Notes under the pieces: generated by a model
The model's input: only the letters and a program-made list of their open reading frames with translations
The model's database searches: none
Told to the model about the DNA's origin: nothing
Translations under genes and position numbers: made by a program
DNA from: Escherichia coli
Lineage (GTDB): Bacteria > Pseudomonadota > Gammaproteobacteria > Enterobacterales > Enterobacteriaceae
Reading direction: 5' to 3' (one strand)
Assembly (NCBI RefSeq): GCF_003334315.1
Contig: NZ_QOWR01000001.1
Length of the DNA stretch: 64,000 nt
Shown: piece after piece, positions 1-64,000 of the stretch
Position numbering within the stretch: the first letter of the stretch is position 1
Layout of the letters: every line of letters begins with the position of its first letter

Positions 1-752
1 CGCGTCAGCGGCGTGCGCAAGTCGTGACTTACCCCCGCCATCAGCAGCGTGCGGTCATCCGCCAGTTGCTTAACACCAGCCGCCATATGGTTAAAGGCAC
101 GGGTAACGGAACGCACCTCGGACGCGCCATACTCACGCAGCGGCGGCGGAATAATCCCTTTACCAACCTGCAAGGCTGCGTGTTCGAGATCGACCAACGG
201 TCGGTTCTGGATACGAATAAACAGCCACGCCCCGCCTATCGCCAATAGCATAATCGCCAGCGTATAGCGGAACAGCGGAGAGAAATCGCCCTGATGAATT
301 TCGGTCAGCGGCACGCGTACCCAGATATTGGGCGACAGCCAGGTTTTCAGCCAGACGACAGGCGAACTTTTGTTGACCTCAACGCGCACTTCCGTCGGGC
401 CGCCCAGTTGCTGCGCCATCTGATGGCTTAAGAATTCATAGTGTTGCGCCCAACGCAGACCTGCCTCTTCGGCAGCCTCGTTGGAGTAGAGAGAGATCCC
501 CAGCTCACGGTAGATCTCCCGACGGAAAGCGGGAGGCACAACCAACTGCGTGCCGTCCTCCAGTTGCAGTTTGTCGGTCATCAACATACGCACTTCGTAC
601 GCGAGGACTTTATTAAACTGCTGGAGGCTCGGCAAAATCGCGAAGTTCAGCACCACCAGATAAGTCGTCACCAGGCTGGCGAACAGCAAGGTGACGATGA
701 GCAATAACGTACGGGCAAATGAACTTCGTGGCGAGAAGCGCAATCGCCTCAT
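1..752 (-). CDS. envZ: Osmosensor histidine kinase EnvZ, 5' portion only (gene runs off window start)
   Basis: Reverse-strand reading from 752 gives MRRLRFSPRSSFARTLLLIV..., the EnvZ N-terminus; start overlaps the ompR stop (ATGA). Not in ORF track because it is open at the window edge. Confidence 0.8.
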   Translation of the reverse strand, partial: MRRLRFSPRSSFARTLLLIVTLLFASLVTTYLVVLNFAILPSLQQFNKVLAYEVRMLMTDKLQLEDGTQLVVPPAFRREIYRELGISLYSNEAAEEAGLRWAQHYEFLSHQMAQQLGGPTEVRVEVNKSSPVVWLKTWLSPNIWVRVPLTEIHQGDFSPLFRYTLAIMLLAIGGAWLFIRIQNRPLVDLEHAALQVGKGIIPPPLREYGASEVRSVTRAFNHMAAGVKQLADDRTLLMAGVSHDLRTPLT

Positions 753-1468
753 GCTTTAGAGCCGTCCGGTACAAAGACGTAGCCCAGACCCCAGACGGTC
801 TGAATGTAACGCGGATGCGCTGGATCTTCTTCCACCATGCGGCGCAGACGCGAAATCTGCACGTCGATGGAGCGTTCCATTGCGGAATATTCACGACCAC
901 GGGCAAGGTTCATCAGCTTATCGCGGGAGAGCGGCTCACGCGGATGGCTGACCAGTGCCTTCAGTACCGCAAACTCACCGCTGGTGAGCGGCATCGGCTC
1001 GTCTTCGCGGAACATTTCGCGCGTACCGAGGTTAAGTTTGAACTTACCGAAAGCAATTACCGCCTCTTCCTGTGACGGTGCGCCTGGCAGTTCGTTCGCC
1101 TGACGACGCAGCACCGCACGGATACGGGCCAGCAGTTCACGCGGGTTAAACGGTTTTGGAATGTAGTCGTCAGCGCCAATCTCCAGGCCTACGATACGGT
1201 CCACTTCTTCCCCTTTCGCCGTCACCATAATGATCGGCATCGGGTTGCTCTGACTACGAAGACGTCGGCAAATCGACAAGCCATCTTCACCAGGTAACAT
1301 TAAATCCAGTACCATAAGATGGAAAGATTCACGAGTCAGCAGGCGATCCATCTGTTCTGCATTAGCGACGCTTCGAACCTGGAAGCCTTGTTCGGTGAGA
1401 TAACGTTCCAGCAGCGCACGCAGGCGCATGTCGTCATCGACCACCAGAATCTTGTAGTTCTCTTGCAT
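749..1468 (-). CDS. ompR: Response regulator OmpR
   Basis: Track ORF 749..1483; product MQENYKILVVDDDMRLRALLERYL... recognised as OmpR; start trimmed to the internal ATG (residue 6 of track ORF). Confidence 0.96.
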   Translation of the reverse strand: MQENYKILVVDDDMRLRALLERYLTEQGFQVRSVANAEQMDRLLTRESFHLMVLDLMLPGEDGLSICRRLRSQSNPMPIIMVTAKGEEVDRIVGLEIGADDYIPKPFNPRELLARIRAVLRRQANELPGAPSQEEAVIAFGKFKLNLGTREMFREDEPMPLTSGEFAVLKALVSHPREPLSRDKLMNLARGREYSAMERSIDVQISRLRRMVEEDPAHPRYIQTVWGLGYVFVPDGSKA

Positions 1469-1695
1469 TGTTTGTACTCCCAAAGGTTCGCAACAATTTG
1501 TAAGCGTGTATTCTTAAAAAAGCTCACGTTCGTCACCAGCTAAATCTGGTATGAATTTCAGCCTAAATTGTTACAAAGCATATTAAACAGCAGCTTAAGT
1601 ATACAATTTATTCGGCGAAACATTATTGATTCTGTTGATATGATCACGTTATACCCAATGTGCGCATTATCAAACAGACAAAGGGAATCAACGAG

Positions 1696-2172
1696 ATGAA
1701 AACGCCCCTGGTTACCCGGGAAGGGTATGAAAAACTCAAACAAGAGCTTAATTATCTCTGGCGTGAAGAACGCCCGGAGGTCACAAAAAAGGTGACCTGG
1801 GCCGCAAGTCTGGGCGACCGCAGCGAAAATGCTGACTATCAGTATAATAAAAAGCGTCTGCGTGAAATCGACCGTCGCGTGCGCTATCTCACTAAATGCC
1901 TGGAAAATCTCAAAATCGTCGATTACTCCCCTCAGCAGGAAGGCAAAGTCTTTTTTGGCGCGTGGGTGGAGATTGAAAACGACGATGGCGTGACTCACCG
2001 TTTCCGTATTGTCGGCTACGATGAAATTTTTGGCCGTAAAGATTACATCTCTATCGATTCCCCGATGGCCCGCGCATTGCTGAAAAAAGAAGTCGGCGAT
2101 CTGGCGGTGGTGAATACCCCTGCCGGGGAAGCGAGCTGGTATGTTAATGCTATCGAGTACGTGAAACCGTAA
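1696..2172 (+). CDS. greB: Transcript cleavage factor GreB
   Basis: Track ORF 1660..2172; MKTPLVTREGYEKLKQELNYLW... from internal ATG at 1696. Confidence 0.95.
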   Translation: MKTPLVTREGYEKLKQELNYLWREERPEVTKKVTWAASLGDRSENADYQYNKKRLREIDRRVRYLTKCLENLKIVDYSPQQEGKVFFGAWVEIENDDGVTHRFRIVGYDEIFGRKDYISIDSPMARALLKKEVGDLAVVNTPAGEASWYVNAIEYVKP

Positions 2173-2268
2173 GGAAGAGTCTTAACCTCCTGCCGATGGC
2201 TGGCATTTTTGCCAGCCAGTCCGTATAACTATCCCCTGATTTTTGATCCGAAAAGATGAACTCAAACC

Positions 2269-4590
2269 ATGATGAATGATTCGTTCTGCCGCATTATTGC
2301 GGGTGAAATTCAGGCGCGCCCGGAACAGGTTGACGCTGCCGTTCGCCTGCTTGACGAAGGGAATACCGTGCCGTTTATCGCACGTTATCGTAAGGAAATC
2401 ACCGGCGGTCTGGATGACACGCAGCTGCGTAATCTGGAAACGCGTCTGAGCTATCTGCGCGAGCTGGAAGAGAGACGTCAGGCGATCCTCAAGTCCATTT
2501 CCGAGCAAGGCAAACTCACCGATGATCTGGCGAAGGCCATCAACGCCACCCTAAGCAAAACCGAACTCGAAGACCTCTACCTGCCCTACAAACCTAAACG
2601 CCGCACCCGCGGGCAAATCGCCATTGAAGCAGGGCTTGAGCCGTTGGCTGACCTGCTGTGGAGCGATCCGTCACACACGCCAGAAGTCGCCGCTGCACAA
2701 TATGTTGATGCCGATAAAGGCGTGGCAGATACCAAAGCCGCGCTGGATGGCGCGCGCTATATCCTGATGGAACGGTTTGCCGAAGATGCCGCGCTGCTGG
2801 CGAAAGTGCGTGATTATCTGTGGAAGAACGCGCATTTGGTTTCTACGGTGGTGAGCGGTAAAGAAGAGGAAGGGGCGAAATTCCGCGACTATTTCGATCA
2901 TCACGAACCGTTGTCCACGGTGCCTTCTCACCGCGCGCTGGCGATGTTCCGTGGGCGTAACGAAGGCGTACTCCAGCTTTCGCTGAATGCCGATCCGCAG
3001 TTCGATGAGCCGCCCAAAGAGAGCTATTGCGAGCAAATCATCATGGATCACCTTGGCCTACGCCTGAACAATGCCCCGGCGGATAGCTGGCGCAAAGGCG
3101 TAGTGAGCTGGACCTGGCGCATCAAGGTGCTGATGCATCTGGAAACCGAACTGATGGGTACCGTGCGCGAACGCGCGGAAGATGAAGCAATCAACGTCTT
3201 TGCCCGTAACCTGCACGATCTGCTGATGGCGGCCCCTGCCGGACTGCGTGCAACGATGGGCCTCGATCCGGGTCTGCGTACTGGGGTAAAAGTGGCGGTG
3301 GTCGATGCCACTGGCAAACTGGTAGCGACCGATACCATTTACCCGCACACCGGACAAGCCGCAAAAGCAGCGATGACCGTTGCTGCCTTGTGTGAAAAAC
3401 ATAACGTTGAACTGGTGGCGATCGGCAACGGTACAGCTTCCCGCGAAACTGAACGTTTCTATCTCGACGTGCAGAAGCAGTTCCCGAAAGTGACCGCACA
3501 GAAAGTGATCGTCAGCGAAGCTGGCGCGTCGGTTTACTCAGCTTCCGAGCTGGCAGCGCAGGAGTTCCCGGATCTCGACGTTTCGCTGCGTGGCGCGGTG
3601 TCTATCGCCCGCCGTTTGCAGGATCCGCTGGCGGAGCTGGTGAAAATCGATCCGAAATCTATCGGCGTAGGTCAGTATCAGCATGACGTCAGCCAGACGC
3701 AACTGGCCCGCAAACTGGACGCAGTAGTAGAAGACTGCGTAAACGCCGTTGGCGTCGATCTCAACACTGCTTCTGTTCCGCTGTTAACCCGCGTGGCGGG
3801 CCTGACGCGCATGATGGCGCAAAACATCGTGGCCTGGCGCGATGAGAACGGCCAGTTCCAGAACCGTCAGCAACTGCTGAAAGTCAGCCGTCTGGGGCCG
3901 AAAGCCTTCGAGCAGTGCGCGGGCTTCTTGCGCATTAACCACGGTGATAACCCGCTGGATGCTTCTACCGTCCACCCGGAAGCCTATCCGGTGGTGGAAC
4001 GCATTCTGGCAGCAACACAGCAGGCACTGAAAGATCTGATGGGTAACAGCAGCGAACTGCGTAACCTGAAAGCGTCTGACTTTACTGATGAAAAATTCGG
4101 TGTGCCGACAGTAACTGACATCATCAAAGAGCTGGAAAAACCGGGTCGCGATCCGCGTCCGGAATTTAAAACCGCTCAGTTTGCCGATGGCGTCGAGACA
4201 ATGAACGACCTGCAACCGGGTATGATCCTCGAAGGTGCGGTGACCAACGTCACCAACTTTGGCGCGTTTGTCGATATCGGCGTGCATCAGGACGGCCTGG
4301 TTCACATCTCTTCATTGTCGAACAAGTTTGTGGAAGATCCGCATACCGTGGTGAAAGCGGGCGACATTGTGAAGGTGAAAGTGCTGGAAGTGGATCTTCA
4401 GCGTAAACGTATCGCCCTGACTATGCGTCTGGACGAGCAGCCTGGCGAAACCAACGCCCGTCGCGGCGGCGGTAATGAACGCCCGCAAAACAACCGCCCG
4501 GCAGCCAAACCACGCGGTCGTGAAGCGCAGCCTGCCGGTAATAGCGCGATGATGGATGCGCTGGCGGCGGCAATGGGCAAAAAACGTTAA
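2269..4590 (+). CDS. tex: Tex-like RNA-binding protein (S1 domain, YqgF/HhH)
   Basis: 773-aa ORF; Tex/YhgF sequence with C-terminal S1-like segment ([21 protein letters not shown]...). Confidence 0.93.
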
Positions 4591-4615
4591 ACGCCCGGAC
4601 TGGCCCCTAAACCTG

Positions 4616-4644
4616 CGCGATAAGGCGTTCACGCCGCATCTGGC
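4616..4644. repeat. REP-like element after tex
   Basis: GCGATAAGGCGTTCACGCCGCATCTGGCA resembles the inverse REP consensus. Confidence 0.5.
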
Positions 4645-4671
4645 AACGAACGCCTTGCCTGACATAAAAGT

Positions 4672-4698
4672 GCCGGAGAATATCTCCGGCCTTTTTAT
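4672..4698 (+). terminator. Rho-independent terminator after tex
   Basis: GCCGGAGA-ATA-TCTCCGGC hairpin followed by CTTTTTATT. Confidence 0.75.
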
Positions 4699-4898
4699 TC
4701 CACAACCAAACTCATAATATATTCCGGCAATATTTATCACTTCATTAACAACTGAAACCTTAATTAAACATTAGCCAGTCCGGGTAATTCACTATTCGAA
4801 TTATATTTTCGCTGCGATATAACCTTGAGCCACATCAACATTGAGTCAGATTATTATTCAAACCAACATTCGCACACATTTTAAGTATTGCTGATAGA

Positions 4899-4936
4899 AA
4901 CCATTCTCATTATCATTGTGTTGTTGATTATTTAAT
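4899..4936 (+). promoter_or_regulatory. Fur-box-like and FNR-like motifs in feoABC promoter region
   Basis: ATTCTCATTATCATTGT (Fur-like) immediately followed by TTGATTATTTAATC (TTGAT-N4-ATCAA-like) about 100 nt upstream of feoA. Confidence 0.5.
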
Positions 4937-5027
4937 CTCTCCTTTGTTGGCAAATCATCTGGTCTCATGTCGCTGTCAAACGCCCCATGAGGTAGTTATC
5001 CAGTTAATGAGAAACAAGTAGGCACCT

Positions 5028-5255
5028 ATGCAATACACTCCAGATACTGCGTGGAAAATCACTGGCTTTTCCCGTGAAATCAGCCCGGCATATCGCCAAA
5101 AACTGCTTTCTCTTGGCATGTTACCTGGCTCCTCTTTTAATGTGGTGCGCGTCGCTCCACTCGGCGACCCCATTCATATCGAAACCCGTCGTGTGAGCCT
5201 GGTATTACGCAAAAAAGATCTGGCCTTATTAGAAGTGGAAGCGGTTTCCTGTTAA
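5028..5255 (+). CDS. feoA: Ferrous iron transport protein FeoA
   Basis: 75-aa [17 protein letters not shown]... directly upstream of feoB. Confidence 0.95.
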
Positions 5256-5271
5256 TACGGTGATAACAACA

Positions 5272-7593
5272 ATGAAAAAATTAACCATAGGCTTAATTGG
5301 TAATCCAAATTCTGGCAAGACAACCTTATTTAACCAGCTCACTGGCGCACGTCAGCGTGTAGGTAACTGGGCTGGCGTTACCGTCGAACGTAAAGAAGGG
5401 CAATTCTCCACCACCGATCATCAGGTCACGCTGGTGGACCTGCCCGGCACCTATTCTCTGACCACCATCTCATCGCAGACCTCGCTCGATGAGCAAATCG
5501 CCTGTCACTACATTTTGAGTGGCGACGCCGACCTGCTGATTAACGTGGTGGATGCGTCTAACCTTGAGCGTAACCTGTACCTGACGCTACAACTGCTGGA
5601 ACTCGGCATTCCCTGCATTGTGGCACTGAACATGCTCGACATTGCCGAGAAGCAAAATATTCGTATTGAAATTGATGCTCTGTCGGCGCGTCTGGGCTGT
5701 CCGGTGATCCCGCTGGTTTCAACCCGTGGTCGCGGTATTGAAGCGCTCAAGCTGGCGATTGATCGCTATAAAGCTAACGAGAATGTGGAACTGGTACATT
5801 ACGCACAGCCGCTACTCAACGAAGCAGATTCACTGGCAAAAGTGATGCCTTCCGACATCCCGCTGAAACAACGTCGCTGGCTGGGCCTGCAAATGCTGGA
5901 AGGCGATATCTACAGCCGCGCCTACGCCGGTGAAGCGTCGCAGCATCTTGATGCCGCCCTCGCCCGTCTGCGTAATGAGATGGACGATCCGGCGCTGCAC
6001 ATTGCCGATGCGCGTTACCAGTGCATTGCTGCCATCTGTGATGTGGTAAGCAACACCCTGACGGCAGAACCCAGCCGTTTCACCACTGCGGTAGATAAAA
6101 TCGTGCTCAACCGTTTCCTCGGTCTGCCGATTTTCCTCTTTGTGATGTACCTGATGTTCCTGCTGGCTATCAACATCGGCGGGGCGTTACAGCCGCTGTT
6201 TGACGTCGGCTCCGTGGCGCTATTTGTGCATGGTATTCAATGGATTGGCTACACGCTCCACTTCCCGGACTGGCTGACTATCTTCCTCGCCCAGGGCCTG
6301 GGTGGCGGCATTAACACCGTGCTGCCACTGGTGCCGCAGATTGGCATGATGTACCTGTTCCTCTCCTTCCTTGAGGACTCCGGGTATATGGCGCGTGCGG
6401 CGTTTGTGATGGACCGTCTGATGCAGGCGCTGGGCTTGCCGGGGAAATCCTTTGTGCCGCTGATCGTCGGTTTCGGTTGTAACGTACCGTCGGTAATGGG
6501 TGCACGTACGCTTGATGCACCGCGTGAACGTCTGATGACCATCATGATGGCACCGTTTATGTCCTGCGGCGCGCGTCTGGCTATCTTCGCAGTATTCGCG
6601 GCTGCCTTCTTCGGGCAGAACGGTGCGCTGGCGGTCTTCTCGCTGTATATGCTGGGTATTGTGATGGCGGTGCTGACTGGCCTGATGCTCAAGTACACCA
6701 TCATGCGCGGTGAAGCGACGCCGTTTGTCATGGAGTTGCCGGTCTATCATGTACCACACGTTAAAAGCCTGATTATCCAGACCTGGCAGCGTCTGAAAGG
6801 CTTCGTTCTGCGTGCTGGTAAAGTGATCATCATCGTCAGCATTTTCCTGAGCGCTTTCAACAGCTTCTCGCTGAGCGGGAAAATCGTCGATAACATCAAC
6901 GACTCGGCGCTGGCGTCCGTCAGCCGGGTGATCACCCCGGTCTTCAAGCCAATTGGCGTGCATGAAGATAACTGGCAGGCAACGGTTGGCCTGTTTACAG
7001 GTGCCATGGCGAAAGAAGTGGTAGTGGGTACGCTCAACACCCTCTACACCGCAGAAAATATTCAGGACGAAGAGTTCAATCCGGCAGAATTTAACCTCGG
7101 TGAAGAGCTGTTCAGTGCGATAGATGAAACCTGGCAGAGCCTGAAAGACACCTTCAGCCTTAGCGTACTGATGAACCCCATTGAAGCCAGCAAAGGCGAC
7201 GGCGAAATGGGTACCGGGGCGATGGGCGTGATGGATCAGAAATTCGGTAGCGCAGCAGCAGCTTACAGCTACCTGATTTTCGTCCTGCTGTATGTACCAT
7301 GTATCTCGGTGATGGGGGCTATCGCCCGTGAATCAAGCCGTGGCTGGATGGGCTTCTCCATCCTGTGGGGGCTGAATATCGCTTACTCACTGGCAACATT
7401 GTTCTATCAGGTCGCCAGCTACAGTCAGCATCCAACTTACAGCCTGGTGTGCATTCTGGCGGTTATCCTGTTTAACATCGTGGTTATCGGTCTACTGCGC
7501 CGCGCGCGTAGCCGGGTGGATATCGAACTGCTGGCAACCCGCAAGTCGGTAAGCAGTTGCTGCGCAGCCAGCACCACCGGTGATTGCCATTAA
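5272..7593 (+). CDS. feoB: Ferrous iron transporter FeoB (GTPase + permease)
   Basis: Track ORF 5260..7593 (GTG); recognised start [25 protein letters not shown] (G-protein P-loop) at ATG 5272. Confidence 0.95.
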
Positions 7594-7829
7594 TGGCTTC
7601 ACTTATTCAGGTGCGCGATTTGCTGGCGTTACGGGGCCGTATGGAAGCGGCCCAGATAAGCCAAACATTGAACACTCCACAGCCAATGATTAACGCCATG
7701 CTGCAACAACTGGAAAGTATGGGCAAAGCCGTGCGGATTCAGGAAGAACCTGACGGCTGCCTCTCTGGCAGTTGTAAAAGCTGCCCGGAAGGAAAAGCCT
7801 GTCTGCGCGAGTGGTGGGCGCTGCGTTAA
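7593..7829 (+). CDS. feoC: FeoC, small Fe-S winged-helix protein
   Basis: Track ORF 7584..7829; [15 protein letters not shown]... with Cys cluster [15 protein letters not shown]; ATG overlaps feoB stop by 1 nt. Confidence 0.9.
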
Positions 7830-7854
7830 CCTTACTCCATCGCCTGTTTTGGAA

Positions 7855-7887
7855 AGCCCGGTATGCGTCTGCATCCGGGCTTTTTTG
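7855..7887 (+). terminator. Rho-independent terminator after feoC
   Basis: AGCCCGG...CCGGGCTTTTTTG hairpin plus T-run shortly after the feoC stop. Confidence 0.75.
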
Positions 7888-8031
7888 CGTGCGGCTTTCC
7901 ATAAAAATGCAACTCTTGCAGCACGGCGTAAGTTCCTTTGAAAGCATCTCGCAGGGATGAAAACTCGCTAATACACAGGTGTGGAGTGGCGCGTAGAGTC
8001 GCGGCATTCAAACAACAGGTGAAGGAACGCC

Positions 8032-8910
8032 ATGAGCAAAAAGCAGAGTTCCACCCCACACGATGCGCTGTTCAAACTCTTTTTACGCCAACCGGACACG
8101 GCTCGTGATTTTCTTGCGTTTCATTTACCGGCACCCATTCACGCGCTTTGTGATATGAAAACCCTCAAGCTGGAGTCGAGCAGCTTTATTGATGACGATC
8201 TGCGTGAAAGCTATTCCGATGTGCTGTGGTCGGTGAAAACGGAACAAGGACCAGGATACATCTATTGTCTGATTGAACATCAAAGCACCTCAAACAAACT
8301 GATCGCATTTCGCATGATGCGTTACGCTATTGCCGCAATGCAAAATCACCTTGATGCTGGATACAAAACGTTGCCGATGGTGGTGCCATTGTTGTTTTAC
8401 CACGGTATTGAAAGCCCCTATCCCTATTCGCTGTGTTGGCTGGATTGTTTCGCCGATCCCAAACTGGCAAGGCAGCTTTATGCCTCCGCATTTCCGCTGA
8501 TTGATGTCACCGTCATGCCTGATGATGAAATCATGCAGCACCGACGTATGGCGCTGCTGGAGTTAATTCAAAAACATATTCGTCAACGCGATCTGATGGG
8601 GCTGGTAGAGCAAATGGCCTGCTTATTAAGTAGTGGATACGCTAATGACAGACAAATCAAAGGGCTGTTTAATTACATACTGCAAACCGGCGACGCGGTA
8701 CGTTTTAACGATTTTATCGACGGCGTTGCCGAACGTTCACCGAAACACAAGGAGAGTTTAATGACAATTGCGGAAAGATTGCGGCAGGAGGGGGAACAAT
8801 CCAAAGCCCTGCATATAGCCAAAATAATGCTTGAATCCGGAGTCCCTCTTACAGACATCATGCGCTTTACCGGGGTGTCAGAAGAAGAGTTGGCTGCGGC
8901 GAGCCAGTAA
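8032..8910 (+). CDS. rpnA: Recombination-promoting nuclease RpnA (PD-(D/E)XK, transposase_31-like)
   Basis: 292-aa [25 protein letters not shown]... recognised as YhgA/RpnA. Confidence 0.88.
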
Positions 8911-8938
8911 ATTTCTGTCTCGCCATTTCAAAAGTTGC

Positions 8939-10430
<1,492 letters not shown>

Positions 10431-10488
10431 AGCCTCGATGATGGGCGTATTATAACCAACTAAAATAGTCAACTATTAGGCCATTACT

Positions 10489-11064
10489 ATGATCCGTATT
10501 TCCGATGCTGCACAAGCGCACTTTGCCAAACTGCTGGCAAACCAGGAAGAAGGGACACAAATCCGCGTATTTGTGATTAACCCTGGCACGCCTAACGCTG
10601 AATGTGGTGTTTCTTATTGTCCGCCGGATGCCGTGGAAGCCACCGACACTGCCCTGAAATTTGACCTGCTGACCGCGTATGTTGATGAGTTAAGCGCTCC
10701 TTACCTGGAAGATGCAGAGATCGATTTTGTTACCGACCAGTTGGGTTCTCAGCTAACACTGAAAGCCCCGAACGCCAAAATGCGTAAAGTGGCAGACGAT
10801 GCACCGCTGATGGAGCGCGTGGAGTATATGCTGCAGTCGCAGATCAACCCACAGCTTGCTGGTCACGGTGGTCGCGTTTCGCTGATGGAAATCACCGAAG
10901 ACGGTTACGCCATTCTGCAATTTGGCGGCGGCTGTAACGGTTGTTCCATGGTCGATGTGACGCTGAAAGAAGGGATCGAGAAGCAGCTGCTGAACGAATT
11001 CCCGGAGCTGAAAGGTGTGCGCGATCTCACCGAACACCAGCGCGGCGAACACTCCTACTACTAA
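10489..11064 (+). CDS. nfuA: Fe-S cluster carrier NfuA
   Basis: 191-aa [31 protein letters not shown]... with CNGCSM motif. Confidence 0.95.
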
Positions 11065-11073
11065 GTTATCCCG

Positions 11074-11122
<49 letters not shown>

Positions 11123-11247
11123 GTTGAACATGTGCCAGACGTTGGCGCAGCCTTGCTTTGGCAAATCCTCGGTTCGTTTCCCCGCGATAATATGACCAAC
11201 CTCTCATAATTTAAATTTACCCCGCTCTGGTGATTCTCAAACGCCAG

Positions 11248-11263
11248 ATGTTACCCGTATCAT
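11248..11263. promoter_or_regulatory. GntR-operator-like site upstream of gntT (distal)
   Basis: ATGTTACCCGTATCAT, same half-site architecture as the gntK operator. Confidence 0.55.
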
Positions 11264-11385
11264 TCACATGGGTACCAAACATACTCCTGACATCTGACTA
11301 CAATAATTAGTTTTAGTGGGTATCAGTCGTGGTGCCGCAATATCTCTGTTCCCGATTGGGATAATTAGAGTTTGTCGTCAGAAAA

Positions 11386-11402
11386 TTGACGTTACCCATA
11401 AC
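11386..11402. promoter_or_regulatory. GntR-operator-like site upstream of gntT (proximal)
   Basis: TGACGTTACCCATAACA about 25 nt upstream of the gntT start. Confidence 0.5.
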
Positions 11403-11423
11403 AAATAAAAGGCCAGGTAAATC

Positions 11424-12740
11424 ATGCCATTAGTCATTGTTGCTATCGGTGTAATCTTGTTGTTGCTCCTGATGATCCGCTTCAAAATGAACGGCTTCAT
11501 CGCTCTCGTCCTCGTGGCGCTTGCTGTTGGATTAATGCAAGGAATGCCGCTGGATAAAGTTATTGGCTCCATCAAAGCCGGTGTCGGCGGGACGCTCGGT
11601 AGCCTTGCCCTGATCATGGGTTTTGGCGCAATGCTGGGCAAAATGCTGGCAGACTGCGGTGGCGCACAACGTATCGCCACCACGCTGATTGCCAAATTTG
11701 GTAAAAAACACATCCAGTGGGCGGTGGTACTGACCGGTTTTACCGTTGGTTTTGCCCTGTTCTATGAAGTGGGCTTTGTGCTGATGCTGCCGCTGGTGTT
11801 TACCATCGCGGCTTCTGCGAATATTCCACTGCTGTATGTTGGTGTACCAATGGCAGCTGCACTGTCTGTGACCCACGGCTTCCTGCCACCGCATCCGGGT
11901 CCGACTGCGATTGCCACCATTTTCAATGCCGATATGGGTAAAACCCTGCTGTACGGTACTATTCTGGCAATCCCGACCGTGATTCTCGCCGGTCCGGTTT
12001 ACGCTCGCGTGTTGAAAGGTATCGATAAGCCAATTCCGGAAGGTCTCTACAGCGCGAAAACCTTCAGTGAAGAAGAGATGCCGAGCTTTGGCGTCAGCGT
12101 CTGGACCTCTCTGGTGCCGGTAGTACTGATGGCGATGCGTGCGATTGCCGAAATGATCCTGCCGAAAGGTCACGCTTTCCTGCCGGTAGCGGAGTTCCTC
12201 GGTGACCCGGTAATGGCTACGCTGATTGCCGTGCTGATTGCGATGTTCACCTTTGGTCTAAACCGTGGTCGTTCAATGGATCAGATTAACGACACGCTGG
12301 TTTCTTCCATCAAAATCATTGCGATGATGCTGTTGATCATCGGTGGTGGCGGTGCGTTCAAGCAGGTGCTGGTAGACAGCGGCGTGGACAAATACATTGC
12401 TTCCATGATGCACGAAACCAACATTTCTCCGCTGCTGATGGCCTGGTCGATTGCTGCCGTACTGCGTATCGCGCTGGGTTCCGCAACCGTTGCGGCAATC
12501 ACTGCGGGTGGTATCGCGGCACCGCTGATTGCAACGACGGGTGTTAGCCCGGAGCTGATGGTTATTGCGGTTGGTTCCGGTAGTGTGATTTTCTCTCATG
12601 TGAACGATCCGGGCTTCTGGCTGTTCAAAGAGTACTTTAACCTGACTATCGGCGAGACCATCAAATCCTGGTCGATGCTGGAAACCATTATCTCGGTGTG
12701 CGGTCTGGTAGGCTGTCTGCTGCTGAATATGGTGATTTGA
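11424..12740 (+). CDS. gntT: High-affinity gluconate transporter GntT (GntP family)
   Basis: 438-aa polytopic ORF; paralogous to gntU in this window. Confidence 0.94.
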   Translation: MPLVIVAIGVILLLLLMIRFKMNGFIALVLVALAVGLMQGMPLDKVIGSIKAGVGGTLGSLALIMGFGAMLGKMLADCGGAQRIATTLIAKFGKKHIQWAVVLTGFTVGFALFYEVGFVLMLPLVFTIAASANIPLLYVGVPMAAALSVTHGFLPPHPGPTAIATIFNADMGKTLLYGTILAIPTVILAGPVYARVLKGIDKPIPEGLYSAKTFSEEEMPSFGVSVWTSLVPVVLMAMRAIAEMILPKGHAFLPVAEFLGDPVMATLIAVLIAMFTFGLNRGRSMDQINDTLVSSIKIIAMMLLIIGGGGAFKQVLVDSGVDKYIASMMHETNISPLLMAWSIAAVLRIALGSATVAAITAGGIAAPLIATTGVSPELMVIAVGSGSVIFSHVNDPGFWLFKEYFNLTIGETIKSWSMLETIISVCGLVGCLLLNMVI

Positions 12741-12752
12741 TAACACTGACTG

Positions 12753-12840
12753 CCGGATGCGGCGTGACCGCCTTATCCGGCCTACGATTCGGGATGAATT
12801 AGTAGGCCGGATAAGACGCGTCAAGCATCGCATCCGGCAT
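12753..12840. repeat. BIME (two inverted REP units) between gntT and malQ
   Basis: GCCGGATGCGGCGTGACCGCCTTATCCGGCCTAC ... GTAGGCCGGATAAGACGCGTCAAGCATCGCATCCGGCA. Confidence 0.85.
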
Positions 12841-12850
12841 CAACCGCACT

Positions 12851-14935
12851 CTACTTCTTCTTCGCTGCAGCTCTGCGGCGTCTGTCCAAATCCTTCAGCA
12901 ACTTGTTCACGCCATCATCGGCAAACATCGACTCAAGCGTTGCGGAAAGCTTGCGTCGCCAGTTTTTATACTGGTAACTGGTGCCAGGAATATTCACCGG
13001 TTCGGCCATATCCAGCCAGTCTTCCGGCTGTAGTCCTAACAGAGCACTGTTACTGTCGGCAATGTAGCGCTGCAAACCTCGATTAAGCGTCGGCGTCATC
13101 GACATCAACGATGCCTTATGCCCGGCACGTTTTGGCAGGCAACCATATTTATGCAGAGCATCCAGCAGTCCTTGTTTCGCCAGTTCACGATCCTGATACA
13201 GACCGCGCAGTACCACTTCATCCGGATACAGCCCCAGGGTTTTGCCCAGCGTTAGATCCCCGCTCTCCCAGTAGCCGCGTAGCGTAGGCAGGTCATGTGT
13301 CGCCGCAACCGCCATCGACTGCTCCGGATACGCTTTCGGTGCACGGAACGTCTTCTCGTGGTCGTTTTCGAAATAGAGCACTTTGTAGGAGTACACACCG
13401 CTGCTGCGCAGCTTACCGACAATCTCTACCGGTACGGTACCGAGATCTTCACCAATCACCATACAGCGATGACGTTTACTTTCGAGTGCCAGAATCGAGA
13501 GCAGATCATCCACCGGATAGTGAACATACGCGCCCTGATCTGCCGTCTCGCCATACGGTATCCACCACAAACGCAGCATCGACATCACATGGTCAATTCG
13601 TAATGCGCCGCAGTTTTGCATATTGGCACGCAACAGCTCGATAAACGGTTCATAGGCACGCGCGGTGATGATATGCGGGTCCATTGGCGGTAATCCCCAG
13701 TTCTGCCCCAACGGGCCGAGGATATCCGGCGGCGCGCCAACCGACGCTTTCAGGCAATATAGTTCACGGTCACACCAGGTTTCCGCCCCACCTTCCGCTA
13801 CGCCAACCGCCAGATCACGATACAAGCCAATCGGCATTTCATAGCCCTGGCTTATCTCCCAGCAGGCGGCAAACTGGCTGTAAGCCAGCCACTGCAACCA
13901 GAGATAAAAATCGACGTCATCACGATGTTCTTCGCAGAACTGACGCACTTCTGGTGAATCCACGTTCTGATACATCTCTGGCCATGCAGGCCAGCCCCAG
14001 CGCATTTCGTCCTCTTTCACTTGCTGGGCATGTAGCGCATCAAAGGCTGCCTGCCAGAACAGGCTGTCGCCCTGCTCTGCAACAAACTGGCGAAACGCGG
14101 TCATCTGCTCATCATCACGTTGCGCGAAACCTTTCCACGCCATTCGTAATGCTGTCATTTTTAGGGCGGTAACCGTGGAGTAATCGACCCAGTCGGCATC
14201 GCGCGCCTGTTGCAGCGTCTGTTGCGTGGTCGGCAACTGCCACCAGGCCTGAGCCTCTTCGCTAAGATGGAAATCTTCAACGGCGTTAACGTCGATATAA
14301 ATCACATTCAGCCAACGGCGAGAAGACGGGCTGTATGGGCTGGCACTCTCCGGATTTGCCGGATAGAGCGCATGAATCGGGTTCAGGCCGATGAACGACC
14401 CGCCACGTTTTGCCACATCCACCAGCATCGCTTTGAGATCGCCAAAATCCCCAATACCCCAGTTTTTTTCCGATCGCAGCGTATAAAGCTGAACGCAGGC
14501 ACCCCACAGCTTTTGTTTATTCAGCAACGCCTGCGGTTCGTAACAGCGTTTCGGGGCGACAATCACCCGGCAATGCGCGCGCTGGTCGTCCTGGGTGAGT
14601 GTCAGCGTGTGATAACCTTCCGGCAGCTTCGTCGGTAGATTGAACGCTTTGCCCCCAGTTACATGGCCTTTGTACTGCGTTCCTTCTTCGGTGGTCAGCA
14701 GCCAGCTATATTCGCCGCTGCCCTCCACCACCATCGGCATTTTTTTGCCGCTGGTATAAACCATGACATTCGGGACTGGCGTTACCGCCACTTTCGTGGC
14801 GGTACGTTGATGCATCGCGTCAAGCAAACGCCGTTTGGTTTCGGCGCTAATCGACTGCGGTTTACCGTGGGCATTGATGTAATTGGGGCTAATCCCCGCC
14901 GCCAGCGCGGCATTATCCAGACGTTTGCTTTCCAT
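12851..14935 (-). CDS. malQ: 4-alpha-glucanotransferase (amylomaltase) MalQ
   Basis: 694-aa ORF MESKRLDNAALAAGISPNYINAHGKPQ... Confidence 0.96.
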   Translation of the reverse strand: MESKRLDNAALAAGISPNYINAHGKPQSISAETKRRLLDAMHQRTATKVAVTPVPNVMVYTSGKKMPMVVEGSGEYSWLLTTEEGTQYKGHVTGGKAFNLPTKLPEGYHTLTLTQDDQRAHCRVIVAPKRCYEPQALLNKQKLWGACVQLYTLRSEKNWGIGDFGDLKAMLVDVAKRGGSFIGLNPIHALYPANPESASPYSPSSRRWLNVIYIDVNAVEDFHLSEEAQAWWQLPTTQQTLQQARDADWVDYSTVTALKMTALRMAWKGFAQRDDEQMTAFRQFVAEQGDSLFWQAAFDALHAQQVKEDEMRWGWPAWPEMYQNVDSPEVRQFCEEHRDDVDFYLWLQWLAYSQFAACWEISQGYEMPIGLYRDLAVGVAEGGAETWCDRELYCLKASVGAPPDILGPLGQNWGLPPMDPHIITARAYEPFIELLRANMQNCGALRIDHVMSMLRLWWIPYGETADQGAYVHYPVDDLLSILALESKRHRCMVIGEDLGTVPVEIVGKLRSSGVYSYKVLYFENDHEKTFRAPKAYPEQSMAVAATHDLPTLRGYWESGDLTLGKTLGLYPDEVVLRGLYQDRELAKQGLLDALHKYGCLPKRAGHKASLMSMTPTLNRGLQRYIADSNSALLGLQPEDWLDMAEPVNIPGTSYQYKNWRRKLSATLESMFADDGVNKLLKDLDRRRRAAAKKK

Positions 14936-14944
14936 CGAGCTTCC

Positions 14945-17362
<2,418 letters not shown>

Positions 17363-17404
17363 TCAACACAACGTTATCGCTAGTTTGCCAGGCTCGATGT
17401 TGAC

Positions 17405-17455
17405 CTTCCTCATCCTGCGGGGGATTAGGCAGGGAGGAGTTGCGGGGATGAGCAA
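17405..17455 (-). promoter_or_regulatory. MalT boxes of malPQ promoter
   Basis: GGATGA hexamers on both strands (TCATCC near 17410, GGATGA near 17446) upstream of malP. Confidence 0.55.
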
Positions 17456-17810
17456 GGAAATGTGATCTCAACCACTTAAAGCTAGTGCAAACCACAGGAT
17501 TAGCATCAAATCAATGCAATACAGCGCAGAAAATCTGTATCTAAGTGCAAAAAATGGCCGTTGCGTATTTTCAAAAAGCGGAAGGTAACTCTATAAATTA
17601 AGTAAAGGAGTGAAACAGTTTCATAAGTAAAATATCCAGTGTGCTCCATCTCATTCTTAATAGATTTATTAAGATCATCTTTTTAGATGGCACTTTCATC
17701 AGGAATGAAGAAGAAACCCTTGCTTAAATGAATCTGATGAACATAAGGGAAACCAGTATTCACGCTGGATCAGCGTCGTTTTAGGTGAGTTGTTAATAAA
17801 GATTTGGAAT

Positions 17811-17832
17811 TGTGACACAGTGCAAATTCAGA
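17811..17832 (+). promoter_or_regulatory. CRP-like site in malT promoter region
   Basis: TGTGACACAGTGCAAATTCAGA, TGTGA half-site about 120 nt upstream of malT. Confidence 0.45.
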
Positions 17833-17943
17833 CACATAAAAAAACGTCATCGCTTGCATTAGAAAGGTTTCTGGCCGACCTTATAACCATTAATTACGAA
17901 GCGCAAAAAAAATAATATTTCCTCATTTTCCACAGTGAAGTGA

Positions 17944-20655
<2,712 letters not shown>

Positions 20656-20659
20656 GTTT

Positions 20660-20685
20660 AGCCGGATAACGCGCCAGATCCGGCT
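20660..20685. terminator. Hairpin in malT-rtcA convergent gap
   Basis: AGCCGGAT-AACGCGCCAG-ATCCGGCT inverted repeat between two convergent stops; no strong T-run. Confidence 0.4.
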
Positions 20686-20697
20686 TACATCTCTGCA

Positions 20698-21717
<1,020 letters not shown>

Positions 21718-22944
21718 TTATCCTTTTACGCACACCACCTGACGCAGGGTATAGATAACTTCCACCAGATCGCTTTGTGCCGCCATCACCGCATCAATAT
21801 CTTTATACGCCATCGGGATTTCGTCGATCACTTCGGCATCTTTACGGCATTCCACATGCGCGGTGGCACGAATTTGATCTTCCACGCTGAACAGTTTTTT
21901 CGCTTTAGTTCGGCTCATTACCCGCCCGGCACCGTGGCTGCACGAACAGAACGACTCTTCATTTCCCAGCCCACGGACGATAAAGCTTTTTGCTCCCATC
22001 GAACCGGGAATAATTCCATATTGACCAGCACGCGCAGACACCGCGCCTTTACGCGTCACGTAGATCTCTTCACCAAAGTGCTGTTCTTTTTGCACATAGT
22101 TGTGGTGACAGTTGATCTCTTCCATCGCCAGCGTTTGTGGCTGTCTGACCGTTTTCTGCGTAATGCTCTGCAATGCCGTTACCACGTTTTCCATCATCGC
22201 ATCGCGGTTAAGGCTGGCAAAAAGCTGCGCCCAGGCCACGGCTTTCAGGTAATCATCAAAGTATTCCGTACCTTCCATAAAGTACGCCAGATCACGCGAC
22301 GGCAACGTCTCAAGCGTTTCCTGCATCTCTTTTTGTGCCAGATCGATAAAGTAAGTCCCGATGGCGTTACCAATTCCGCGTGAACCGGAGTGCAGCATAA
22401 TCCACACCTGGTCCGACTCATCAAGGCAGATTTCAATAAAGTGGTTACCGGTTCCCAGCGTTCCCAGGTGTTTATAGTTATTGGTATTCAGGAAACGGGG
22501 ATATTTTTGCGTTAACCACTGATAACCGGCTTCAAGCTCAGCCCATTTAGCATCGACGTTAACAGGTGGATTTTCCCAGGCACCTTTATCACGTTTACAA
22601 CGGCCAGTGGTACGCCCGTGCGGCACGGCCGTTTCAATCGCCTGACGCAGCTCTGCCAGGTTTTCAGGCAGGTCTTCCGCCGTTAACGCGGTACGCAGCG
22701 CGTTCATTCCACAGCCAATATCCACGCCCACCGCCGCCGGAATAATCGCCCCTTTGGTCGGGATCACGCTACCAATGGTGGAACCTTTACCCAGGTGTAC
22801 ATCAGGCATTACCGCAATATGTTTGAAAATAAACGGCATCTTCGCCGTATTAATAAGTTGCTGACGCGCATCGGCCTCTACCGGCACGCCTTTGGTCCAC
22901 ATTTTTACCGGGGCATTTTCAGTGGTCAGTAATTCGTAATTCAT
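21718..22944 (-). CDS. rtcB: RNA-splicing ligase RtcB
   Basis: 408-aa ORF MNYELLTTENAPVKMWTKGVPVEADARQQL... Confidence 0.95.
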   Translation of the reverse strand: MNYELLTTENAPVKMWTKGVPVEADARQQLINTAKMPFIFKHIAVMPDVHLGKGSTIGSVIPTKGAIIPAAVGVDIGCGMNALRTALTAEDLPENLAELRQAIETAVPHGRTTGRCKRDKGAWENPPVNVDAKWAELEAGYQWLTQKYPRFLNTNNYKHLGTLGTGNHFIEICLDESDQVWIMLHSGSRGIGNAIGTYFIDLAQKEMQETLETLPSRDLAYFMEGTEYFDDYLKAVAWAQLFASLNRDAMMENVVTALQSITQKTVRQPQTLAMEEINCHHNYVQKEQHFGEEIYVTRKGAVSARAGQYGIIPGSMGAKSFIVRGLGNEESFCSCSHGAGRVMSRTKAKKLFSVEDQIRATAHVECRKDAEVIDEIPMAYKDIDAVMAAQSDLVEVIYTLRQVVCVKG

Positions 22945-22982
22945 TTTGTTTTTCTCTTTTCGTTGTTTGCTGTCCTGATAAT

Positions 22983-22998
22983 TGCAACCGTCGTGCCA
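22983..22998 (-). promoter_or_regulatory. Sigma-54 (-24/-12) promoter for rtcBA
   Basis: Minus strand reads CTGGCACGACGGTTGCAA = TGGCAC-N5-TTGCA, about 40 nt upstream of the rtcB start; flanked by AT-rich IHF-like tract. Confidence 0.8.
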
Positions 22999-23132
22999 GA
23001 AAATTAAATAAGCAGCTTAATTTTTTAATTCATTGTTTTAAAAAAGATTATATCTTTACGTCCGTAACCGGAGATTTCCCGCAAAGCCAATTTACCGATA
23101 ATGAAATATCGTCTTTTATAAGGATATCTAAG

Positions 23133-24731
23133 ATGCGTAAAACAGTGGCTTTTGGCTTTGTCGGTACCGTACTGGATTATGCCGGGCGCGGCAGTCAGCG
23201 CTGGTCAAAATGGCGTCCGACACTCTGTTTATGCCAGCAAGAATCGTTGGTCATCGATCGACTGGAATTGTTGCACGACGCCCGCTCGCGCTCGCTATTT
23301 GAAACGCTTAAACGCGATATCGCCAGCGTTTCGCCAGAAACAGAAGTGGTGAGCGTTGAGATTGAACTGCATAACCCGTGGGATTTCGAAGAGGTCTACG
23401 CCTGCCTGCATGATTTCGCCCGTGGTTACGAGTTTCAGCCAGAAAAAGAAGACTATTTAATTCACATCACCACCGGTACCCACGTCGCGCAGATTTGCTG
23501 GTTTCTGCTGGCAGAAGCGCGTTACCTGCCCGCCCGGCTGATACAATCTTCACCTCCGCGCAAAAAAGAACAGCCGCGCGGCCCAGGTGAAGTAACGATT
23601 ATCGATCTCGATTTAAGCCGTTATAACGCCATCGCCAGCCGCTTTGCCGAGGAACGCCAGCAAACGCTTGATTTTCTTAAGTCCGGCATTGCCACGCGTA
23701 ACCCCCACTTCAACCGCATGATTGAGCAGATCGAAAAAGTGGCGATCAAATCCCGCGCGCCGATTCTGCTTAACGGTCCAACCGGCGCGGGCAAGTCATT
23801 TCTGGCGCGACGCATCTTCGAGTTAAAACAGGCGCGGCATCAGTTTAGCGGCGCGTTTGTGGAAGTGAACTGCGCCACCCTGCGCGGCGATACCGCCATG
23901 TCGACGCTGTTTGGTCATGTAAAAGGCGCGTTTACCGGGGCGCGGGAATCTCGTGAAGGTTTATTACGCAGCGCCAACGGCGGAATGTTGTTTCTTGATG
24001 AGATTGGCGAACTGGGCGCAGACGAACAAGCAATGCTGCTAAAAGCCATTGAAGAGAAAACCTTTTACCCGTTTGGCAGCGATCGCCAGGTGAGCAGTGA
24101 TTTTCAGCTTATCGCCGGAACGGTGCGCGATTTGCGCCAGCTGGTTGCCGAAGGCAAATTCCGCGAAGATCTGTACGCGCGGATCAATCTCTGGACCTTC
24201 ACCCTGCCGGGGCTACGCCAGCGCCAGGAAGATATTGAACCTAACCTGGATTATGAAGTGGAGCGCCACGCCTCACTCACCGGCGACAGCGTGCGTTTTA
24301 ACACCGAAGCGCGGCGTGCCTGGTTGGCTTTTGCGACCTCTCCCCAGGCAACATGGCGCGGTAACTTTCGCGAACTTTCTGCCAGCGTCACGCGGATGGC
24401 CACCTTTGCCACTAGCGGACGCATCACTCTGGACGTGGTTGAAGATGAGATAAACCGTCTGCGCTATAACTGGCAGGAGAGCCGCCCCTCCGCGCTTACG
24501 GCGTTGCTGGGCGCAGAGGCAGAAAACATCGATCTCTTCGACCGTATGCAACTGGAACACGTTATCGCTATCTGCCGCCAGGCAAAGTCGCTTTCCGCAG
24601 CCGGACGCCAGCTTTTTGACGTTTCGCGCCAGGGCAAAGCCAGCGTCAATGACGCGGATCGGCTACGCAAATACCTGGCGCGTTTTGGTCTGACGTGGGA
24701 AGCCGTGCAGGATCAGCACAGCTCCAGTTGA
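23133..24731 (+). CDS. rtcR: Sigma-54-dependent transcriptional activator RtcR (N-terminal CARF-type sensor, AAA+ core)
   Basis: 532-aa ORF; AAA+ Walker A GPTGAGKS and GAFTGA motif (HVKGAFTGA); divergent from rtcBA. Confidence 0.93.
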
Positions 24732-25471
24732 ATATGGTGGTCCGTCAGCACCTGCATCACGCTTACTGGCGGCGGGGCGTCGGTGTAGACGGCATCTACC
24801 ATGCTGATGCTGCCCATATTGACCATCGCGTTACGGCCAAATTTCGAGTGATCGACAACCAGCATAACGTGGCGCGAGTTCTCAATAATGGCGCGTTTGG
24901 TGCGAACTTCGTGGTAATCGAACTCCAGCAGCGAGCCGTCGCTATCGATGCCGCTTATCCCCAGAATGCCGAAATCAAGGCGGAACTGGGAGATAAAATC
25001 GAGCGTCGCTTCGCCAATGATCCCGCCATCGCGGCTGCGTAATTCGCCACCGGCGAGAATAATGCGGAAATCTTCTTTTACCATCAACGTGTTAGCAACA
25101 TTGAGATTGTTGGTGACAATACGCAAATTGCTGTGATTAAGCAGCGCGTGCGCCACCGCTTCCGGCGTGGTGCCGATATCGATAAACAGTGTCGAGCCAT
25201 TGGGGATTTGCTCCGCCACTTTGCGGGCAATCCTCTCTTTTTCTTCGGTCTGGGTGGCTTTACGATCGTGCCACGGCGTGTTAACCGAACTGGAAGGCAG
25301 CGCCGCACCGCCATGGTGACGCAGGATCAGGTTTTGCTCCGCCAGCTCATTGAGGTCGCGGCGAATAGTCTGCGGGCTGACGGAGAAATGCTCTACCAGC
25401 TCTTCAGTACTGACATAACCCTGCTGTTTAACCAGTTCGATAATACCGTTGTGACGTTGTGTTTGTTTCAT
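24713..25471 (-). CDS. glpR: DeoR-family glycerol-3-phosphate repressor GlpR
   Basis: 252-aa ORF MKQTQRHNGIIELVKQQGYVSTEELVEHF...; 3' end overlaps rtcR 3' end. Confidence 0.95.
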   Translation of the reverse strand: MKQTQRHNGIIELVKQQGYVSTEELVEHFSVSPQTIRRDLNELAEQNLILRHHGGAALPSSSVNTPWHDRKATQTEEKERIARKVAEQIPNGSTLFIDIGTTPEAVAHALLNHSNLRIVTNNLNVANTLMVKEDFRIILAGGELRSRDGGIIGEATLDFISQFRLDFGILGISGIDSDGSLLEFDYHEVRTKRAIIENSRHVMLVVDHSKFGRNAMVNMGSISMVDAVYTDAPPPVSVMQVLTDHHIQLELC

Positions 25472-25487
25472 TTATAAATCCCTGGAA

Positions 25488-26330
<843 letters not shown>

Positions 26331-26362
26331 TTATTCCACACAAAAGGGGACAGTATAAAGCG

Positions 26363-26767
<405 letters not shown>

Positions 26768-26827
26768 TTATACATATCACTCTAAAATGTTTTTTCAATG
26801 TTACCTAAAGCGCGATTCTTTGCTAAT

Positions 26828-26845
26828 ATGTTCGATAACGAACAT
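26828..26845. promoter_or_regulatory. GlpR operator (perfect palindrome) in glpE-glpD divergent region
   Basis: ATGTTCGATAACGAACAT read directly, about 35 nt upstream of the glpD start. Confidence 0.75.
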
Positions 26846-26878
26846 TTATGAGCTTTAACGAAAGTGAATGAGGGCAGC

Positions 26879-28384
26879 ATGGAAACCAAAGATCTGATTG
26901 TGATAGGGGGCGGCATCAATGGTGCTGGTATCGCGGCAGACGCCGCTGGACGCGGTTTATCCGTGCTGATGCTGGAGGCGCAGGATCTCGCTTGCGCGAC
27001 CTCTTCCGCCAGTTCAAAACTCATTCACGGTGGCCTGCGCTACCTTGAGCACTATGAATTCCGCCTGGTCAGCGAGGCGCTGGCTGAACGTGAAGTGCTG
27101 CTGAAAATGGCCCCGCATATCGCCTTCCCGATGCGTTTTCGCCTGCCACATCGTCCGCATCTGCGCCCGGCGTGGATGATTCGCATTGGTCTGTTTATGT
27201 ACGATCATCTGGGTAAACGCACCAGCTTGCCGGGATCAACTGGTTTGCGTTTTGGCGCAAATTCAGTGTTAAAACCGGAAATTAAGCGCGGATTCGAATA
27301 TTCTGACTGTTGGGTAGACGACGCCCGTCTGGTACTCGCCAACGCCCAGATGGTGGTGCGTAAAGGCGGCGAAGTGCTTACTCGGACTCGCGCCACCTCT
27401 GCTCGCCGCGAAAACGGCCTGTGGATTGTGGAAGCGGAAGATATCGATACCGGCAAAAAATATAGCTGGCAAGCGCGCGGCCTGGTTAACGCCACCGGCC
27501 CGTGGGTGAAACAGTTCTTCGACGACGGGATGCATCTGCCTTCGCCTTATGGCATTCGCCTGATCAAAGGCAGCCATATTGTGGTGCCGCGCGTGCATAC
27601 CCAAAAGCAGGCCTACATTCTGCAAAACGAAGATAAACGCATTGTGTTCGTGATCCCGTGGATGGACGAGTTTTCCATCATCGGCACCACCGATGTGGAA
27701 TACAAAGGTGATCCGAAAGCAGTGAAGATTGAAGAGAGTGAAATCAATTACCTGCTGAAAGTGTATAACGCGCACTTTAAAAAACAGCTTAGCCGTGACG
27801 ATATCGTCTGGACCTACTCCGGTGTGCGTCCGCTGTGTGATGATGAGTCCGACTCGCCGCAGGCTATTACCCGTGATTACACCCTTGATATCCATGATGA
27901 AAACGGCAAAGCACCGCTGCTGTCGGTATTCGGCGGTAAGCTGACCACCTACCGAAAACTGGCAGAACATGCGCTGGAAAAACTGACGCCGTATTATCAG
28001 GGTATTGGCCCGGCGTGGACGAAAGAGAGCGTGCTGCCGGGTGGTGCCATTGAAGGCGACCGCGACGATTACGCCGCTCGCCTGCGCCGCCGTTACCCGT
28101 TCCTGACTGAATCGCTGGCACGTCACTACGCGCGCACTTACGGCAGCAACAGCGAGCTGCTGCTCGGCAATGCGGGAACGGTAAGCGATCTCGGGGAAGA
28201 TTTCGGTCATGAGTTCTACGAAGCGGAACTGAAATACCTGGTGGATCACGAATGGGTCCGCCGCACCGACGATGCCCTGTGGCGTCGCACAAAACAAGGC
28301 ATGTGGCTAAATGCGGATCAACAATCTCGTGTGAGTCAGTGGCTGGTGGAGTATACGCAGCAGAGGTTATCGCTGGCGTCGTAA
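26879..28384 (+). CDS. glpD: Aerobic glycerol-3-phosphate dehydrogenase GlpD
   Basis: Track ORF 26864..28384; recognised start METKDLIVIGGGINGAGIAADAAGRG (FAD-binding GxGxxG). Confidence 0.95.
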   Translation: METKDLIVIGGGINGAGIAADAAGRGLSVLMLEAQDLACATSSASSKLIHGGLRYLEHYEFRLVSEALAEREVLLKMAPHIAFPMRFRLPHRPHLRPAWMIRIGLFMYDHLGKRTSLPGSTGLRFGANSVLKPEIKRGFEYSDCWVDDARLVLANAQMVVRKGGEVLTRTRATSARRENGLWIVEAEDIDTGKKYSWQARGLVNATGPWVKQFFDDGMHLPSPYGIRLIKGSHIVVPRVHTQKQAYILQNEDKRIVFVIPWMDEFSIIGTTDVEYKGDPKAVKIEESEINYLLKVYNAHFKKQLSRDDIVWTYSGVRPLCDDESDSPQAITRDYTLDIHDENGKAPLLSVFGGKLTTYRKLAEHALEKLTPYYQGIGPAWTKESVLPGGAIEGDRDDYAARLRRRYPFLTESLARHYARTYGSNSELLLGNAGTVSDLGEDFGHEFYEAELKYLVDHEWVRRTDDALWRRTKQGMWLNADQQSRVSQWLVEYTQQRLSLAS

Positions 28385-28447
28385 ATTAACGTAAGGTGAT
28401 CAGGTCAGATTTCAATCTGGCCTGAGACTGATGACAAACACAAAACT

Positions 28448-28546
28448 GCCTGATGCGCTACGCTTATCAGGCCTACGTGGTTTATGCAATATATTGAATT
28501 TGCATGGTCTTGTAGGCCAGATAAGACGTTCACGTCGCATCCGGCA
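28448..28546. repeat. BIME (two REP units flanking an IHF-like palindrome) between glpD and yzgL
   Basis: GCCTGATGCGCTACGCTTATCAGGCCTAC ... ATGCAATATATTGAATTTGCAT ... GTAGGCCAGATAAGACGTTCACGTCGCATCCGGCA. Confidence 0.85.
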
Positions 28547-28589
28547 TGAACAAAGCGCACTTTGTCAAAAATCTAACCTACTTTTTAAT

Positions 28590-28883
28590 TCAGGGAATTA
28601 CCGCAAAGCCCACGCCATCATACCCAACGTAACAAAACTCAGGCACGTTCCCCACTCGCCCCGAGAAAAATAGCATTAATGCGCCCAGCGCCAGCATAAA
28701 AATTTTGAGCAGAAGGTAAATTGTTGGCGTGATAAGGATATTACAAACTTCAATAATACCGGCAAGTCCGACACCCAGCATGGCAATAACCACCGCCAAA
28801 AATTGCGCCAGTATGGGGATGCCGAAAAAAGTCATTACCAGCGAGGTCAAAATCCATTTTCTGTTTTGCATTATTCTTTCCAT
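28590..28883 (-). CDS. yzgL: Small hydrophobic ORF (YzgL-like), possibly non-functional
   Basis: 97-aa ORF in glpD-glgP gap; strongly hydrophobic; weak coding confidence. Confidence 0.4.
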   Translation of the reverse strand: MERIMQNRKWILTSLVMTFFGIPILAQFLAVVIAMLGVGLAGIIEVCNILITPTIYLLLKIFMLALGALMLFFSGRVGNVPEFCYVGYDGVGFAVIP

Positions 28884-28998
28884 TCTTTTTGAATGGTGAA
28901 ATTATACTCCCCGAGTCCCCTTGCCCCTTCTGGACACTTTTCCGAAATGATGGCGAAAAAAACGGGACCCTTTGGCCCCGTTCTATTTATTAGTGAAA

Positions 28999-31464
<2,466 letters not shown>

Positions 31465-32898
31465 CTATTTCAAGCGATAGTAAAGCTCACGGTACGACTT
31501 CGCCGCGACCTGCCAGCTAAAATCCATTGCCATAGCCTGACGTTGCACAAACCGCCACAGTGAAGGACGGGACCACAGTACAAAAGCACGCCGAATAGCC
31601 CGTAACAGCGACCAGGCATTACTATCTTCAAAGACAAACCCACTGGCGACGCCATCTGCAAGGTTCTCAAGAGAACAGTCAGAAACCGTATCAGCAAGCC
31701 CACCGGTGCGCCGCACTAACGGCAGCGTACCGTACTTCAATCCATAAAGTTGCGTTAAGCCGCACGGTTCAAAACGGCTGGGCACCAGAATGACGTCCGC
31801 GCCGCCCATAATGCGATGCGAAAATGCTTCGTGATAGCCAATCTGAACGCCCACCTGACCGGGGTATTCCGCTGCCGCCGCAAGGAAACCTTCCTGCAGC
31901 ACCGGATCGCCCGCGCCGAGTAGCGCCAGCTGCCCGCCCTGCTCCAGAAGGCCCGGTAAGGCTTCCAGCACCAGGTCGAGACCTTTCTGGCTGGTCAGAC
32001 GGCTCACCACTGCAAAAAGCGGCACTTTATCGTCAACCTTAAGCCCCATTGCGATTTGTAACTGGCGCTTATTTTCCGCTTTATCTTCCAACGTATCGCG
32101 GGTGTAACGCGAGGCCAACAGTAAGTCCGTCTCAGGACTCCAGATTTTCTCGTCCACGCCGTTCAGTACGCCGGAAAGACGCCCTTCACGGTGACGCTGT
32201 TGCAACAGACCTTCCATACCGTAGGCAAACTGCGGTTCGGTGATCTCGCGAGCGTAGGTTGGACTGACCGCCGTAATGTGATCGGCATAGTACAGACCGG
32301 CCTTCAGGAAAGAGATTTGTCCGTTGAATTCCAGCCCATGAATATTAAAGAATGACCATGGCAATTGGATGTCATTCATGTGATGTGCATAAAACATGCC
32401 TTGATAGGCCAAGTTGTGCACAGTAAACACCGACTTCGCCGGACGCCCGCGCGCCGCCAGATACGCAGGCGCAAGGCCTGCATGCCAGTCGTGCGCATGC
32501 ACCACATCAGGACGCCAGAATGGGTCAAGCCCGCTGGCCATTTCTGCCCCAACCCACCCCAGCAGCGCAAAACGCAATACGTTGTCGGTATAGGCAAATA
32601 AGTTGGTATCGTGATACGGGCTTCCCGGACGATCATAGAGATGCGGCGCGTCAATCAGGTATATGCCAACCCCGTTGTAATGACCGAACAACAGCGTGAT
32701 ATGTCCGGCGAAGGTATCACGACGGGATACTACCTGCGCATCGGTCACGCCACGGCGAATATCGGGAAATGCAGGCAACAGTACGCGAGCGTCAACGCCG
32801 TCTGCGATTTGTGCTGCGGGTAATGCCCCAATAACATCAGCCAGACCGCCGGTTTTAAGCAGCGGGAACATCTCTGAACATACATGTAAAACCTGCAT
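31465..32898 (-). CDS. glgA: Glycogen synthase GlgA
   Basis: 477-aa [30 protein letters not shown]... Confidence 0.96.
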
Positions 32899-34193
32899 TA
32901 TCGCTCCTGTTTATGCCCTAACTTCCGTAGCATTTCGCGCGTTACCAGCACGATGCCTTCTTCTGAACGATAGAAACGACGTGCATCTTCCTCTGCGTTT
33001 TCACCAATCACCATGCCTTCCGGAATAACACAAGCACGATCGATGACGCAGCGGCGCAGACGGCACGAGCGACCTACCCATACTTCCGGTAACAATACGG
33101 CGGAATCAATGTTGCAGAATGAATTCACGCGAACGCGCGAGAACAGAACGGACTGCACCACCACCGAACCGGAGATCACACAACCGCCGGAAACCAGTGA
33201 GTTAAGGGTCATCCCGTGGCTACCGGAGCGATCCTGCACGAATTTCGCTGGCGGTAATGATTCATTGTAGGTGCGAATTGGCCAATTGCGATCGTACATA
33301 TCCAGTTCCGGCACCACAGAGGCCAGATCGAGGTTCGCTTTCCAGTAAGCTTCCAGCGTACCCACATCGCGCCAGTACGGCTCGGCATCCGGGTCGGATT
33401 GTACGCAAGAGAGCGGGAACGGGTGCGCATAGGCCAGACCGGCTTCGGTGATCTTGGGAATCAAATCTTTGCCAAAGTCGTGGCTGGAGTTCTCATCGCG
33501 ATCGTCTTCTTCCAGCAGTTCATACAGATAGTCGGCGTCAAAGACGTAGATACCCATACTCGCCAGAGATTTGCTCGGATCGTTCGGCATTGACGGCGGG
33601 TTAGCAGGTTTTTCAACGAATTCGATAATTTTATCGTTCTCATCAACCGCCATAACGCCAAATGCGGAGGCTTCTTCAATCGGTACTGGCATACAAGCAA
33701 CGGTGCAACGTGCGCCTTTTTCGACGTGATCGATAAGCATACGCGAGTAGTCTTGCTTGTAGATATGGTCGCCCGCCAGGATCACCACGTATTCCGCTTT
33801 ATAACGGCGGATAATGTCGAGGTTTTGGGTGACCGCATCTGCGGTGCCGCGATACCAGTTTTCCCCTTTCATTCTCTGCTGTGCTGGCAGCAGATCGACA
33901 AACTCGTTCATTTCTTCATTGAAGAATGACCAGCCGCGCTGAATGTGCTGCACCAGAGTGTGGGACTGGTACTGGGTGATCACGCCCATACGACGGATCC
34001 CGGAGTTGATGCAGTTAGACAGCGCAAAGTCGATAATGCGGAACTTACCGCCGAAGTGTACGGCCGGTTTTGCTCGCTTATTGGTTAAATCCTTCAGGCG
34101 GGTACCACGTCCTCCCGCCAGTATCAGGGCAACAGATTTCAATGGCAGCTGGCGCGCCAACATTAAGTGATCGTTCTTCTCTAAACTAACCAT
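32898..34193 (-). CDS. glgC: Glucose-1-phosphate adenylyltransferase GlgC
   Basis: Track ORF 32898..34229; recognised start [17 protein letters not shown]... (residue 13 of track ORF). Confidence 0.94.
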
Positions 34194-34210
34194 GACTAAC
34201 TCCTTTTTTA

Positions 34211-36184
34211 TCATCTCTGGAACACACACAATCCGTGTGCAGGTCCCTGCCAGACAGCCGTAATCACTGGGTTATCCTCTCCAGCGAATGGGGGAATGGC
34301 GTGCCACTCCCCAGCAGGTAAAATAATCTCTGTTACCTCAAGCGTGGCGTTAATTGCGATCAAAAAGCGATCCGAGAGCAGAATTTGCAGCTGTTTCGGC
34401 CCGTTTTGCCACTCATCCGTGCTTAAAGGTTGAGCATATCGATTTAGCCAACGGACATTGCCGTCGCCTTCTTCCCACCAGCGATTCTCCACCAAAGCGG
34501 GAATGCGCTTGCGCAGATGGATTAACGCGGCGGTAAATGCGGTTAAACCACTGCTTGCCTGCGACCAGTCCAACCAGGTTAATTGGTTATCCTGACAGTA
34601 GGCATTGTTATTGCCATGCTGGCTGTGACCATGTTCGTCACCGGCCAGTAACATCGGCGTACCCTGGGAGAGCAACAACGTTGTTAACAGGGCGTGAATG
34701 CTGTCGCGCCGCCGTTCAACCAGGTCAAGAGAACCGCCTAACCCTTCTTTACCATGATTGTTACTGTAATTGTTGTTGGTCCCGTCGCGATTTTCTTCTC
34801 CGTTTGCTTCATTGTGTTTATGGTTGAAGCAAACGCAGTCGCGAAGCGTAAAACCGTCATGCGCGGTGACGAGATTAATCGCGGCACTCGGCAGACGACC
34901 ATTACGTTTAAAAACATCGCTGGAGGCAGCAAAACGCCCGGCAAACGCCCCCAGAGGCAAATCATAATGTAGCCAGAAACGACGGGCAGCATCGCGGAAA
35001 TGATCGTTCCACTCGGCAAACAGCGGCGGGAAATTTCCCACCTGATAACCACCAGGAGCGATATCCCACGGTTCAGCAATTAACTTCACCTGCGAGAGCA
35101 CCGGGCAGTTCTGGATAGCGGTAAACAACGGCGCATCCTGACGGAACTCTGGCGTACGGCCCATGACTGCCGCCAGATCAAAGCGGAAACCATCGACGTG
35201 GCAGGTTTCTACCCAATAACGCAGGCAGGCGCTGGCATAATCCACCACCGCCGGATGACTCAAATTGAGCGTATTGCCGCAACCGGTCCAGTTGTGATAA
35301 TCGCCGTCTTCTCTTATCCAATAATAGCTACGGTTATCGATCCCACGCAGCGAGAATAACGGGCCGTCGAGGTCCAGTTCCGCACTATGGTTGAGCACGA
35401 TATCAAGAATGACTTCGATACCCGCTTTATGCAGTGCTTTGATTGCATCGCGAAACTCATCCAGCGCCGTTTCTGGCGAGCAGGCATACGCCGGATGCAG
35501 CGCAAACATCGCCACCGGGTTGTAACCCCAGTAGTTACTTAGCCCCATGCGTTGCAGACGTGGTTCACTGGCAAACTGCGCCACTGGCAGCAGTTCCAGC
35601 GCGGTAATGCCCAATTGTTTCAAATAGTTGATCATCACCGGATGCCCGAGGGCTTTATAAGTGCCACGGATCTCGACCGGGATCTCCGGGTGCAAGTACG
35701 TTAATCCTTTGACATGGGCTTCATAAATGATGGTGCTGCCCCACGGCGTGCGCGGCGGGGCATCATCTTCCCAGTCATAGTGATCAACCACCACTACGCA
35801 TTTCGGCGCAATGGCGGCGTTGTCGCGATAGTCAGGTTCATTATGACCGGCGTGCAGCAGCGGGTTATCTTTAAACTCCCCGTCAATTTGCCGCGCGCAA
35901 GGATCAATCAACAACTTCGCCGGGTTAAAGCGATGCCCCTCGGCGGGTTGCCAGGGGCCATGAACGCGATAACCATAACGCAAACCCGGGCGCGCATCCG
36001 GCAGATAACCGTGCCAAATGTCGCCACTGTGCCCTGGCAAGTCATAGCGATGTTCCTGGCCATTGGCGTCAAAGACACACAGTTCTACCCGCTCGGCATG
36101 AGCGGAGAAAAGTGTGAAGTTGACGCCCTGACCGTCGTAATGCGCGCCGAGGGGAGCGGGTTTGCCAATGGCGAGTTGTGTCAT
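34211..36184 (-). CDS. glgX: Glycogen debranching enzyme GlgX
   Basis: 657-aa [38 protein letters not shown]... Confidence 0.96.
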
Positions 36185-38367
36185 TCTGCCTCCCGAACCA
36201 GCCAGATAGTGGCCAGCGGTGGTAGCGTCAGGCTTAGTGAATGCTGACGACCGTGGCTGGCAATCTCATCGCTGTGTACCGTGCCGCCATTGCCTGCATT
36301 ACTGCCGTGATAGTGCATGGAATCGGTATTGAGGATTTCACGCCATTTGCCCGGCTGGTTTATGCCGAAGCGATAATCATGACGCGGTACCGGCGTAAAG
36401 TTACTGGCAACGATGATTTCGTTACCCTCTTTATCGCGACGCACAAAGATCAGCACCGAGCGTTCTTTGTCATCCACCACCAGCCATTCAAAGCCGTACG
36501 GGTCAAAATCCAGTTCATGCATTGCTTTATGGTGGCGGTAGGTGAGGTTCAGATCGCGCACCAGACGCTGGACACCGTGGTGCCAGTTATCGCCGCCTTC
36601 CAACAGATGCCAGTCGAGGCTGGCGTCATGGTTCCACTCGCGGCCCTGGGCAAATTCGTTACCCATGAACAGTAGTTTCTTGCCCGGGAATGCCCACATC
36701 CAGCCATAGTAGGCGCGCAGGTTCGCGAATTTCTGCCATGCGTCGCCCGGCATGCGGTCGAGAATCGATTTTTTACCGTGGACCACTTCATCATGCGACA
36801 ACGGCAGGACGAAGTTTTCAGTGTAGTTGTAGAGAATCCCGAAGGTCAGTTTATCGTGATGATACTGACGATAAACCGGGTCGAGCTTCATGTAGTCCAG
36901 GGTGTCATGCATCCAGCCGAGGTTCCACTTGTACCAGAAGCCCAGACCGCCCATATCCTGCGGACGAGAAACGCCAGGGAAATCGGTAGACTCCTCAGCC
37001 ATTGTCACCGCACCGGAAACCTGCTCACCAAGAATACGGTTGGTATTACGCAAGAATTCAATCGCTTCAAGATTCTCGCGCCCGCCAAATTCGTTCGGGA
37101 TCCACTCCCCCTCTTTACGGCTGTAGTCGCGATAAATCATTGACGCCACCGCATCGACGCGCAGCGCATCAATACCAAAACGTTCAATCCAGTAAAGCGC
37201 GTTACCGACGAGGAAGTTACTGACTTCACGGCGACCATAGTTGTAGATCAGCGTGTTCCAGTCCTGATGATAGCCTTCACGCGGATCGCTGTGTTCATAC
37301 AAGTTCGTGCCATCAAATTCGGCAAGCGCAAAGTCATCAGTCGGGAAGTGGCCTGGCACCCAGTCGAGAATCACGTTCAGACCAGCTGCGTGTGCGGCAT
37401 CAATGAAATAACGGAAGTCGTCGCGAGTACCAAAACGGCGGGTTGGCGCATACAGGCCGGTTGGCTGATAACCCCAACTGCCATCGAAGGGATGCTCGTT
37501 AATGGGCAGTAGTTCGAGGTGGGTAAAGCCCATCCATTTAGCATAAGGCACCAGTTGATCGGCCAGCTCGCGGTAGCTCAACCAGAAATTGTTGTCGGTG
37601 TGGCGACGCCAGGAACCCAGGTGAACTTCATAAATAGAGATTGGCGCATCAAACTGATTCGCTTTTTTGCGCTCTTCAGTCTGTACAACCTTTTCCGGCA
37701 GCCCGCAAATAAGAGACGCGGTTTCCGGGCGCATTTGCGCTTCAAAGGCATAAGGGTCGGACTTCAGACGCAAGTTGCCATTGGCATCAATCATCTCGTA
37801 TTTATAGAGCTGACCGTTATGCGCCCCAGGGATAAACAGTTCCCAGATGCCGCTCTCTTTACGCAGGCGCATCGGGTGACGGCGACCGTCCCAGTAGTTG
37901 AATTGCCCAACCACCGAGACCCGACGGGCGTTTGGAGCCCAGACAGAGAAACGCGTACCTGTGACGCCATCCATAGTATCTGCATGCGCGCCTAAGGTTT
38001 CATACGGGCGCAGGTGAGTACCTTCAGATAATAGCCAGGCATCCATTTCCTGGATTAGCGGACCAAAACGGTAAGGATCATCAATCAGGTTTTGCTGACC
38101 ATGCCAGACAACAGCCAACTGATAGCGGAAAAAATTCTTACGTCGCGGAATGACGCCGCTAAAGAATCCCCGTGAGTCGAGACACTCCAGTTTTGCGAGT
38201 TTGCGCCCGGTTTTCGGTTCAATCACCCACACATCGGTAGCGTCGGGTAAAAGGGCACGGACTTCCAGTCCCGCGGTGGTTTTATGCATTCCCAGTACGG
38301 AAAAAGGATCCGCAAAATGGCCTGCAATTAGCGCGTTAATCACGTCTCTATCGATACGATCGGACAT
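36181..38367 (-). CDS. glgB: 1,4-alpha-glucan branching enzyme GlgB
   Basis: 728-aa ORF; 4-nt overlap with glgX start. Confidence 0.96.
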
Positions 38368-38639
38368 GCTTGTCTTCCTGTTTTATTGTGTCACCCCATC
38401 CAATTGGATTTTTGACTTCTGGTTGTGACATTTTTTTGACCTGAACGGCGCAGCACTCTGTGCATCCTCTCTGCGTCGTCCTCACTTCAGGTAAGGCTGT
38501 GAATACTCATGTATTCAGCCACCCTTAAAGAATAGCCAATGCTCTATTTAACTCCCGGTAAATCATGAAACATCTGCGCTTACTCCTGTATTACGCACTA
38601 ACAGGGGCGGCATCGCGCCCCAGATTTAATGAATAAAGA

Positions 38640-39743
38640 TTACGCCAGTTGACGAAGCATCCGACGCAGCGGCTCCGCGGCCCCCCACAGCAGCTGGTCG
38701 CCCACTGTAAAGGCTGACAGGAACTCTGGTCCCATATTCAGCTTACGCAGGCGGCCTACCGGCGTGGTCAGCGTGCCGGTAACGGCAGCTGGGGTTAGCT
38801 CACGCATAGTGATTTCCCGATCGTTCGGAACGACTTTCGCCCACGGATTGTGCGCAGCCAGCAGTTCTTCCACGGTCGGAATAGACACATCTTTTTTCAA
38901 TTTAATAGTGAATGCCTGGCTGTGGCAGCGCAATGCCCCGACACGCACACATAAACCATCTACCGGAATTACGGAAGATGTGTTGAGGATCTTGTTGGTT
39001 TCCGCCTGCCCTTTCCACTCTTCGCGGCTCTGACCGTTATCGAGCTGTTTGTCGATCCACGGAATCAGGCTACCCGCCAGCGGCACGCCAAAGTTATCCA
39101 CCGGCAGCTCACCGCTACGGGTTAAGGTTGTGACTTTGCGTTCGATATCGAGAATAGCAGAGGACGGGGTCGCGAGTTCATCTGCCACATGGCCATACAG
39201 ATGGCCCATCTGGGTTAATAACTCACGCATATGTCGCGCACCACCGCCGGAAGCGGCCTGGTAGGTTGCAACGGACACCCAATCAACAAGATCATTGGCG
39301 AATAAACCACCCAACGACATCAACATCAGGCTTACGGTACAGTTACCGCCAACAAAAGTCCTGATGCCATTATTTAATCCGTCGGTAATGACGTCCTGAT
39401 TGACGGGGTCAAGAATGATGATGGCGTCATCTTTCATGCGCAGAGACGATGCTGCGTCAATCCAGTAACCTTGCCATCCGCTTTCACGAAGCTTTGGATA
39501 GATTTCGTTGGTATAATCGCCGCCCTGACAGGTCACAATGATATCGAGGGCCTTTAGCGCCTCCAGATCAAAGGCATCCTGAAGTGTGCCAGTGGTTCCG
39601 CCAAAAGACGGCGCAGCCTGGCCAAGCTGAGAAGTAGAAAAGAAGACAGGGCGAATGGCGTCGAAGTCGCGCTCTTCAACCATGCGTTGCATGAGAACGG
39701 AGCCGACCATACCGCGCCAGCCGATAAAACCAACATTTTTCAT
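38640..39743 (-). CDS. asd: Aspartate-semialdehyde dehydrogenase Asd
   Basis: Track ORF 38640..39803; recognised start [21 protein letters not shown]... Confidence 0.95.
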
Positions 39744-39934
39744 AAGCGTTTTTTCCTGCAAAGATGTGTGCTGTATAAATGTGCCGGTCTCCTCTTGGCA
39801 CATCTTTCACCATACAAAAAGCAGCCAAAGTCGCAAGTGAAATTAATCAATGATAGCGAAGCCATCAGTAATGCGACTTATCCTGCTTTGTTAGCACGCA
39901 GAAAGTCCGCGGCAATTATCAGGGAATTTGAGTT

Positions 39935-40528
39935 ATGAATGAAATCATTTCTGCAGCAGTTTTATTGATCCTGATTATGGATCCGCTCGGAAACCTACCT
40001 ATTTTCATGTCCGTACTGAAACATACTGAACCGAAAAGACGGCGGGCAATCATGGTGCGAGAGTTGCTTATTGCTCTCCTGGTGATGCTGGTGTTCCTGT
40101 TTGCGGGTGAGAAAATTCTGGCATTTCTCAGCCTGCGAGCAGAAACCGTCTCCATTTCTGGCGGCATCATTCTGTTTCTGATCGCCATTAAGATGATTTT
40201 CCCCAGCGCTTCAGGAAATAGCAGCGGGCTTCCTGCAGGTGAAGAGCCATTTATCGTGCCGTTGGCAATTCCGTTAGTCGCCGGGCCGACTATTCTCGCC
40301 ACGCTGATGTTGTTGTCTCATCAGTACCCGAATCAGATGGGGCATCTGGTGATTGCTCTGCTGCTGGCCTGGGGCGGCACCTTTGTCATCCTGCTACAGT
40401 CTTCGCTATTTTTACGTCTGCTGGGCGAGAAAGGGGTGAACGCACTTGAACGCCTGATGGGATTGATTCTGGTGATGATGGCAACCCAGATGTTCCTCGA
40501 CGGCATTCGAATGTGGATGAAGGGGTAA
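39935..40528 (+). CDS. yhgN: MarC-family inner membrane protein YhgN
   Basis: 197-aa hydrophobic ORF MNEIISAAVLLILIMDPLGNLPIFMSVL... Confidence 0.88.
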   Translation: MNEIISAAVLLILIMDPLGNLPIFMSVLKHTEPKRRRAIMVRELLIALLVMLVFLFAGEKILAFLSLRAETVSISGGIILFLIAIKMIFPSASGNSSGLPAGEEPFIVPLAIPLVAGPTILATLMLLSHQYPNQMGHLVIALLLAWGGTFVILLQSSLFLRLLGEKGVNALERLMGLILVMMATQMFLDGIRMWMKG

Positions 40529-40584
40529 CGAGGAGAGTTTTTCGAAAAGAACCCGGTAGCGTCACAACTACCGGGCGAACAAAC

Positions 40585-41925
40585 TTAACTCAACAGCTGG
40601 AACGCAATCATCCCAACGATGGCACCGACAGTGCCGAGAATGGTTTCCATCATGGTCCAGGTTTTCAGCGTTTCGGCTTCGGTCGCGCCGGTAAATTTAC
40701 CGAACAACCAGAAACCAGCGTCGTTAACGTGGCTGACAACAATCGAACCACCAGCGATACAAATCGACAGTGCCGCCATTTGCGCACCAGAGTAGTTCAG
40801 TTGTTCAATGACTGGCATCACCAGTCCCACCGCCGTTAAACAGGCTACGGTGGCAGACCCCTGAATGATGCGCACTGCAGCGGCCAGCACGAAGCAGGTG
40901 ATAGCAATCGGCAGGCCCATGCCGGTTAACGCTTCGCCCAGTGCCGGACCTACGCCAGAGTCAACCAGCACCTGTTTGAACACGCCGCCCGCACCAATCA
41001 CCAGCAGAATGATCCCCGCCGGTTGCAGCGCGTGACCGCAAATCTCCATCACTTTGTCTTTTGGCATGCCCTGACGCATCGCCAGGCCATAAATCGCCAC
41101 CAGACAAGCAACCAGAATCGCGGTAAACGGATGACCAATAAACTCGAACCATTCGTAAGCGGTAGAGCCTTCTGGCACAAAACGCGCGGCAATGGTTTTC
41201 AGCCCCACCAGCACCAGCGGCAACAGGATCAGCGACAGGCTGAATCCGAAGGACGGCATTTTGCCTTCGCCGAGATGCGGTTCGCTGATGTCGTCAGGAA
41301 TATGCAACTCCACGTAACGGCTGATGAAATTACCCCACAGCGGCCCGGCAATAATCATTCCCGGAATTGCCGCACACAGGCCAATCAGGATCATCCAGCC
41401 AAAATCGGCGTTCATCTGCGATGCCAGCAGCATTGGCGCTGGCCCTGGCACCAGGAACGCCGCCGCTGCCGCCACGCCTGCGAATAATGGGATTACCAGC
41501 TTCACCAGGTTCGTACCGGTGTGGCGCGCCATTGAGAAAGCAACGCTAATCAGCAGAACAATCGCCACTTCAAAGAACAGCGGTAGCGCACAGACCAGCC
41601 CCGCAAGGCCGATGGCATAATGCGCGCGGCTGTGACCGAAGGATTTGAGCATTTTGACGGCAATCTGATCGACTGCGCCGGTTTCATGTAAGATCTTGCC
41701 AAACATAGCTCCCAGGGCGACAACCACCGCCAGGAAGCCGAGGGTGCCTCCCATCCCTTTTTCCATCGTCGCTGCGATTTTATCGAGCGGCATACCGGAA
41801 AAAAGGCCAGCCCCCATGGACACCACCATTAAAGCCAGGAAAGCGTGCATACGCGCCTTCATGACTAAAAACAGCAGCAGTAAAACAGACCCTACTGCTG
41901 TTAAAACAAGCGTTAATGTAGTCAC
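40585..41925 (-). CDS. gntU: Low-affinity gluconate transporter GntU (GntP family)
   Basis: 446-aa polytopic ORF; paralog of gntT. Confidence 0.93.
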   Translation of the reverse strand: MTTLTLVLTAVGSVLLLLFLVMKARMHAFLALMVVSMGAGLFSGMPLDKIAATMEKGMGGTLGFLAVVVALGAMFGKILHETGAVDQIAVKMLKSFGHSRAHYAIGLAGLVCALPLFFEVAIVLLISVAFSMARHTGTNLVKLVIPLFAGVAAAAAFLVPGPAPMLLASQMNADFGWMILIGLCAAIPGMIIAGPLWGNFISRYVELHIPDDISEPHLGEGKMPSFGFSLSLILLPLVLVGLKTIAARFVPEGSTAYEWFEFIGHPFTAILVACLVAIYGLAMRQGMPKDKVMEICGHALQPAGIILLVIGAGGVFKQVLVDSGVGPALGEALTGMGLPIAITCFVLAAAVRIIQGSATVACLTAVGLVMPVIEQLNYSGAQMAALSICIAGGSIVVSHVNDAGFWLFGKFTGATEAETLKTWTMMETILGTVGAIVGMIAFQLLS

Positions 41926-41928
41926 TAC

Positions 41929-42456
41929 TTATTTGCCTTTTTTAATAACCTCAATGGTGCTTGCCACAACACCTTCCAGCGGTTGATCGATATCCACCAC
42001 CAGTACATCAGTTTCGTCCGCACCCGGCTCCTGCAGCGTTTCAAACTGCGTCACCAACATTTGGGTTTTAAAGAAATGGCCTTTGCGCGCTTTCAGGCGG
42101 CTTTCAATCACGTCAAAATCGCCTTTCAGGTAGATGAAAGAGAGATTCGGATTACCTTCACGCAGCAAGTCGCGATAGTGTTTTTTCAATGCAGAACAGA
42201 CGATCAGTGACACTTTATTAGTGCGCTGCATAGCAAACGCGGCGTCGTTCAGCGCCTGCAACCAGGGTTTGCGATCGTCGTCATTCAGCGGTTCGCCAGA
42301 CGCCATTTTTTCGATATTGCGCCGTGGATGGAGGAAATCGCCATCAAGAAACGCGGCATGAAGTTGATGCGCCACTTCACTGGCGACCGCAGATTTGCCG
42401 CTGCCCGATACGCCCATCAAGACGTAAATGTGGTGATCATGGTTAGTCGTGCTCAA
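41929..42456 (-). CDS. gntK: Thermoresistant gluconokinase GntK
   Basis: Track ORF 41929..42477; P-loop GVSGSGKS; start set at the codon giving MSTTNHDHHIYVLMG (non-ATG), so start is uncertain. Confidence 0.88.
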   Translation of the reverse strand: MSTTNHDHHIYVLMGVSGSGKSAVASEVAHQLHAAFLDGDFLHPRRNIEKMASGEPLNDDDRKPWLQALNDAAFAMQRTNKVSLIVCSALKKHYRDLLREGNPNLSFIYLKGDFDVIESRLKARKGHFFKTQMLVTQFETLQEPGADETDVLVVDIDQPLEGVVASTIEVIKKGK

Positions 42457-42486
42457 AGTGGTGCCCCCACAATACAAGAATTAAAA

Positions 42487-42515
42487 ATGTTACGGGTAAC
42501 TGTTATCGGTAACAT
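42487..42515. promoter_or_regulatory. GntR operator upstream of gntK
   Basis: ATGTTACGGGTAAC-TGTTATCGGTAACAT, two overlapping ATGTTA/TAACAT-type half-site pairs between gntR and gntK. Confidence 0.7.
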
Positions 42516-42594
42516 TGTCCAGCCGGACAATATCAGAAGCAATATCCATCCGTGCCTTAAGTGTATAAGTGTGAGCTACTTCAAATTTGTAGGC

Positions 42595-43590
42595 TTAAAT
42601 AGATCCGCCCGGTGACAAGGTGAAACCTAAATCTAACATTTTCGGTGTCACAGATTCGCCACGAATACGCGCCAGCAGGCGTTCAGCGCCAATACTGCCC
42701 ATCCGCTCACGCGGCGTCAGTACGCTCGCCAACCGTGGTTCCATCACCTGACCAATGTCATGACCGTGGAAACCGGCAATCGCCATATCGTCAGGAACTT
42801 TTAACCCCAGACGCTGGCATTCAAACGCCGCGCCGACCGCCAGGTCATCATTAGTACAGAACACGCCATCCAGCTGCGGATATTCCCGCCTCGCCTGGCG
42901 AATCAGTTCAATACCGGAAGAGTAAGAAGAAGATTGCTCAACCATCACGCTATATGGCACCAGGTCTGCATCCAGCATCGCCTGTTCGTATCCCTTCTGT
43001 TTGATGATAGTACGTTCGTCGAGACGTGCGCCGAGATAAGCAATGTGGCGATGCCCGCGAGCAATAATGGCGGTGGTCATCTGGCGTGCCGCTTCAAAGT
43101 TATCAAAACCGACGGCAATATCGAGGCACGGCGACTTGCTGTCCATCAACTCCACCACCGGGATCCCCGCCACTTCAATCATCTTTAAGGTGCGTGGCGT
43201 GTGAGTACGTTCGGTGAGGATCAGTCCGTCGATATTCCATGAGAGCATGGATTCGAGACGTTCTTGCTCCATTTCCGGTTTATAACCGTAGTGAGCCAGC
43301 ATGGTCTGATAACCGTGCGCGTCGGTGACGCTTTCGATTCCGCGTAATACTTCCGCGAAAACCTGGTTGGTGAGAGAAGGTAACAGGACGCCAATCGCCC
43401 GGCTGGTGGCGTTAGAGAGGATATCGGGCGCACGATTGGGAATATAGCCCAGTTCATCAAGAGCCGCGGCAATCTTGCCGCGTAGAGCGACGGAAACCTG
43501 CTCCGGGTTGCGTAAAAAACGGCTGACCGTCATTTTGGTCACGCCTACACGGTCAGCCACATCCTGAAGTACGGGTCTTTTCTTTTTCAT
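42595..43590 (-). CDS. gntR: LacI-family gluconate repressor GntR
   Basis: 331-aa ORF MKKKRPVLQDVADRVGVTKMTVSRFLRNP... (LacI HTH). Confidence 0.95.
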   Translation of the reverse strand: MKKKRPVLQDVADRVGVTKMTVSRFLRNPEQVSVALRGKIAAALDELGYIPNRAPDILSNATSRAIGVLLPSLTNQVFAEVLRGIESVTDAHGYQTMLAHYGYKPEMEQERLESMLSWNIDGLILTERTHTPRTLKMIEVAGIPVVELMDSKSPCLDIAVGFDNFEAARQMTTAIIARGHRHIAYLGARLDERTIIKQKGYEQAMLDADLVPYSVMVEQSSSYSSGIELIRQARREYPQLDGVFCTNDDLAVGAAFECQRLGLKVPDDMAIAGFHGHDIGQVMEPRLASVLTPRERMGSIGAERLLARIRGESVTPKMLDLGFTLSPGGSI

Positions 43591-43813
43591 CGTCCTGAAG
43601 GTACAAAAGAGATAGATTCTCTTAGTTTAACACGGACACATCAGAACCTTCCCGGGGAAAACAGTGCTTGTTTACAATTATTAGATATACACTAAATCAA
43701 TTGCATCGCATTGTGCTAACGACGCGGCAAAACCCCGGAAGCGTACATCAGCACGCGACCGGAGCGAGCGAGGAAGCCTGCAAAAAGGCAGGCTTCAAAT
43801 ATGCCGTTGAGTT

Positions 43814-44509
43814 TTAAACCGGCGGCAGATCGAACAGTAACACTTCGCTGTCGCTATCCGCATGGATGGAGATTGCCTGCTCATCCCAGATTGCCAGACC
43901 ATCGCTGGTCGAGGCTTTCACGCCGTTAATGGTGACATTGCCTTTCACCACCTGGATCCAGACGCGGCGTTCAGCGGCAATCTGATGCACCGACTGCTCA
44001 TCTTTCAGCAACGCCCAGCGGTACAGTTCCATATCCTGATGCACTTTCAATGAACCATCTCGCGCATCCGGCGAGAGCACCAGCTGTTTGCCCTGTACGG
44101 CATCGAAGCGACGCTGTTCATAACGCGGCGTAATACCGTTTTCTTCAGGCATGATCCAGATCTGATACAGATGCAGACGCTCGGTGCTGCTTGGGTTGTA
44201 CTCTGAGTGACGAATACCCGTACCAGCACTCATAATCTGGAACTCACCCGCCGGAACCTGCTCTTTATTGCCCATGCTGTCCTGATGCTCAACAGTACCT
44301 TCCAGCACGTAGGTCAAAATTTCCATATCTTTATGCGGGTGAGTGCCGAAGCCCTGCCCTGCTTCAATCACGTCGTCGTTAATCACGCGCAGCGCGGAGA
44401 AGCCCATAAAGTTCGGATCGTAATAGTTGGCAAAAGAGAAAGTATGCCAGGAGTCCAGCCAGCCATGATTTGCATGACCACGTTCATTTGCTTTGCGTAA
44501 GTAGATCAT
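43814..44509 (-). CDS. yhhW: Pirin-like cupin (quercetin 2,3-dioxygenase) YhhW
   Basis: 231-aa ORF MIYLRKANERGHANHGWLDSWHTFSF... Confidence 0.92.
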   Translation of the reverse strand: MIYLRKANERGHANHGWLDSWHTFSFANYYDPNFMGFSALRVINDDVIEAGQGFGTHPHKDMEILTYVLEGTVEHQDSMGNKEQVPAGEFQIMSAGTGIRHSEYNPSSTERLHLYQIWIMPEENGITPRYEQRRFDAVQGKQLVLSPDARDGSLKVHQDMELYRWALLKDEQSVHQIAAERRVWIQVVKGNVTINGVKASTSDGLAIWDEQAISIHADSDSEVLLFDLPPV

Positions 44510-44571
44510 TTGTATTCGCCCCCTGAATGATTTCGATGGGCTTAGTGTGGACCCGATCTGCCTGGGATGAT

Positions 44572-44625
44572 AGAGGGTGAAAATTGACCCCTCTGTTCAA
44601 AAAAATTGAACTATTCGAGGGGCCA
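44572..44625 (-). terminator. Nested inverted repeats just 3' of yhhX
   Basis: AGAGGGT/ACCCCTC and CCCCTC/GAGGGG arms sharing the CCCCTC segment, loop TTCAAAAAAATTGAA. Confidence 0.45.
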
Positions 44626-44631
44626 TCAAAC

Positions 44632-53268: not shown

Positions 53269-54114
53269 TTATTTCTCACTATCGACCAGGCCGCGCACGA
53301 AGGCACGCTGCATCACTAAAACAATCACCACCGGAGGGATAAGCGTTAACAACATCGCCGCCATCACTGAGTTCCATTCCGTGGTGCCTTCGCCTGTAGC
53401 GATCATCCCTTTGATCCCTGCCACGGTGGTGCCGAGATCCACATCGGTAATAATCAACAACGGCCACAAATACTGATTCCAGCCGTAGATAAAGGTGATC
53501 ACAAACAGCGCCGCCAGATTAGTTTTGGAGAGCGGAAAAACGATGTCGCAAAAGAAGCGCATTGGCGATGCGCCGTCGATCCGCGCGGCTTCCACCAGCT
53601 CATCCGGCAGCGTCATAAAGAACTGGCGGAACAGGAAAGTAGCGGTCGCCGAGGCCATCAGCGGCAGCGTTAAACCGGCGTAGCTGTCGAGCATCTGCAG
53701 GTTGGCGATGACTTCCACCGTCGGGAAGATACGTACTTCAACCGGCAGCATCAGGGTGATAAAAATCATCCAGAAGAAGAGGTTACGTAGCGGAAAACGA
53801 AACCAGACAATGGCAAATGCCGAGAGCATCGAGACGGTAATTTTGCCGAGCGTAATGCTGAACGCCATCACAAAGCTGTTAAGCAACATCCGCCAGAACG
53901 GCGCGCTATTCGTGCCTACCCCGTTCACCCAGATGTTGTGGATGTTTTCCAGCAGATGTGTGCCGGGGATGAGCGTCATCGGCGCGGCATAGACGGCCTG
54001 TTTATCCAGCGTCGCCGCGACAAACGCCACGTACAGCGGGAAGAGGATCACCGCGATCCCGAGGATCAGCATGGTATGGCTGAATATCGTCAGCCACGGA
54101 CGGTTCTCAATCAT
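53269..54114 (-). CDS. ugpE: sn-glycerol-3-phosphate ABC transporter permease UgpE
   Basis: 281-aa polytopic [22 protein letters not shown]... Confidence 0.95.
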
Positions 54115-54998
54115 TGGTAACGCACCTTGCTTTCAACATAGCGGAACTGCACCACCGTCAGCACGATGACGAGGAACATCAACACCACCGACTGTGCGGC
54201 AGACGAAGCCAGATCCAGTCCGGTAAAACCTTCGCGGTAGATCTTATAAATCAGCGTCGTGGTGGCCTGAACCGGCCCGCCGGACGTGGCGGCGTCGATC
54301 ACCGGGAAGGTGTCGAAGAAGGCATACACCAGGTTCACTACCAGCAGGAAGAAACTCACCGGGGCGATAAGCGGCAGCGCAATCTTAAAGAAGCGGCGAA
54401 TCGGCCCTGCACCGTCGATGGCTGCGGCTTCGATCAACGAACGGGGAATGGATTGCAGCGCGGCATAGAAGAACAGGAAGTTGTAGCTGATTTGCTTCCA
54501 TACTGAGGCAAACACCACCAGAAACATTGCCTGACCGCTGTTTTGCGCGTGGTTCCAGTCGTAGCCGAACTCCGCGAGAAAATGGGTGATCAGCCCGCGA
54601 CCGGGGTTAAACAGGAAGATCCACAATACGGCGGCAACGGCGGGAGCCACGGCGTAAGGCAGCAACATTAAGGTTTGATAGAAACGGCTGCCGCGCACGA
54701 TGTACTCCACCAGCGCCGCAAAGAACAGCGATACCAGCAAACCGCTGACGGTGACAAAGGTGCTGAATTTTATCGTCGTCCAGAAGGAGTCGAGATAGTA
54801 GCTGTCATGGAACAGCGTGACGAAGTTATCCAGGCCGACAAACTGGCTGGAGAAACCAAACGGATCGACGCTTTGTAGCGAGTACCACAACGCTTCGCCC
54901 GCAGGCCAGATAAAAAAGATAACGGTGATGATGAGCTGCGGCGCGACCAGCAGATAAGGCAGCCAGCGCGAGCGGAACACCGGACGGGATGATGACAT
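54111..54998 (-). CDS. ugpA: sn-glycerol-3-phosphate ABC transporter permease UgpA
   Basis: 295-aa polytopic [28 protein letters not shown]... Confidence 0.95.
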
Positions 54999-55019
54999 TA
55001 CGGTTAATTCCTGAACTGT

Positions 55020-55086
55020 GCCGGATGCGCTTCGCTTATCCGGCCTACACGCGATGCCAGGTCAGATAAGCGAAACGCATCCGACA
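55020..55086. repeat. BIME/REP pair between ugpA and ugpB
   Basis: GCCGGATGCGCTTCGCTTATCCGGCCTAC plus a degenerate inverted copy. Confidence 0.7.
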
Positions 55087-55095
55087 TTACACTGA

Positions 55096-56412
55096 TTAAG
55101 ACTTCGTCGATTTCTCAAAGCGGCGCAGCAACTGATTTCCACGCTCAACGGCGGTATCCAGTGCCTGCTGTGGTGTCTTCTTACCGGTCCACACGCTCTC
55201 CAGCTCTTCATCCACAATCACGCGGATCTGCGGCATGTTGCCCAGACGCAGCCCTTTGGTGAACGGCAACGGCGGCTTATTCAGCATCTGACGCGTCGCG
55301 GTATCCGCCCCTGGGTTTTTCTCATAAAAGCCCTGCTCACGGGTCAGGTCATACGCTGCTTTGGTGATTGGCAGATAACCGGTTTTCTGATGCCACTCGG
55401 CAGCGTTTTCTGGCTTCGCGAGGAAATCGAGGAACTTCGCCACACCGGTATACGTTTCTTTATCTTTACCCTGCATCACCCACAGGCTGGCTCCGCCGAT
55501 AATGGCGTTTTGTGGCGCATCTTTCGCATCGGCGTCGTAAGGCATCATGCCTACGCCGTAGTTGAATTTGGCGTACTCGCGAATGTTGGCAAGAGAACCG
55601 GAAGAGGCGGTGGTCATCGCGCAATCACCGTTATAGAACTTCTCGGTGGATTCATCCTTACGACCGACGTAGCTGAAGTCGCCCTTCTTGTTCATCTCTT
55701 CGAGCATGGCGATGTGTTTCACCTGCTCCGGCTTGTTGAACTCCAGCACCGCGTCCGTGCCGTCAAAGCCGTTGTTTTTGCTGGCAAACGGCAGACCGTT
55801 CCAGGCGCTAAAGTTTTCCAGTTGGATCCAGCCCTGCCAGCCGCTGGCGTAGCCGCACTTCATGCCGGAGGCTTTCAGTTTCGCGGCATAGTCCGCCAGA
55901 TCCTGCCAGGTTTTCGGCGGTTGTTCCGGGTCTAATCCTGCTTTCTTGAAGGCGTCTTTGTTGTAATAGAGAACGGGGGTCGAGCTGTTGAATGGCTGGG
56001 AGAGTAAGTGGCCCGTTTTGCTGTCGGAGTAGTAACCGGAAACCGTCGGCACAAACTGCGACTCATCGAATTGAATCCCCGCCTCTTTAAACACGTCATA
56101 TACCGGTTTAATGGCTTTCGATGCCATCATGGTGGCGGTGCCAACTTCATAAACCTGCAAAATAGCCGGAGCGTTGCCGGTACGAAATGCGGCAATCCCC
56201 GCGCTTAAATTCTGTTCGTAGTTGCCTTTATAGGTCGGTACAATTTTGTAATCCGGATTTTCGGCGTTAAAACGTTGGGCCAGAGAATCCACCTCTTTAC
56301 CCAGTTCCCCTTCCATAGAATGCCAGAACGGAATGGTCGTCACTGCCTGTGCATTCCCCATTAACGCCAGTCCGAGCGCCAGTGCTGAAGCTGTATAATG
56401 TAACGGTTTCAT
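55096..56412 (-). CDS. ugpB: sn-glycerol-3-phosphate periplasmic binding protein UgpB
   Basis: 438-aa ORF with signal peptide [23 protein letters not shown]. Confidence 0.95.
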
Positions 56413-56530
56413 CGTTTATCTCTCTTGTTGTACCGAATGCGCGAATTCACGCGTTTTATGCTCGCGGGGTAACATGACATGCTCGAATTACAGAAAAATA
56501 ACTTTTTTGTTACATTTGTAAGATAGTAAG

Positions 56531-56549
56531 GTGTCAGAAAGATGACAAG
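56531..56549 (-). promoter_or_regulatory. Pho-box-like element upstream of ugpB
   Basis: Minus strand reads CTTGTCATCTTTCTGACAC, resembling tandem CTGTCAT pho-box repeats, about 120 nt upstream of ugpB. Confidence 0.5.
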
Positions 56550-56649
56550 GCGGTGACGGCGTGGGTGAGGGAAAATGGGAGATGGGGCACGGATAAGCGG
56601 AAAAATAGAAGGTCTGAATCAAACTCTACAGATTACTCATCGTTTCATG

Positions 56650-56748
56650 CCAGATGCGGCGTAAACGCCTTATCCGGCCTACAAGATCGTGCAAATTCAA
56701 TATATTGCAACTCACCCAGTAGGCCTGATAAGCGCAGCGCATCAGGCA
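56650..56748. repeat. BIME (two REP units plus IHF-like palindrome) between ugpB and livF
   Basis: GCCAGATGCGGCGTAAACGCCTTATCCGGCCTAC ... GCAAATTCAATATATTGCAA ... GTAGGCCTGATAAGCGCAGCGCATCAGGCA. Confidence 0.85.
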
Positions 56749-56808
56749 ATTTTACATTTGTCACCTGTCTCAAAGGAGTCTTTTGACTCCTTATCAATCA
56801 ACGTGTTA

Positions 56809-57522
56809 TTACCCGCCTAAATACGCACTTCTCACTGCTTCGTTCGCCAGCAGCGCGTCGCCGGTATCGGAGAGCACCACATGGCCGTTTTCCAGCACGT
56901 AGCCGCGATCCGCCAGCTTTAGCGCCTGGTTGGCGTTCTGCTCGACGAGGAAGATAGTCATCCCCTGCTCGCGCAGCTGCTCGATGGTGTCGAAAATTTG
57001 CTGGATGATAATCGGCGCAAGACCGAGCGATGGCTCATCAAGTAGCAGCAAACGCGGATTGCTCATCAGCGCGCGACCAATCGCCAGCATCTGCTGTTCA
57101 CCGCCGGACATGGTGCCCGCCCGCTGAACACGGCGCTCATGCAGACGTGGAAACAGTTCATACACCCACTTTATGCGCTCCTGAAACTGGTCACGTTCGG
57201 CAAAGAAGCCGCCCATCGCCAGGTTCTCTTCCACCGTCATCCGCGAGAAGACGCGACGCCCTTCCGGGACAATCGCTACCGCTTCGCGCATGATTTTCGC
57301 CGTCTGCCAGTCGGTAATGTCTTTATCATCAAACACAATTCGCCCGCTGGTGGCGCGCGGATCGCCGCATAACGTACCAAGCAAGGTGGTTTTCCCCGCC
57401 CCGTTCGCGCCAATCAGCGTGACAATCTCGCCCTGATTGATATGCAAGCTCACCTCATGCAGCGCCTGGATTTTGCCGTAGTGGGCGCTGACTTTGTCAA
57501 AGGACAACATGACTTTTTCCAT
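56809..57522 (-). CDS. livF: Branched-chain amino acid ABC transporter ATPase LivF
   Basis: Track ORF 56809..57534; recognised start MEKVMLSFDKVSAHYGK...; Walker A GANGAGKTT. Confidence 0.95.
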   Translation of the reverse strand: MEKVMLSFDKVSAHYGKIQALHEVSLHINQGEIVTLIGANGAGKTTLLGTLCGDPRATSGRIVFDDKDITDWQTAKIMREAVAIVPEGRRVFSRMTVEENLAMGGFFAERDQFQERIKWVYELFPRLHERRVQRAGTMSGGEQQMLAIGRALMSNPRLLLLDEPSLGLAPIIIQQIFDTIEQLREQGMTIFLVEQNANQALKLADRGYVLENGHVVLSDTGDALLANEAVRSAYLGG

Positions 57523-57523
57523 C

Positions 57524-58291
57524 TTATGCCTCACCTAAATAGGCACGGATCACGTCCGGGTTATTACGGATTTGCTCCGGCGTACCGTTTGCCAGTGGCG
57601 TCCCCTGATTGACCACGTAAATTCGGTCTGAAATCCCCATCACCAGCTTCATATCGTGTTCAATCAACAAGATAGTGGTGTTGTGATGATTGCGCAGTTC
57701 GGCAATCAGCTCATCCAGCTCTTTCGTCTCTTTCGGGTTAAGACCTGCCGCCGGTTCGTCGAGCATTAAAATCTCCGGCTGCGTCACCATGCAACGGGCA
57801 ATCTCCAGACGGCGTTGGTCACCATAGGCCAGGTTACTCGCCTGACGGTTGGCGTGTTCCAGCAAACCAATGCGCTCAAGCCAGGTGGCGGCGCGGTCGA
57901 GCGCTTCGCTCTGGGCGCGACGGAAAGAAGGCGTTTTCAACAGGCCAGAGAACAGCCCGGTTTTCAGTTGCTGATGCTGCGCCACCAGCAGGTTTTCAAT
58001 TACCGTCATTTCACGGAACAGACGCACATGCTGGAAGGTGCGCACCACGCCCATGCGGGCAATTTGCTGCCCCGGTAAACCTTCAAGATGCTGATCGCGC
58101 AGTAAAATGGTGCCGCCGGTGGGTTTGTAGAAACCGGTCAGGCAGTTAAAAACCGTGGTTTTTCCGGCACCGTTAGGGCCGATTAACGAGACGATTTCCT
58201 GCGGGTACAGTTCAAGATTGACGTTGTTCACCGCCAGCAGGCCGCCGAAGCGCATCATCAGACCGTTAACAGATAATAATGGCTGACTCAT
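57524..58291 (-). CDS. livG: Branched-chain amino acid ABC transporter ATPase LivG
   Basis: 255-aa [26 protein letters not shown]...; Walker [10 protein letters not shown]. Confidence 0.95.
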
Positions 58292-59565
58292 GCCTGCTCT
58301 CCTTTCGCTGCGCCGTTTTTCAGCTTCAGTTGCGGGCGCGTCATGGGCAGCAAGCCCTGCGGACGCCAGATCATCATCAGCACCATCAAACCACCGAGCA
58401 TTAACATGCTGTATTCGTTGAAATCACGCATCAATTCGCGCGACACCACCAGCAAAATTGCCGCCAGAATCACCGCAAATTGCGAGCCCATACCGCCGAG
58501 CACCACTATCGCCAGCACAAACGCCGATTCGGCAAAGGTGAAGGATTCCGGGCTGACAAAGCCCTGACGCGCCGCAAACAGCGTTCCGGCAAAACCGGCA
58601 AACGCGGCGCTGATGGTAAAGGCGGTCAGCTTGATACGACGCGGGCTTAAGCCCAGCGAACGGCAGGCAATTTCATCTTCACGCAATGCTTCCCACGCAC
58701 GCCCCAGCGGCATCCGCAGCAGGCGGTTAATGACAAACAGGCTTAGCACCACCAGCAGCAACGCCACCAGATACAGGAAAATGACGCGATCGGAGGGATC
58801 GTATTTCAGGCCAAAGAAATTACTGAACGTGTCCCAGCCGCCTTCACGAGCGGTACGGCTGAACTCAAGGCCGAAGAAAGTCGGTTTCGGGATCTGACTG
58901 ATTCCGTTCGGGCCGCCGGTAATTTCGGTGTTATTGAGCAGCAATATGCGCACAATTTCGCCGAAGCCAAGGGTAACGATCGCCAGATAATCACCACGAA
59001 GACGCAGCACCGGAAAGCCGAGCAGGAAGCCCGCCGCCGCTGCCATTAACCCGGCAATCGGCAGACAAGTCCAGAAGCCCAAGCCGTAATAGTGATTGAG
59101 CAGCGCAAAGGTGTAAGCGCCGATGGCGTAAAAACCACCGTACCCCAGCACCAGCAGACCAGAAAGACCAACAACCACATTCAGCCCGAGACCGAGGATA
59201 ATGTAGATCATGGTCAGAGTGGCGATATCCACCGTCCCACGTGACACCATAAACGGCCACGCCACCGCAAGCACCAGCAGCGCCACGAGGAACAGTTTCT
59301 GCTTCACCGTGGAGCCATCAATGGCGGGCAGAATAAACTTCGGTCCGGAAACACTTTTCAACCCTTTCTGGAAAGCAGGTCGCAAAAGCTGAAAGAAAAA
59401 GACCACCGCCGTGCCGATAAACACCCACTGCCAACGGACATCCGAAGCGCTGTCGACCACCAGTTTGGTGCCATCCAGCTCCAGTTGCACGCCCATAAAG
59501 ACGCCAGCGAGGACAAAGAACATCGCGGCAGAGAGCAGCGCCATTGCAATATGCATCGGTTTCAT
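58288..59565 (-). CDS. livM: Branched-chain amino acid ABC transporter permease LivM
   Basis: 425-aa polytopic ORF; 4-nt overlap with livG. Confidence 0.95.
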
Positions 59566-60488
59566 ACTTTCTCTACCTCCGGGCGACCCAGAATACCGGT
59601 CGGCATCACCAGCAGCACCAGAATCAGCAGGGCAAATGAAACCACATCCTTATATTCCGTACTCAGATAGGCAGAAGAGAGCGCCTCCGCAATCCCCAAG
59701 ATCAGCCCGCCAATCATCGCCCCTGGAATGCTGCCAATCCCACCGAGCACCGCAGCGGTAAAGGCTTTCATCCCGGCCATAAAGCCGATATAGGGGTTAA
59801 TGACGCCATAGAACTGACCGAGCAGTACGCCAGCCACTGCCGCCATCGCCGCGCCAATAACAAAGGTCAAAGCAATCACCCGGTCGGTGTTGATGCCAAG
59901 CAGGCTCGCCATTTTCAGATCTTCCGCGCAGGCACGACAGGCGCGCCCCATACGGGAATAGCGAATGAAAATCGTCAGCGCCAGCATGGCGAGGAAGGTG
60001 ACAATCCAGATCACCGCCTGCATGGTGGTAATAGAGGCAGAGAAGTTTTCGCTATGGCCCACCACCCACTGACCGTTAAACAGGCTGGGCAGCGCCACAT
60101 CGCGCGAACCTTCGGTCAGGCTGACGTAGTTTTGCAGGAAGATGGACATACCGATTGCGGAAATAAGCGCAATCAGGCGCTTAGAATTACGCACCGGGCG
60201 GTAAGCCACCCGTTCGATACTCCAGCCGTAGGCGCTGGCAATGACGATTGCGCCGACGAATCCCGCCGCCACCAGCAGCCAGCCGGTATCAATGCCCATC
60301 ATCATCAGCGCGGCGATGATCATAAATGAGACGTAGCTGCCAATCATATAAACCTCGCCGTGGGCGAAGTTGATCATGCCGATAATGCCGTAAACCATGG
60401 TGTAGCCGATGGCTATCAGCGCGTAGGTACTGCCCAGCGTGACGCCGTTAAACATCTGCTGCAAGAAATACAAAAACTGCTCAGACAT
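59562..60488 (-). CDS. livH: Branched-chain amino acid ABC transporter permease LivH
   Basis: 308-aa polytopic [31 protein letters not shown]... Confidence 0.95.
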
Positions 60489-60535
60489 AAGGTAACCTTT
60501 CTAAACCCGCCCGCATTTTACGGGCGGTGGGATGA

Positions 60536-61645
60536 TCACTTGGCTGCCGTGGATGAACCGTCGGCGTGCCACTGGAAGACACCAAAATCAAATCCCTTAA
60601 GATCGCCTTTTTCATCCCAGTTCAGCGGCCCAATCACGGTGTTTGCACCGTTAGCTTTTAAATCTTTCACCAGCGCCAGCGGCTCATCGCTGCCAGTACG
60701 CTCAAGGGCAGTCGCCAGAGATTGCACCGCCGCGTAGGTGATCCAGACATAAGGCCCGGACGGATCTTTCTTGTCTGCTTTCAGCGCATCAACGATGCCC
60801 TGGTTTGCCGGATCCTGGTCATAGCGTTTTGGCATAGTGACCAACATGCCTTCGGCAGCATCACCGGCAATATTCGACAATGATGCGTTACCCACACCTT
60901 CCGGCCCCATAAACTGAGTTTTCAGGCCAACGGAACGGGCCTGGCGCAGCATCTGCCCCATTTCCGGGTAGTAACCGCCGTAGTAAACGAAGTCGATGTT
61001 TTCTTTTTTCAGGCGGGCGATCAGCGCGGAGAAATCTTTCTCCCCGGCGGTAATGCCGTCGAAGAAGACGACGTTGGCGTTAGCCGCTTTCAGCCCGTCC
61101 TGCACCGAACGCGCCAGCCCTTCGCCATACTGTTGTTTGTCGTGAATGATGGCGATGCGCTGGGGCTTCACCGTCTCAAGAATGTATTTTGCCGCCGTTG
61201 GCCCCTGGGAAGAGTCCAGCCCGGCAGTACGCATGATGTGTTGATAACCGCGTTGGGTCAGTTCCGGATTGGTCGCTCCCGGCGAGATCATCAGAATACC
61301 TTCATCTTCATAGATATCTGACGCAGGTTGAGTAGAAGAAGAACACAGATGACCAATAACGTATTTAATGCCGTCATTAACGATTTTGTTGGCGACCGCA
61401 ACGGCTTGTTTCGGGTCGCAGGCGTCGTCATATTCCACGCCAACCAGCTTATCGCCCTTAATTCCCCCTTTGGCATTAATGTCTTTAATTGCCTGACGCG
61501 CGCCGTTAAATTCCATATCGCCCCACTGGGCAATCGGGCCGGACATCGCGCCGACAACGGCGACTTTAATATCGTCAGCCATAGCGGTGTGTGAAATTGC
61601 CAGTGCAATCATCCCTGCGATGATAGTTTTCGCATTCCGTTTCAT
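60536..61645 (-). CDS. livK: Leucine-specific periplasmic binding protein LivK
   Basis: Track ORF 60536..61699; recognised start [23 protein letters not shown] (signal peptide). Confidence 0.95.
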
Positions 61646-62068
61646 AGTCAAAAATCCCCATTCGTGATGTTGTGTTGCTTTGTTTTTATGTGTTAACAAA
61701 TCAGACTGTTCTTTTTTTATACTGCACTGTTTTTGCCTGTTTGATTAAGGGTTTAGCGCAGTATTTTGTGATAATAGCGATTAAAATCCCTATTTTTCAG
61801 TCGATTAAGAACAGATAATATTCTGAATTTATTGATAGATAAACAGAAAAAAGCGCCGTTGTCAGCATAAAATAACGGCACAAAGGGCGGAATAATTCAC
61901 TACCATTCAGGGGATTATGCTGGATATTTTTCATTCTCTAATGTTTTAACTTTGTAATTATTGCTGTTAAAAAATTAATCACCTGCCAAAAGAAATAAAA
62001 AAGAGAAAGCCTCCGATTAAATTATTTCGCTACACTGGTTCCACTTTTGTGATTTACACGGGTTACCC

Positions 62069-62452
62069 ATGAAGCTGACCATCATTCGATTAGAAAACTT
62101 TAGCGACCAGGACCGGATTGACCTGCAAAAGATCTGGCCGGAGTATTCCCCTTCCTCTTTACAGGTTGACGATAACCACCGTATCTACGCCGCGCGTTTT
62201 AACGAGCGTCTGCTTGCGGCCGTGCGGGTAACCTTAAGCGGCACCGAGGGAGCACTGGATTCTCTACGCGTGCGGGAAGTCACCCGCCGTCGCGGTGTGG
62301 GGCAATATCTGCTGGAAGAGGTTTTGCGTAACAATCCTGGCGTTTCATGCTGGTGGATGGCGGATGCAGGCGTGGAAGATCGCGGTGCGATGACGGCGTT
62401 TATGCAGGCACTGGGATTTACGGCACAACAGGGCGGCTGGGAGAAGCGTTAA
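62069..62452 (+). CDS. panM: PanD maturation factor PanM/PanZ (GNAT-like)
   Basis: 127-aa ORF MKLTIIRLENFSDQDRIDLQKIWPEYSPSS... Confidence 0.9.
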   Translation: MKLTIIRLENFSDQDRIDLQKIWPEYSPSSLQVDDNHRIYAARFNERLLAAVRVTLSGTEGALDSLRVREVTRRRGVGQYLLEEVLRNNPGVSCWWMADAGVEDRGAMTAFMQALGFTAQQGGWEKR

Positions 62453-62493
62453 TCGTCAAGTTTGATTTCAAAAGTGATGACCAACGAGAAATT

Positions 62494-62593
<100 letters not shown>

Positions 62594-62651
62594 TGAAGCA
62601 ACGTACTCGATATTAGCAATTTGGCGGCAACCCAAAGATGCCGATTAATGA

Positions 62652-63755
62652 TTACTTCGCATCGGTCGCCGTGCCGTTGGCGTGCCAGTCAAATACACCG
62701 AACTCAAAGCCTTTCAGGTCGCCTTTCTCATCCCACGTCAGCGGTCCCATTACGGTATCCACGGAGTTCGCTTTCAGGTATTTGGCGATTTCAGCCGGAT
62801 CGTCAGACTGATTCAGGCCCGCCTGCAAAGATTGCAGCGCGGCGTAGGTGGTCCAAACGAATGCGCCGCTTGGGTCCTGTTTTTTCGCTTTGATCGCATC
62901 AACAATGGGTTTGTTCGCCGGAACCTGATCGTAGTTCTTCGGCTTGGTCACCAGCAGCCCTTCCGCTGATTCGCCCGCAATGTTAGACAGCGAAACGTTA
63001 GCCACACCTTCCGGCCCCATAAACTGAGTTTTCAGCCCTGCCGCGCGTGCCTGACGCAGGATTTGCCCCATTTCCGGGTGATAACCGCCGTAGTAAACGA
63101 AGTCGATATTCTCTTTTTTCAGACGCGCCACCAGCGTTGAGAAATCTTTTTCCCCGGCGGTGATACCATCAAAGAACACCACGTTAGCATTGCCTTTCTT
63201 CAGGCCGTCCTGCACCGCTCGCGCCAGACCTTCGCCGTATTGCTGTTTGTCGTGAACGATAGCAATACGCTGCGGTTTCACTTTCTCAAGAATATATTTC
63301 GCCGCCGTCGGCCCCTGGTCGGAGTCCAGGCCGGTGGTGCGCAGGATCAGCTGATAGCTACGGGCGGTCAGCTCCGGCGCGGTTGCCGCTGGGGTGATCA
63401 TTAAAATGCCTTCGTCTTCGTAGATATCAGACGCAGGCTGCGTTGATGAAGAACAGAGGTGACCAATCACGTATTTAATGCCGTCGTTAACGACTTTGTT
63501 CGCCACCGCAACCGCCTGTTTCGGGTCACAGGCATCGTCATATTTTACGATTTGCAGTTTGTTGCCTTTAATGCCGCCTTTAGCGTTGATATCCGCAACC
63601 GCCTGCTCTGCGCCGGTAAACTCCTGGTCACCGTACTGGGCCACCGGACCGGACATTGCGCCCACGACCGCGACTTTAATATCTTCTGCCAGAGCCATAT
63701 TGCTGAATGCCAGCGCGATACATCCTGCCAGTAACGCTTTACCCTTTATGTTCAT
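62652..63755 (-). CDS. livJ: Leu/Ile/Val periplasmic binding protein LivJ
   Basis: Track ORF 62652..63812; recognised start [23 protein letters not shown]; close paralog of livK. Confidence 0.95.
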
Positions 63756-63967
63756 CCTGAGAATCCCCATTCTTCTGGTTATTACGTGTGTTGTGATGTT
63801 GTTGTTCAGCACTTTATTTCGTTTTATGCATGACTACCCGTGCTTTAGCAGCATACTCTGCTAAAACATACCCGATTTTTATGATATTGGAATAGCTATT
63901 TTGACAGTTTATTAACAATCTGCGTGGGGATTGGCGTTTTGCCGGAGGGGAAATTGATTATTACAGA

Positions 63968-64000
63968 GGCCCAAAAAACAAAAACCCCGGACTCGCATCC
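63968..64000 (-). terminator. Partial terminator at window end (gene beyond window on minus strand)
   Basis: Minus strand reads GGATGCGAGTCCGGGGTTTTTGTTTTTTGGG; GC-rich arm and T-runs, stem probably continues past 64000. Confidence 0.3.

Follow-up and report, generated by a model that had tools for sequence, protein, structure and literature searches.

Known Fur and FNR control sites in the feoABC promoter region of an Escherichia coli contig

That Fur and FNR control the ferrous iron uptake operon feoABC of Escherichia coli K-12 has been in print since 1993, the sites have been mapped genome-wide, and little is at stake here. The annotation of two Fur boxes at feo goes back to Kammler et al. 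1993, as recorded by Chen 2007 (PMC2189734). Fur is known to repress a feoA-lacZ fusion, and deletion of fur raises feo transcript levels (Gerken 2020, PMC7315122; Beauchene 2015). Activation of feo by ArcA, OmpR, and FNR has likewise been described (Gerken 2020, PMC7315122; Park 2013, PMC3798270; Beauchene 2015; Myers 2013). In the study of Beauchene 2015, Fur repression of the feoA fusion was seen only in anaerobic growth because the feoA promoter needs ArcA and FNR, and Myers 2013 found no FNR-dependent change in feoABC expression in iron-replete medium, which was ascribed to masking by Fur. In Yersinia pestis, feoABC is the same operon with a Fur site at a promoter, but it has two promoters and shows no effect of FNR or ArcA (O'Connor et al. 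2017). Here, we analyzed the region upstream of feoABC in a stretch of 64,000 nucleotides of an E. coli contig (NZ_QOWR01000001.1), referred to below as the window. An initial annotation had proposed iron- and anaerobiosis-responsive control of the operon. This is correct, the regulators being Fur and FNR, but it has been textbook knowledge since 1993, and everything that we found on feoABC control is already in the literature, with nothing new to add to it.

The flanking genes define a long intergenic gap between tex and feoA, and the three feo gene calls all exceed the curated NCBIfam cut-offs.

2269-4590: open reading frame of yhgF/tex, upstream of the gap
5028-5255, plus strand: feoA (NCBIfam NF007106, 161 bits against a cut-off of 102)
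5272-7593, plus strand: feoB (NCBIfam NF007105, 1642 bits against a cut-off of 683)
7593-7829, plus strand: feoC (NCBIfam NF011960, 176 bits against a cut-off of 111)
4672-4690, plus strand: intrinsic terminator hairpin 3' of tex/yhgF, GCCGGAGAATATCTCCGGC followed by a T-run (terminator scan)

As the initial annotation had it, the gap is long (437 bp) and AT-rich (41% G+C, compared with ca. 52% for the 64-kb window), and it carries both of the strings singled out there, the Fur-like ATTCTCATTATCATTGT at 4903-4919 and the FNR-like TTGATTATTTAATC at 4924-4937, which are 4 nt apart. The whole gap (4591-5027) was matched in every one of the complete E. coli genomes searched (5,426/5,426) and was 100% identical in several of them, ATCC 8739 among them. 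The terminator hairpin closes the tex transcription unit and is the upstream limit of the feo control region. Around it, the REP-like element and the tex terminator together (4614-4707) gave Rfam matches to naRNA4/CssrE (26.2 bits, threshold 59.5) and STnc390 (26.9 bits, threshold 50); these subthreshold matches are probably just the REP/terminator hairpin.

Direct alignment showed that positions 4741 to 5035 of the window are the same as K-12 MG1655 letter for letter, so coordinates published for K-12 convert exactly (window position = U00096.2 position - 3,533,157, a conversion verified on the ArcA and FNR sites). The differences from MG1655 comprise one single-nucleotide polymorphism inside the ArcA-P site and OmpR-bound repeat (C4740, T in K-12), two more substitutions in the tex-feoA gap (4691 and 4705), and a 19-nt indel accompanied by several substitutions in REP-like DNA just past the tex stop codon (4598-4625), outside the control region. 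In order to compare the region across the Enterobacteriaceae, we collected 80 loci from ca. 35 genera with a FeoA scan, of which 76 distinct sequences were used to measure conservation. These were compared in MAFFT alignments; an ungapped anchored comparison lost the register.

The stretch from 4700 to 5027 is the known promoter/operator region of E. coli feoABC. Park 2013 (PMC3798270) gives an ArcA site (3537888-3537908) at -191 to -171 from a mapped feoA start, a numbering that places the start at 3538079, which is window position 4922. This start is second-hand, from one supplementary table, and was not found when sought in primary start-site data (Kim 2012 supplements). It gives feoA a leader of 106 nt, with the ATG (5028) at +107.

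4922, plus strand: feoA transcription start, back-calculated from Park 2013 and probably good to ca. 2 nt
4888-4893, plus strand: putative -35 hexamer TTGCTG (-34 to -29), matching 3 of 6 positions
4912-4917, plus strand: putative -10 hexamer TATCAT (-10 to -5), matching 5 of 6 positions, conserved
5016-5022, plus strand: likely ribosome-binding region AAGTAGG, 5 nt short of the ATG of feoA

TTGCTG and TATCAT are separated by 18 bp, and TATCAT ends 5 nt before the start at 4922. A strict promoter scan of 4550-5100 called no promoter; it missed this pair because the -35 hexamer matches only 3 of 6 positions, and the two hexamers are consequently inferred from conservation together with the reported start site. 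The -35 hexamer reads TTGATG in most other genera, and its TTG is at least 95% conserved. The predicted fold of the leader (4922-5045) had a z-score of -0.10, with no sign of structured RNA, and an Rfam search of the gap returned no family matching the feo leader. The block CAAGTAGG around the ribosome-binding region is conserved in the 62 loci with a long leader. We also observed a 9-nt inverted repeat, TTCTCATTA (4904-4912) and TAATGAGAA (5005-5013), the second copy of which lies just 5' of the ribosome-binding region and has weak Fur (11/19) and FNR (8.1 bits) scores. Salmonella and Klebsiella do not retain this second copy, and the repeat is therefore probably due to chance.

The Fur-like string proved to be a real Fur operator, already known, as indicated by phased consensus matches, conservation, and a ChIP-exo footprint.

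4890-4923: Fur operator array (-32 to +2), covering the putative -35 and -10 hexamers and the start; coincides with the Fur ChIP-exo footprint
4903-4919: Fur-like string ATTCTCATTATCATTGT, three tandem hexamers ATTCTC, ATTATC, and ATTGTG
4840-4858: weaker upstream Fur box (about -82 to -64), the other box annotated by Kammler

The three hexamers are the reverse complements of GAGAAT, GATAAT, and CACAAT, that is, Fur hexamers of the GAGAAT/GATAAT type. We scored Fur sites here with three published consensus strings and with shuffled sequences, and took in addition the published scores of Chen 2007. Against the 19-bp consensus GATAATGATAATCATTATC, the array matches 12, 13, and 13 of 19 positions at starts 4890, 4896, and 4902, in steps of 6 bp. 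Chen 2007 (PMC2189734), whose matrix was built from 24 proven sites with a cut-off of 10 bits (the weakest proven site) and strong sites of at least 17 bits, lists overlapping Fur sites at 3538059 (10.9 bits, window position 4902) and 3538065 (13.4 bits, window position 4908). Fur ChIP-exo in MG1655 gave peak P104 at 3538047-3538080, in iron-replete cells only (Gao 2023, PMC10164565), which maps through the identical K-12 sequence to 4890-4923. Among the 76 distinct Enterobacteriaceae sequences, the ATTCTCATTATCATTGT string is 93% conserved and the stretch 4886-4917 is 91% conserved, and the Fur core ATT(C/A)TCATTA was found in 80 of 80 loci, as ATTCTCATTA or, in three Raoultella loci, as ATTATCATTA. 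The upstream box at 4840-4858 is a different matter. Chen 2007 (PMC2189734) gives it a 10.5-bit site at 3538006, centered on window position 4849, but its consensus matches are just 9/13 to 11/19, CA(A/G)ATTA alone is partly conserved, and the ChIP-exo list of Gao 2023 has no separate peak for it.

The initial annotation also counted feo as the second Fur-type site in the window, next to ryhB, which is a fair statement.

45787-45851, minus strand: RyhB (Rfam, 83.1 bits)
45883-45901: ryhB Fur box just upstream of RyhB, 16/19, the best consensus match in the window

The ryhB Fur site of Chen 2007 (PMC2189734), at 3579054, falls on this box. The ryhB peak of Gao 2023 (PMC10164565), P106 at 3579165-3579195, corresponds to ca. 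46008-46038 in the window and lies ca. 125 nt from the box. The sole other triplet of Fur-consensus matches phased by 6 bp in the window is at 48824-48848, within AATATTTATTATAATTATGATTA, in a very AT-rich spacer of the yrhA/yrhD-yrhB region where some E. coli strains carry an IS1. This triplet is likely a by-product of the AT richness.

The second string did not fare as well. TTGATTATTTAATC is not an FNR site, as it lacks a second half, falls 3' of the transcription start, and has no FNR-like counterpart at its place in the orthologues. It is the start of the feoA transcript.

4924-4937, plus strand: FNR-like string TTGATTATTTAATC (+3 to +16), initial transcribed region, not an FNR site
4825-4838: FNR site TTGAGCCACATCAA, centered at ca. 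-90.5 from the start, matching 9 of 10 consensus positions

We scored both with a symmetric matrix built from 62 predicted sites under FNR ChIP-seq peaks (Myers 2013 Table S6), with feoA excluded and with the caveat that these training sites had themselves been picked with a matrix. Matrix scoring, a check that had been named along with the original claim, gave TTGATTATTTAATC a value of -13.7 bits, a rank of 7,470 among the 63,987 positions of the window, 12% of which score as well or better. Against the inverted repeat TTGAT-N4-ATCAA that defines an FNR site, the string matches 5 of the 10 specified consensus positions, all of them in a lone TTGAT half that occurs 197 times in the 64-kb window, and its other half, TAATC, matches 0 of 5 against ATCAA. 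In contrast, TTGAGCCACATCAA scored 15.6 bits, ranking first of the 63,987 14-mers in the window and falling near the training-set median (15.7), and it is the site listed in Myers 2013 Table S6 under the feoA FNR ChIP-seq peak (3537982). The site thus lies 86 bases upstream of the FNR-like string, outside the stretch considered in the initial annotation, and the Fur and FNR sites are not stacked as had been described there, since the 3' end of the real FNR site precedes the Fur-like string by 64 nt. A lone TTGAT beside a Fur box should accordingly not be taken as an FNR site. The window holds further one-mismatch matches to TTGATNNNNATCAA at 2705, 5759, 34350, 41983, 43136, 48390, and 49798 (8 in all, compared with 2.5 expected); none of these seven others exceeds 12.2 bits with the FNR matrix, and most are intragenic.

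The comparison across genera gave the same picture. The FNR half-sites are 94% conserved, compared with 60% for the four spacer bases, as should be the case for a genuine site. Of the 80 loci, 76 have an FNR match scoring 9 bits or more at 50 to 100 nt upstream from the Fur core. Measured from the first base of the FNR site, the Fur core lies 77 to 78 nt away in 76 of 77 loci, that is, at a distance fixed within 1 bp (apparent distances of 83 to 84 arose from the pattern catching the next hexamer). This constancy is found across DNA that is only ca. 60% identical between the FNR site and the Fur core, while the ATG follows the Fur core at anything from 52 to 130 nt. Given the published binding on identical sequence, the scoring, and the conservation, we are highly confident that the Fur and FNR sites at feo are correctly identified and placed.

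Some genera have a different layout. The leader of feoA is ca. 70 nt shorter in Enterobacter, Lelliottia, Leclercia, Huaxiibacter, and Silvania loci (L038-L040, L046, L054, L058, L061, L067, L070, L071, L074-L077, and L079), in which the Fur core is 52 to 57 nt from the ATG, compared with 106 to 130 nt elsewhere. These loci retain the FNR site, the Fur array, the 77- to 78-nt spacing, and GATTATTTAACC, so that most of the E. coli leader appears to be dispensable. In Cedecea (L068 and L078) and Klebsiella indica (L069), no FNR-like site was found at the usual distance from the Fur core. Both Cedecea loci carry perfect FNR consensus sequences, TTGATCTAAATCAA and TTGATTTAAATCAA, ca. 376 to 387 nt upstream of the ATG, in a different promoter layout.

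Three further elements of the region, absent from the initial annotation, are the weaker second Fur box described above, an ArcA/OmpR site, and a repeat of the RstA type.

4731-4751, minus strand: ArcA-P site (-191 to -171), overlapping the OmpR-bound TTATCA..TTAACA repeat
4863-4878, plus strand: candidate RstA/OmpR-type direct repeat CCAACAttcgCACACA (-59 to -44), just upstream of the -35 hexamer

The ArcA-P site is taken from Tables S3, S4, and S6 of Park 2013 (PMC3798270). Binding of OmpR to a fragment with the TTATCA..TTAACA repeat was shown by electrophoretic mobility shift assay (EMSA) by Gerken 2020 (PMC7315122), who also proposed the RstA/OmpR-type repeat, at -165 to -150 from the feoA ATG. 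The block ACATTC..CACATTTT at this candidate repeat is moderately conserved. Together, these sites give the following arrangement. The sigma-70 promoter, with its putative -35 and -10 hexamers and its start near 4922, lies beneath the array of Fur hexamers, and Fe2+-Fur bound to 4890-4923 blocks RNA polymerase when iron is plentiful, the classical form of Fur repression, which would depend on ATTCTCATTATC of the array. Anaerobic activation comes from upstream, through FNR on TTGAGCCACATCAA, centered at ca. -90.5, with ArcA-P, and also OmpR, expected to bind 4731-4751 upstream of the feo promoter.

Given the base composition of the gap, we considered whether the Fur-like string might be no more than a chance product of AT-rich intergenic DNA. 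In dinucleotide shuffles of the gap, a single match of at least 13/19 to GATAATGATAATCATTATC appeared in 16%, and a comparable phased cluster does exist in the AT-rich spacer at 48824-48848. By sequence alone, the string is therefore only modestly unusual, but two such matches 6 bp apart appeared in just 1.4% of the shuffles and the phased 12/13/13 triplet in 0.18%, and what makes the site solid is its 93% conservation over ca. 35 genera and the published data, which place it inside the ChIP-exo footprint and document Fur-dependent regulation. We give virtually no credence to a chance origin. Nearly as little can be said for TTGATTATTTAATC as an FNR site adjoining the Fur box. It does have one perfect TTGAT half-site, and its block is conserved above the neutral flanks (74% compared with 55 to 57% in the 76 distinct sequences), but the negative matrix score, the empty second half, and the sheer frequency of TTGAT all speak against it, as does its place at +3 to +16, since a protein bound there would act as a repressor and not as an activator. 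Along similar lines, FNR scores in the 45 nt that follow the Fur core do not exceed 3.6 bits in any of the 80 loci, the string is lost in Klebsiella, Raoultella, Kluyvera, and Kosakonia, and the site listed by Myers 2013 for the ChIP-seq peak is TTGAGCCACATCAA, farther upstream, which makes this reading extremely improbable. The conservation of the block could also mean that 4924-4937 is a downstream extension of the Fur array, or some other operator, and not a neutral leader. The string contains ATTATT (4927-4932), in 6-bp register with ATTCTC, ATTATC, and ATTGTG at 4903, 4909, and 4915; GATTATTTAA(T/C)C is kept in the Escherichia/Salmonella/Citrobacter and the Enterobacter/Lelliottia/Leclercia clades despite differing flanks; and Fur clusters of 19 to 142 bp have been reported by Chen 2007 (PMC2189734). 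Against this, the ChIP-exo footprint stops at 4923, the consensus matches are weak (11/19 and 9/14), the block is gone in several genera that retain the core array, and its conservation could merely reflect constraint on the initial transcribed sequence. We regard such an extension as unlikely, and the conservation of +6 to +17 in some clades may reflect either a continuation of the Fur array in register or constraint at the transcript start. A NagC-type site at 4928-4948 was considered and dropped, as it has no palindromic partner.

The position of the FNR site raises the question of how FNR acts. A center at ca. -90.5 is atypical when compared with the standard -41.5 (class II) or about -61.5 (class I), and for specialists it is this unusual distance, with a spacing that stays constant across genera, that may be of interest. 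FNR could well be a far-upstream activator of the class I type that contacts the alpha C-terminal domain of RNA polymerase, a mode in which our confidence is middling and for which the main argument is the spacing of 77 to 78 nt between the FNR site and the Fur core. FNR is reported to activate synthetic promoters from sites near -61, -71, -82, and -92, in work by Wing, Williams, and Busby dating from 1995. The main rival is that FNR drives a separate class II promoter with a start near 4873, which would put the FNR site at -41.5 and turn the Fur array at 4890-4923 into a roadblock at about +17 to +50, with the Fur box at 4840-4858 overlapping the promoter. Most FNR-activated promoters are class II (FNR was at -41.5 in 19 of 23 directly activated promoters and at -60.5 in one in Myers 2013), the 10.5-bit Fur site adjoins the FNR site, and published start data may omit anaerobic, iron-poor conditions. 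However, the stretch where its -10 hexamer should lie (4857-4870) offers no plausible candidate (best match, 3/6) and is poorly conserved, the conserved block is 4886-4917, with the good -10 TATCAT and the TTG of the -35, and one mapped start has been reported. A class II promoter is thus judged unlikely. Returning to class I-type activation from ca. -90, feoABC might represent a conserved case of a kind hardly documented in natural promoters and, separately, GATTATTTAA(T/C)C at +6 to +17 an undescribed operator or extension of the Fur array, a suggestion that we put forward as possible but doubtful.

In order to put these features into perspective, we compared the locus with the known systems. 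The feoABC region of Yersinia pestis (O'Connor et al. 2017) has no detectable DNA similarity to that of E. coli. In classical Fur-repressed promoters, such as ryhB, hexamers of the GATAAT type likewise lie in a 6-bp register over the core promoter, and the occupancy of feo by Fur in iron-replete cells only is the same as in these promoters. The feo site is weaker, with 13/19 and 13.4 bits, compared with 16/19 for ryhB and at least 17 bits for the strong sites of Chen. Class I activation by FNR or CRP-type regulators also works from a single palindromic site well upstream of the -35, as found at feo, where the FNR site keeps a distance to the core promoter that is constant within 1 bp across genera, as expected if the face of the helix matters. 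In contrast to the class I cases, the FNR site of feo, at ca. -90.5, is further upstream than in nearly all characterized FNR-activated promoters, and candidate sites of the RstA/OmpR type and a weak Fur box sit between it and the -35. The closest system by far is the K-12 feoABC promoter itself (feoAp; Kammler et al. 1993 and later genome-wide studies). It differs from this locus in the base at 4740 of the ArcA/OmpR site (C here, T in K-12) and in the 19-nt indel past tex, and is identical from 4741 to the feoA ATG; the two share the Fur array, the FNR site TTGAGCCACATCAA, and the ArcA/OmpR site.

Follow-up and report, generated by a model that had tools for sequence, protein, structure and literature searches.

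With a probability that we put at about 94%, two palindromic sequences upstream of the gluconate transporter gene gntT, hereafter O1 and O2, are GntR operators that repress gntT in the absence of gluconate, with O2 strengthening repression and CRP activating the promoter once the repressor has been released. Regulation of gntT by GntR through two operators and CRP is textbook E. coli physiology. From the present analysis, the reading draws on the match to the GntR palindrome, its statistical excess, its conservation, the overlap of O1 with a predicted -10 element and the finding of a repressor gene together with its family assignment; GntR binding, its release by gluconate and the combination of two sites with CRP are taken from the literature, whereas where transcription starts and precisely what O2 does are what we infer.

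The window, i.e. the whole 64-kb stretch of DNA analyzed, is a piece of the Escherichia coli chromosome: positions 10400-12800 are present in 5425 of 5426 complete E. coli genomes, are 100% identical to many of them, and are annotated there as gntX-nfuA-gntT. The regulated gene, gntT, encodes the high-affinity gluconate transporter (11424-12740, plus strand), as annotated in E. coli genomes and as indicated by a score of 931 bits against the NCBIfam gluconate-transporter equivalog NF011560 (cutoff 744); its first position, 11424, corresponds to the start of MG1655 gntT (b3415) at 3546559. The repressor gene gntR (42595-43590, minus strand) is present in the same window, 31 kb from gntT, where it forms a block (40585-43590) with gntK (41929-42456, minus strand) and gntU (40585-41925, minus strand), so that the cognate repressor of the proposed operators is at hand (NF011563, 775 bits). 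Elsewhere in the window, yrhA (47842-48396) is uninterrupted, whereas the MG1655 yrhA carries an IS1E insertion, and the strain is therefore a non-K-12 E. coli and not MG1655.

Every position of the window was scored against the 14 specified positions of the 16-bp palindrome ATGTTACNNGTAACAT (ATGTTAC-NN-GTAACAT). A score of at least 11/14 was reached at only five positions in 64 kb, four of which are O1, O2 and a tandem pair at gntK. O1 (ATGTTACCCGTATCAT, 11248-11263, plus strand) scored 13 and O2 (ACGTTACCCATAACAA, 11389-11404, plus strand) 11, compared to 12 for each of the gntK sites at 42487 and 42500 and 11 for a match at 48613. O1 and O2 thus both show the 16-bp dyad of E. coli GntR operators. 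They are located between nfuA and gntT, in an intergenic region of 359 bp, and precede the gntT ATG (11424). A sequence-only reading of this DNA had proposed two half-site pairs within 11240-11405 that would be detectable by a GntR motif scan, and the two strings it quoted are indeed found, at 11248-11263 and 11387-11403; for the second, TGACGTTACCCATAACA, the 16-mer in register with O1 is ACGTTACCCATAACAA. Its likening of these sites to the gntK operator holds as well, but not its description of the latter as the clearer one, since it is O1, and neither of the gntK sites, that matches the consensus best within the window. The core of O2 is GTTACCCATAACA (11391-11403), and O2 matches 13 of 14 positions of the RegulonDB/PRODORIC GntR consensus, given as TGTTACCCATAACA (PMC2811016). 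A blind repeat search of the intergenic region returned the O1/O2 pair, at a spacing of 141 bp, as its top direct-repeat family.

The fifth position, 48613-48628 (ATTTTACCCGAATCAT, 11/14), is located in or close to a small yrhD-like ORF of the AT-rich yrhA-yrhD-yrhB island, far from the gnt genes, and is probably fortuitous. The occurrence of a comparable match in an unrelated AT-rich region could indicate that O1 and O2, too, resemble a short, AT-rich palindrome by chance and have no function. Dinucleotide shuffles of the window yielded on average 1.9 sites of at least 11/14, 0.15 of at least 12/14 and 0.003 of at least 13/14, and when the intergenic region was shuffled 20,000 times, at least two sites arose in 0.035% of the trials (P = 3.5e-4). 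The motif match is highly non-random, and this result, together with the invariance of both sites in 30 species against a drifting background (see below) and the existing functional literature, makes a chance origin extremely improbable. As a control, the same score was applied to 7 kb around zwf-edd-eda of MG1655, where only two strong sites were found, both at the promoter/5' end of edd: a 13/14 match in the zwf-edd intergenic region and a 12/14 match just within the edd coding region, 222 bp apart (4578-4593 and 4800-4815 of the extracted locus, L083). As at gntT, the palindrome is matched at two separate places at edd, although the second edd site is inside the ORF instead of the leader and the gene is outside the window.

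The gntKU operators (Izu et al. 1997, J Mol Biol 267:778) resemble those of gntT in sharing the palindrome (12/14 each), the repressor and the presence of two sites per promoter. However, the gntK sites (ATGTTACCGATAACAG and CAGTTACCCGTAACAT on the gene strand; 42487-42515, minus strand) are arranged in tandem, overlapping by 3 bp with centres 13 bp apart, whereas the E. coli gntT sites are 141 bp apart.

These elements are well characterized, and the dual gntT operators with CRP have already been described in published work. The O1 string has been used as the "E. coli GntR operator" in the cell-free PURExpress system, in which GntR represses and gluconate relieves repression, and it already serves as a part in gluconate biosensors (bioRxiv 10.1101/2023.01.10.523462). 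A mammalian gene-switch study employs the gntK site ATGTTACCGATAACAG as GntR site and gives ATGTTACCCGTAACAT as consensus (PMC10450161). Mutation of gntR leads to up-regulation of gntT, gntK, edd and eda, and a 2024 preprint describes gntTp as having two sites for GntR and one for CRP. In addition, gluconate and 6-phosphogluconate are stated to inhibit GntR binding at the gntT promoter (in published work that cites Peekhaus and Conway 1998), and the same work states that the gnt genes are activated by cAMP-CRP. In comparison to the E. coli K-12 gntT operators (Porco et al. 1997, J Bacteriol 179:1584; Peekhaus and Conway 1998, J Bacteriol 180:1777), the locus is the same, the O1 sequence is identical and we see no sequence-level difference, even though the strain analyzed here is not MG1655. 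The motif excess, the 30-species invariance, the presence of gntR in the window and this literature all support the dual GntR operator control of gntT suggested by the sequence-only reading, and none of the results speaks against GntR operators.

Using a consensus scan, we identified a single forward promoter, a predicted sigma-70 promoter of gntT (11234-11263, plus strand) with a -35 element TTCTCA (11234-11239), an 18-bp spacer and a -10 element TATCAT (11258-11263), which would place the transcription start near 11270. The -10 element coincides with the right arm of O1, and the single departure of O1 from the palindrome is explained by the -10 consensus TATAAT, to which TATCAT comes closer than TAACAT does. 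Relative to the predicted start, the centre of O1 is near -14.5 and that of O2 near +126, the latter lying 27 bp before the ATG. Accordingly, the idea of dual operators upstream of gntT needs a positional amendment: only O1 is at the promoter, over the -10 element, while O2, although upstream of the ATG, lies downstream of the predicted start, i.e. in the transcribed leader. A sequence resembling a -35 element near O2 (TTGACG, 11386-11391) was considered as part of a second promoter and rejected, as no matching -10 element follows and the scan found none.

Upstream of the promoter, a CRP-like site, TATGAccaaccTCTCA (TATGA-N6-TCTCA; 11191-11206, plus strand), was read from the sequence. Its centre (11198.5) precedes that of O1 by 57 bp and lies at approximately -71.5 from the predicted start, and such a TGTGA-N6-TCACA-like site at a fixed upstream distance would be in keeping with a class I-like CRP-activated promoter. 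In their 1998 work, Peekhaus and Conway reportedly placed one operator over the -10 element, the other at +120 and CRP at -71.5; the geometry deduced here falls within a few bases of these positions.

On this basis, the following sequence of events may be proposed. In the absence of gluconate, GntR, as a LacI/GalR-family dimer, would bind O1, cover the -10 element and thereby exclude RNA polymerase, and GntR bound to O2 in the leader would add to repression, whether by acting as a roadblock downstream or by cooperating with O1. Gluconate and 6-phosphogluconate would release GntR, whereupon cAMP-CRP, bound approximately 57 bp upstream of O1, could activate the weak promoter. Through the combination of GntR release and cAMP-CRP activation, gntT would respond to both inducer and catabolite repression.

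Further structural features were noted in the same region. A REP-like imperfect palindrome (GCCCGATGCGACGCT / AGCGTCATTTCGGGC) is found at 11079-11118, just after nfuA, followed on its 3' side by a terminator-like hairpin at 11131-11149. An Rfam search for an RNA element in the leader returned only a sub-threshold naRNA4 match on the REP element (27.5 bits, compared to a gathering threshold of 59.5). Within the leader, a small stem-loop at 11345-11360 (GTTCCC-GATT-GGGAT) is kept in most Enterobacteriaceae, with seemingly compensatory changes in Klebsiella (GTTCC-GGTC-GGAAC), Kluyvera (TCCCT-CTGT-AGGGA) and Enterobacter sp. Bisph1 (CCCGC-GC-GCGGG); this stem-loop is absent from the RNAalifold calls.

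To analyze conservation, one genome per species was retained, resulting in 80 GntT loci across Enterobacterales, of which 400 bp upstream were aligned and the ungapped sequences scanned. O1 and O2 are both present in 30 Enterobacteriaceae species, including Escherichia, Salmonella, Citrobacter, Enterobacter, Lelliottia, Klebsiella, Kluyvera, Kosakonia, Phytobacter, Trabulsiella, Pluralibacter and Pseudescherichia. As expected of GntR operators conserved at orthologous promoters, all 16 bases of O1 and all 13 bases of the O2 core are invariant in the realignment of these 30 species. The leader between the two sites, in contrast, is mostly 20-70% identical to that of E. coli; besides O1 and O2, islands of conservation are seen at the translation-initiation block and at the half-sites of the CRP-like element. 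The TGA and TC.CA bases of the CRP-like site are at least 90% conserved across the 80 loci, and its distance to O1 is 57 bp in 30/30 Enterobacteriaceae species, in which the distance to the -10 element is likewise constant.

The invariance of O2 extends to its non-consensus bases, which might reflect an additional constraint, such as a tuned affinity or a role of the leader RNA. This feature, together with the fact that O2 is transcribed, sits 26-27 nt from the ATG and is contiguous with the conserved translation-initiation block, would also be compatible with O2 being conserved mainly for an RNA-level function (structure, sRNA or ribosome access), its likeness to a GntR site being secondary. 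However, O2 matches no Rfam family, and RNAalifold returned -0.9 kcal/mol, 0 covarying pairs and no conserved structure over O2. Moreover, the conserved block is a DNA palindrome fitting the GntR consensus, other Enterobacterales have their second site beside O1 at the promoter instead of in the leader, and two GntR sites are given for gntTp in the 2024 preprint. We therefore judge a predominantly RNA-level role of O2 to be very unlikely and retain its assignment as a GntR operator.

How O2 contributes to repression is a separate question, for which the spacing data are informative. Looping is the traditional idea for such operator pairs: GntR molecules on O1 and O2 would be in contact, with the approximately 141 bp in between looped out, as for lac O1/O3 or gal OE/OI. 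Two operators about 140 bp apart do form a classic looping geometry, 30 species retain a promoter site combined with a second one far from it, and edd shows a similarly separated pair at 222 bp. Nevertheless, the O1-O2 spacing amounts to 65, 133, 136, 139, 140, 141, 143, 144 or 147 bp depending on the genus, and no helical phasing was detected among the 30 species, the residues modulo 10.5 ranging between 0 and 10. Short loops usually depend on phase, and operators acting through a loop would be expected to hold their distance to the helical phase, which these nine spacings do not. In addition, it is the start codon rather than O1 to which O2 is fixed, its centre lying 26-27 bp before the ATG in 30/30 species.

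The domain composition of the repressor bears on the same question. GntR (331 aa), assigned by the NCBIfam equivalog NF011563 (775 bits), consists of a LacI-type HTH domain (PF00356) followed by Peripla_BP_1/3/4 matches. The Peripla_BP_3 match ends at residue 330, so that a C-terminal tetramerisation helix as in LacI cannot be accommodated, which likewise speaks against looping. As in lac (O1/O2/O3) and gal (OE/OI), gntT combines a LacI-family repressor and a main promoter operator with an auxiliary one roughly 100-400 bp away in the transcribed region, but it differs from both systems in that GntR is without the LacI-like C-terminal extension and the O1-O2 distance without conserved helical phase. 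Given a variable, unphased O1-O2 distance, an O2 anchored to the ATG and a repressor devoid of a tetramerisation tail, we favour O2 as an independent roadblock or as part of a flexible interaction over a rigid loop, and we regard looping as a doubtful, albeit still credible, alternative.

The same Pfam search found no PF00392 domain in E. coli GntR, and the protein is consequently no member of the GntR superfamily (FadR/HutC/MocR/YtrA). E. coli GntR is a LacI/GalR-family repressor and does not belong to the "GntR family", which takes its name from the Bacillus protein; the term "GntR-type", as initially applied to the two sites, is hence appropriate as a reference to the E. coli protein's name but misleading if taken to denote the GntR/FadR/HutC family. 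GntR also scores 400 bits on the NCBIfam IdnR model, from which it follows that GntR and IdnR are close paralogues. It could accordingly be argued that O1 and O2 are used chiefly by IdnR (GntH) and not by GntR, the more so as GntH is said to act on the GntR-regulated GntI genes via the same elements (Tsunedomi and colleagues, 2003). The literature nonetheless attributes gntT repression to GntR, and IdnR binding would be additional to that of GntR rather than an alternative to it; we hold a chief role of IdnR at these sites to be highly improbable and keep GntR as the repressor acting on them.

Outside the Enterobacteriaceae, GntT-equivalog genes show a different arrangement, in which two tandem sites have their centres 14 bp apart and share 2 bp (for example ATGTTACCGGTATCATGATACCGGTAACAA). 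This tandem layout was found in Yersinia, Serratia, Rahnella, Dickeya, Lonsdalea, Sodalis, Pragia, Pantoea, Mixta and some Erwinia (loci L025-L076, e.g. L035:1340-1375), and the second site accordingly abuts O1 at the gntT promoter in most families (Yersiniaceae, Erwiniaceae, Pectobacteriaceae, Budviciaceae). The tandem gntT layout of these more distant Enterobacterales resembles the arrangement at E. coli gntK, and a gluconokinase gene is the divergent upstream neighbour of gntT in Yersinia. As judged from the sequences compared, dual operators are universal and their layout is family-dependent.

In some genera, though not in E. coli, the CRP site is preceded by a third sequence that resembles an operator. 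In Klebsiella and Kluyvera, this element is ATGTTACCGCGCAACAT, of 17 bp with one extra central base, and in Phytobacter, Enterobacter sp. Bisph1 and a MAG it reads [G/C/T]TGTTACCCGTATCTT. It is situated about 110-120 bp upstream of O1 in six loci (L015, L017, L018, L020, L022, L026) and 120 bp upstream of O1 in three others (L019, L024, L045).

Overall, our results confirm that true operators can be recovered by reading raw sequence alone. To the established regulation of gntT they make a small comparative addition, namely an unphased O1-O2 spacing, a start-codon-anchored O2 and tandem sites elsewhere in the order, which bears on the choice between looping and a roadblock. A tentative scenario, to which we give rather less than even credence, is that the second operator changed its place during the evolution of the Enterobacterales, so that O2 in E. 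coli would serve as an independent roadblock or have a leader-linked role and would not be a looping partner of O1. If such a relocation were true, the usual reading of the dual operator would need revising.

Follow-up and report, generated by a model that had tools for sequence, protein, structure and literature searches.

Convergent genes whose 3' ends share bases are well documented in Escherichia coli, where Huvet and Stumpf counted 663 overlapping adjacent pairs, 75 of them convergent (PMC4161906). Prokaryotic pairs of this kind that arise by stop-codon displacement or run-on have short shared 3' ends, and one partner carries an unconserved C-terminal extension that is read antisense from the other; the minimal type shares only 4 nt (TTAG/CTAA). 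At the level of transcripts, Conway et al. (2014) found complementary 3' ends, overlapping by 286 nt on average, at 276 of 370 (~75%) convergent operons of E. coli (PMC4161252), and Rho-limited transcripts at convergent operons appear both there and in the work of Adams et al. (2021; PMC7815308). Many other convergent pairs carry a leaky bidirectional hairpin, as do glpR and malT in most other Enterobacteriaceae. Finally, excludon or functional cis-antisense pairs such as arfA/mscL (PMC10070815) are opposite-strand neighbors with long complementary stretches, of hundreds of nucleotides, in their transcripts, and with reciprocal effects demonstrated by experiment. We analyzed the junction of rtcR and glpR in a 64,000-nt stretch of E. 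coli DNA (hereafter the window) and found that nothing essential separates it from the first class, except that its shared segment of 19 nt is longer than the minimal 4-nt type, which was seen at the same junction in Superficieibacter electus. The reach of the glpR-strand transcript into rtcR (~334 nt as against the genome-wide mean of 286 nt) is like that of the Rho-limited operons. Unlike the pairs with a leaky hairpin, the two coding sequences touch and no intergenic terminator is present. The resemblance to excludon pairs lies in the complementary transcripts of opposite-strand neighbors, but our literature searches found no reciprocal effect for rtcR/glpR, and its arrangement is evolutionarily dispensable.

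The first-pass annotation had placed the stop codons of rtcR and glpR inside each other's coding sequence with about 19 nt shared, and this was confirmed to the nucleotide by the sequence and the list of open reading frames (Table 1). On the plus strand, the shared segment contains the last base of rtcR codon D527, codons 528-532 (Q H S S S) and the rtcR stop; on the minus strand, it contains one base of glpR codon I247, codons Q248-C252 and the glpR stop, whose TGA appears as tca on the plus strand at 24713-24715. By its sequence the window is E. coli. An 801-nt query spanning the junction matched all 5426 complete E. coli genomes, with strain CP53 being 100% identical, while a 65-nt query centered on the overlap was present in 5422 of the 5426. 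The RefSeq records of CP53, K-12 MG1655, GN02461, YDMW_2, AHB2 and CUVET20 all carry this 19-nt overlap; in MG1655, rtcR lies at 3558268..3559866 and glpR at 3559848..3560605, the latter marked as a pseudogene. The overlap is genuine and, being part of the reference annotation, was already known. Neither partner is a shadow ORF: both are genuine, conserved genes, their opposite-strand 3' ends share bases, and the arrangement persists in related genomes.

Table 1. Features of the rtcR/glpR junction and of the surveyed loci. Positions are those of the window, except where a survey locus (L) is named.
Feature	Position	Strand	Description	Basis
rtcR	23133..24731	+	ATG ORF, 532 aa, stop TGA 24729-24731; sigma-54-dependent activator of rtcBA	NF038308, Pfam, RefSeq
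glpR	24713..25471	-	ATG ORF, 252 aa, intact; DeoR-family repressor of the glp regulon	NF008154, Pfam
Shared stretch TCAGCACAGCTCCAGTTGA	24713..24731	both	19 nt; third codon positions coincide	
RtcR run-on tail Q H S S S, residues 528-532	24714..24728	+	antisense to GlpR L-E-L-C and stop; outside the NF038308 match	
Variable RtcR end, residues 523-527 (E A V Q D)	24699..24713	+	adjoins the overlap	alignments
Imperfect palindrome AGCTGTGC-TGATCCT-GCACGGCT	24701..24723	-	around the glpR stop; 8 pairs on minus-strand RNA	fold
Untranslated glpEGR transcript extension	24379..24712	-	antisense to the 3' part of rtcR; ends in the Rho region peaking at 24379	PMC7815308, MG1655
rtcR-remnant loci	L028 4760-4900; L054, L068 4760-4800		downstream of glpR	
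YrlA/YrlB inserts	L032 8159-8400; L038 8133-8506; L045 8091-8409			Rfam

The pseudogene label on MG1655 glpR puts a sequence or annotation problem on record at this locus, which raises the question of whether the overlap is an artefact of one wrongly called stop or gene. That defect, however, is a 1-nt deletion at glpR nt 151 (window 25321) that shifts the frame far from the 3' end, and it is absent from the intact gene studied here. The stops leave no choice, as each ORF runs to its first in-frame stop, and no corrected stop that would remove the overlap exists. GlpR matched its NCBIfam model NF008154 with 553 bits (cut-off 331) over residues 1-252 and the full 252 positions, that is, to the last residue, whereas RtcR matched the equivalog model NF038308 with 852 bits (cut-off 650) over residues 1-527, up to profile position 529 of 530. 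Pfam confirmed the domains, RtcR and Sigma54_activat in RtcR and HTH_DeoR and DeoRC in GlpR. With the junction sequence also present in 5422 genomes, the chance of an annotation artefact is vanishingly small, and the sequence itself already refutes it.

The two protein ends differed in their history. In a survey of 80 Enterobacteriaceae loci, for which one genome per species was scanned, the GlpR C-terminus was QLELC-stop in 78 of the 80 species irrespective of the downstream gene; 71 of these carry malT or another gene, not rtcR, downstream of glpR. In the two Pseudocitrobacter species, GlpR was two residues longer and read past the usual stop. Since the QLELC-stop end is kept whatever lies downstream, the GlpR end is ancestral and constrained, with the RtcR tail read from its antisense strand. 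The RtcR tail, on the other hand, is unconserved, as judged by the boundary of the NCBIfam profile and by three variant tails. The segment just before the overlap was the most variable part of the junction in our alignments: RtcR residues 523-527 had substitutions among E. coli alleles (AV, AM, TM), and other genera had either 9 nt inserted or 7 nt deleted there. The 19 nt of the overlap itself were invariant in the five divergent E. coli alleles that we compared.

The geometry of the codons accounts for this segment. Written on the plus strand, the glpR codons are TCA, GCA, CAG, CTC, CAG, TTG and AAT, and those of rtcR are (GA)T, CAG, CAC, AGC, TCC, AGT and TGA, so that the third codon positions of both genes are the same bases. 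Because of this sharing, each gene can drift synonymously at little cost to the other, which is the arrangement of maximal synonymous freedom; the single overlap change seen in E. whittamii (glpR CAA to CAG, rtcR AGT to AGC) was silent in both. The rtcR frame reads through the glpR stop to its next in-frame stop because the complement of TGA falls in frame with the sense codon CAG, and the rtcR stop TGA is itself the complement of glpR ATT-CAA (Ile-Gln). With TAA or TAG as the glpR stop, translation in the rtcR frame would have ended immediately. The overlap was 19 nt long in Escherichia (three other species included), Klebsiella oxytoca and K. spallanzanii. In S. electus it was 4 nt, where glpR ends in TGT TAG and RtcR ends in ...KEMAN-TAA without the tail, and in Intestinirhabdus alba it was 35 nt, where RtcR ends in ...ISTAPAEYGDR (...AISTAPAEYGDR), which replaces the QHSSS tail, because the linker is shorter by 7 nt and rtcR is thereby shifted to another frame. 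The length of the overlap calls for nothing beyond chance, as the first in-frame stop simply lies five codons on. We considered whether the glpR 3' end had been transferred together with the rtc genes, which would explain the identical overlap codons, but any such transfer does not reach far into glpR, because K. oxytoca GlpR keeps the Klebsiella-type tail TDNNLQLELC and not the Escherichia type. The L-E-L codons of glpR were CTG GAG CTG in all seven rtcR-adjacent species as compared to 28% of 71 species without rtcR, a bias that points the other way and could reflect weak selection on the RtcR tail, although it is weak evidence, as it represents only ~4 independent lineages and several alternative codons would be silent in rtcR.

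The statement that the gap holds no intrinsic terminator proved correct, as there is no intergenic space and hence no room for a classical intergenic one. A scan of 3.8 kb around the junction reported four sites, as against 4.7 expected from shuffled sequence; none was at the junction and the nearest, on the minus strand at 24544-24530, had a weak 5-pair stem. Intrinsic terminators placed inside the opposite coding sequences were rejected on the same two counts. A further candidate was the imperfect palindrome around the glpR stop (Table 1), which might act as a hidden bidirectional terminator that holds the stop in its loop and ends both transcripts. Its 8-pair stem on the minus-strand RNA speaks for such a role, as does the finding that both 200-nt flanks fold somewhat better than shuffled sequences (z = -2.5 and -3.3), but neither strand has a U tract, the plus-strand RNA has a C-A mismatch, and the terminator scan did not report the palindrome. 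Other E. coli alleles have a changed left arm (AGCCGTGC to AGCAATGC or AACAATGC), the arm differs in other species too, and the palindrome is absent from the RNAalifold consensus. Moreover, Adams et al. have no 3' end for MG1655 positions 3559400 to 3560599 in their curated Term-seq tables (PMC7815308). The combination of a GC-rich hairpin with an upstream A tract and a downstream U tract that marks a bidirectional intrinsic terminator was not found here; we judge the stop-codon hairpin, conserved neither within E. coli nor across genera, to be due to chance, and it is extremely unlikely that it ends the two transcripts. Conserved RNA structure downstream of the glpR stop likewise had no covariation support among eight rtcR-bearing junctions (RNAalifold term +1.66, unfavorable), and a permissive Rfam search of 22800-26900 yielded no known RNA family, its only match being a chance lncRNA hit (E = 0.83).

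Termination by Rho is better documented on the glpR strand. Adams et al. (2021) reported a bicyclomycin (BCM)-sensitive Rho termination region at MG1655 position 3559514 on the minus strand, antisense to rtcR (supplementary file 2), with 154 reads upstream and 29 downstream without BCM and 153 and 256 reads with it, giving a Rho score of 8.9 (p 2.7e-27) (PMC7815308). With an offset of 3535135 between MG1655 and the window, this corresponds to window position 24379, inside rtcR and 334 nt beyond the glpR stop; the regions were called in 800-nt windows, so that their resolution is coarse (PMC7815308). The position may differ in a glpR+ strain, because most of MG1655 glpR is untranslated after the frameshift. 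In a simple composition test for a rut site, the C/G ratio peaked at 1.40 over the 80 nt that follow the glpR stop and was ~1 elsewhere, with 1.50 as the 90th percentile of the window. The transcriptional read-through proposed earlier was thus borne out on the glpR strand, the part that the published Rho region covers. The supplements of SMRT-Cappable-seq mention neither rtcR nor glpR. One may ask whether the Rho-limited glpEGR extension is a conditional regulator of RtcR. If it were, lower Rho activity or higher glpEGR transcription would let the antisense RNA cover most of rtcR, RtcR would be lowered through transcriptional interference or cleavage of double-stranded RNA, and the status of the glycerol regulon would be coupled to the threshold of the Rtc RNA-repair response; we consider this a very long shot.

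We also examined how the locus is set in the family. In most Enterobacteriaceae glpR converges with malT across a gap of -4 to ~+120 nt, which usually holds a GC-rich palindrome, REP-like (GCCTGATAAGCG...CATCAGGC) or terminator-like; CCCTCTCCC...GGGAGAGGG was also seen (loci L010-L086, at about 4757-4900 past the end of glpR). Raoultella and K. pneumoniae have a hairpin across the malT stop, and the 3' ends of glpR and malT share 4 nt in Enterobacter sp. kpr-6 (L031). Of the 80 species, the only ones with the rtcR-rtcBA block between glpR and malT are those of Escherichia, K. oxytoca, K. spallanzanii, S. electus and I. alba. In K. michiganensis, K. grimontii and an uncultured Enterobacteriaceae genome, what follows glpR is a remnant of the rtcR 3' end. 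Within E. coli, a deletion joins rtcA to the 3' part of rtcR in strain AVS0467, and another runs from inside glpR into malP in NCTC11023 (loci L004 and L005). Since remnants persist in relatives and deletions occur in E. coli strains, the adjacency of rtcR and glpR is dispensable, having been lost repeatedly with glpR unchanged. In Superficieibacter sp. 1612_C1 (L029 4760-7201), rtcB and rtcA are co-directional and lie directly downstream of glpR, and rtcR was not detected. In I. alba, S. electus and K. spallanzanii, a ~2-kb insert between rtcR and rtcB carries YrlA/YrlB Y-RNA-like genes that scored above the Rfam gathering score (Table 1). Such a layout (rsr-yrl-rtcBA) is of the Salmonella type; YrlA/YrlB are missing from the E. 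coli window.

Across 21300-25500, patches of rtcB, rtcR and glpR were 92-96% identical between E. coli strains, with the lowest values at 24301-24700, and 24300-25100 had only 90-95% identity in 1232 of the 5426 E. coli genomes. Divergence this high is unusual within the species and suggests mosaic recombination at the locus. On the plus strand at 21262-22383, antisense to rtcB/rtcA, there is also an arginine-rich ORF of 373 aa with a TTG start, which is probably a shadow ORF of the GC-rich coding strand.

The first-pass annotation went further and read the junction as antisense interplay of the glp repressor with a regulator of RNA repair. Such functional coupling would be excludon-like, with complementary RNAs or colliding polymerases reciprocally tuning the glp repressor and the RNA-repair activator. 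Some observations are consistent with it: transcription of the glpR strand runs at least ~330 nt antisense into rtcR and extends far more when Rho is inhibited (the downstream reads given above), rtcR and glpR are adjacent in four genera, and the overlap bases are unchanged across the E. coli alleles compared. Against this, the 3' transcript overlap is like that at the 276 of 370 convergent operons cited above (PMC4161252), and the antisense RNA is normally curtailed by Rho. The length of the coding overlap varies among species, the rtc genes have been deleted repeatedly with glpR unchanged (the remnants in Table 1 and the two E. coli deletions), and no conserved structure was found; neither sequence nor structure of the antisense segment was conserved beyond coding need. 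Our searches of the literature on rtcR with glpR, and on glpEGR, found nothing on the overlap, on a reciprocal effect or on a functional link, and no paper joining the two regulons functionally. The proposed interplay was therefore not upheld. We regard reciprocal antisense control as very improbable; nothing supports a specific regulatory tie of RNA repair to glycerol control, and the comparative data argue against one.

The best explanation is that the overlap is a product of stop-codon geometry and not a regulatory device. We give a probability of about 0.88 to an ordinary tail-to-tail overlap, in which a run-on C-terminal tail of RtcR covers a fixed glpR end and Rho-dependent termination occurs inside the opposite gene. 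By this account, the GlpR C-terminus and its stop would be ancestral and fixed, and the functional part of RtcR would end at about residue 527, past the C-terminal DNA-binding region. The rtcR frame would then meet the complement of the glpR TGA as ...GAT CAG..., a sense codon, and RtcR would gain the five codons of its tail, antisense to glpR L-E-L-C, before reaching its own TGA. Transcripts of glpEGR would continue untranslated beyond the glpR stop, antisense to rtcR, and be ended by Rho a few hundred nucleotides downstream, as we infer for this strain from the published MG1655 data; the rtcR transcript would presumably end by the same sort of factor-dependent or leaky termination inside glpR. 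Overlapping coding sequences and transcript read-through are both typical of E. coli. Two of roughly nine convergent pairs in the window overlap in the CP53 annotation, the second being yhhA (+, 51030..51470) and ugpQ (-, 51457..52200), which share 14 nt at 51457..51470.

For work on the locus, the overlap means that altering the 3' end of either rtcR or glpR, by deletion or by a tag, changes the partner gene, so that 24713-24731 has to be kept intact when RtcR is tagged C-terminally or glpR is cleanly deleted. Genome recoding must duplicate such overlaps first; TCC, which rtcR has at 24723-24725, is among the codons targeted in the published 57-codon design. The glpR frameshift of MG1655 matters when transcript data from that strain are used at this locus. 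The overlap carries little biological weight; it is a clean example of a convergent overlap arising and changing in length (4, 19 and 35 nt) through a single choice of stop codon or a small indel.

What the first reader, a model, noticed from the sequence alone, without database searches (positions are those of the whole stretch)
26820..26850. Perfect 18-bp palindrome ATGTTCGATAACGAACAT in the glpE-glpD divergent region
A perfect dyad like this is rare by chance and matches the expected GlpR operator half-site pattern, sitting just upstream of glpD. It is a clean example of operator architecture readable straight from sequence.
Basis: partly seen in the sequence, partly recalled or inferred. 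Interest (0 to 1): 0.25.

Follow-up and report, generated by a model that had tools for sequence, protein, structure and literature searches.

The report
Known GlpR operator at glpD promoter
This is the well-studied primary binding site of the glycerol-3-phosphate repressor GlpR, sitting on the transcription start of the E. coli glpD gene; it is real and conserved, but already known, and it is not quite a perfect palindrome.

Summary
The 18-mer ATGTTCGATAACGAACAT is at window 26828-26845, in the 189-bp glpE<>glpD intergenic region of an E. coli chromosome. It is not a perfect palindrome: 8 of 9 position pairs are complementary (7-bp arms around a central ATAA). Dyads of that quality are not rare in this window (11 seen, 8.5 +/- 3.1 expected). 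What is exceptional is the specific sequence. The 20-mer 26827-26846, TATGTTCGATAACGAACATT, matches the GlpR operator consensus with 0 mismatches and is the only match with 3 or fewer mismatches in 64 kb. The mapped glpD start (-42 from the ATG, so window 26837) places the site at exactly -10 to +10, overlapping an extended -10. A weaker abutting 20-mer covers +11 to +30. In 72 distinct orthologous upstream regions chosen without reference to the operator, this is the most conserved intergenic segment. The left arm drifts with no compensating change in the right arm, which fits a protein-binding site and not a hairpin. GlpR is encoded 1.4 kb away. The feature is the textbook glpD operator: already known, low interest. 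Side note: a conserved GlpR-like site lies just upstream of glpR.

The parts
26827..26846 (.). Primary GlpR operator of glpD (O_D1 in my recollection of Larson's nomenclature).
   Evidence: 0 mismatches to the GlpR consensus and unique in the window. Lowest entropy of the intergenic region, 0.21 bits with 12 of 20 columns invariant, in 72 orthologous sequences. Found in the same register in all 67 distinct upstream sequences.
26847..26866 (.). Abutting weaker GlpR-like 20-mer, TATGAGCTTTAACGAAAGTG, at +11 to +30. It is the candidate tandem operator (O_D2).
   Evidence: 6 mismatches to the consensus, in exact 20-bp register with the first site. Its right half TAACGAAAG is strongly conserved, and the whole site has 0.32 bits mean entropy. 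On its own a 6-mismatch match is not significant (17 observed, 10 expected per window). The assignment rests on register, conservation and my memory of the published tandem footprint.
26821..26829 (+). Extended -10 element of the glpD promoter, TGcTAATAT (TG at -16/-15, hexamer TAATAT at -13 to -8). The hexamer's last three bases are the first three of the operator.
   Evidence: Position follows from the mapped start. TTTGCTA and the key hexamer positions are invariant in 72 sequences. The generic promoter scan found nothing because the -35 is poor.
26801..26806 (+). Weak -35-like hexamer TTACCT, 17 nt upstream of the -10.
   Evidence: Inferred from spacing. The ATGTTACC block is conserved.
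26837..26837 (+). glpD transcription start (+1), an A. The dyad axis lies between 26836 and 26837.
   Evidence: Mendoza-Vargas et al. 2009 (PMC2760140) list glpD p1 at -42 from the start codon, both in RegulonDB (Ye 1988, Yang 1996) and in their own mapping. The ATG is at 26879.
26766..26781 (.). CRP-like site TGTTAtacataTCACT, centred at -63.5 relative to the glpD start.
   Evidence: 2 mismatches of 10 to TGTGAnnnnnnTCACA. 8 of 16 columns invariant. glpD is stated to be CRP-regulated. The site assignment itself is inference plus memory.
26879..28384 (+). [quoted passage not shown]
   Evidence: Annotation. NCBIfam NF008899, 836 bits.
24713..25471 (-). glpR, the DeoR-family repressor that recognises the operator.
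   Evidence: NCBIfam equivalog NF008154, 553 bits against a cut-off of 331, full length. Annotation.

Best explanation
The dyad is the core of the primary operator of the E. coli glpD gene. When glycerol 3-phosphate is absent, the GlpR repressor binds the 20-bp site TATGTTCGATAACGAACATT, one subunit per half-site. The site covers the last bases of the -10 element and the first ten transcribed bases, so bound repressor blocks RNA polymerase from forming an open complex at glpD p1. An abutting weaker site (+11 to +30) probably holds a second dimer of the same tetramer, which would make binding cooperative. Glycerol 3-phosphate binding to GlpR releases it, and glpD is then transcribed with help from cAMP-CRP bound at about -63.5.

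Shown here: the sequence, its uniqueness, its position on the mapped start, the identity of the neighbouring genes, and its conservation. Taken from the literature: glpD is GlpR-repressed and G3P is the inducer. Inferred or remembered: steric occlusion, tetramer cooperativity, and looping to remote operators.
For: - The locus is E. coli glpR-glpG-glpE<>glpD.
- The 20-mer has 0 mismatches to the GlpR consensus and is the only match with 3 or fewer mismatches in 64 kb; shuffles give about 0.
- Two literature-listed natural GlpR sites from glpTQ share the same ATGTTC.../...CGAAC cores, at 6-7 mismatches to the consensus.
- glpD p1 starts 42 nt before the ATG, so the site spans -10 to +10.
- glpD is one of the four classical GlpR operons, with 4-8 sites each. 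G3P is the inducer and GlpR, CRP and ArcA regulate glpD.
- The exact 18-mer occurs in 26 places among about 100,000 species genomes. Thirteen are Escherichia, Citrobacter or Salmonella, all in the same place before a glpD orthologue; one more is in Photobacterium next to glpR.
- In 67 distinct glpD upstream regions anchored only on the coding sequence, the best consensus match is always in this register, with 0-3 mismatches.
- It is the least variable intergenic segment.
- The 56-bp block covering both sites is present in 5387 of 5426 complete E. coli genomes at 95% identity or more.
Against: - No binding data could be produced here, and the primary footprinting papers (PMC211429, PMC178619) are not in the held library. 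The statement that this exact 20-mer is the footprinted operator, and the consensus string itself, therefore rest partly on my memory.
- The second site is statistically weak on its own.
- The whole 120-bp promoter block is conserved, not the operator alone.
- The coordinates I remembered for the internal operators did not reproduce.
Confidence: 0.95

Rival explanations
1. The dyad acts at the RNA or single-strand level, as a hairpin (attenuator, terminator or stability element) in a transcript crossing the region.
For: If 26820-26855 were transcribed as a unit, it would fold into a 7-bp hairpin of -9.8 kcal/mol (z = -4.0) on the plus strand and -9.7 kcal/mol (z = -4.8) on the minus strand.
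Against: The mapped start (26837) lies at the dyad axis, so glpD mRNA carries only the right arm. The real leader, 26837-26900, has no unusual structure (z = +0.57). In orthologues the left arm changes from TT to CT or AG while the right arm stays CGAACAT, which breaks up to 2 of 7 pairs with no compensating change. No T-run follows the dyad, and no terminator-like site was found.
Confidence: 0.02
2. The site is bound mainly by a regulator other than GlpR, for example the paralogous DeoR (whose operator is similar), another DeoR-family protein, or ArcA.
For: E. coli has many DeoR-family paralogues (AgaR, YgbI, SrlR, DeoR, UlaR and YciT all hit the GlpR sequence). glpD is also ArcA-regulated.
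Against: The site is a 20/20 match to the GlpR consensus, and its half-site cores recur in the listed glpTQ GlpR sites. It accompanies glpD and glpR in every orthologous locus examined. The ArcA-like AATGTT repeats lie further upstream (26764-26803), not on the dyad.
Confidence: 0.02
3. It is a chance dyad with no function.
For: 18-mers with 8 of 9 symmetric pairs occur at the chance rate in this window (11 against 8.5 +/- 3.1). About 12 of the 26 exact matches across all species are in unrelated taxa with no glp gene nearby, against about 8.7 expected by chance.
Against: Its match to a specific consensus is unique. It sits precisely on the start point. It is the most conserved intergenic segment across 72 distinct orthologous sequences.
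Confidence: 0.01

Closest known systems
glpD operator O_D1 of E. coli K-12 (Ye & Larson 1988; Yang & Larson 1996)
   Same: Same organism, same gene, same promoter. The start is at -42 from the ATG, as those papers are cited for. The site covers the -10 element and the early transcribed region, as I remember the published footprint. I take this to be the same object.
   Different: Nothing known to differ. The papers could not be read here, so coordinate-level identity is inferred from the start position and my recollection.
Other GlpR operators of the glp regulon (glpFK O1-O4, glpTQ/glpACB)
   Same: The same repressor and the same half-site cores ATGTTC / CGAAC. Multiple sites per promoter.
   Different: Those sites are much more degenerate. 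The two listed glpTQ sites have 6-7 mismatches, and RegulonDB's set is said to have 9 of 17 sites with at least 9 mismatches out of 22. The glpD site is the consensus itself.
DeoR operators of the deo operon
   Same: A paralogous repressor family. From memory, a similar 16-bp palindromic operator (TGTTAGAA.TTCTAACA) and repression through several operators.
   Different: A different half-site core (TGTTAGA against TGTTCGA), a different inducer and a different regulon. From memory, exchanging the recognition helices did not transfer specificity (Zeng et al. 1996).
lac O1 with auxiliary operators
   Same: A primary operator overlapping the start point that blocks RNA polymerase, with reported help from remote or internal operators by looping (the title of Yang & Larson 1996).
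   Different: An unrelated repressor family. lac O1 is centred at +11 and is asymmetric. A reporter library did not find that paired GlpR sites (the glpTQ sites) enhanced repression at lacUV5.

Membership tests
GlpR (DeoR-family) operator of the glp regulon | Matches the 20-bp GlpR consensus WATGTTCGWTAWCGAACATW (two inverted 10-bp half-sites) | tested here: met
   0 mismatches, unique in 64 kb. The consensus string is from memory, but it is corroborated by the half-site cores in the literature-listed glpTQ sites.
GlpR (DeoR-family) operator of the glp regulon | Lies in the control region of a glp regulon operon | tested here: met
   It is 33 nt before the glpD ATG. glpD is listed as a GlpR-regulated operon.
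GlpR (DeoR-family) operator of the glp regulon | Positioned to interfere with RNA polymerase (overlaps the core promoter or start) | tested here: met
   Start at -42 from the ATG, which is 26837. The site therefore spans -10 to +10 and overlaps the -10 hexamer by 3 bp.
GlpR (DeoR-family) operator of the glp regulon | Cognate repressor encoded in the genome | tested here: met
   glpR at 24713-25471; NF008154, 553 bits, full length.
GlpR (DeoR-family) operator of the glp regulon | Occurs as an array of adjacent or remote operators that bind cooperatively | tested here: inconclusive
   An abutting 20-mer in register has 6 mismatches and a conserved right half. Only weak candidates with 7 mismatches were found inside glpD. 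The internal-operator coordinates I remembered did not match.
GlpR (DeoR-family) operator of the glp regulon | Conserved with the regulated gene in related species | tested here: met
   Same register in all 67 distinct upstream sequences, with 0-3 mismatches. Lowest entropy of the region.
GlpR (DeoR-family) operator of the glp regulon | Bound by GlpR in vitro or in vivo and released by glycerol 3-phosphate | not testable with these tools
   The published footprints (Ye & Larson 1988; Yang & Larson 1996) are cited, but the papers are not held.

The most novel reading that the evidence does not exclude
The glpD operator itself offers nothing new. The most novel reading left open concerns a second site: a conserved GlpR-consensus-like 20-mer at the 3' end of glpG, starting 37 nt upstream of the glpR start codon (window 25489-25508). 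It may be a real but unrecognised GlpR operator. It could autoregulate the proximal glpR promoter in many Enterobacteriaceae, where it has only 2-3 mismatches, and be decaying in E. coli (4 mismatches), which would explain why glpEGR was reported not to be GlpR-regulated there. Alternatively it could be a loop partner 1.34 kb from the glpD operator.
Probability: 0.25. Interest if true: 0.3.

Novelty: already known. Interest (0 to 1): 0.07.

Why it matters
It matters little as a discovery. This is the classical repressor-on-the-start-site switch that keeps aerobic glycerol-3-phosphate dehydrogenase off until glycerol 3-phosphate appears, and it was characterised in 1988-1996.

Its use here is as a calibration point. 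A reader working from raw sequence correctly recognised a real operator, but for a partly wrong reason, since dyad symmetry at this level is common.

The comparative data add one small point. Selection acts on the half-sites, especially the right one, rather than on the palindrome as such.

Tried and rejected
- Reading the primary papers (PMC211429, PMC178619, PMC178618): none is held. A full-text search for the operator string found nothing.
- The generic sigma-70 and terminator scan of 26600-26950 found nothing. The promoter has a poor -35 and relies on an extended -10, which I identified from the mapped start instead.
- The internal operator positions I remembered (+568 and +609) gave 16 and 11 mismatches to the consensus, so I dropped them. 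A comparative scan inside glpD found only three weak candidates with 7 mismatches: 27190-27209, 27283-27302 and 27616-27635. The internal operators cannot be placed from sequence alone.
- Dyad symmetry as evidence of function: rejected, because such dyads occur at the chance rate.
- RNA hairpin reading: rejected on the start position and the lack of compensatory change.
- The first cross-species sample was selected on the operator itself, so it cannot show that the operator is conserved. I replaced it with a sample anchored on the glpD coding start.
- The non-enteric exact matches (Bacteroides, Akkermansia, several beta-proteobacteria, an archaeon and others) have no GlpD, GlpE or GlpR homologue in the fetched DNA. 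Their number, about 12, is close to the 8.7 expected by chance.

Full report
**What is there**

The window is an E. coli chromosome. A 1.1-kb query around the finding matches all 5426 complete E. coli genomes, under the features glpG, glpE and glpD. The local gene order is rtcR, glpR, glpG, glpE <> glpD, yzgL, glgP. In window coordinates glpE is 26363-26689 on the minus strand and glpD is 26879-28384 on the plus strand, leaving a 189-bp divergent intergenic region. NCBIfam confirms GlpR (24713-25471, NF008154, 553 bits), GlpD and GlpE. The reported string ATGTTCGATAACGAACAT occurs once, at 26828-26845.

**Checking the observation**

The 18-mer is not a perfect palindrome. Its reverse complement, ATGTTCGTTATCGAACAT, differs at two positions, so 8 of 9 position pairs are symmetric. 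It has 7-bp perfect arms around a central ATAA.

Symmetry of this quality is not unusual in the window. It holds 11 18-mers with at least 8 of 9 symmetric pairs, where first-order shuffles give 8.5 +/- 3.1, and no perfect one.

The specific sequence is what stands out. The 20-mer 26827-26846, TATGTTCGATAACGAACATT, has no mismatch to the GlpR operator consensus WATGTTCGWTAWCGAACATW. That consensus is from my memory of the Larson laboratory's work. The next best matches in the 64 kb have 4 mismatches, and shuffles give essentially no site with 3 or fewer. As an independent check on the remembered consensus, two natural GlpR sites of glpTQ listed in the supplement of PMC7804116 carry the same ATGTTC.../...CGAAC cores, at 6-7 mismatches.

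**Position relative to the promoter**

Mendoza-Vargas et al. 2009 (PMC2760140) list the glpD p1 start at -42 from the start codon, both from RegulonDB (citing Ye 1988 and Yang 1996) and from their own mapping. With the ATG at 26879, +1 is the A at 26837.

| Element | Window coordinates | Position relative to +1 |
|---|---|---|
| CRP-like site TGTTAtacataTCACT | 26766-26781 | centred at -63.5 |
| Weak -35, TTACCT | 26801-26806 | -36 to -31 |
| Extended -10, TGcTAATAT | 26821-26829 | -16 to -8 |
| 20-bp site | 26827-26846 | -10 to +10 |
| Abutting 20-mer TATGAGCTTTAACGAAAGTG | 26847-26866 | +11 to +30 |

The dyad axis falls at the start point. The generic promoter scan missed this promoter because of the weak -35. 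The abutting 20-mer has 6 mismatches to the consensus and is in exact register, which fits what I remember as the tandem operator pair O_D1/O_D2. On its own a 6-mismatch match is not significant.

**Related sequences**

An exact-match scan of one genome per species (about 100,000 species) found the 18-mer in 26 places. Thirteen are Escherichia, Citrobacter or Salmonella (arizonae, diarizonae), and each lies about 34 nt before a glpD orthologue and divergent from glpE. One is in Photobacterium, just after the glpR terminator. There it overlaps a -10-like TATTAT ahead of a start codon, with the central bases in the opposite orientation. The remaining 12 or so are in unrelated taxa with no glp genes nearby, close to the 8.7 expected by chance.

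That sample was selected on the operator, so I drew a second one anchored only on the conserved GlpD N-terminal coding sequence in metagenome contigs. Among 67 distinct upstream sequences, the best consensus match within 130 nt always lies in the same register, starting 51-55 nt before the ATG, with 0-3 mismatches.

Per-column entropy over 72 distinct sequences:

| Segment | Mean entropy (bits) |
|---|---|
| 20-bp site | 0.21 (12 of 20 columns invariant) |
| -10 / -35 | 0.27 |
| Second site | 0.32 |
| CRP-like site | 0.37 |
| Shine-Dalgarno leader | 0.82 |
| glpE-proximal third | 1.34 |

The 20-bp site is thus the most conserved segment of the intergenic region.

Within the site the right half (AWCGAACATT) is almost invariant. 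The left arm changes from ATGTTCG to ATGCTCG or ATGAGCG in more distant relatives, with no compensating change on the right. That pattern fits two protein-contacted half-sites under separate constraint. It argues against a selected hairpin.

Within E. coli, the 56-bp block covering both sites is found in 5387 of 5426 genomes at 95% identity or more, and in 3534 at 99% or more.

**Mechanism**

The held literature states the following:
- glpD is one of the four classical GlpR-repressed operons, each with 4-8 GlpR sites.
- Glycerol 3-phosphate is the inducer that releases GlpR.
- glpD is controlled by GlpR, CRP and ArcA.
- The divergent glpEGR operon is not GlpR-regulated.

Combining this with the anatomy above: GlpR bound at -10 to +10 (probably with a second dimer at +11 to +30) occludes the -10 element and the start point, and so blocks open-complex formation at glpD p1. 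Glycerol 3-phosphate relieves this.

Steric occlusion, tetramer cooperativity, and looping to internal operators with IHF help are inference or recollection (the last from the title of Yang & Larson 1996). I could not verify them, because the primary papers are not held.

**Rivals**

- An RNA hairpin would be stable if the whole dyad were transcribed (-9.8 kcal/mol, z = -4). However, the mRNA begins at the dyad axis, the real leader is unstructured (z = +0.57), and there is no covariation.
- Another regulator is unlikely, given the 20/20 consensus match and the constant association with glpD and glpR.
- Chance is excluded by position and conservation.

**Comparison with what is known, and novelty**

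This is, to the best of my ability to tell, the published primary glpD operator itself. It differs from other GlpR sites only in being the consensus sequence, where the others are degenerate. Novelty: already known. Interest is low. The useful corrections are that the palindrome is imperfect, that dyad symmetry alone was not evidence, and that the site lies on the start point rather than upstream of the promoter.

**Things noticed in passing**

- The second-best consensus match in the window (25489-25508, 4 mismatches) lies in the last codons of glpG, 37 nt before the glpR ATG. It is conserved in about 40 of 46 distinct orthologous junctions, usually as AATG[C/T]GCGAAAACGAACATA with 2-3 mismatches, which is better than in E. 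coli. It could be a glpR-proximal GlpR operator.
- The other 4-mismatch hit (39137-39156) is inside asd and is probably chance.
- Phased AATGTT repeats at 26764, 26786 and 26797 resemble ArcA boxes.

Noticed in passing
window 25489-25508 (minus strand reads AATGCGCGAAAACGAAAATA); orthologous glpG-glpR junctions in L004, L075, L113, L116, L125 and others: A GlpR-consensus-like 20-mer (4 mismatches, against 0.23 such sites expected per window) sits in the last codons of glpG (N-A-R-K-R-K-stop, with two CGA Arg codons) and starts 37 nt upstream of the glpR ATG. It is conserved in about 40 of 46 distinct orthologous junctions and is usually closer to the consensus there (AATGTGCGAAAACGAACATA, 2-3 mismatches), while the codons just before it diverge. 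It may be a glpR-proximal operator (autoregulation) or a loop partner of the glpD operator. The Larson lab reports that glpEGR is not GlpR-regulated in E. coli.
   Followed up: partly
window 26827-26836, compared with loci L028-L147: The near-symmetry of the operator is specific to one clade. Escherichia and some Citrobacter and Salmonella carry ATGTTCG in the left arm. More distant relatives (GlpD about 84-91% identical) carry ATGCTCG or ATGAGCG, and the latter resembles the left half of the second site (TATGAGC). The right arm CGAACAT stays fixed throughout.
   Followed up: yes
window 26764-26803: AATGTT direct repeats at 26764, 26786 and 26797 (spacings of 22 and 11 bp) overlap the CRP-like site and the -35 region and are conserved in orthologues. 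They resemble phased ArcA-P boxes, and glpD is stated to be ArcA-regulated. I did not test them against an ArcA matrix.
   Followed up: no
window 26733-26741: An isolated conserved block, AGT[T/G]TACGT, lies inside the otherwise diverged glpE-proximal part of the intergenic region. It coincides with the TTTACG hexamer of a promoter-like pair (TTTACG...CATAAT) listed for this intergenic region by Shimada et al. 2014. Its role is unknown; it may belong to the glpE promoter.
   Followed up: no
L019 1-260 (Photobacterium ganghwense): The identical 18-mer (central bases in the opposite orientation) lies downstream of the glpR terminator. It overlaps a TATTAT -10-like hexamer about 55 nt before an ATG at the edge of the fetched DNA. 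Here glpE-glpG-glpR and the downstream gene point the same way, unlike the divergent enteric arrangement. The downstream gene could not be identified because the locus is cut.
   Followed up: partly
L003, L035, L085 (glpG-glpR junction): Some Citrobacter-like loci carry a REP-like insert (GTAGGCCGGATAAGCG...CATCCGGC) between glpG and glpR. It displaces or removes the GlpR-like site relative to the glpR start.
   Followed up: no
window 27190-27209, 27283-27302, 27616-27635: These are the only 20-mers inside glpD with a median of 7 or fewer mismatches to the GlpR consensus across 98 orthologous coding sequences. They are weak candidates for the reported internal 'action at a distance' operators. 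The positions I remembered (+568 and +609) do not match the consensus at all.
   Followed up: partly
window 39137-39156: The other 4-mismatch consensus match, TGCGTTCGATATCGAGAATA, lies inside the asd coding sequence. It is probably a chance match.
   Followed up: partly

Follow-up and report, generated by a model that had tools for sequence, protein, structure and literature searches.

The pair of inverted REP sequences that lies between glpD and yzgL in the E. coli DNA analysed here (a stretch of 64,000 nucleotides, called the window below) is a textbook member of the BIME-1 (RIB/RIP) family and as such is already known, catalogues of such repeats in E. coli K-12 going back three decades. 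The name RIB (reiterative ihf BIME) for BIME-1 reportedly goes back to Boccard and Prentki in 1993, and the name RIP is said to be that of Oppenheim et al., also in 1993. We consider it very probable that this BIME-1 copy in the glpD 3′ untranslated region is a terminator-adjacent, non-autonomous REP-doublet mobile element, and that it acts through an IHF bend in the DNA and a hairpin in the RNA. The instance in itself adds nothing new. A pattern in the flanks of the family as a whole may matter more: many BIME-1 units sit between two direct copies of a GC-rich hairpin that is specific to the locus. This bracketing by duplicated terminator hairpins is what is added here to a likeness with BIME-1/RIB/RIP that holds in every structural point, the extra motifs on both sides included.

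The glpD–yzgL element is extragenic, with glpD 5′ of it and yzgL/glgP convergent on its other side. The unit begins 39 nt, and its first REP 64 nt, after the glpD stop codon. Its parts and immediate neighbors, by position in the window, are as follows.

28384: glpD stop codon
28400..28425, plus strand: glpD hairpin TCAGGTCAGATT-TC-AATCTGGCCTGA, an inverted repeat that is paired in the RNA fold
28423-28575: whole glpD–yzgL BIME-1 unit, ~153 bp
28423..28447, plus strand: conserved left flank, 25 nt, TGAGACTGATGACAAACACAAAACT, delimited by the anchored consensus of 98 copies
28448..28476, plus strand: z1-type REP (short, 29-nt), GCCTGATGCGCTACGCTTATCAGGCCTAC, 0 mismatches to the REP pattern
28477..28511: L linker, 35 nt
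28484-28505: AT-rich palindrome within the L linker, ATGCAATATATTGAATTTGCAT
28485-28504: conserved linker core, TGCAATATATTGAATTTGCA
28487..28499, minus strand: IHF-consensus match ATTCAATATATTG, 12/13 to WATCAANNNNTTR
28512..28546, minus strand: y-type REP (35-nt), inverted relative to z1, GCCGGATGCGACGTGAACGTCTTATCTGGCCTAC on the minus strand, 1 mismatch
28547..28575, plus strand: conserved right flank, 29 nt, TGAACAAAGCGCACTTTGTCAAAAATCTA, delimited by the anchored consensus and the inverted repeat
28576..28588, plus strand: ACCTACTTTTTAA, apparent remnant of the hairpin 3′ arm, then a T-run
from 28590, minus strand: yzgL

The preliminary description had taken positions 28448–28546 to be a REP pair with the layout of a BIME-1 element, and the arrangement is real: one z1 REP, a 35-nt linker and one inverted y REP form a single unit whose long conserved linker holds an IHF consensus match. 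REPs were scored with a split consensus, GCCKGATGCG...CTTATCMGGCCTAC, which has 24 specified positions; at its loosest setting (≤5 mismatches) shuffled windows give 0–2 matches, and the real REPs of the window have 0–1 mismatch save for one weak REP listed below. REPs are imperfect palindromes some 30–37 nt long that have the tetranucleotide GTAG/CTAC at their foot. In the two REPs of the glpD element (28448-28476 and 28512-28545) the sequence GCC(G/T)GATGCG...CTTATC(A/C)GGCCTAC is found with 0 and 1 mismatch, and both end in GGCCTAC. Changes in the O157 ortholog of the glpD y REP keep or improve its stem, e.g., GACGT/ACGTC becomes GGCGT/ACGCC.

In the passages of PMC3333891 and PMC2817692 that define the two classes, BIME-1 has one z1 and one y REP, inverted and in single copy, with a long conserved linker (L) that often has an IHF site, and BIME-2 has y and z2 REPs with short linkers in tandem arrays. 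Our z1 and y labels are drawn from that definition as worded in PMC3333891 and from the observation that across the family it is the short REP which is paired with L; since the definition puts z1 with L, the short REP is z1. Reading it as z2 was considered and dropped because of that pairing, which is seen in most family members (below).

The family was collected by scanning one representative genome per species with the pattern GGCCTAC-N7-12-CAATNTNNTGANTT-N7-12-TTGTAGGCC, which fixes part of the linker. At least 120 loci were found, and with the three copies present in the window 123 were analysed. The hosts among the matches listed are E. albertii, E. whittamii, several E. coli-level and other Escherichia species, and three Pseudocitrobacter species. 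The linker scan also matches a small number of very short contigs of unrelated assemblies, which look like contamination. The short REP lies on one side of L in 111 of the 123 matches listed and the long REP on the other side in 110 of them; z1, L and y occur together in 104 of these 123, and the linker is 35 nt in 92. The core TGCAATATATTGAATTTGCA is common to the 74 distinct family linkers, across genera, and those linker-core positions that the search pattern left free are 65–96% conserved among them. Within E. coli the linker is dispersed, occurring among the matches listed at a median of at least 22 places per genome and at 37–40 or more in K-12-like genomes. A 221-nt query finds matches in 5426 of 5426 genomes, with a median of 19 places per genome among the matches listed.

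The conserved unit is larger than the REP pair. Paralog BLAST matches to the glpD copy (e.g., narP–ccmH and fepA–entD) begin at about 28424 and run to about 28577, past the REPs on both sides. The consensus of 98 anchored copies is TGAGACTGATGACAAACGCAAAATT in the left flank, where conservation ends 25 nt from the REP, and TGAACAAAGCGCACTTTGTCAnCAATCTG in the right flank, where it ends 29 nt from the REP. Complementarity between the consensus of one flank, TGAGACTGATGACAAA..., and that of the other, ...TTTGTCAnCAATCTG, is imperfect; the right flank when reverse-complemented is similar to the left one (AGAYTGnTGACAAA), so that the unit appears to end in imperfect inverted repeats. These 25-nt and 29-nt flanks are presumably the “A” and “B” extra motifs of the original BIME description, and we know of no transposase that binds them.

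Paired inverted REPs had been reported from several intergenic gaps of the window, with an AT-rich palindrome shared by the glpD–yzgL and ugpB–livF gaps, and both statements are borne out; the gene names used were also correct by comparison with NC_000913.3. The 19-mer GCAAATTCAATATATTGCA occurs at exactly two places in the window, 28485-28503 (minus strand) and 56691-56709 (plus strand), where shuffles lead one to expect 0.02. A third BIME-1 unit, in the panZ–livJ gap, had been missed. The REP features outside the glpD–yzgL gap are the following.

11087-11122: weak single REP in the nfuA–gntT gap, 4 mismatches
12752-12838: gntT–malQ REP pair, with a 16-nt linker and a 37-nt second REP, nearly filling the gap
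55020-55087: ugpB–ugpA REP pair, intercistronic, its second unit degenerate
56619..56772, minus strand: second BIME-1 unit, in the livF–ugpB gap
56772-56748 (minus-strand order): its left flank
56747-56719 (minus-strand order): its z1 REP
56718-56683 (minus-strand order): its L linker
56682-56648 (minus-strand order): its y REP
56647-56619 (minus-strand order): its right flank, diverged
56695-56707, plus strand: its IHF-consensus match
56773..56792, minus strand: livF hairpin AAGGAGTC-AAAA-GACTCCTT, right after the livF stop codon and abutting the unit, with no T-run
about 56599-56618: diverged second copy of the livF hairpin and CTATTTTT
62469..62622, plus strand: third BIME-1 unit, in the panZ–livJ gap
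62494-62522: its z1 REP
62523-62558: its linker, 36-nt, diverged
62559-62593: its y REP
62534-62546, minus strand: its IHF-consensus match, AATCAGTAAATTG

All three BIME-1 copies of the window lie at the 3′ ends of transcription units (after glpD, livF and panZ/livJ), and all three loci are 100% identical to those of strain CP53. Rfam has no family for BIME-1 repeats; RyhB is the only gathering-level match in the window.

The linker center looks more like a protein site than like a selected stem. The consensus WATCAANNNNTTR is matched at 12 of 13 positions in all three window copies, at the homologous place in the linker and in the orientation y to z1, and the one mismatch (ATTCAA where the consensus has WATCAA) is the same in all three and is also a feature of the family as a whole. 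The IHF-like label given to the palindrome is upheld to that extent, but the consensus is a poor discriminator, with 72 matches in the window vs 51 expected, and because such matches are common by chance the predicted IHF site rests on family homology. Others have shown IHF binding to L on other copies of the family, as cited in PMC2817692 and PMC3333891; REPs are unmentioned in the text of an IHF ChIP-seq paper. The palindrome itself is conserved as sequence in its arms (TGCAA/TTGCA), but among the 74 distinct linkers no compensatory variation was found and no covariation of the linker hairpin beyond that of shuffles, a combination more readily explained by a protein site than by selection for a stem.

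In the RNA fold of 28385-28589 (−71.2 kcal/mol, z = −6.7), z1 pairs with y in one long hairpin and the upstream glpD hairpin folds on its own, apart from it. The RNA alignment fold of the family likewise pairs z1 with y, the same as in the single-sequence fold. In the family alignment the REP stems are too nearly invariant for the z1:y pairing to show covariation, and with a linker palindrome that does not covary either, the alignment lends no support to selection for the long hairpin. The element could act at two levels. In duplex DNA, judging from the family literature, IHF on the AT-rich L core would put a sharp bend into the stretch that separates the REPs. In RNA, the unit would be co-transcribed with glpD, and its long z1:y hairpin would be expected to block 3′-to-5′ exonucleases and to attenuate read-through into the convergent genes, partly through Rho. 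REPs have been described as stabilizing the 3′ ends of mRNAs and as partial Rho-dependent terminators (literature that includes preprint 10.64898/2026.03.23.713779).

The argument for mobility comes from the DNA that adjoins the units. When the junctions of all copies were set side by side, the hairpin copy on the z1 side was seen to be often preceded by an A-run and to abut TGAGAC, and the copy on the y side to abut ...CAATCTG and to be followed by a T-run; AAGCCTCCGCTTGCGGAGGCTT (L061), AAACCTCGCGATGCGAGGTTT (L078) and AGCCACTTCTTTTGGGAAGTGG (L097) are examples of such duplicated hairpins. For counting, likely orthologous duplicates were removed, which left 77 non-orthologous copies for the analysis of repeats and 74 for that of hairpins. 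Flanking direct repeats score above the 99th percentile of the controls, in which the left flank of one locus is compared with the right flank of another, in 23 of the 77 copies (<1 expected; 9 in Escherichia and 14 in Pseudocitrobacter). That percentile corresponds to a score of 9–10, and observed scores reach 28. The repeats are 12–30 nt long, are mostly hairpins, and border the unit on its left and right. Hairpins counted as strong, with −10 kcal/mol or less in 34 nt, are present at the left end of 34 of the 74 copies and at the right end of 32, compared with 8 and 4 of 74, respectively, in control windows 66–100 nt away. The left flank has A-runs in 36 copies and T-runs in 11, and the right flank T-runs in 32 and A-runs in 10. 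About 70% of the family copies have no clear flanking repeat, which may reflect decay or another history.

In the five best cases (L061, L076, L078, L097 and L059) the two hairpin copies are identical over 17–23 nt, asymmetric loops included. Elsewhere the two copies frequently differ in the loop. We considered whether the second hairpin might have arisen from the first by inversion or by folding back, and rejected this: the loop asymmetry indicates direct orientation, and reverse complementation does not account for the loop changes at narP and aspC.

If the hairpins are target duplications, deletion of the unit and one hairpin copy predicts the empty site, and such sites were searched for in 5426 complete E. 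coli genomes. They were found at all three of the three loci tried (aspC–gloC, uvrB–yvcK and narP–ccmH). At these loci the empty allele has one hairpin followed by a T-run, and the filled allele has the hairpin, the unit, a second hairpin and the T-run. At aspC–gloC the empty allele reads ...AATGAAGCCCGCTGAAAAGCGGGCTTTTTTATG..., and the filled allele has the same hairpin and then GAGACTGATGAC...AGAAATCCA, GGCCCGCATTAAAAGCGGGCT and TTTTTATG. The filled narP–ccmH allele is longer by 176 bp and has the hairpin twice, and at uvrB–yvcK one filled lineage has both hairpin copies and another is without the proximal one. In the empty alleles of aspC–gloC and narP–ccmH exactly one hairpin serves both genes. 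This last fact bears on an account in which the flanking hairpins are not target duplications at all, the units simply having been retained at terminators and the hairpin pairs having come about by local tandem duplication or by recombination between neighboring terminators of convergent genes. Many copies do occupy gaps between convergent genes, in which one would look for two terminators in any case, and the frequent differences in the loop also speak for this account. Unrelated convergent terminators would nevertheless not be expected to be identical over 17–23 nt in direct orientation with asymmetric loops. The repeat scores lie far above those of the controls, and the empty alleles have one hairpin and not two. 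We regard this account as very unlikely.

Target duplications and filled/empty pairs are thus found in the family, and they are only partly visible at the glpD copy. The hairpin at 28400..28425 lies 16 nt past the glpD stop codon, lacks a T-run and overlaps the left end of the unit by 3 nt; we read it as the glpD terminator stem, i.e., the proximal target copy. On the other side, all that is left of the distal hairpin copy is ACCT with a T-run after it (28576-88). Here ACCTACTTTTTAA and the terminal AATCTA of the unit together repeat AATCTGGCCT of the upstream glpD hairpin, which suggests that ACCTACTTTTTAA is the displaced tail of the glpD terminator, a case weaker than those at other loci. 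No terminator-like site scored in 28100-29100. The duplication model needs a secondary deletion to arrive at this state, and our conjecture is that it took place between two CAATCTG repeats. At the livF copy the geometry (hairpin, unit, diverged copy) is the same as in the family; the panZ–livJ copy has no traces of a flanking hairpin duplication.

Presence of the three window sites, counted as genomes that cover at least 80% of the query among the 5426 E. coli genomes, is variable at each of them: the glpD site is found in 2127, the livF–ugpB site in 4630 and the panZ–livJ site in 3748. In the remaining genomes the glpD site has another haplotype, which diverges right past the glpD stop codon. 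Its terminator, GCCCGGTTGCGAAGTGCAACCGGGCTATTTG, is canonical and its downstream genes are intact; the K-12 yzgL looks like a remnant of these genes. A query made of the synthetic junction found no empty allele of the present haplotype at the glpD site, only filled sites or an unrelated haplotype; one class of sites (“1-144”) that had been a candidate for the empty state was rejected because it proved to be filled. E. whittamii and Escherichia sp. E1V33 have the glpD copy as well, which is therefore old. In O157-like strains a plain terminator takes the place of the unit at the livF–ugpB site, together with an additional TPR gene.

Taken with the flanks, these observations are what one would expect if a BIME-1 unit landed immediately beside the hairpin of an intrinsic terminator and left the target hairpin on both of its sides, the gene-proximal copy losing the T-run and the distal copy keeping it. 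The unit would then become part of the 3′ untranslated region, upstream of a regenerated terminator, and the flank analysis suggests that the glpD copy arrived in this way, by insertion at the glpD terminator. More specifically, BIME-1 may be a ~153 bp mobile unit that integrates at the foot of a terminator hairpin and duplicates the entire hairpin (17–30 bp), a proposal that we put forward tentatively and at somewhat less than even chances. Since the whole stem-loop is duplicated, the length of the target duplication would be set by the structure (17–30 bp) and would have no fixed stagger. Such a duplication could result if an extruded palindrome were cut at both of its feet, on both strands, and the gaps were then filled in; as far as we know, the single-strand chemistry of Y1 transposases would not by itself produce it. 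If the proposal is true, the extruded palindrome would have been cleaved on either side, with a stagger and under the direction of its structure.

The apparent terminal inverted repeats, which are imperfect, the target duplications and the filled/empty polymorphism are MITE-like features, and they lend some appeal to the idea that the IHF site serves the element itself, the bend between the REPs helping the doublet to fold or to be processed by a REP-associated Y1 transposase. We think this unlikely. Hairpin duplications of 17–30 bp are, to our knowledge, unlike anything in known Y1 (IS200/IS605-type) transposition, and we know of no experiment that ties IHF to REP mobility. TnpA(REP) does act on BIME-like substrates and cleaves in their linkers, but in vitro it acts on single-stranded DNA, whereas IHF binds duplex (PMC3333891). 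By analogy, IHF sites could have a place in mobility, since other transposable elements have them at their ends or internally. A further parallel is the Neisseria Correia MITE, whose IHF site is functional but has no known role (PMC2229807).

The terminal position of the units can also be viewed as the outcome of selection by the host, with IHF between the REPs, together with gyrase, forming a topological insulator between glpD and the glg genes. BIMEs in an engineered cassette impede the diffusion of transcription-induced supercoils, according to work cited in a passage of PMC6907758, and both the conservation of the L core across genera and the location of all three window copies at transcription-unit 3′ ends would suit such a function. 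The preliminary description had likewise mentioned a role as gyrase sites. Preferential binding and cleavage by gyrase is, however, a property of BIME-2 and not of BIME-1: genome-wide mapping found gyrase cleavage enriched in BIME-2 and slightly depleted at IHF sites (PMC6379681), and in vitro the affinity of gyrase is higher for BIME-2 (PMC1475751). That suggestion is better attached to BIME-2, and gyrase recruitment is not expected to be a main property of the BIME-1 subtype. The three sites are moreover present in only 39–85% of E. coli genomes and other strains have a plain terminator there, so an insulator function would be dispensable. A model REP was found to have no part in structuring the chromosome when examined by Hi-C and in nucleoid tests (preprint 10.64898/2026.03.23.713779), and duplicated target hairpins and empty alleles are signs of insertion rather than of selection in place. 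We therefore judge a host-selected architectural site to be rather unlikely. Insertion beside terminators, if that is how the units arrive, would explain why BIME-1 is found at the 3′ ends of transcription units without any selection for host function, and it predicts that insertion rewires 3′ untranslated regions while termination is preserved.

The accessible literature on the family, to which the primary papers of the 1990s do not belong, yielded no description of the hairpin-bracketing pattern. A 2011 review has REPs without MITE signatures, neither target duplications nor empty sites are a subject of the TnpA(REP) paper, and a March 2026 preprint regards the mechanism of REP/BIME insertion in vivo as not established and assumes semi-random insertion. 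If the proposal is true and the pattern was not described before, REP/BIME insertion in enterobacteria would for the first time have a concrete target-site rule and a junction structure. Hairpin-bracketed units and empty alleles give defined junctions, a target rule (terminator stems) and natural filled/empty pairs, and such pairs are a ground for testing candidate enzymes such as TnpA(REP).

Among known systems, BIME-2 belongs to the same REP superfamily and is also intergenic, but it is built of y and z2 REPs with a short S linker in tandem, and the glpD element has z1, a 35-nt linker and a single unit; within the window it is the gntT–malQ pair, with its 16-nt linker and 37-nt second REP, that resembles one BIME-2 unit. 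REPINs, which are mobilized by RAYT/TnpA(REP), are similar in that their inverted REPs form one long hairpin, in being non-autonomous and in their presence/absence polymorphism. The spacer of the Pseudomonas REPINs is described as short and highly diverse, whereas in BIME-1 both the spacer, which is long, and the flanks are conserved, and the REPIN literature covered describes no target duplication, unlike the flanking hairpin repeats of BIME-1. The 155-bp form of the Neisseria Correia/NEMIS MITE resembles BIME-1 in its size of ~150 bp, intergenic location and RNA hairpin; it has terminal inverted repeats, such as BIME-1 appears to have, and its internal IHF site has been demonstrated in vitro (PMC2229807), where that of the BIME-1 copies here is predicted. 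Correia/NEMIS elements are unrelated to BIME-1 in sequence and are not built of REPs. Their target duplication is a TA dinucleotide and not a whole hairpin. Class C bacterial group II introns insert right after the stem of an intrinsic terminator; being autonomous retroelements that leave the hairpin in one copy, they are analogous to BIME-1 in target choice only.

The window as a whole runs from envZ to livJ and is colinear with 3.535–3.599 Mb of MG1655, but it comes from a different strain, and its identity to MG1655 is mosaic. By comparison with MG1655, IS1E is absent from yrhA, and glpR is intact as a 252-codon ORF.

Among the BIME-1 family loci recovered by a pattern scan of one representative genome per species (L018-L137), a complete terminator-like hairpin is often present in two direct copies, one on each side of the unit (for example L059, L061, L062, L076, L078, and L097), the order at such loci being A-run, hairpin, unit, hairpin, T-run. 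Matching alleles that have a single hairpin and no BIME-1 are present in E. coli strains at aspC-gloC, uvrB-yvcK, and narP-ccmH (paired alleles L138/L139, L140/L141, and L142/L143, respectively). In the filled alleles at narP and aspC the stem is the same in both hairpin copies, and the loop of one copy differs and is A/T-richer (CATCA vs GATTTAT at narP and TGAAAA vs ATTAAAA at aspC). We found no description of hairpin duplication bracketing BIME-1 in the searchable literature.

The region downstream of glpD, where the flagged BIME-1 copy lies, exists in several forms. About 60% of E. coli genomes carry an alternative haplotype that diverges directly after the glpD stop codon (window 28385-29000 compared with the genome loci L004 and L006-L009) and has a canonical terminator, bidirectional in appearance, followed by hypothetical genes that are intact. 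In O157 and others a third haplotype occurs, which retains the BIME-1 unit and contains an additional PstS-family gene. The yzgL gene of K-12 looks like a remnant of the gene block that is intact downstream of glpD in other haplotypes.

The livF-ugpB copy also varies among strains. In strain N64 (L015:1100-1150) an IS3-family insertion sequence lies exactly within the loop of its y REP, between GCGGCGTAA and TGAACTGAACCCC (equivalent to window position 56664), behavior that matches the insertion into REPs reported for IS1397; an identical junction sequence occurs within a different y REP at scan locus L043. The O157-like strain NZRM4165 (L014:7064-8290 and 13928-14246) lacks BIME-1 both at this site and at the panZ-livJ site; its ugpB-livF gap contains an additional TPR-repeat gene and a plain terminator in place of the unit, and the ataT toxin gene lies immediately 3′ of panM.

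Other REP-containing features of the window are as follows.

12741-12850, convergent gntT-malQ gap: REP pair, with REPs of 34 and 37 nt and a 16-nt linker
54999-55095, ugpB-ugpA intercistronic gap: a clear REP at 55020-55048, paired with a degenerate unit in inverted orientation at about 55059-55087
62469-62622, panZ-livJ gap: third BIME-1 unit

The panZ-livJ unit was absent from the preliminary description. Its 36-nt linker is diverged, yet retains a 12/13 match to the IHF consensus, and the site in K-12 strains differs from the window by a 12-nt indel, with 94.8% identity. The gntT-malQ pair occupies almost all of its 110-nt gap, has no flanking hairpins, and looks like one BIME-2-like unit. 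An intercistronic gap such as ugpB-ugpA is the classic location of an intra-operon mRNA stabilizer.

Escherichia-type BIME-1 was also found on very short contigs of assemblies labeled Desulfosporosinus, Methylobacterium, Alkalicoccobacillus, and a Collinsella MAG (L046, L079, L111, and L126-L128); most likely these assemblies are contaminated.

Relative to MG1655 the whole window is a mosaic, the fraction of shared 25-mers ranging from 0.58 to 1.0 among 2-kb blocks. The window lacks IS1E in yrhA (47900-48300), and its glpR ORF is intact (24713-25471). Strain CP53 matches the window exactly at the tested loci. The sole Rfam gathering-level match within the window is the RyhB sRNA (45787-45851, minus strand).

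Follow-up and report, generated by a model that had tools for sequence, protein, structure and literature searches.

Two fused GntR dyads as the very probable double operator of the gntKU promoter in Escherichia coli

Background

The intergenic region between gntR and gntK of E. coli contains two near-palindromic sequences in direct succession, which raises the question whether they serve as a double operator for the gluconate repressor GntR, how the two sites are arranged with respect to each other and to the promoter, and whether both could be occupied at the same time. An earlier, sequence-only reading had claimed tandem GntR operators directly upstream of gntK. This claim was followed up by computational analysis of the window, i.e., the whole stretch of chromosomal E. 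coli DNA under study (64 kb). Positions refer to this stretch unless stated otherwise, and the features discussed are compiled in Table 1.

Table 1 Features of the gntKU control region and GntR sites of other operons
Feature	Position	Strand	Description
GntR operator O1 (promoter-proximal)	42500..42515	(-)	ATGTTACCGATAACAG on gene strand, central CG; 2 mismatches to ATGTTACCNGTAACAT
GntR operator O2 (downstream)	42487..42502	(-)	CAGTTACCCGTAACAT on gene strand; 2 mismatches to ATGTTACCNGTAACAT
Composite palindrome O1 + O2	42486..42516	none	31 bp, 13/15 pairs complementary, centre base 42501
Predicted -10 hexamer GACAAT of gntKU promoter	42514..42519	(-)	17 bp from TTGCTT, conserved; last two bases are the first two of O1
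Predicted -35 hexamer TTGCTT of gntKU promoter	42537..42542	(-)	Within conserved ATTGCTT block at fixed, gap-free distance from the operators
CRP-cAMP site	42567..42588	(-)	AAATTTGAAGTAGCTCACACTT, centre 42577.5; TTTGA-N6-TCACA core conserved; listed for gntKU in Price et al. 2008
gntR	42595..43590	(-)	LacI-family gluconate repressor reading the operators; NF011563, 775 bits vs cut-off 433; Pfam LacI HTH + Peripla_BP
gntK	41929..42456	(-)	Gluconokinase, TTG start; first gene under the operators; NCBIfam equivalog match
gntU	40585..41925	(-)	Low-affinity gluconate transporter; second gene of the gntKU unit; NCBIfam equivalog match
gntT sites	11248-11263; 11389-11404	(+)	ATGTTACCCGTATCAT; ACGTTACCCATAACAA; 141 bp apart, upstream of ORF 11424-12740
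edd sites (K-12)	L082 3078-3093; 3300-3315		ATTTTACCGGTAACAT, upstream; TTGTTACGCGTAACAA, inside gene; 222 bp apart
idnK/idnD spacer site (K-12)			ATGTTACGCATAACGT; single site

Gene context and regulator family

The genes gntR, gntK and gntU are all located on the minus strand of the window, and their products (GntR, gluconokinase and gluconate transporter) score well above the curated cut-offs of the respective NCBIfam equivalog models. The element lies between the stop codon of gntR (42597..42595) and the TTG start codon of gntK (42456..42454), both on the minus strand. A stretch of 451 bases around the site was found in 5425 of 5426 complete E. coli genomes, always on the chromosome and annotated with gntK and gntR; it is 100 % identical to that of E. 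coli strain 504239, and strain K-12 has an identical operator block. In case of K-12, the gene order is asd-yhgN-gntU-gntK-gntR-yhhW-yhhX-ryhB-yhhY. In the window, the small RNA RyhB (Rfam RF00057, 83 bits) is encoded at 45787-45851 on the minus strand between yhhX and yhhY. The context of the TTG start of gntK (42454-42456, minus strand), CTTTGAGCACGACTAA, is invariant in eight aligned genomes.

Despite its name, E. coli GntR is a LacI/GalR-family repressor and not a member of the GntR family. A Pfam scan of the protein yielded only a LacI domain (PF00356) and Peripla_BP_1/3/4, and the GntR-type winged helix (PF00392), which was looked for in the same scan, is absent; this domain composition points to an operator of the LacI type. 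The nearest solved relatives of GntR are LacI-family proteins (3h5o, CcpA, PurR and LacI). Comparison with the PurR-purF operator (1PNR), CcpA-cre and LacI-O1 reveals the same layout, i.e., a 16-bp dyad with a central C-G/C-C step and a dimer with helix-turn-helix and hinge helix, and GntR aligns with these regulators over its full length. With GntR-family (PF00392) regulators such as B. subtilis GntR or FadR, it has only the name and the gluconate theme in common.

Sequence and geometry of the double operator

On the plus strand, ATGTTACGGGTAAC (42487-42500) is immediately followed by TGTTATCGGTAACAT (42501-42515). Both sequences are thus present exactly as previously read, one abutting the other, between gntR and gntK. 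Their designation as tandem overlapping dyads is also correct, but their delineation as a 14-mer and a 15-mer placed back to back is not: the real units are two 16-mers, O1 and O2, which have 3 bp (42500-42502) in common and whose centres (42507.5 and 42494.5) are offset by 13 bp. Both are even inverted repeats with a 2-bp centre (CG or CC), reading GTTAC-CG-ATAAC and GTTAC-CC-GTAAC, with 5 of 8 complementary pairs in O2 (42487-42502) and 6 of 8 in O1 (42500-42515). In each dyad, 2 of the 15 specified bases of the 16-bp GntR consensus ATGTTACC-N-GTAACAT are mismatched. The repeat finder recorded the arrangement as a direct repeat of 13 nt with 13-nt spacing (D1) and as an inverted repeat of 31 bp (I1, 42486-42516), the 15-nt arms of which are 87 % complementary and separated by one base.

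The centre base 42501 represents position 7 of both inner half-sites, read from opposite strands. An A at this position provides the consensus T for O1, and a T provides it for O2, so that the consensus is never reached in both dyads at once. The 5-bp cores of the inner half-sites (ATAAC and GTTAC) do not overlap.

Occurrence of the motif in the window and in the gluconate regulon

Within the 64-kb window, no 31-mer other than 42486-42516 reaches 13 of 15 complementary pairs, and dinucleotide-preserving shuffles contained on average 0.067 such palindromes per window. At up to three mismatches, ATGTTACCNGTAACAT gave 8 strand-matches in the window vs 1.12 expected, a 7-fold enrichment, and no shuffle reached 8. 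Two consensus sites of this quality (≤3 mismatches) at a 13-bp offset occurred in none of 300 shuffles. Five positions of the 64 kb carry a site with ≤3 mismatches, namely O1, O2, two sites upstream of gntT and one at 48613. The latter (ATTTTACCCGAATCAT, 48613-48628, plus strand; 3 mismatches to the GntR consensus) has no obvious gluconate gene nearby and is probably a chance match, the expectation being 0.88 such positions per window.

The partner of a 9-bp inverted repeat (I2) at 42634-42642 was considered as a third, distal GntR site that would allow looping, and rejected. Situated inside the gntR coding sequence, it offers no more than an ATGTTA half-site and has ~6 mismatches to the full consensus (counted by hand), a value equalled by hundreds of positions in the window; it was taken as chance.

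The ORF downstream of the two gntT sites (11424-12740) encodes a protein of 438 aa and is located ~31 kb from gntK; its position suggests that it represents gntT. The GntR operators of gntT are reportedly treated by Peekhaus and Conway 1998. The downstream site of edd (TTGTTACGCGTAACAA) is a perfect palindrome situated just within the edd coding sequence. The operators of gntT and edd share the 16-bp motif with gntKU, but their sites are 141 and 222 bp apart and not fused, a geometry compatible with looping or independent binding, unlike the 13-bp fusion at gntKU. No second site with ≤5 mismatches was found at ±13 bp of the gntT, edd and idnK/idnD sites. Among the E. coli sites of gntKU, gntT, edd and idnK/idnD, the fused 13-bp arrangement is specific to gntKU. 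The K-12 idnD-idnK spacer (L083, 3995-4022) harbours a lone TGTTAC half-site exactly 13 bp upstream of the TGTTAC of ATGTTACGCATAACGT; devoid of a second half, it may be a remnant or due to chance.

Phylogenetic footprint

The footprint is based on a scan for GntK with one genome per species, from which the best 80 of 340 relatives were used, all of them Enterobacteriaceae with GntK identities of 90–99 %. The alignment of ~185 nt upstream of gntK comprises these 80 loci and the window's own row (81 sequences, 80 of them distinct). One of the assemblies (L040, CACSKA010000004.1) is titled 'Chryseobacterium sp. 18061'; its gntK is 92 % identical to that of E. coli and thus inside the Enterobacteriaceae range, and the assembly is probably mislabelled or contaminated.

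Three conserved blocks are apparent in the alignment: (i) a CRP-like TTTGA-N6-TCACA, (ii) ATTGCTT and (iii) GACAATGTTACCGATAAC[A/T]GTTACCCGTAACA. The pattern TGTTAC-N3-TAAC-N-GTTAC-N3-TAACA is present exactly in 79 of the 80 species genomes (best 80 of 340 relatives), with the 80th deviating by one base, while the flanking intergenic DNA varies and carries indels, pointing to purifying selection on the site as compared to its flanks. The 13-bp arrangement is kept among the orthologous operons of these Enterobacteriaceae (best 80 of 340 relatives). In the same 80 species genomes, O1 is nearly invariant with isolated substitutions only, and so is the core of O2. Inside the double operator, the shared base 42501 is the only commonly variable one, with A in 48 and T in 31 of the 79 genomes with the strict pattern (best 80 of 340 relatives); at its outer edge, the outermost base of O2 (42487, T or A) also varies commonly, and the other changes in O2 are isolated substitutions.

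From ATTGCTT through the end of O2, no indels occur in the aligned loci (best 80 of 340 relatives). The 17-bp stretch separating TTGCTT from GACAAT varies freely in sequence among the 80 species genomes. In contrast to this indel-free promoter-operator block, the spacing between O2 core and start codon is variable across the same genomes, at 17 to 86 nt (best 80 of 340 relatives), indicating that the operators are fixed relative to the promoter and not to the coding sequence. The distance between operator and gntK (42457-42486 in the window, and equivalents) is 73-86 nt in eleven genomes, and in case of K. michiganensis (L025) an insertion of ~45 nt is located between the operator and the start codon of gntK.

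Promoter and CRP site

The conserved hexamers TTGCTT and GACAAT, 17 bp apart, suggest a sigma-70-like promoter for gntKU. A consensus promoter scan of the gene strand called no promoter at gntKU, probably because TTGCTT matches at three of six positions only; the -35 and -10 assignments thus rest on conservation. The genome-wide start-site supplement of Kim 2012 contains no entry for gntK. An alternative promoter consisting of TTGTCC (42530..42525), a 17-bp spacer and GATAAC (42507..42502) was rejected, as TTGTCC is unconserved outside Escherichia and GATAAC lacks the final T.

Transcription would start ~7 nt past GACAAT, near 42507. With this predicted start, O1 would be centred on ~+1 and overlap the last two bases of the -10 hexamer, and O2 would be centred at ~+13. 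The placement of the dyads directly upstream of gntK, as originally read, is correct with respect to the gntR-gntK intergenic region and is most likely to be refined to the -10/+1/+13 part of the predicted gntKU promoter. Relative to the start site deduced from the conserved hexamers, the CRP site would be centred at ~-70.5, a position usual for class I CRP sites (near -61.5, -71.5, -82.5 or similar). The identical sequence is listed as CRP site of gntKU in Table 2 of Price et al. 2008.

Proposed mechanism and alternative explanations

The element very probably represents the double operator of the gntKU promoter, with two GntR dyads fused at 13 bp over the start region. Gene identities, consensus matches, the motif of the regulon, conservation and the study of Ravcheev et al. 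2014 all support the original assignment as a GntR double operator of gntK. O1 and O2 would each represent the site for one dimer of the LacI-family GntR. In the absence of gluconate, GntR bound to O1 and O2 would sterically block open-complex formation or promoter escape of RNA polymerase; binding of gluconate would release GntR from the element, and CRP-cAMP at ~-70.5 could then activate the promoter. Both dyads would probably be occupied together, with the two dimers ~86 degrees apart round the helix and ~44 Å along it (calculated for 13 bp at 10.5 bp per turn), and this dual occupancy may provide tighter repression than a single site. Since the inner cores do not overlap, simultaneous binding of two dimers to different faces of the helix is plausible. 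To judge from the conservation, both dyads and the exact 13-bp register would be needed.

Two GntR dimers sitting at about right angles on one element of 29-31 bp may represent a distinct binding mode, perhaps involving local unwinding or a dimer-dimer contact absent from the PurR, LacI and CcpA complexes; the A/T toggle at 42501 could then shift the preference between the two dyads or between the paralogues GntR and IdnR. This extension is put forward tentatively and appears rather doubtful.

Alternatively, the dyads could be mutually exclusive and bind one dimer of GntR (or IdnR) at a time, the second register doubling the chance of occupancy or suiting the other paralogue. The 3 bp common to both dyads would agree with such alternation, as would the base 42501, which gives the consensus T to one dyad only and is A or T depending on the species, the use of common sites by GntR and IdnR, and the structural difficulty of placing two dimers at 13 bp stressed by Ravcheev et al. 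2014. However, any overlapping offset would then do, yet the 80 species (best 80 of 340 relatives) all keep 13 bp, and sites of LacI-family regulators in general show a preference for this distance (Ravcheev et al. 2014). Moreover, the constraint is equally strong on all four half-site cores, and the inner cores ATAAC and GTTAC are separate. Both elements reportedly mattered in the mutational analysis of Tsunedomi 2003. Mutual exclusion is considered unlikely, because it leaves the invariant offset unexplained, and joint occupancy of the double operator by two GntR dimers remains the preferred reading.

For transcripts reading through from gntR, it is highly improbable that the 31-bp palindrome together with TTTTT functions as RNA hairpin or intrinsic terminator, be it instead of or besides the protein site. 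On the gene strand, the palindrome precedes TTTTTAATT, and it is located downstream of gntR, as would be fitting for a terminator, but its predicted fold reaches only -5.7 kcal/mol (z-score +0.56), which was equalled or surpassed by 143 of 200 shuffles. No terminator was detected in the scan, a loop of 1 nt is all that the centre of the palindrome permits, and other genera lack the T-run (having ACAATTAACC, ACAATTGACT and similar sequences) while the dyads are invariant. The stable GC-rich hairpin and conserved U-tract of an intrinsic (rho-independent) terminator are thus not apparent. An Rfam scan of 38000-48000 retrieved RyhB only, with no match at the operator.

A functionless chance palindrome in AT-rich intergenic DNA, as the imperfect pairing of each dyad might suggest, has a negligible probability and is ruled out by the shuffle statistics (double site and 7-fold motif enrichment) together with the phylogenetic footprint, the element being nearly invariant across genera while the flanking intergenic DNA has diverged, with indels.

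Relation to known systems

Two GntR-binding elements in the gntKU promoter-operator were reportedly defined by mutational analysis, according to the abstract of the Tsunedomi study, and are said to be targets of GntH/IdnR, too. The element analysed here is the already described double operator of gntKU, and its recognition an ordinary but correct finding. As far as they are described in PMC4052901, the GntR-binding elements of gntKU (Izu et al. 1997 J Mol Biol; Tsunedomi et al. 2003 J Bacteriol 185:1783) correspond to the same locus and sequence without detectable difference. Binding of GntR at gntKU is known from Ravcheev et al. 2014 (PMC4052901), where Tsunedomi et al. 2003 is cited for the overlapping ~13-bp sites upstream of E. 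coli gntKU being experimentally functional. The gntKU elements are thus reported to be common to GntR and its paralogue IdnR/GntH, and binding sites common to GntR and IdnR are independently described in Price et al. 2008.

Overlapping sites of LacI-family regulators ~13 bp apart were found upstream of 110 operons across bacteria, and the family-wide spacing of sites peaks at 13 bp (Ravcheev et al. 2014, PMC4052901). GntR orthologues are the chief example of that study, and the gntKU element likewise consists of two even palindromes with centres 13 bp apart, without difference to the tandem sites described there; a footprint beyond Enterobacteriaceae was also already reported (PMC4052901). According to the same authors, sites at the 13-bp offset overlap within the zone of specific contacts, which is difficult to square with the solved DNA complexes of the LacI family; the known type of contact between dimers is impossible at 13 bp, and they suggested a special binding mode that involves partial unwinding (Ravcheev et al. 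2014, PMC4052901). The structures of PurR (1PNR), CcpA-cre and LacI-O1 contain one dimer per operator, and none of them has two dimers on sites overlapping by 3 bp. No paper reporting a structure in which two LacI-family dimers occupy overlapping operators was retrieved in a literature search.

With respect to what had been read from the sequence, the refinements are supported, i.e., GntR is a LacI-family regulator, the dyads are overlapping 16-mers, and their predicted position is on the start region of the promoter. A real regulatory element is thus recognisable from sequence alone, and the gntKU finding itself adds nothing new: the double operator has been studied by mutation and reused in synthetic biology as a gluconate-responsive promoter. 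The point of wider interest is structural, namely how two LacI-family dimers use dyads with centres 13 bp apart, a puzzle raised in 2014. For this question, the gntKU locus represents a clean model, as its spacing is invariant in 80 species (best 80 of 340 relatives) and toggling is confined to the centre base.

Follow-up and report, generated by a model that had tools for sequence, protein, structure and literature searches.

The stretch of DNA analysed here (the window) comprises 64,000 nucleotides of an Escherichia coli contig (NZ_QOWR01000001.1). In this window the genes yhhX and yhhW follow each other on the minus strand, both with 100% identity to their K-12 counterparts, and are separated by a gap of 122 nt. 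A 351-nt query around the site described below was 100% identical to K-12/MG1655 and was found in 5425 of the 5426 complete E. coli genomes; coordinates in NC_000913.3 are obtained by adding 3535136 to the window coordinates. From yhhX towards yhhW, the following features are discussed:

44632-45669, minus strand: yhhX
44632-44634, minus strand: stop codon (TAA) of yhhX; the hairpin begins 7 nt downstream
44617-44625, minus strand: 5' arm of the hairpin, UGGCCCCUC, free to vary in sequence and co-varying with the 3' arm
44597-44609, no strand assigned: YhaJ recognition site, a LysR-type T-N11-A box in the form TCA-N7-TGA, based on published mutations and the motif
44585-44593, minus strand: 3' arm of the hairpin, GAGGGGUCA, the arm common to two inverted repeats
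44575-44587, minus strand: candidate YhaJ activation site, TCAATTTTCACCC, near-invariant in 80 species
44567-44577, minus strand: CCCTCTATCAT, the 3' arm of the second stem plus TATCAT, with a putative -35 region (CTATCA)
44531-44552, minus strand: second conserved block, GTCCACACTAAGCCCATCGAAA in K-12, with a putative -10 (CACACT, 44544-44549) and a putative start near A44537
44507-44509, minus strand: start codon of yhhW
43814-44509, minus strand: yhhW

Inverted repeats and conservation of the intergenic region

An earlier note, made from the sequence alone, had described two inverted repeats with a common arm and a palindromic loop in this gap, and all three repeats were recovered: TGACCCCTC / GAGGGGCCA at 44585-44593 and 44617-44625 (9 nt, 89%), which forms the outer stem; AGAGGG / CCCTCT at 44572-44577 and 44589-44594, the second stem; and GTTCAA / TTGAAC at 44595-44600 and 44606-44611, the inner helix. 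The outer and second stems are mutually exclusive, as the note had held, since bases 44589-44593 take part in both, and the loop does contain a palindrome (GTTCAA/TTGAAC), as it had also observed.

A scan with YhhX, using one genome per species, provided 80 loci from about 20 enterobacterial genera, and yhhW lies downstream of yhhX at a distance of 121-124 nt in 79 of these. One of the loci (L065, CACSKA010000004.1) is from an assembly titled Chryseobacterium sp. 18061, although it carries an enterobacterial yhhX-yhhW locus with 87% YhhX identity that is nearly identical to the locus of 'Citrobacter sp. 18056' (L061); the assembly is probably mislabelled or contaminated. Three zones can be distinguished in the orthologue alignment: the core, TTTTGAACAGAGGAGTCAATTTTCACCCTCTAT(G/C)AT, is near-invariant, the next 13 nt or so vary, and a second conserved block, GTCCACACTTACTCCATCGAAA, follows. 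Almost all columns of the 41-nt core (44606-44566) show a major-allele frequency of 0.95 or more, compared to a mean of 0.63 for 60 fourfold-degenerate sites of yhhW, none of which reaches 0.95. This difference points to strong selection on the core at the level of the sequence itself.

A permissive Rfam search of positions 43500-46500 returned RyhB and chance-level matches only, leaving the intergenic region empty, and a scan for promoters and terminators flagged no site in the intergenic region, including no sigma-70-like promoter. Two small open reading frames were considered and rejected: one initiated at ATT and open into yhhW in K-12 is broken by indels in other species, and one starting at the ATG of TATGATC lacks this ATG in Escherichia.

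Some observations were made on the neighbouring genes. The known gene for RyhB (Rfam RF00057, 83 bits) is located at 45787-45851 on the minus strand, between yhhX and yhhY, with a terminator-like site at 45812-45794 and a promoter-like site at 45916-45887; the ryhB promoter is strong and Fur-controlled. Downstream of yhhW, a terminator-like hairpin, TGACCAAAATGACGGTCA, followed by GCCGTTTTTT, is found at 43524-43541 on the minus strand, with a tail to about 43514. It lies within gntR (42595-43590), 76 nt into the reading frame, and coincides with a strong 'internal' Term-seq 3' end at genome position 3578650 (window 43514) among those listed by Adams et al. 2021, and may represent premature termination within gntR. 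The same listings also contain antisense 3' ends in yhhW, on the plus strand at window positions 43863 and 43921 (genome 3578999 and 3579057).

The YhaJ operator and a proposed layout of the yhhW promoter

The palindromic loop, TTCAAAAAAATTGAA, contains the sequence TCA-N7-TGA at 44597-44609. On the minus strand this box, TCAATTTTTTTGA, runs from 44609 to 44597, with its first T at 100 nt from the A of the yhhW ATG. The GTTCAA/TTGAAC palindrome spans 44595-44611 and doubles as the inner helix of the hairpin described below. The extended pattern TCA-N7-TGAAC has a single match in the 64-kb window, which is this box.

Induction of a yhhW::gfp fusion by hydroquinone is abolished by deletion of yhaJ, and a fragment from upstream of yhhW is shifted by purified YhaJ in EMSA (Palevsky et al. 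2016, PMC5031710). The same study identified a 16-nt motif common to five YhaJ targets, containing a LysR-type T-N11-A box of the form TCA-N7-TGA, and found that induction of yhhW is reduced by the mutations C99T and T91C/T92C, numbered upstream of the ATG (PMC5031710). In the window, C99 maps to 44608, the C of TCA, and T91/T92 map to 44600/44601, which are Ts of the spacer. This check of the mutation numbering also holds for yhaK and ybiJ, and for yqjF if an offset of 3 nt in the start codon is taken into account. In addition, YhaJ ChIP-seq peaks are present at yhhW in EHEC as well as in UPEC, and a DNase I footprint on the promoter of yhhW includes the motif (Connolly et al. 2019, PMC6765310). 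Taken together, the mutations, EMSA, ChIP-seq and footprint identify the palindromic loop as a known transcription-factor operator: it is the YhaJ recognition site of the yhhW promoter, known since 2016. The inner helix, consisting of the arms of the YhaJ box, is conserved in sequence with zero compensatory changes, as is expected of a protein site. For this interval the earlier note had left the choice between simple termination, structural switching and protein binding; protein binding is thus confirmed for the palindromic loop, while the switch finds no support in the second stem.

The sequence TCAATTTT occurs twice, at 44602-44609 and again 22 bp downstream at 44580-44587, so that the first 8 nt of TCAATTTTCACCC repeat the left half of the recognition site. 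To see the same relation at other YhaJ promoters, the left half of the box (9 nt) was compared with the sequence 22 bp downstream for yhhW, yqjF, yhaK and ybiJ, which gave 25 matches out of 36; the remaining 31 offsets in the range 13-44 gave only 4-17 matches at the same four promoters. The ygiD promoter was excluded from this comparison, because the published C50T numbering could not be reconciled with the current start codon. In the LysR canon the recognition site is found near -65 and activation sites near -44 and -33, e.g. for BenM/CatM and CbnR (PMC5031710, PMC11739112), and according to a 2025 paper the recognition and activation sites of YhaJ promoters are not definitively assigned. 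On the basis of the repeated half-site we propose TCAATTTTCACCC as a candidate YhaJ activation site, located two helical turns from the recognition site.

In each of the four YhaJ promoters a hexamer resembling a -10 sequence (TATGAT, TACCAT, GATACT or CACACT) is positioned 46-52 nt beyond the box. Somewhat further downstream, CCATCGA is found 57-63 nt after the box in both yhhW and yqjF, and ACATCGA at 56-62 nt in ybiJ. These C(C/A)ATCGA sites lie within window positions 44531-44552 (minus strand), at 4470-4490 of the yqjF locus (L085) and upstream of ybiJ (L087), and a similar sequence, CTTACTCCGCCGAAC, is present about 38 nt before the ATG of ygiD; the element may represent a transcription start and first transcribed nucleotides that the regulon has in common. 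A transcription start of yhhW was looked for in data from Ettwiller 2016, Yan 2018 and Kim 2012, and none was found. As predicted from spacing only, we consider it likely that the -35 lies at about 44568-44573, the -10 at about 44544-44549 and the start near 44537. If transcription starts at A44537, the recognition site would be centred at about -66, with the activation site at about -44, CTATCA at -35 and a variable spacer of 18 nt; the positions of the two sites would correspond to canonical LysR geometry. This layout also fits the conserved/variable/conserved pattern of the orthologue alignment. In a less likely alternative TATCAT is the -10 and transcription starts near 44560, which moves the box to about -43, but the activator tetramer would then sit over the core promoter, and the second conserved block would be left unexplained. 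Other promoter types were rejected by eye: for sigma-32 and sigma-E promoters the spacing from TTGAAC is too long by 4 and 2 nt, respectively, a MerR-type long-spacer promoter would have a spacer of 22 bp, and a marbox does not fit.

The yhhW promoter shares with canonical LysR promoters a strong T-N11-A dyad, a weaker half-symmetric site two turns downstream and a poor putative -35. It differs in that 41 consecutive positions are conserved across about 20 genera; the distances to the start, moreover, are those of the predicted layout. Its closest counterparts are the promoters of yqjF, yhaK and ybiJ, each with a TCA-N7-TGA box, a repeat of the left half 22 bp on and a -10-like hexamer at 46-52 nt. 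Among the YhaJ promoters, however, yhhW is alone in having its box as the loop of an RNA hairpin to which the 3' end of the upstream gene contributes, and the flanking sequences AGAGGAG and CACCCTCT are specific to yhhW.

A covarying RNA hairpin at the end of yhhX

Folding of the minus strand, the check suggested by the earlier note, yielded a stable hairpin. The combined outer stem and inner helix, GGCCCCUCgaauaGUUCAAuuuuuUUGAACaGAGGGGUC, has a folding energy of -20.4 kcal/mol on the transcribed minus strand (z = -3.5, with none of 200 shuffles as good), while the plus strand gives an unremarkable -17.0 kcal/mol (z = -1.7). The outer-stem hairpin is 41 nt long, with energies of about -18 to -20.6 kcal/mol and a pair probability of 0.99 in K-12, and encloses a 23-nt loop region that contains the inner helix. 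At the DNA level its 3' arm, GAGGGGUCA, is the spacer from the recognition site to the candidate activation site.

The outer stem is kept in about 74 of the 80 species, and per-species folds range from -12 to -20 kcal/mol in 70 of the 80. Between the stop codon of yhhX and the box the sequence varies, yet most species retain complementarity to the conserved right arm. The arm pairs found are CCCCTC/GAGGGG (Escherichia), CTCCTC/GAGGAG (most genera), CGCCTC/GAGGCG (Buttiauxella) and CCTCTC/GAGAGG (one Escherichia lineage), as well as CTGTAC/GTACAG in two species in which the right half of the box is itself altered. In six of the 80 species (L039, L043, L051, L067, L068 and L081) the 5' arm is gone and the promoter block is retained, suggesting that the hairpin is dispensable. 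One of these, Phytobacter ursingii (L039, 3536-3580), lacks the usual 5' arm; immediately ahead of the YhaJ box it has a different small hairpin, CUUCCgcuauuGGAAG, for which the T-rich spacer of the box would be the tail and which may be an independent replacement of the terminal hairpin.

A sequence-only MAFFT alignment (A2) gave no excess covariation in the main hairpin, since the covariation is hidden there by register shifts of the internal loop between Escherichia and Buttiauxella. In the structure-aware alignment, pairing is found in 94% of the cells; UA, GC and CG all occur at one pair, and CG and UA at another, and 11 double-change cells were counted, a number equalled by none of 500 shuffles. 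Such a covariance-model realignment leans towards structure, but the compensatory pairs can also be read off the raw sequences, and RNAalifold independently predicted the same helix. The non-Watson-Crick cells on the yhhX sense strand comprise 58 G.U versus 4 A.C, although many of the 58 descend from one shared ancestral state and independent events are fewer. This asymmetry indicates a helix formed in RNA on that strand and not a palindrome in the DNA. We conclude that the outer stem is a conserved, covarying RNA hairpin that closes the yhhX transcript. The comparison of the orthologues shows that 44617-44625 has evolved to pair with the fixed promoter sequence GAGGGGUCA.

The position of the hairpin resembles that of a terminator: a stable, G+C-rich stem, maintained by compensatory change, starts 7 nt downstream of the yhhX stop codon, and the tail AAUUUUCA comes after it. 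This tail contains only four Us, a short run supplied by the candidate activation site TCAATTTTCACCC, and AAUUUUC directly follows the stem in all species. The hairpin differs from an ordinary intrinsic terminator in its 23-nt loop region and short U-run; judged by a short loop and at least five Us in the 8 nt directly after the stem it does not qualify, and the simple terminator scan did not flag it. For the minus strand, the two Term-seq listings of Adams et al. 2021 have no 3' end between 3578650 and 3580958 in genome coordinates; the missing end may reflect low expression of yhhX or incomplete listings. Termination, the first option of the earlier note, is therefore plausible for the conserved, covarying outer stem but unproven, given the weak U-tract and the lack of a listed end.

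A parallel is provided by yqjF, where the terminator of the upstream gene yqjK abuts the YhaJ box rather than enclosing it as in yhhW. The hairpin of this terminator, GGCCGGAgccatTCCGGCC, stops 7 nt short of the box (4387-4425 of the same yqjF locus; NC_000913.3 3250386-3250424), and its U-tract is as poor as that of the yhhX hairpin. Among the 3' ends listed by Adams et al. 2021 is one for yqjK, 153 nt upstream of yqjF and 3 nt before the box, which implies that such arrangements can give a mapped RNA 3' end in spite of a poor U-tract. The most economical reading of the yhhX hairpin is a leaky terminator or a 3'-protective element that insulates the inducible yhhW promoter. yhhW is regulated independently, being up-regulated with a logFC of 5.8 in EHEC on radish sprouts. 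One paper has suggested that ryhB is co-transcribed with yhhX by read-through, and such read-through would be a reason for an insulator at this position.

Alternatively, the hairpin could be neither terminator nor insulator, but a 3' stabiliser, or the neutral result of selection to keep the Shine-Dalgarno-like AGAGGAG hidden in read-through RNA, with termination elsewhere, e.g. by Rho inside yhhW. The weak U-tract that escapes the terminator scan, the lack of an end in the Term-seq listings and the absence of the hairpin from 6 of the 80 species fit this explanation, which we nevertheless regard as rather unlikely in view of the AAUUUUC that follows the stem in every species, and of the listed yqjK 3' end so close to the yqjF box with an equally poor U-tract.

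Less likely still, the outer repeat might act at the DNA level, as a site for a second dimeric regulator or as a cruciform around the YhaJ box. Its right arm is almost invariant, as in a protein site, and the Term-seq listings contain no transcript end here. The left arm, however, is not conserved as sequence, and different lineages carry different complementary pairs (CCCCTC/GAGGGG, CTCCTC/GAGGAG, CGCCTC/GAGGCG and CCTCTC/GAGAGG). The one-sided changes, 58 G.U against 4 A.C on the yhhX sense strand, argue in the same direction, as in duplex symmetry, and on the opposite strand, each of these G.U pairs would become an A.C mismatch. Finally, in the LysR model the tetramer contacts DNA downstream, and not upstream, of the recognition site.

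The second stem on its own reaches -9.4 kcal/mol in K-12, about 9-11 kcal/mol weaker than the outer-stem hairpin, and has a pair probability of 0.004 (0.4% of the ensemble). Its energy is -6.5 kcal/mol in most species and -1.8 kcal/mol in 12 of the 80. Among 76 distinct sequences it has no compensatory changes at all; pair 52-64 is unpaired in 69 of them, and pair 49-67 is broken and uncompensated in 14. A perfect 6-nt inverted repeat of this kind is expected about once by chance per 111-nt region, by a rough estimate, and its arms sit in the near-invariant 41-nt promoter block. We regard the second stem (AGAGGG/CCCTCT) as a by-product of this conserved block and not as part of a switch. A structural switch, in which the shared arm would pair upstream (terminator) or downstream (anti-terminator) and so set read-through from yhhX into yhhW, and in which a ribosome halted 7 nt before the 5' arm might determine the choice, could appeal to the bases 44589-44593 present in both stems, to the -9.4 kcal/mol in K-12 and to the nearby yhhX stop codon, but is very improbable given the pair probabilities (0.004 versus 0.99), the weak energies in other species, the broken and uncompensated pairs, the retention of the block as sequence even in species without the first hairpin, the absence of an Rfam family matching the intergenic region, the YhaJ-dependent promoter that drives yhhW itself, and the transcription of both arms of the first stem ahead of the 3' arm of the second. 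The arrangement resembles attenuators and riboswitch platforms in that two helices use one common arm; unlike these, it has no sensor, no comparable stability or conservation of the alternative helix, and no Rfam match.

A promoter probably superimposed on a terminal hairpin

In our view, the upstream half of the yhhW promoter, which YhaJ activates, and the terminal hairpin of yhhX quite likely coincide in this interval. As the published experiments show, YhaJ recognises 44597-44609 and turns on yhhW in response to hydroquinone-type compounds. A second YhaJ dimer would contact TCAATTTTCACCC (44575-44587), two helical turns downstream, and with a start near 44537 the whole element would lie upstream of the yhhW mRNA. 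The YhaJ box at the same time forms the loop of the hairpin, and the T-run of the candidate activation site its tail. The hairpin would end or protect the yhhX transcript and shield the yhhW promoter from upstream read-through, and in its evolution the fixed promoter sequence would have been co-opted to provide the 3' arm and the tail.

Since the operator supplies the loop, 3' arm and U-run of the yhhX hairpin, occupancy by YhaJ and transcription from upstream could interact, and the latter may include read-through from the Fur/RyhB promoter into yhhX. That this overlap is functional and more than compaction, with YhaJ occupancy and upstream transcription influencing each other, seems improbable to us. 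If it were, bound YhaJ could, for example, be a roadblock aiding the weak terminator or, alternatively, read-through under iron limitation could displace YhaJ and alter the induction of yhhW; in both cases the response to quinones and flavonoids would become linked to iron status.

The YhaJ site was already known, and the additions made here are the covarying terminal hairpin and the candidate activation site. The latter, together with the predicted core-promoter layout, would be common to four YhaJ promoters and could guide the engineering of yqjF-type DNT/TNT sensors. The hairpin provides an example of dual coding, in which a fixed promoter sequence is also the arm and tail of the RNA hairpin of the upstream gene, and in which the free arm tracks the fixed promoter arm by compensatory change across about 20 genera.
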